Positions 1 to 11,367 are shown, counted from the stretch's first letter. The stretch is DNA of 11,367 nucleotides from Candidatus Aenigmatarchaeota archaeon (GCA_044343545.1 JAWBZR010000016.1:1-11367); one strand, 5' to 3'. Translations and numbers: made by a program. Notes: generated by a model from the sequence alone, not told the origin.

Positions 1-34
1 TCAATCACCTTCTGTTTCCTCTCAATCACCCTCT
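1..34 (+). repeat. Imperfect direct repeat with 21-bp period, encoding a Ser/Pro-rich linker (SQSPS x2)
   Basis: tcaatcaccttct at 1-13 and tcaatcaccctct at 22-34. It may continue upstream of the window. Confidence 0.6.
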
Positions 35-721
35 ATCACTACTCTATGCTCTGCTACTAACATTTTCGCCCCATTTCTTGTTAATTCCGGAGGTAAAATA
101 GGTATAGGAACAAGCACGCCTTTAACTCAGTTAGATGTGGCTGGAAAAATAAGGGCGACTGGAATTTGTTTGGGGAACTCATGCTACAATTCTTTCCCAG
201 AAAATTATTGGAGCAAGTTAGGAAACAACATTTTCTACAATTCGGGTGATGTTGGAATCGGCACAACTTCACCAGTCTACAAGCTCCACATCTACAATTC
301 AACTACCGACGGACCAGTTTTAAGGTTACAAGATACAGACGGCACTTGTGATGCCAACCCAGAATCTACTGGTGTGAGTTGGTCTTGCTCTTCAGACATT
401 CGCTTAAAGCAAAACATCCGTGACGCCCCACCGATTCTAGGTCAACTGATGCAAATCCCCATAAGGCAATTCGAGTTGAAAGCAAGCAATGAAACTAAAA
501 TAGGTGTGATAGCTCAAGAGCTTCAGCCAATAATGCCAGAATTGGTTTCGGAAGATGAAAACGGATATTTGATGGTAAAAGAGTTGAGTTCTTGGCAACT
601 TTTAAAAGCAATTCAAGAGCAGCAACAACAAATAGAGCAATTAAAATTGCAAGTTTCTCAATTAAAAGCAATGGTATGCTCGGATCATCCTAATTCAACT
701 ATCTGCAACTCTCCGGAATAG
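2..721 (+). CDS. C-terminal part (5'-truncated) of a tail-fibre-like surface protein with a peptidase S74 intramolecular chaperone domain
   Basis: The frame is open from base 2 (QSPSVSSQSPSITTLCSATNIFAPFLVNSGGKIGIGTSTPLTQLDV...), so the GTG at 137 is probably internal. It has two fibre-type repeats (GKIGIGTSTP..QLDV and GDVGIGTTSP..KLHI), the S74 motif SDIRLKQNI starting at 392, then IGVIAQEL and a C-terminal coiled coil (KAIQEQQQQIEQLK). Confidence 0.88.
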   Translation, partial: QSPSVSSQSPSITTLCSATNIFAPFLVNSGGKIGIGTSTPLTQLDVAGKIRATGICLGNSCYNSFPENYWSKLGNNIFYNSGDVGIGTTSPVYKLHIYNSTTDGPVLRLQDTDGTCDANPESTGVSWSCSSDIRLKQNIRDAPPILGQLMQIPIRQFELKASNETKIGVIAQELQPIMPELVSEDENGYLMVKELSSWQLLKAIQEQQQQIEQLKLQVSQLKAMVCSDHPNSTICNSPE

Positions 722-967
722 GTAGACTCGTTTTTCGAATTGCAAAATAATTGTTTCTAGCCAACGAATTTAATTTCTCGCGGTTTTTCAATTAAATCTT
801 CCCTTCAAGCAAAATTTATGAGCGAAAACCAAAAATTTTACGATCAAAAAATAAAGAGCTATAATGAAAACATTTGCGATGCTTTGACTCCAACAAACTC
901 AGCTTATGTGAATCTTGCCAACTACAAACCACAATTATTTTTTTACAATAGTTCAAATATTTTCACG

Positions 968-2395
968 ATGAATTTTTTGATTTTCATTTCATTGATCCTT
1001 TTCTCGCTACCTATCTCTACATCCACGACCATTTATAACATTACTTTGGCAAATCAAAAAATATTTGTCAACGTCACCTTCGATATCAACTCAGAGCAAG
1101 CTTTCGACGTGTGGCGCGTAACGTGGGAAATACCGCATAAATATGATATCTTGTCTATAAAAGATGAAATTGGTTATGTGAGTTTCGATTCCAAGGAAGG
1201 TTACGTGTACTTTGAAACAAATCCATTAAGGAGCAAGAGAAGAGTGATAAACATTCAATATTTCATCAATGACGCGATCTCAGAAGAATATGGACAATTG
1301 AAGAAAGTCAGACTCTATTTATCCGGTTTTGAAGGAGAAAAGACAATAATAAACGTCTACCTTCCAAAAATAATTTCTGGCGATGCTTCTTTTGGCTTTA
1401 GCGAATATTTTGATGATAACTTTGCACAATTTGTAGGTTTCGGCGCAGCGGATATACTGTTATATTACAGTTTTTCTGGAAGGGAATATGAGAATTATGT
1501 GGTTTTCGGCCCAGCAGAATTCAAAGTAGCAGACAGGATGTTTTCTCTAGTCACGAACATAACTGGAGTGAAAAAACCTTACAAGAGATTTCCAGTCGTC
1601 GTAATCGATGACAATTTATTTGAAAGTAAAATTCAACCTTGGGGAACGGCATCTCACTTGAGAGGAGGACTCATATTGATGAAAAAATCTGTTGCTAACG
1701 GACCTTACAATGCAAGCATTTTATTGCATGAAACAACTCACGGAATTAATGCGAAAGTATTAAAGTGGAACAAGGCAAATTCAACTTGGTTCGAAGAAGG
1801 CACGGCAAGTTTCGTCGAATATCTGGCAAACCAAATGTTAGGTTTACAGCAAAGCGAGCTTTTTGGTAAAGACAAAACAGTGAAAAAAGATGGTGAAAAA
1901 ATTATTTTCAAGTCAAAGGGAAGAGCTGAAGAATTGTGGGATTATTACAAGCATGGCAATGATTTCATGTATTACTGGACTCCGGAAAATGGTGAGCTAA
2001 GAGATTTTGGTTATGCATTTAGCGAGCTTGTGATAAGATATGCTGTCAAGAAAAACGGAATAGGGAAGCTCAAAGAAACTTATCTTGAATTATCAAAAAT
2101 CAACAAGACAGTGAGTGATAGTATTGAAGCAACGAACATCTTACTTTCATCACTTGATACGAATTTTATGCCTTGCTATTCTGTCGATAGGTTAACTTTC
2201 GAAAAATGCCTTCAAGAAATTAACGAGCAAAAATTCACTTTTTCAGATGCAACAGCAATTCAAGTAACTAATACAGAAATTGTTAATGAAACCATTGAAA
2301 TAAAGCAAGCACCAAAAATTATCGACAAAAATGTTAGTTTGATGTCATTTCTCAACAATATTATAGAAAACATTTTAAGAATTTTCAAGCGATGA
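968..2395 (+). CDS. Secreted zinc metallopeptidase, gluzincin type (clan MA, M1-like spacing)
   Basis: HETTH at 1727-1741 is followed 18 residues later by Glu in WFEEGTA. The ATG at 968 begins a hydrophobic signal-like segment (MNFLIFISLILFSLPISTS), so it is preferred over 818. There are eight N-x-S/T sequons. Confidence 0.8.
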   Translation: MNFLIFISLILFSLPISTSTTIYNITLANQKIFVNVTFDINSEQAFDVWRVTWEIPHKYDILSIKDEIGYVSFDSKEGYVYFETNPLRSKRRVINIQYFINDAISEEYGQLKKVRLYLSGFEGEKTIINVYLPKIISGDASFGFSEYFDDNFAQFVGFGAADILLYYSFSGREYENYVVFGPAEFKVADRMFSLVTNITGVKKPYKRFPVVVIDDNLFESKIQPWGTASHLRGGLILMKKSVANGPYNASILLHETTHGINAKVLKWNKANSTWFEEGTASFVEYLANQMLGLQQSELFGKDKTVKKDGEKIIFKSKGRAEELWDYYKHGNDFMYYWTPENGELRDFGYAFSELVIRYAVKKNGIGKLKETYLELSKINKTVSDSIEATNILLSSLDTNFMPCYSVDRLTFEKCLQEINEQKFTFSDATAIQVTNTEIVNETIEIKQAPKIIDKNVSLMSFLNNIIENILRIFKR

Positions 2396-2400
2396 AAATG

Positions 2401-3123
2401 TTAATTGAAATGATTTTCCAGCCAATCTATTATAACCTTATTCAAATCAGTTTTGGAAAACATGTTTGTCCCGTGTCCAGCATTTTCATATATTTTCAAG
2501 AATTTTTCTCCCATAGCCATCTCATATAACTTTTGAGAAGAAGAGGCAGAAGGCTCGTCTTCCTTGCTCGCGACGATCAATAAAGGTCTATTATAATTTG
2601 ATAGAGCTTCCATCGTCGTCACACCTCTATAATTTAGTCCTGGGGAAAGCAAGACAACAACTTTTATTTCTTCATCTGTGGCCGCGTAATTTAAAGCTGT
2701 GTTGGCCCCTATGCTAGCTCCTATTATTCCTACGCTTTTTTCGTTAACACCGTTTTCTATCAAGAAGAGTTTTGCAGCCTTTACATCTAAAACCATATTC
2801 TTGAAATCTTTTTCAGAAAAATTTTCCCAGGTGATCTTTTGCCCTTGTTTTATTATACTCTTGCCGTGTCCTCTTAAATCTATTGCTAACACATGATAAC
2901 CATTTTTTCTCAATTCTTCAGCAAAATCTCTCCAATGACTTTTATCCGTTCTCAACATGTGCAGCAATATCAACGCTTTGCCATTCGGTTTTTCTGGTTG
3001 ATAAAAATCAGCATATATGATAAATCCATCATCTGTCTCAAACTTTGTTTCCATCGCAACTTCCTTCACACAACCACACAAGAGCAATATGAAAGCTATG
3101 CTTGCAATAACCTTTCTATCCAC
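2401..3123 (-). CDS. Alpha/beta-fold hydrolase, predicted lipoprotein
   Basis: Nucleophile elbow GASIG (2707-2721), DLRGHG motif, candidate Asp (SKED) and His (AGHGT) of the triad, and an N-terminal signal ending in LLCGC. Confidence 0.9.
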   Translation of the reverse strand: MDRKVIASIAFILLLCGCVKEVAMETKFETDDGFIIYADFYQPEKPNGKALILLHMLRTDKSHWRDFAEELRKNGYHVLAIDLRGHGKSIIKQGQKITWENFSEKDFKNMVLDVKAAKLFLIENGVNEKSVGIIGASIGANTALNYAATDEEIKVVVLLSPGLNYRGVTTMEALSNYNRPLLIVASKEDEPSASSSQKLYEMAMGEKFLKIYENAGHGTNMFSKTDLNKVIIDWLENHFN

Positions 3124-3157
3124 TTTAAATATTTTCGCAAAACAAAAATATATTTTT
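3124..3157. promoter_or_regulatory. 34-bp divergent intergenic region with a TATA-like box
   Basis: TTTAAATA at 3124-3131 lies 27-34 nt upstream of the ATG at 3158. An AT-rich palindrome at 3144-3157 could serve the opposite gene. No Shine-Dalgarno sequence is visible. Confidence 0.5.
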
Positions 3158-3361
3158 ATGGAAGAAAATATTTTTCTTTTAGGAATTTTCCTTGTATTAA
3201 TTGGTGTGTTTTTGATAATACTTTCATCCTTCCGCGGTAAGGTAGAATACGGTTTTGGCGGTTTTATAGGACCAATACCATTTGGTTGGGCAACTAATCA
3301 GAAGATACTAATAATTATAATCATTTTGATGATGCTTTTAATTCTTTTTTTGTATAGATAA
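3158..3361 (+). CDS. DUF131 (TIGR00304-like) small archaeal membrane protein, 67 aa
   Basis: Two hydrophobic helices flank the signature GGFIGPIPFGW. The start was moved from 3017 to the ATG at 3158, which removes the overlap with the hydrolase gene. Confidence 0.85.
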   Translation: MEENIFLLGIFLVLIGVFLIILSSFRGKVEYGFGGFIGPIPFGWATNQKILIIIIILMMLLILFLYR

Positions 3362-3362
3362 T

Positions 3363-3803
3363 TTACGTGTAAACCAATACAACAACCAAAAATAATGTTA
3401 ACAAAAATTCTTCAATAGATAATGTTTTTATGAAACCTCTAGTTTCAATTTTGTTAAAAGGTTTTAAAGGATTTGAGCTATAGTAGCTTACCCAATCAAG
3501 TATGCAATGAGTTATGCCGCAAAAAAATGGCAAAAAACTTTTTATCATAAAAGATATTATAAGGGCAAGAAACAAACCACCGCACTCCTGAAGCCAAGTC
3601 CTTCTCTTAGCACCTCTTTTTAGGAAGCGTTTTGAAAATTCACTAAAATTTTTCGTTTTTCTCCATTCCATCATACCTTTTGCAATTTCATCCAAATCTA
3701 TAAGCACACCAAACAAGAAGCAGAAAAATTTTTCAAGAAATGTCAAAGGAGAAAATGCATTTATTATTATTATTGTGGAAAGCAAGTGTGTTGTAAAAAA
3801 CAT
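3363..3803 (-). CDS. Membrane-bound metal-dependent hydrolase, YdjM/DUF457-like
   Basis: Motif order MFFTTH, GVLIDLDE, RRTWLQE, THCILD, PLKPF with hydrophobic helices between. The start was placed at the ATG at 3803 because it gives the family-typical MxxxTH N-terminus and avoids overlap with the next gene. Confidence 0.72.
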   Translation of the reverse strand: MFFTTHLLSTIIIINAFSPLTFLEKFFCFLFGVLIDLDEIAKGMMEWRKTKNFSEFSKRFLKRGAKRRTWLQECGGLFLALIISFMIKSFLPFFCGITHCILDWVSYYSSNPLKPFNKIETRGFIKTLSIEEFLLTLFLVVVLVYT

Positions 3804-3837
3804 ATAAATAAATTGTTGTTTAATTAAAATAAAAATT
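3803..3837. promoter_or_regulatory. Divergent intergenic region (34-bp spacer 3804-3837) with a TATA box for the Hsp20-TIP49 unit
   Basis: TATAAATA at 3803-3810 lies 28-35 nt upstream of the ATG at 3838. Confidence 0.5.
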
Positions 3838-4425
3838 ATGTTTTGGAGAAAATCTTGCAATTTTTGTGGCTATAAGCTCAAAAAAGATTGGAATTTTTGC
3901 CCTAAATGCGGAAATCCCATAGGAGCAGGAGGTATAATGAGGGACGTTTTTGAAGATATAGAGAAAGAGTTTGAAAGGATTGACAAGATGTTCAGGATAG
4001 ATACAAGAGAACTTGGCTCTCAAGACATAAGAGGAGGAAGTTTACATATCACTATCCAAAGTGGCACAGGTATACAACCAAAGATTGAGGTAAAGACGAC
4101 AGGAGATTACAAGGCCTTGGAACCAGAAATAAAAAGAAAATTAGGAATAAGTGAAGAAAAAGTTGAAGAAAGAGCAAGAAAGTTTAAGATAACAGAAGAG
4201 CCAGAAACTAAAAAGATAGTGCAGCATGGAAAAACCATTTTGAAAATAGAGTTGCCAGGCGTGAAAAGTGAAGATGATATAGAAATAAAGAGGTTAGAGC
4301 AAAGTATAGAAATAAAAGCCTTTGCAGGTGACAAAGCATATTTCAAGCTCATTCCAATTCCTGAAAATGCTTCCATGAGCAAAAGATTCAAGGATGGTAT
4401 TCTAGAAATAGAAATTCAAGGGTGA
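3838..4425 (+). CDS. Zinc-ribbon plus Hsp20/alpha-crystallin-fold protein
   Basis: N-terminal CNFC-x10-CPKCG. The C-terminal region has Hsp20-type motifs EEPET, IELPGVKSEDDIEI, SIEIKA and FKDGILEIEI. Confidence 0.85.
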   Translation: MFWRKSCNFCGYKLKKDWNFCPKCGNPIGAGGIMRDVFEDIEKEFERIDKMFRIDTRELGSQDIRGGSLHITIQSGTGIQPKIEVKTTGDYKALEPEIKRKLGISEEKVEERARKFKITEEPETKKIVQHGKTILKIELPGVKSEDDIEIKRLEQSIEIKAFAGDKAYFKLIPIPENASMSKRFKDGILEIEIQG

Positions 4426-4426
4426 T
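4419..4426 (+). promoter_or_regulatory. Shine-Dalgarno-like sequence AGGGTGAT containing the Hsp20 stop codon
   Basis: It matches the archaeal consensus GGAGGTGAT and lies 4 nt before an in-frame TTG at 4431. Confidence 0.55.
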
Positions 4427-5789
4427 TTCTTTGACGCAAGTCAGAGAAATCGTCGAGAACATCAGAGAATGGGAGAGAATATCGGCTCACTCTCACATAA
4501 AAGGTTTGGGTTTAGATGGATTAAAGGCAAAACCTGTAGCAGATGGTATGGTTGGTCAAATAGAAGCAAGAGAAGCTGCTGGAATAGTTGTTAGGTTAAT
4601 CAAGCAAGGCAAGTTTGGTGGCAGAGGCATACTATTAGCAGGTCCACCAGGAACAGGCAAGACAGCTTTGGCTATGGGTATTGCAAGAGAATTGGGTATG
4701 GATGTACCTTTCGTCCATCTAACAGCGAGTGAAATATTTTCTACCGAGATGAGAAAGACCGAATTTTTAACCCAAGTCCTCAGAAAGGCTATAGGGGCAA
4801 GGATTCACGAAATGAGAAAGGTGTACGAAGGCGAGATTAAAGAGATATCAATAGAAAAAACTCAACATCCTTATAATCCTTATCAGCAAATACCTGTTGC
4901 TGCAACTATAAAGATTGCTACGACTGATGAATCCAAAAAATTAACTATGGATCAATCCTTTGCTATACAGCTAATTCAGCAGGGCATCGAAACAGGAGAT
5001 GTGGTGCAAATAGATGTTGATGGAGGTAGAATTGTAAAGTTGGGAAAAAGCAAGAGCGACGAAAAAAAATATGACTTGGAAACATCACAATTGATAGAAA
5101 CACCTAAAGGAAAGGTTTTCAAGGAAAAAGAATTTGTTTACACTGTTACTTTGCATCATCTAGATGTCGCCAGCTCGAGGCAAGGCGAAGATATATTTAG
5201 TTTGTTTTTTGGTGGTAGGAGTTCAAAAGAAATAGATAATGAAATAAGGAAAGAGGTTGATGAATATATTAAAGAGCTTGTTAGGCAAGGGAAATGTGAA
5301 TTGCTTCCAGGTGTGGTGTTTATAGATGAGTGTAGTATGCTTGACATCGAATCTTTTGCCTTTCTCAATAGAGCAATGGAGCAGGAACTTTCACCTATAA
5401 TAATTTTTGCCACCAATAGAGGTTTTTCTACAATAAGAGGGACTGATATAAAATCACCTCATGGCATGCCTCTCGACCTATTGGATAGAATGCTGATAAT
5501 CAATACAAAACCTTACAAAAAGGATGAAATAAAAAAGATTTTGGAGACGAGAGCAAAAGTGGAAAAGATAGATTTGGATAAGGAAGCTTTGGAGTATTTA
5601 ACAGATTTAGGGGAAAAAAACAGCTTGAGATATGCTATTCAACTCATTGCACCTGCATATGAATATGCCAAAGAAAACAAAGTAGAAAAAATAAAAAAAG
5701 AGCACTTGATGTATGTCGAGAAACTTTTTGTTGATATAAGCAAGTCTGTCGAATATTTGAGAGATTTCGAGAAAAAATTCATAGAATAA
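4422..5789 (+). CDS. tip49: TIP49 / RuvB-like (Rvb1/Rvb2, RUVBL) AAA+ ATPase
   Basis: ERISAHSHIKGLGL, GMVGQIEAREAAG, Walker A GPPGTGKT (4641-4664), Walker B FIDECSMLDIE, ATNRG and SPHGMPLDLLDR, with the DII insertion. The start is either the GTG at 4422 (GTGA overlap) or the TTG at 4431. Confidence 0.96.
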   Translation: MISLTQVREIVENIREWERISAHSHIKGLGLDGLKAKPVADGMVGQIEAREAAGIVVRLIKQGKFGGRGILLAGPPGTGKTALAMGIARELGMDVPFVHLTASEIFSTEMRKTEFLTQVLRKAIGARIHEMRKVYEGEIKEISIEKTQHPYNPYQQIPVAATIKIATTDESKKLTMDQSFAIQLIQQGIETGDVVQIDVDGGRIVKLGKSKSDEKKYDLETSQLIETPKGKVFKEKEFVYTVTLHHLDVASSRQGEDIFSLFFGGRSSKEIDNEIRKEVDEYIKELVRQGKCELLPGVVFIDECSMLDIESFAFLNRAMEQELSPIIIFATNRGFSTIRGTDIKSPHGMPLDLLDRMLIINTKPYKKDEIKKILETRAKVEKIDLDKEALEYLTDLGEKNSLRYAIQLIAPAYEYAKENKVEKIKKEHLMYVEKLFVDISKSVEYLRDFEKKFIE

Positions 5790-5801
5790 TTCTTTGTTTT
5801 T
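5790..5801 (+). terminator. Possible oligo(T) terminator
   Basis: ttctttgttttt lies directly after the TIP49 stop, between convergent genes. Confidence 0.35.
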
Positions 5802-6382
5802 CATGTAAACATTTTAGGATTTGATGAATAAAAGCCAGCTAAATAAGATATTACAGCCACACCAACCAAAAGGAATAAAAGGAGTATTAATAGCAATAAT
5901 ATCAATATAGGTATAAACCATACGAGGAATGCTTTACCTAATGAGATGGCATGAATAAAAGAAATGCCTTTAATGAAAATATAAATTCCGTAAATTGAGC
6001 CTAATATTCCTATGTATGGTATCCAACCGAAAAGTATTGACGGTGTCATTCCATAAACATAAGCCTTGAAAGTTCCTTCATATGGAGCATAACCGCCAAA
6101 CAATTTTGCGAATATGTGAAATATACCAGCAAAGATAAATGAAAATATAGTTGTAGTAACAAATTCCATAAGAATCGAATTTACTGTTTCATTTGGAGAA
6201 ACGGGGAAGTTGGCTAAAAATAACAAAACTCTTATTGCTTTTGATATCGCATTAATCATGAGAAAATATAAGAATGCTGCAGAAAAAGGTTCTTTTCTAA
6301 TGAACTTGAATAATTCTTCGGGTTTTGTTAAAGCATATACCATTTTTTGAAATACGTTAAGATTTGTTTGACTTTCCATCAT
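5801..6382 (-). CDS. Yip1-domain membrane protein
   Basis: ALTKPEELFKFI, HIFAKLFGG.APYEGTFKAYVYGMTP, WIPYIG, GISFIHAISLGKA and about five transmembrane segments. Confidence 0.87.
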   Translation of the reverse strand: MMESQTNLNVFQKMVYALTKPEELFKFIRKEPFSAAFLYFLMINAISKAIRVLLFLANFPVSPNETVNSILMEFVTTTIFSFIFAGIFHIFAKLFGGYAPYEGTFKAYVYGMTPSILFGWIPYIGILGSIYGIYIFIKGISFIHAISLGKAFLVWFIPILILLLLILLLFLLVGVAVISYLAGFYSSNPKMFT

Positions 6383-6398
6383 TATAATTTGTGGTTTT

Positions 6399-7205
6399 TT
6401 ATTTAAAAAGTTTCAAACAAACAGAAGCCTGTAACATCTTGTCAAGTGCTATAAAAAACAAGTCAAAAAGTAAATAGACGAAATGACCGACGATTGGCAT
6501 AGATGAAACTGATGCAGAAACCGCTATTCTAACGATTAAAAATAAAATTAAAACACCAGCCAACTTGAAGAAATTTATGTATACGAATTTTAGTGAAAAT
6601 TTTATCGCCTCAACCCCCTTCAAATTTTTATAAATTATAACTGAAGGAAGTATCCATATACAAAAGAAAAAAAACACAAAACAAACAAAAATTAAAGGTG
6701 AAAATATTAACAACAGAAAGGCCGAAAACAAAACCGGTATTAATAAAATGAGAACCAAGATACCTGTAAGTGTAACCAGAACAAACCACGTCCATAACAA
6801 CGGAGGCACAGATTTTATCGCTTCTCTTAGAGTAATTTCAAGATCGAATTTTTTCTTCTTCAGTCGAATGAAGCTATGAGTATAAAATGAGCTTATGTAC
6901 AAATCTATTAGCATATGCAATAAAATTATCAAAAACAGCCAATTTATGAAGATTAAAAGATGGAAAGAATATTTTTTCAAAAACAAAGGGTTTGTCAGTA
7001 TCTCTATTTTTTCCACATCGCCATTTATTATGAAATCTTTTATTCTTTTGTAAATTTCAATTTCATTATCCAAAAATTTGAAAAAAACTATAAAAGAAAC
7101 AAGTAAAACTGCAAGAGTGAACCAATTCAAGGTTGCCGGCAAAAGTATTTTCGGATTTTTTATAATCATCTTAAAACTTTCTTCAAAACTTTCCAAAATA
7201 GACAT
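6399..7205 (-). CDS. Polytopic membrane protein, resembling DUF975 / GDPD-membrane-domain-type families
   Basis: About six hydrophobic segments, N-terminal ESFKMIIKNP and the motif ILPSVII...GVEAIKFS. The start is probably the ATG at 7205; the ORF track extends it to 7259. Confidence 0.65.
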   Translation of the reverse strand: MSILESFEESFKMIIKNPKILLPATLNWFTLAVLLVSFIVFFKFLDNEIEIYKRIKDFIINGDVEKIEILTNPLFLKKYSFHLLIFINWLFLIILLHMLIDLYISSFYTHSFIRLKKKKFDLEITLREAIKSVPPLLWTWFVLVTLTGILVLILLIPVLFSAFLLLIFSPLIFVCFVFFFFCIWILPSVIIYKNLKGVEAIKFSLKFVYINFFKLAGVLILFLIVRIAVSASVSSMPIVGHFVYLLFDLFFIALDKMLQASVCLKLFK

Positions 7206-7297
7206 TATACTAATTATCATCTTTTTATTAAATAAAATTTTGCCTATTTCACCATTCAACCAAAAAATAGTTATTTTATTAAAACAAATTTAATTTA

Positions 7298-7687
7298 ATG
7301 CTGAAACTATCAAGTTTTTTGGCGATAATGGCTTTACTTTCTTTCTTGACGTTGATTTATTCAAGCTACTTGATTTTTTCAGAATTTTCGAAATTTTCAA
7401 AATTGATGGTTTATTATAACTTTTGTCGAAAGAATGGAGATTATTTTTTGAATACTCCAACAACAGGAAATTTTTGCAAGGAATTAAATGAAATAAGAGA
7501 TATGAGTGATATTAGTTGTGAGTTGGTGTTTGATGGAAAGGCAGAAAGAGAAGCTTGCAATAAATTGAAAAACATCTTGGAGGAAAGATCAATTGATTGC
7601 CTTGAAATGATTTTTAAAAATACATATAATGAAAGACGATATGATGTGAGTAAAGAATGTGAAACTATTTTGAATGCCATCAAATGA
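7298..7687 (+). CDS. Hypothetical membrane-anchored or secreted protein with six cysteines
   Basis: 129 aa with an N-terminal hydrophobic segment and a charged, helical-looking domain. It fills the gap between neighbours and overlaps the convergent ferredoxin gene by 8 bp. Confidence 0.7.
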   Translation: MLKLSSFLAIMALLSFLTLIYSSYLIFSEFSKFSKLMVYYNFCRKNGDYFLNTPTTGNFCKELNEIRDMSDISCELVFDGKAEREACNKLKNILEERSIDCLEMIFKNTYNERRYDVSKECETILNAIK

Positions 7688-7934
7688 GTTTTTTTCCACT
7701 CTCCTTTTCGACTATATGTATCGCATTTACAGGACAAGCATAAGCAGCTTCGAGGTTAATCTCCAAATCTTTTTCATCAATCTCTCTTTCGAAAACATTA
7801 TTGTTCACTTTTTCTCCATCTTTTAAAACCGCCTTGTTTTCCTTGTCAAGGCTCCACATCATCGGCGCAATAGCTACACAAGCAGCGGCTCCTATGCAAG
7901 CATCTCTTTCATAAACTATTTTATATTTCCCCAC
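7680..7934 (-). CDS. Monocluster ferredoxin, probably [3Fe-4S]
   Basis: ERDACIGAAACVAIAP...AAYACPVNAIHI. GTG start preceded by GAGATGAT, 11 bp downstream of the oxidoreductase beta gene. Confidence 0.92.
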   Translation of the reverse strand: MGKYKIVYERDACIGAAACVAIAPMMWSLDKENKAVLKDGEKVNNNVFEREIDEKDLEINLEAAYACPVNAIHIVEKESGKKLI

Positions 7935-7945
7935 AAAACATCATC

Positions 7946-8806
7946 TCAACACATTTCATCTATGAGTTGATCTATATTTATATCTTCTATTTTTTGCTTC
8001 ACCAAAGGCAATTCGGCTATTTGAGGTAGTTCCTCTTCGTAGGTTTTTCTTTCTTCCTTGTAAAACACGCCTATAGGTATTTTATCCCCCCATTCAAGTG
8101 CCTTTTCAAATGCTTTTTGTTTGTTATTTTGCTCATAATTCGGATCTTCCTCAAGCTTGTAAATTCTTTTTTTAAAGAATTCAAAAGTGTTTAGATAGTT
8201 GAATGTAATGCAAGGTTGTAAGACATCTATCAAAGCGAAACCCTTATGTTGAATACCTTGCACTATAAGTTTGGTGAGATGCTGCACATCACCTGCAAAA
8301 CCTCTTGCCACAAAAGAGCAATCCGATGACAGAGCTAAAGCTATAGGATTAATAGGCGGCTCTATCAAGCCATGAGGCGTGGATTTGGTTTTAAATCCCT
8401 TTTCGCTCGTCGGAGAAGCTTGACCTGTAGTTAATCCATAAATTTGATTGTTGTGAACTATGTAAGTAATATCAACATTTCTTCTCATCGCGTGTATAAA
8501 ATGTCCAATTCCAATACCATATCCATCACCATCTCCACCTACGGCTATGACTTTTAGCTTGTGATTTGAGAGCTTTATGGCTTGTGCCACAGGAAGAGCT
8601 CTTCCATGCAAGGAATGAAAGGCATATGTGTTTATCCATTGAGGTAAATGACCGGAGCAGCCTATACCTGAAACTATTACCACTTCATGTTTTGGTAAAT
8701 TTAACTCGACTATGGCATTTTTTATAGCATTTAATATACCCCAATTACCGCATCCAGGGCACCACGTCGGCTTTTCTATCGTGCTTAATTCCTCAAATGT
8801 TGTCAA
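7946..8806 (-). CDS. korB: 2-oxoacid:ferredoxin oxidoreductase beta subunit
   Basis: WCPGCG, SGIGCS, HSLHGRALP, TPP-binding GGDGD...NNQIYGLTTGQASPT and LQPC. TTG start overlapping the alpha gene by 14 bp. Substrate not determined. Confidence 0.95.
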   Translation of the reverse strand: MTTFEELSTIEKPTWCPGCGNWGILNAIKNAIVELNLPKHEVVIVSGIGCSGHLPQWINTYAFHSLHGRALPVAQAIKLSNHKLKVIAVGGDGDGYGIGIGHFIHAMRRNVDITYIVHNNQIYGLTTGQASPTSEKGFKTKSTPHGLIEPPINPIALALSSDCSFVARGFAGDVQHLTKLIVQGIQHKGFALIDVLQPCITFNYLNTFEFFKKRIYKLEEDPNYEQNNKQKAFEKALEWGDKIPIGVFYKEERKTYEEELPQIAELPLVKQKIEDINIDQLIDEMC

Positions 8807-10526
8807 ATATCAACACCTCTTCTACCTTTTCTGCAATTTCTTCAGGCAAGAAAGGCCTTCCATCATATTTTAATATCTTGTAATCCATATCAATCCCAGT
8901 CATTTCTTTTATCACCCCACCTAGTTGCGCGGTTTTGTTGTTTTCGATCAATATCTTTTTTTTGCAATCTTCAAGATGAGATTTCACTTTGTTTGTTGGA
9001 AAAGGAATTATGTAAACTATTTGCAAATATTTTACTTTTAACCCTTTTTTGCTCAATATTTTCATCGCCTCCAATATTGGGCCTTTGGTCGAACCCCAAC
9101 TAACCAACACTACTTCTGCATCTTCATCACCGTAAACCTTTACACCATCTATTTCGCTCTCTAAAACTTTTAGCTTTCTGAACCTCTTGTCCATTTGAAT
9201 GACTCTATTTGAAGGATCTTCTTCCAGCCTTCCATATTCATCGTGCTCATCTGTTGCTGCCTTGAATATTCCATTTTCATTTGAAGGAATACATCTCAAG
9301 GAAACACCAGTAATTGTGTTCTCATATCTTTTGTAATCTTTTAATTGACCATCCGTTTTCAATAAACCTCTATCAATTTTCAAATTTTTTGTGAAGAAAG
9401 GATCTATCGTGAAATGTGATTCGGCTAAAAACTTATCCGTCAATATAATGACAGGCAATTGATACTTTTCAGCTATATTGAATGCGTTAAATGTTTCGTA
9501 AAAACATTCTATCGGGTCTCCCGGAGCAATTACCACTCTTGGAAATTCCCCATTCGAAGCATGCATGACAAATCTCAAATCACTTTGCTCTGTATGTGTA
9601 GGCATGCCAGTTGATGGTCCAGGTCTTTGCGCAAGTACTATTACAAGCGGTGTTTCCGTCATCGCAGCCAAACCCAAAGCTTCCGTCATTAATGCGAAAC
9701 CTCCACCAGACGTTCCTGTCATAGCCCTTACACCAGCAAAACTCGCACCTATTGCCATATGCACCGCTGCTATTTCGTCTTCCGTTTGTTTGACTATTAT
9801 ATTGTAATCATATTCTTTCGATGCTAGATAATGCAAGATAGATGATGCAGGTGTCATGGGATAGGCAGCATAAAATTTACACCCAGCTTTTATAGCACCT
9901 ATTGCGATAGCCTCATTTCCATTTATGTACATTCTTTTTCCTTTTTTGCAAAGCTTTGCTTCTATTTTTTTAATTGTAGGAAAATTTTGTTTGACATATT
10001 CATATCCAGCCTTTGCAACATTCATGTTTAATGAAGAAACATTTTCACCTTTTTTTTCTTTGAAAATTTCTCTTATCACATCAAAAAGAAAGTTAACATC
10101 AACGTTCGTCAATGCGAAGCTCGCACCCAAAGCAACATTATTTCTCATTATGTTTTGCCCACCATTTTCTATGGCTATTTGTGTCAAAGGGACAGGAATC
10201 AAGTTTACATTTTTTATCGTTTCATTCAAGCTAACAGAGTTTTCATCATAAATTATGTAACCATCCTTTCTAACTTCATCTTTGTGTTTCTTCAATGTGA
10301 AATCATTTAGTGCGACTAAAACATCAATCTTTTTATTGTGCGAGTATATAGGTTCATCGCTTATTCTGACAGTATAAGTATTATGCCCGCCTCTTATCAA
10401 TGAGGGGTATTCATTCGTGTCAAAAGCAAAAAATCCTGCTCTAACAAACGATTTGCCAAAAATAAATCCTGTAGTCATTATACCATAACCAGCTTCTCCG
10501 CCGATTTTCCAAGAAAAATCCACCAT
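8793..10526 (-). CDS. korA: 2-oxoacid:ferredoxin oxidoreductase alpha subunit (gamma-alpha fused type)
   Basis: GGEAGYG, YPSLIRGGHN, GNEAIAIGA, YPMTPAS, EDEIAA, TSGGGFALM, QRPGPSTGMPT, WGST, ENN and KYDGRPF. Confidence 0.96.
   Translation of the reverse strand: MVDFSWKIGGEAGYGIMTTGFIFGKSFVRAGFFAFDTNEYPSLIRGGHNTYTVRISDEPIYSHNKKIDVLVALNDFTLKKHKDEVRKDGYIIYDENSVSLNETIKNVNLIPVPLTQIAIENGGQNIMRNNVALGASFALTNVDVNFLFDVIREIFKEKKGENVSSLNMNVAKAGYEYVKQNFPTIKKIEAKLCKKGKRMYINGNEAIAIGAIKAGCKFYAAYPMTPASSILHYLASKEYDYNIIVKQTEDEIAAVHMAIGASFAGVRAMTGTSGGGFALMTEALGLAAMTETPLVIVLAQRPGPSTGMPTHTEQSDLRFVMHASNGEFPRVVIAPGDPIECFYETFNAFNIAEKYQLPVIILTDKFLAESHFTIDPFFTKNLKIDRGLLKTDGQLKDYKRYENTITGVSLRCIPSNENGIFKAATDEHDEYGRLEEDPSNRVIQMDKRFRKLKVLESEIDGVKVYGDEDAEVVLVSWGSTKGPILEAMKILSKKGLKVKYLQIVYIIPFPTNKVKSHLEDCKKKILIENNKTAQLGGVIKEMTGIDMDYKILKYDGRPFLPEEIAEKVEEVLIFDNI
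8814..8819 (-). promoter_or_regulatory. Shine-Dalgarno GAGGTG for korB
   Basis: It lies 7 nt upstream of the TTG at 8806, inside the korA 3' end. Confidence 0.65.
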
Positions 10527-10564
10527 ATACTAACAAATATGAATTCTTCCCTAAAAATAATTTT

Positions 10565-10993
10565 CTATTTTATATTAACAAAATCACCCACCTTAATACC
10601 GTTTTCTTTAGTAAAGTTTGCATTTACTTCTATAACATATTTTGTCGGGTGCAGGGAAGAATAAACAGGGCAAGAATCTTCGATGCACGGTTGAATATTT
10701 TCTTTTATTTCATTTATTGTTCCATTTGCCGAGATGAAAATCATATCCAAAGGAATTAAAGTGTTTTTCATCCAAAAGCTTACATTCATTTCTTGATCAA
10801 AAACAAAAAGCATCCCTCTATTTTTGGCCAAGTTCTTCCTGAACATCAAGCCTTTAATTCTCTCATCATCTTCATCTGCAACTTCCACATATACCCTTAC
10901 AACTTTTCCCTCGGTAGTGTAAATTTCCACGATCCTTTCAATGCAACCGCTTAAGAAGATTGCGAGCAAAATGATGAAAATTTTACTTAGCAT
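10565..10993 (-). CDS. DUF192 family lipoprotein
   Basis: VEVAD...GLMFR...GMLFVF...FWMKNTLIPLDMIFI...YVIEVNA, with lipobox-like LSGC. Its start overlaps the tpiA stop by 11 bp. Confidence 0.93.
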   Translation of the reverse strand: MLSKIFIILLAIFLSGCIERIVEIYTTEGKVVRVYVEVADEDDERIKGLMFRKNLAKNRGMLFVFDQEMNVSFWMKNTLIPLDMIFISANGTINEIKENIQPCIEDSCPVYSSLHPTKYVIEVNANFTKENGIKVGDFVNIK

Positions 10994-11366
10994 ATTTTAT
11001 CATTTCTCTCAAAACCTTTTCTGGATTTTTCGATTTGACGATAGCAGAGCTTACGAGAACACCAACCGTTCCCAACTCCATCGCTTTTTTCACATCTTCC
11101 CCTTTACTTATTCCCGCGCCACAAATCACTTTAATGCTTTCATCAATTCTCTTCACTACGTTTACAACATCAGATATGATCTTCGGTTTTACTTGAGATA
11201 CTGCTATTCCAGTTTCTATCAATTCTGGAGGTTCGATTGCTATGTAATCAGGTTTTATTTTTGCGCATAGAGAAGCCATTCTTTTGTCGGCAACACATAC
11301 TATGGATTTAATATTCGCTCTTTTACAAGCTTCCACACATTTCTTTACATTTTCAAAACTTAATCT
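10983..11366 (-). CDS. tpiA: Archaeal-type triosephosphate isomerase, C-terminal part (5' end outside the window)
   Basis: IAIEPPELIETG, ICGAGI, GVLVSSAIVKS. The frame stays open to the window edge (RLSFENVKKCVEACK...). Confidence 0.92.
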   Translation of the reverse strand, partial: RLSFENVKKCVEACKRANIKSIVCVADKRMASLCAKIKPDYIAIEPPELIETGIAVSQVKPKIISDVVNVVKRIDESIKVICGAGISKGEDVKKAMELGTVGVLVSSAIVKSKNPEKVLREMIKYAK

Positions 11367-11367
11367 A

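Follow-up and report, generated by a model that had tools for sequence, protein, structure and literature searches.

The question raised by this locus is why the gene for an archaeal TIP49, a RuvB-like AAA+ ATPase, follows directly after the gene for a small heat-shock protein (sHSP), and what this arrangement may tell about the work of TIP49. We know of no established cellular role for archaeal TIP49, and the literature searched held only incidental proteomic mentions of it. The two eukaryotic descendants of TIP49 are essential assembly chaperones which work with HSP20-fold (CS) proteins. The window, by which we mean the whole stretch of 11,367 nucleotides analysed, comes from Candidatus Aenigmatarchaeota archaeon, a tiny archaeon from a hot spring with a reduced genome which is 90% complete.

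Layout of the locus and the junction between the genes

The first gene (3838..4425, plus strand) starts with ATG and codes for a protein of 195 amino acids with a zinc ribbon, here called Zn-sHSP, of subfamily A; the second (4431..5789, plus strand) codes for TIP49. The ORF calls agree with the preliminary description of the locus as a two-gene unit whose upstream neighbour is divergent and whose downstream neighbour is convergent, both neighbours being outside the unit. The upstream gene (3363..3860, minus strand) codes for a membrane protein with a weak match to YdjM. Its TTG start overlaps the start of the Zn-sHSP gene, and the true start is therefore probably further inside the ORF. In genome G024 a YdjM gene separates the sHSP gene from TIP49. 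The downstream gene (5801..6382, minus strand) codes for a Yip1-domain membrane protein and lies 11 nt past the TIP49 stop. The T-rich spacer of 11 nt between the two convergent stops (TTCTTTGTTTT, 5790..5800, assigned to neither strand) is a possible shared terminator for both genes. An AT-rich region in front of the unit (3808..3837, plus strand) with the TATA-like sequence ACATATAAATAAA about 20-30 nt before the ATG is a putative promoter, from which the transcript would be leaderless or near-leaderless. No regulator gene and no heat-shock operator were found in the window, and a palindrome of the TAGTGT-N-ACACTA type, present upstream of the canonical hsp20 of relatives, has 0 matches in this genome. 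A search for sequencing runs listed 8 DNA runs from 2 studies labelled hot springs metagenome and no RNA run.

TIP49 is encoded by a single-copy gene in this genome. The protein matches PF06068 over positions 1-346 of 347 (E 2e-141) and carries TIP49_C (PF17856) in addition. GPPGTGKT at residues 74-81, which we take to be Walker A, D302 E303, presumably Walker B, and N332, R356 and R403 show no variation among 14 relatives; judged by these motifs TIP49 is intact.

The Zn-sHSP gene ends with the codon GGG (4420-4422) and the stop TGA (4423-4425), and two candidate start codons for TIP49 are found here, a GTG (4422-4424) which overlaps the stop and a TTG (4431-4433). An alignment of the N-termini of 14 TIP49s places the usual Met at the TTG, and 4431 is thus the likely start. 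The sequence GGTGAT (4421-4426, plus strand), situated 4 nt before the TTG, is formed by the final sense codon of the sHSP gene together with its stop codon, which bears out the earlier observation that the sHSP stop is embedded in the start region and ribosome-binding site of TIP49. It is assigned as the Shine-Dalgarno sequence of TIP49 from a reading of the sequence, from the loci of relatives and from the 16S tail. The assembly itself holds no 16S rRNA, and the anti-Shine-Dalgarno sequence was taken from a genome of the same genus (G003), the 16S rRNA of which ends ...GGATCACCTCCTTTT with a tail complementary to GGTGAT. Of 27 adjacent loci 24 have GGTGA at the sHSP stop, as against 0 of 26 non-adjacent homologues; among the adjacent locus rows L120 repeats L020 and L040 equals L042, and related genomes are not independent samples. 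With the ribosome-binding site of tip49 formed by the end of the sHSP reading frame, ribosomes which complete the sHSP are expected to start on TIP49, and we expect the synthesis of the two proteins to be translationally coupled.

A small heat-shock protein with a zinc ribbon

The Zn-sHSP consists of a Cys4 ribbon (residues 5-28), an N-terminal helix of sHSP type (34-51), an insert of a beta-hairpin plus a helix (67-101), an acidic linker and a short alpha-crystallin domain (118-195; 4189..4422, plus strand). In a Pfam search the ribbon corresponds to PF13240 at residues 7-27 (E 1.7e-6). Of its four cysteines, C21 and C24 never vary; C7 and C10 are present throughout a set of 30 sequences and reach at least 90% conservation in a set of 133. 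An internal I-S-I-T-I at residues 69-73 is conserved as well.

The C-terminal domain was predicted to have eight strands (residues 118-194), and the block-mean pLDDT for residues 121-195 was 90-96 in two structure models. Basing the second model on an alignment of 133 sequences did not raise the confidence (overall pLDDT 74.0 vs 74.3, pTM 0.40). For the hairpin-helix insert the block-mean pLDDT was about 57-77, and the fold search gave it no separate match, the 50 matches listed all being aligned within residues 105-195. The protein most like the C-terminal domain is Hsp20.1 of Sulfolobus solfataricus (4RZK), which is the best Foldseek match (E 6.9e-6, 28% identity) and joint top in VIA alignments (Z 11.9), in which five sHSP domains gave Z 11.6-12.0. 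With the Zn-sHSP profile 4RZK was the sole sequence match in the PDB below E 0.001 (E 7e-5); a weak profile match to PH1819 (2een) was seen at E 0.015. When the profile of 30 sequences was aligned by hhalign with 13 canonical PF00011 proteins the probability was 93% (E 3.3e-7, 76 columns).

The whole protein gave no match to PF00011 at E 0.01, and its C-terminal 86 residues scored 14.5 bits vs the gathering cut-off of 20.8. Residues 34-194 align with positions 4-148 of 162 in NF041800, the 'archaeal Hsp20' (E 2.5e-10), at 40.2 bits vs the curated cut-off of 140 bits for this equivalog; by sequence the Zn-sHSP is a relative of NF041800 and not a member.

In sHSPs of the prokaryotic type the beta6 loop serves strand exchange in the dimer, and the C-terminal I-x-I/V tail serves oligomer assembly. 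The region of the beta6 loop is deleted in the Zn-sHSP (hhalign gaps of 6 and 12 columns relative to canonical relatives), and the protein ends 1 residue past the last strand, without an I-x-I/V tail; neighbouring canonical Hsp20s end ...EIKVE. It shares with the 4RZK/NF041800 type a short alpha-crystallin domain with no long beta6 loop, and differs from it in the added N-terminal Cys4 ribbon, the missing C-terminal extension and the score (40 vs 140 bits). The combination of a zinc ribbon and a tail-less alpha-crystallin domain is an undescribed sHSP architecture: literature searched in full text, with most subscription journals lying outside the search, gave no account of a zinc-ribbon sHSP in archaea or of an sHSP-TIP49 operon. 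A genome-wide search with PF00011 found no canonical Hsp20 in this genome, and the zinc-ribbon architecture is the sole sHSP type found in it.

The preliminary description pointed to the eukaryotic R2TP complex, in which RUVBL1/2 works with PIH1D1, and proposed to compare the C-terminal domain with CS and alpha-crystallin domains. The strongest form of this idea postulates a true minimal R2TP, in which the Zn-sHSP would serve TIP49 alone as an adaptor and be a homologue of PIH1D1/Pih1. The HSP20-like fold is indeed common to the domain and the CS domain of PIH1D1 (6gxz_E; Z 10.0, rmsd 2.3, 75 residues), followed by Sgt1 (9.6), Shq1 (8.6), p23 (8.5) and yeast Pih1 (6.7). A paralogue in the same genome (contig 1) has a sub-threshold match to PIH1_CS (E 0.0015, 19.4 bits vs a cut-off of 23.3), and the box C/D protein Nop5, a possible client, is present in this genome. 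On the other side, the CS matches are about 2 Z units below those of the sHSP domains, the C-terminal domain gave no match to PF04969 (CS) or PF18201 (PIH1_CS) up to E 10, and the Pfam search placed no PIH1 domain in the protein. Neither zf-HIT nor a PF00183 (Hsp90) match was found in the 90%-complete genome; a genome search for PIH1 gave no match and is uninformative since the model was silent in every control genome too. The Zn-sHSP family is in addition common in genomes without TIP49. RUVBL1/2 are described as binding the HSP20-fold CS domain of SHQ1, but within R2TP the PIH1 CS domain is described as binding Tah1/RPAP3 rather than the RuvBL ring (PMC9406135, in the part available). Fold and sequence together thus place the domain in the alpha-crystallin type, nearer to sHSPs than to CS/PIH1 domains; a homologous R2TP is very improbable, and the likeness is better seen as analogy with a shared fold, as the preliminary description had already suspected.

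How widely the pair is kept

TIP49 was found in 57 of the 370 Aenigmatarchaeota genomes searched. The Zn-sHSP gene is immediately upstream of it in 25 of these 57 genomes, within about 1 kb in 4 and elsewhere or not found in 25, and contig ends cut the remaining 3; these counts overstate independence, as relatives share ancestry. The preliminary description had allowed that the adjacency could be confined to this genome and that the homologues could normally be paired with cdc48. Neither is the case: the 25 adjacent genomes dispose of the first point, and a Cdc48-like ORF was seen in 1 of 98 locus rows with a member of the family. The gap between the two genes, reckoned to the most upstream start codon, is -11 to +6 nt in 28 locus rows. 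Counted by family, adjacency occurs in 4 of 4 genomes in f1, 17 of 24 in f2, 2 of 17 in f5 and 2 of 2 in f8, which belongs to another order, and the pair is present in at least four GTDB families and two orders. Clustered by homology, the genes on either side make up 25 groups, which represent no fewer than 14 different contexts upstream and 11 downstream. When adjacency is mapped on the TIP49 tree, 7-8 changes are required, of which at least 5 are forced by well-supported branches; the adjacent state is thus scattered over the clade and does not stem from one recent event. In the sHSP tree the resolution is too low to judge joint transfer of sHSP and TIP49 between families.

These data bear on the simplest explanation, passive synteny or chance adjacency of two genes that share no function. 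Gene order is common to relatives by descent, and the adjacency is broken in 25 of the 57 TIP49 genomes. Yet the pair is kept in two orders while both flanks change, and the junction signal is specific to adjacent copies. This refutes chance unless the signal is a single inherited accident, against which stand the at least 5 supported changes on the tree, and we find the explanation scarcely credible.

The gene cluster around the pair is enriched for heat-shock genes. In 10 of the 25 genomes where the two genes adjoin, canonical PF00011 Hsp20, Zn-sHSP and TIP49 follow each other on one strand. TIP49 of G291 comes after a gene for a winged-helix regulator and is divergent from a canonical Hsp20 gene, in G045 a winged-helix gene is upstream of the Zn-sHSP gene, and in one Bathyarchaeia locus an Hsp20 gene is situated 300 nt downstream of TIP49. 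A functional link between the HSP20-fold protein and TIP49, as assumed when the locus was described as a chaperone module, is reasonable because the coupled unit is conserved, its flanks vary and its context is enriched in heat-shock genes.

The other half of that description, a role for the Zn-sHSP as a dedicated adaptor of TIP49, has to be given up. The Zn-sHSP family is present in 178 of the 370 genomes, and in 128 of these no TIP49 was found. The two proteins do co-occur, the Zn-sHSP being found in 50 of the 57 genomes with TIP49 vs 128 of the 313 without. It was not found in seven TIP49 genomes, in six of which a single protein was the query (G029, G142, G143, G159, G252, G258) and in one the family profile (G372). 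TIP49 has been lost or moved at least three times with the sHSP staying (G003 and G004; G009, G010, G012 and G019; G038 and G040). In the first two, of the same genus as our genome, the same convergent Yip1 gene comes straight after the sHSP gene, and neither genome yielded a TIP49; the Yip1 gene thereby marks the site of the missing TIP49. The proposed survey of tip49 neighbourhoods gave a divided answer, since the pairing recurs in Aenigmatarchaeota while across Archaea the Zn-sHSP adjoins only 4 of 80 TIP49 loci, three of them labelled Aenigmatarchaeota and one Woesearchaeota. Among the other 76 an Hsp20 within 4 kb was found, with a custom HMM, in only one; the Pfam scan covered 150 of the 272 ORFs neighbouring the 80 loci, and the other 122 were searched with the custom Hsp20 and Zn-sHSP HMMs only. 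By its distribution the Zn-sHSP is a general family which works also without TIP49, and not a TIP49-specific subunit.

The same numbers could be read as co-regulation only. This explanation says that TIP49 keeps a job with nucleic acids or RNPs (replication, repair, RNA processing or RNP assembly) and merely shares a stress promoter with the sHSP, the two proteins having neither substrate nor contact in common. It gains from the 128 genomes with the sHSP and no TIP49 found, and from the RNA and DNA genes beside TIP49 outside the clade, which are exosome Rrp41/42 (L079-L081), tmcA-ASCH (L085, L087, L089), PolB, TFS, Hjc and TrmI; in 10 locus rows the pair itself has PCNA immediately in front of it. 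NUDIX and thermosome genes are also among the neighbours of TIP49 outside the clade. The stop-embedded ribosome-binding site (24 of 27 vs 0 of 26) speaks against it and for selected joint synthesis, in a suggestive but not decisive manner, joint and proportionate synthesis being commoner among proteins that work together. We consider co-regulation only to be unlikely, though worth keeping in mind.

A further explanation starts from the family and not from TIP49. It hypothesizes that the Zn-sHSPs are accessories of genome maintenance rather than general holdases, and that the ribbon docks on DNA-handling proteins or nucleic acid. Subfamily A adjoins TIP49, with PCNA directly upstream in genus g22; subfamily B precedes the gene for a Hel308-like helicase (DEAD, Helicase_C and HTH_61) by 35 nt in L028, L031 and L033 and is within 1 kb of one in L029, L030 and our own genome. 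In 9 of 40 class-level loci the family gene is divergent from nre at 15-97 nt, and the nre product is described as a PCNA-binding repair protein (NreA; PMC4929162, in the part seen). But very small genomes are likely to be rich in information-processing genes, so that such neighbours may be chance. The neighbours differ between lineages, the canonical Hsp20 is a frequent neighbour too, and unrelated contexts are also seen (a T2SS-F pair, an aminotransferase, GDH, a tRNA endonuclease). An accessory function of this kind appears decidedly improbable.

The proposed operon and related systems

The explanation which we favour, with a probability a little above even, is a translationally coupled sHSP-TIP49 operon for stress response and proteostasis, in which the sHSP would be a holdase and TIP49 its ATP-driven partner. 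The proposal builds on the identities of the genes, the coupling signal and the conserved layout with its heat-shock gene context. The two genes would be co-transcribed and induced by stress, and in many relatives a canonical Hsp20 gene would head the operon, making it one of three genes. The first product would be an atypical sHSP of holdase type with a Cys4 ribbon before the usual N-terminal arm and without beta6 loop or I-x-I tail, and the second a catalytically intact TIP49 AAA+ ATPase. With the ribosome-binding site of tip49 inside the end of the sHSP gene both proteins would be made together. Most likely, the sHSP would then bind proteins in a non-native state, or subunits still unassembled, with no need of ATP, and TIP49, driven by ATP, would remodel, release or assemble the sHSP-bound proteins, which presupposes a hand-over or contact between the two.

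The euryarchaeal systems Phr and HSR1 have an AAA+ ATPase of the Cdc48 type. In the available part of the literature on these systems, the regulons of Phr (Pyrococcus/Thermococcus) and HSR1 (Archaeoglobus) bring together an sHSP gene and an AAA+ ATPase gene (PMC10653856) under a winged-helix repressor (PMC10653856, PMC9133787). The locus is like them in having the two kinds of genes together, here by gene order and coupling signal only, and relatives resemble them further in having a canonical Hsp20 at the head of the array and winged-helix genes near members of the pair. It differs in that the ATPase is TIP49 and not of the Cdc48/VAT type, that the sHSP bears a zinc ribbon, that the window yielded neither regulator nor operator, and that coupling would go through the stop-embedded Shine-Dalgarno sequence. 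An operon analogous to the euryarchaeal Hsp20 and AAA+ regulon seems to us the best reading.

Eukaryotic RUVBL1/2 systems are comparable in that a TIP49-family ATPase goes with an HSP20-fold protein, here by gene order alone, and in that Nop5 represents box C/D in this genome. Unlike RUVBL1/2, one TIP49 gene is present and not a pair, and unlike R2TP the first protein has no PIH1 domain and an alpha-crystallin domain by sequence, while the genome search found neither zf-HIT nor Hsp90.

To our knowledge TIP49 does not thread or disaggregate proteins. In bacteria, sHSPs contained in aggregates are described as letting ATPase chaperones refold the contents (PMC7448276, in part). The logic of a holdase followed by an ATPase would be that of IbpA/B with DnaK-ClpB, unlike which no Hsp70 was found in this genome; one thermosome and one Cdc48-like gene are present. 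The ribbon recalls the zinc-dependent holdases Ruc and Hsp33, which combine a Cys4 zinc module with a chaperone part independent of ATP, a likeness of architecture. Ruc of M. tuberculosis (Rv0991c), as far as the available part of the source describes it, binds one zinc by four Cys and becomes active as a chaperone when oxidised (PMC7448276). The chaperone part of Ruc is disordered, unlike the Zn-sHSP with its alpha-crystallin domain, and a redox or thermal switch in the Zn-sHSP is a speculation by analogy.

A bolder version of the operon model has the Zn-sHSP binding the TIP49 hexamer directly, by the ribbon or the conserved hairpin-helix insert, and feeding it non-native or unassembled proteins. 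It would be an archaeal assembly chaperone of HSP20-fold and RuvB-like parts, either a forerunner of the RUVBL1/2-CS partnerships (SHQ1, R2TP) or an independent invention. We regard it as quite unlikely at present. If it were true, archaeal TIP49 would gain a role in protein remodelling, and the Hel308, Nre and PCNA neighbours of the family would imply genome-maintenance complexes as clients. If sHSP and TIP49 only share a promoter, the finding would shrink to a clade-specific operon.

With regard to the preferred reading, the stress and proteostasis operon, the layout is a hint that archaeal TIP49 serves the quality control of proteins or complexes. A conserved operon which joins a heat-shock-type holdase to the single archaeal TIP49 would bear on whether TIP49 had a chaperone role before eukaryotes.

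The two proteins

The first gene (3838-4425, + strand) codes for a protein of 195 aa which begins with a Cys4 zinc ribbon (PF13240, E 1.7e-6). The four ribbon cysteines are invariant in 30 relatives, and among 133 sequences C21 and C24 are invariant and C7 and C10 at least 90% conserved. The ribbon is followed by a helix (residues 34-51) whose consensus line resembles the N-terminal arm motif of neighbouring canonical small heat-shock proteins (sHSPs), by a conserved beta-hairpin and helix (67-101), an acidic linker and a C-terminal beta-sandwich (118-195), for which the predicted model has block-mean pLDDT values of 90-96 (residues 121-195). The protein misses the Pfam HSP20 threshold (14.5 bits, cut-off 20.8), and the NCBIfam archaeal Hsp20 model matches residues 34-194 with E 2.5e-10, far under the cut-off of that model. 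The family profile finds the alpha-crystallin domain of S. solfataricus Hsp20.1 (4RZK, E 7e-5) and matches 13 canonical Hsp20 proteins of related genomes with 93% probability and the beta6-loop region deleted; the protein has neither the beta6 loop nor the C-terminal I-x-I tail. The preliminary description suggested a comparison with the CS domain of PIH1, and in fold searches the alpha-crystallin domains of sHSPs rank first (Foldseek 4rzk, E 6.9e-6; VIA Z 11.6-12.0), about 2 Z units over the CS domains (PIH1D1 10.0, Sgt1 9.6, Shq1 8.6, p23 8.5). Ribbon, profile and fold together therefore identify an atypical sHSP with an added zinc ribbon (Zn-sHSP), an identification in which we have good confidence. 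The ribbon may serve as structural cap, as docking module or, by analogy with Ruc or Hsp33 as treated in passages of PMC7448276, as redox or thermal switch. Relatives carry the labels "HSP20 family molecular chaperone IbpA" (JGI) or "zinc ribbon domain-containing protein" (NCBI), and the organisms named among the 120 matches listed of 331 are all Aenigmatarchaeota. The genome has a second, shorter paralogue (subfamily B, 167 aa) at the end of contig 1 (L156:1994-2497, - strand) with a sub-threshold PIH1_CS match (E 0.0015); no canonical PF00011 gene was found in it.

The second gene (4422-5789, + strand) is single-copy in the genome and codes for an intact TIP49. The PF06068 match (E 2e-141) spans profile positions 1-346 of 347 and thus takes in the domain II insertion; TIP49_C is matched too. 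The Walker A and Walker B motifs, and the remaining catalytic residues, are invariant in 14 relatives. Both gene identities are established. As to other TIP49s, the one of genome G159 (L072:1-2340, + strand) is interrupted by an intein, with LAGLIDADG_3 and Intein_splicing domains between profile positions ~62 and 63, just past the P-loop region, in a frame of 779 aa open at the contig start. Two TIP49s on contigs labelled Thermoproteota and Methanosarcinales (L076, L106) are nested within the Aenigmatarchaeota clade, which points to mis-binned contigs or horizontal transfer.

The probable operon and its junction

The pair lies on contig 8 of an assembly of 651 kb in 22 contigs, 90% complete. 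ORF calls and domain matches uphold the two-gene unit first described: a weakly YdjM-like membrane gene (3363-3860, - strand) is divergent from it, and a Yip1 gene (5801-6382, - strand) converges on it across an 11-nt T-rich spacer. A TATA-like ACATATAAATAAA some 20-30 nt 5' of the ATG and a T-run 3' of TIP49 suggest a single transcript. Several other genes occupy the rest of the window (2-721, + strand; 7946-10526 and 10983-11366, both - strand). They are an ORF that is open 5' and carries a Peptidase_S74 (endosialidase chaperone) domain, two 2-oxoacid:ferredoxin oxidoreductase subunits, a DUF192 gene and part of a triose-phosphate isomerase gene.

At the 3' end of the Zn-sHSP gene, its final codon GGG and its TGA stop give rise to GGTGAT (4421-4426). 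A GTG at 4422 overlaps this stop, but an alignment of TIP49 N-termini places the usual Met at TTG 4431, 4 nt past the motif. The assembly holds no 16S gene; the 16S of G003, a genome of the same genus, ends GGATCACCTCCTTTT, and GGTGAT therefore pairs with this tail. The earlier claim that the Hsp20 stop is embedded in the TIP49 start and ribosome-binding site holds, and the design recurs: a last codon AGG, GGG or CGG, then TGA, and a start 4-9 nt on, is present in 24 of 27 loci with a family member ahead of TIP49 (rows L020 and L120 are duplicates, and L040 and L042 are identical). The exceptions read GGTAG, GGTAG and GGTAA. In contrast, GGTGA is found at the stop of none of the 26 family members not preceding TIP49, where TAA, TAG and TGA are mixed. 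The stop-embedded Shine-Dalgarno is specific to the TIP49-linked copies, and this contrast is the strongest single evidence for selection on the coupling. An operon with translational coupling of the two genes is very probable. In another genome, G026, the 16S match (L197:1500-1510, - strand) has the end ...GGATCACTCAGC and lacks the CCTCC of G003, which could be an assembly or model-end artefact; TIP49 is behind the sHSP gene in 0 of the 7 TIP49-bearing genomes of its genus.

Distribution of the pair

TIP49 was found in 57 of the 370 genomes of the DPANN phylum Aenigmatarchaeota (PF06068, E <= 1e-40), and a survey of its neighbourhoods, as initially proposed, showed that the pairing is not confined to one genome. 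The Zn-sHSP gene is immediately upstream on the same strand in 25, within ~1 kb in four (one intervening gene in G024, G077 and G148; a gap of ~0.4 kb in G138), and apart or not found in 25; contig ends cut the relation in three (G029, G142, G159). The state was scored from ORF calls and family HMMs on the TIP49 flanks, for G026, G027, G031, G033, G034, G038 and G040 from match coordinates and the sHSP-side locus only, and for G138 from match coordinates alone. By GTDB family, the genes are adjacent in 4/4 TIP49-bearing genomes of f1, 17/24 of f2, 2/17 of f5 (in G040 TIP49 is relocated 10 kb away) and 2/2 of f8, which belongs to a different order. The gap is -11 to +6 nt, counted from the most upstream start. 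The flanking genes fall into 25 homology clusters, with no fewer than 14 contexts on the upstream side and 11 on the downstream side; the pair has been long retained amid changing flanks. A TIP49 tree (25 adjacent, 3 near, 19 non-adjacent and 10 outgroup rows; G006 omitted for a fragmentary TIP49, G029 scored non-adjacent despite its cut upstream side) requires 7-8 changes of adjacency, at least 5 forced by well-supported branches. The layout is therefore old in the clade and was repeatedly broken.

The Zn-sHSP family (E <= 1e-12 to the window's protein) is present in 178 of the 370 genomes, 50 of the 57 with TIP49 versus 128 of the 313 without. In G003 (95% complete) and G004 (93%), two genomes of the same genus, the next gene after the Zn-sHSP orthologue (59-61% identity) is the convergent Yip1 gene which in the window comes after TIP49, and no TIP49 was found in either genome; in the sHSP tree these two form the sister group of the window's pair (99% support). 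In f1 the sHSP was kept and TIP49 lost again in G009, G010, G012 and G019. The proposal that the Zn-sHSP is a dedicated TIP49 adaptor does not survive these observations. Homologues of the Zn-sHSP do not normally pair with cdc48, a Cdc48-like ORF being found in 1 of 98 locus rows with a family member.

In an Archaea-wide sample of 80 TIP49 loci, with at most 4 kb of flank per side, the family is next to TIP49 in only four, three labelled Aenigmatarchaeota and one Woesearchaeota (a 0.7-Mb genome). The neighbours in the other 76 are heterogeneous: TIP49 follows exosome Rrp41-Rrp42 in other Aenigmatarchaeota (L079-L081), stands after tmcA-ASCH and before kptA in Thermoplasmata (L085, L087, L089), and in two Bathyarchaeia (L107, L114) is the next gene after that of the thermosome, while NUDIX, TFS and PolB are found in Archaeoglobi, and Hjc, TrmI and others elsewhere. 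The Pfam scan covered 150 of the 272 neighbouring ORFs; the rest, screened by Hsp20 and Zn-sHSP HMMs only, gave one Hsp20.

Neighbours and possible function

The gene context is one of heat shock. In 10 of the 25 adjacent genomes (G006, G042, G085, G086, G087, G089, G096, G139, G140, G146) the order on one strand is hsp20, Zn-sHSP, tip49, with a canonical Hsp20 (PF00011, E 1e-17 to 1e-21); two more, G028 and G032, have hsp20 and Zn-sHSP without TIP49. In a Bathyarchaeia locus (L121) Hsp20 lies 300 nt 3' of TIP49. The window's own genome has one thermosome gene and, elsewhere than the pair, one Cdc48-like gene; neither Hsp70 nor Hsp90 was found at its 90% completeness. Upstream of canonical hsp20 in ten loci (L037, L049, L054, L057, L064, L067, L039, L046, L026, L010) a conserved, partly palindromic element, TTAG(A/T)TTATTTAAAC(A/C)CTAA or TTAGTGT..ACACTAA, lies between the TATA-like box and the start codon, a candidate heat-shock operator with 0 matches in the window's genome.

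A minority reading connects the Zn-sHSP family to genome maintenance. It is based on recurrent neighbours: subfamily B lies 35 nt 5' of a Hel308-like helicase (DEAD, Helicase_C, HTH_61) in L028, L031 and L033 and less than 1 kb from one in L029, L030 and the window's genome (826 nt, other strand); PCNA is directly 5' of the pair on the same strand in genus g22 (L040, L042, L045, L052, L056, L061, L074, L075); and among 40 class-level loci, about one per genus from genomes with the family, nine have the Zn-sHSP gene and nre divergent and 15-97 nt apart (L162, L172, L176, L182, L185, L189, L191, L192, L194), with nre nearby in four more. Nre is described in passages of PMC4929162 as a PCNA-binding repair protein. 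However, such neighbours are weak evidence in small, probably information-rich genomes. In family f39 a T2SS-F pair is 3' of the Zn-sHSP gene instead. A protein of 110-113 aa is found 3' of TIP49 in four loci, and in L008 and L066 it lies 5' of the Zn-sHSP gene; its L008 member, the only one scanned, has a weak ribosome-hibernation (S30AE) match.

We prefer the chaperone reading, in which one transcript would carry both genes, their translation would be coupled, and TIP49 would act as ATP-dependent partner of the Zn-sHSP, a putative holdase. Real functional cooperation has, in our judgement, slightly less than an even chance, and direct binding of the two proteins is unlikely. According to passages of PMC9406135, the CS domain of SHQ1, which has the HSP20 fold, is bound by RUVBL1/2, while the Pih1 CS domain has Tah1 as its partner, and domain II is the docking site of Tah1-Pih1. 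Of the R2TP-specific parts looked for in the window's 90%-complete genome (PIH1, zf-HIT, Hsp90) none was found, the PIH1 model giving no match in any control genome either, and the initial caveat that the likeness to R2TP may be analogy rather than homology was well placed. A kinase bait in S. islandicus recovered TIP49 along with Cdc48, thermosome, Hsp20 and prefoldin, as reported in a passage of PMC5682000, a weak and indirect hint of chaperone company for TIP49.

Among described systems the euryarchaeal Phr/HSR1 regulon, which according to a passage of PMC10653856 comprises an sHSP gene and an AAA+ ATPase gene, comes closest; the pair differs from it in having TIP49 in place of the regulon's ATPase and an sHSP of new architecture. 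A layout similar to HSR1, with TIP49 as ATPase, is seen in G291 (L035), where TIP49 directly follows a winged-helix regulator gene (139 aa) on its own strand, with a canonical Hsp20 divergent from both. A full-text search, with most subscription journals outside its scope, brought up no publication on either an sHSP-TIP49 operon or an archaeal zinc-ribbon sHSP. The pair is a heat-shock gene set of a known kind, sHSP and AAA+ ATPase, in a new form. The pair draws its interest from the fact that, to our knowledge, no role has yet been established for TIP49 in archaea.
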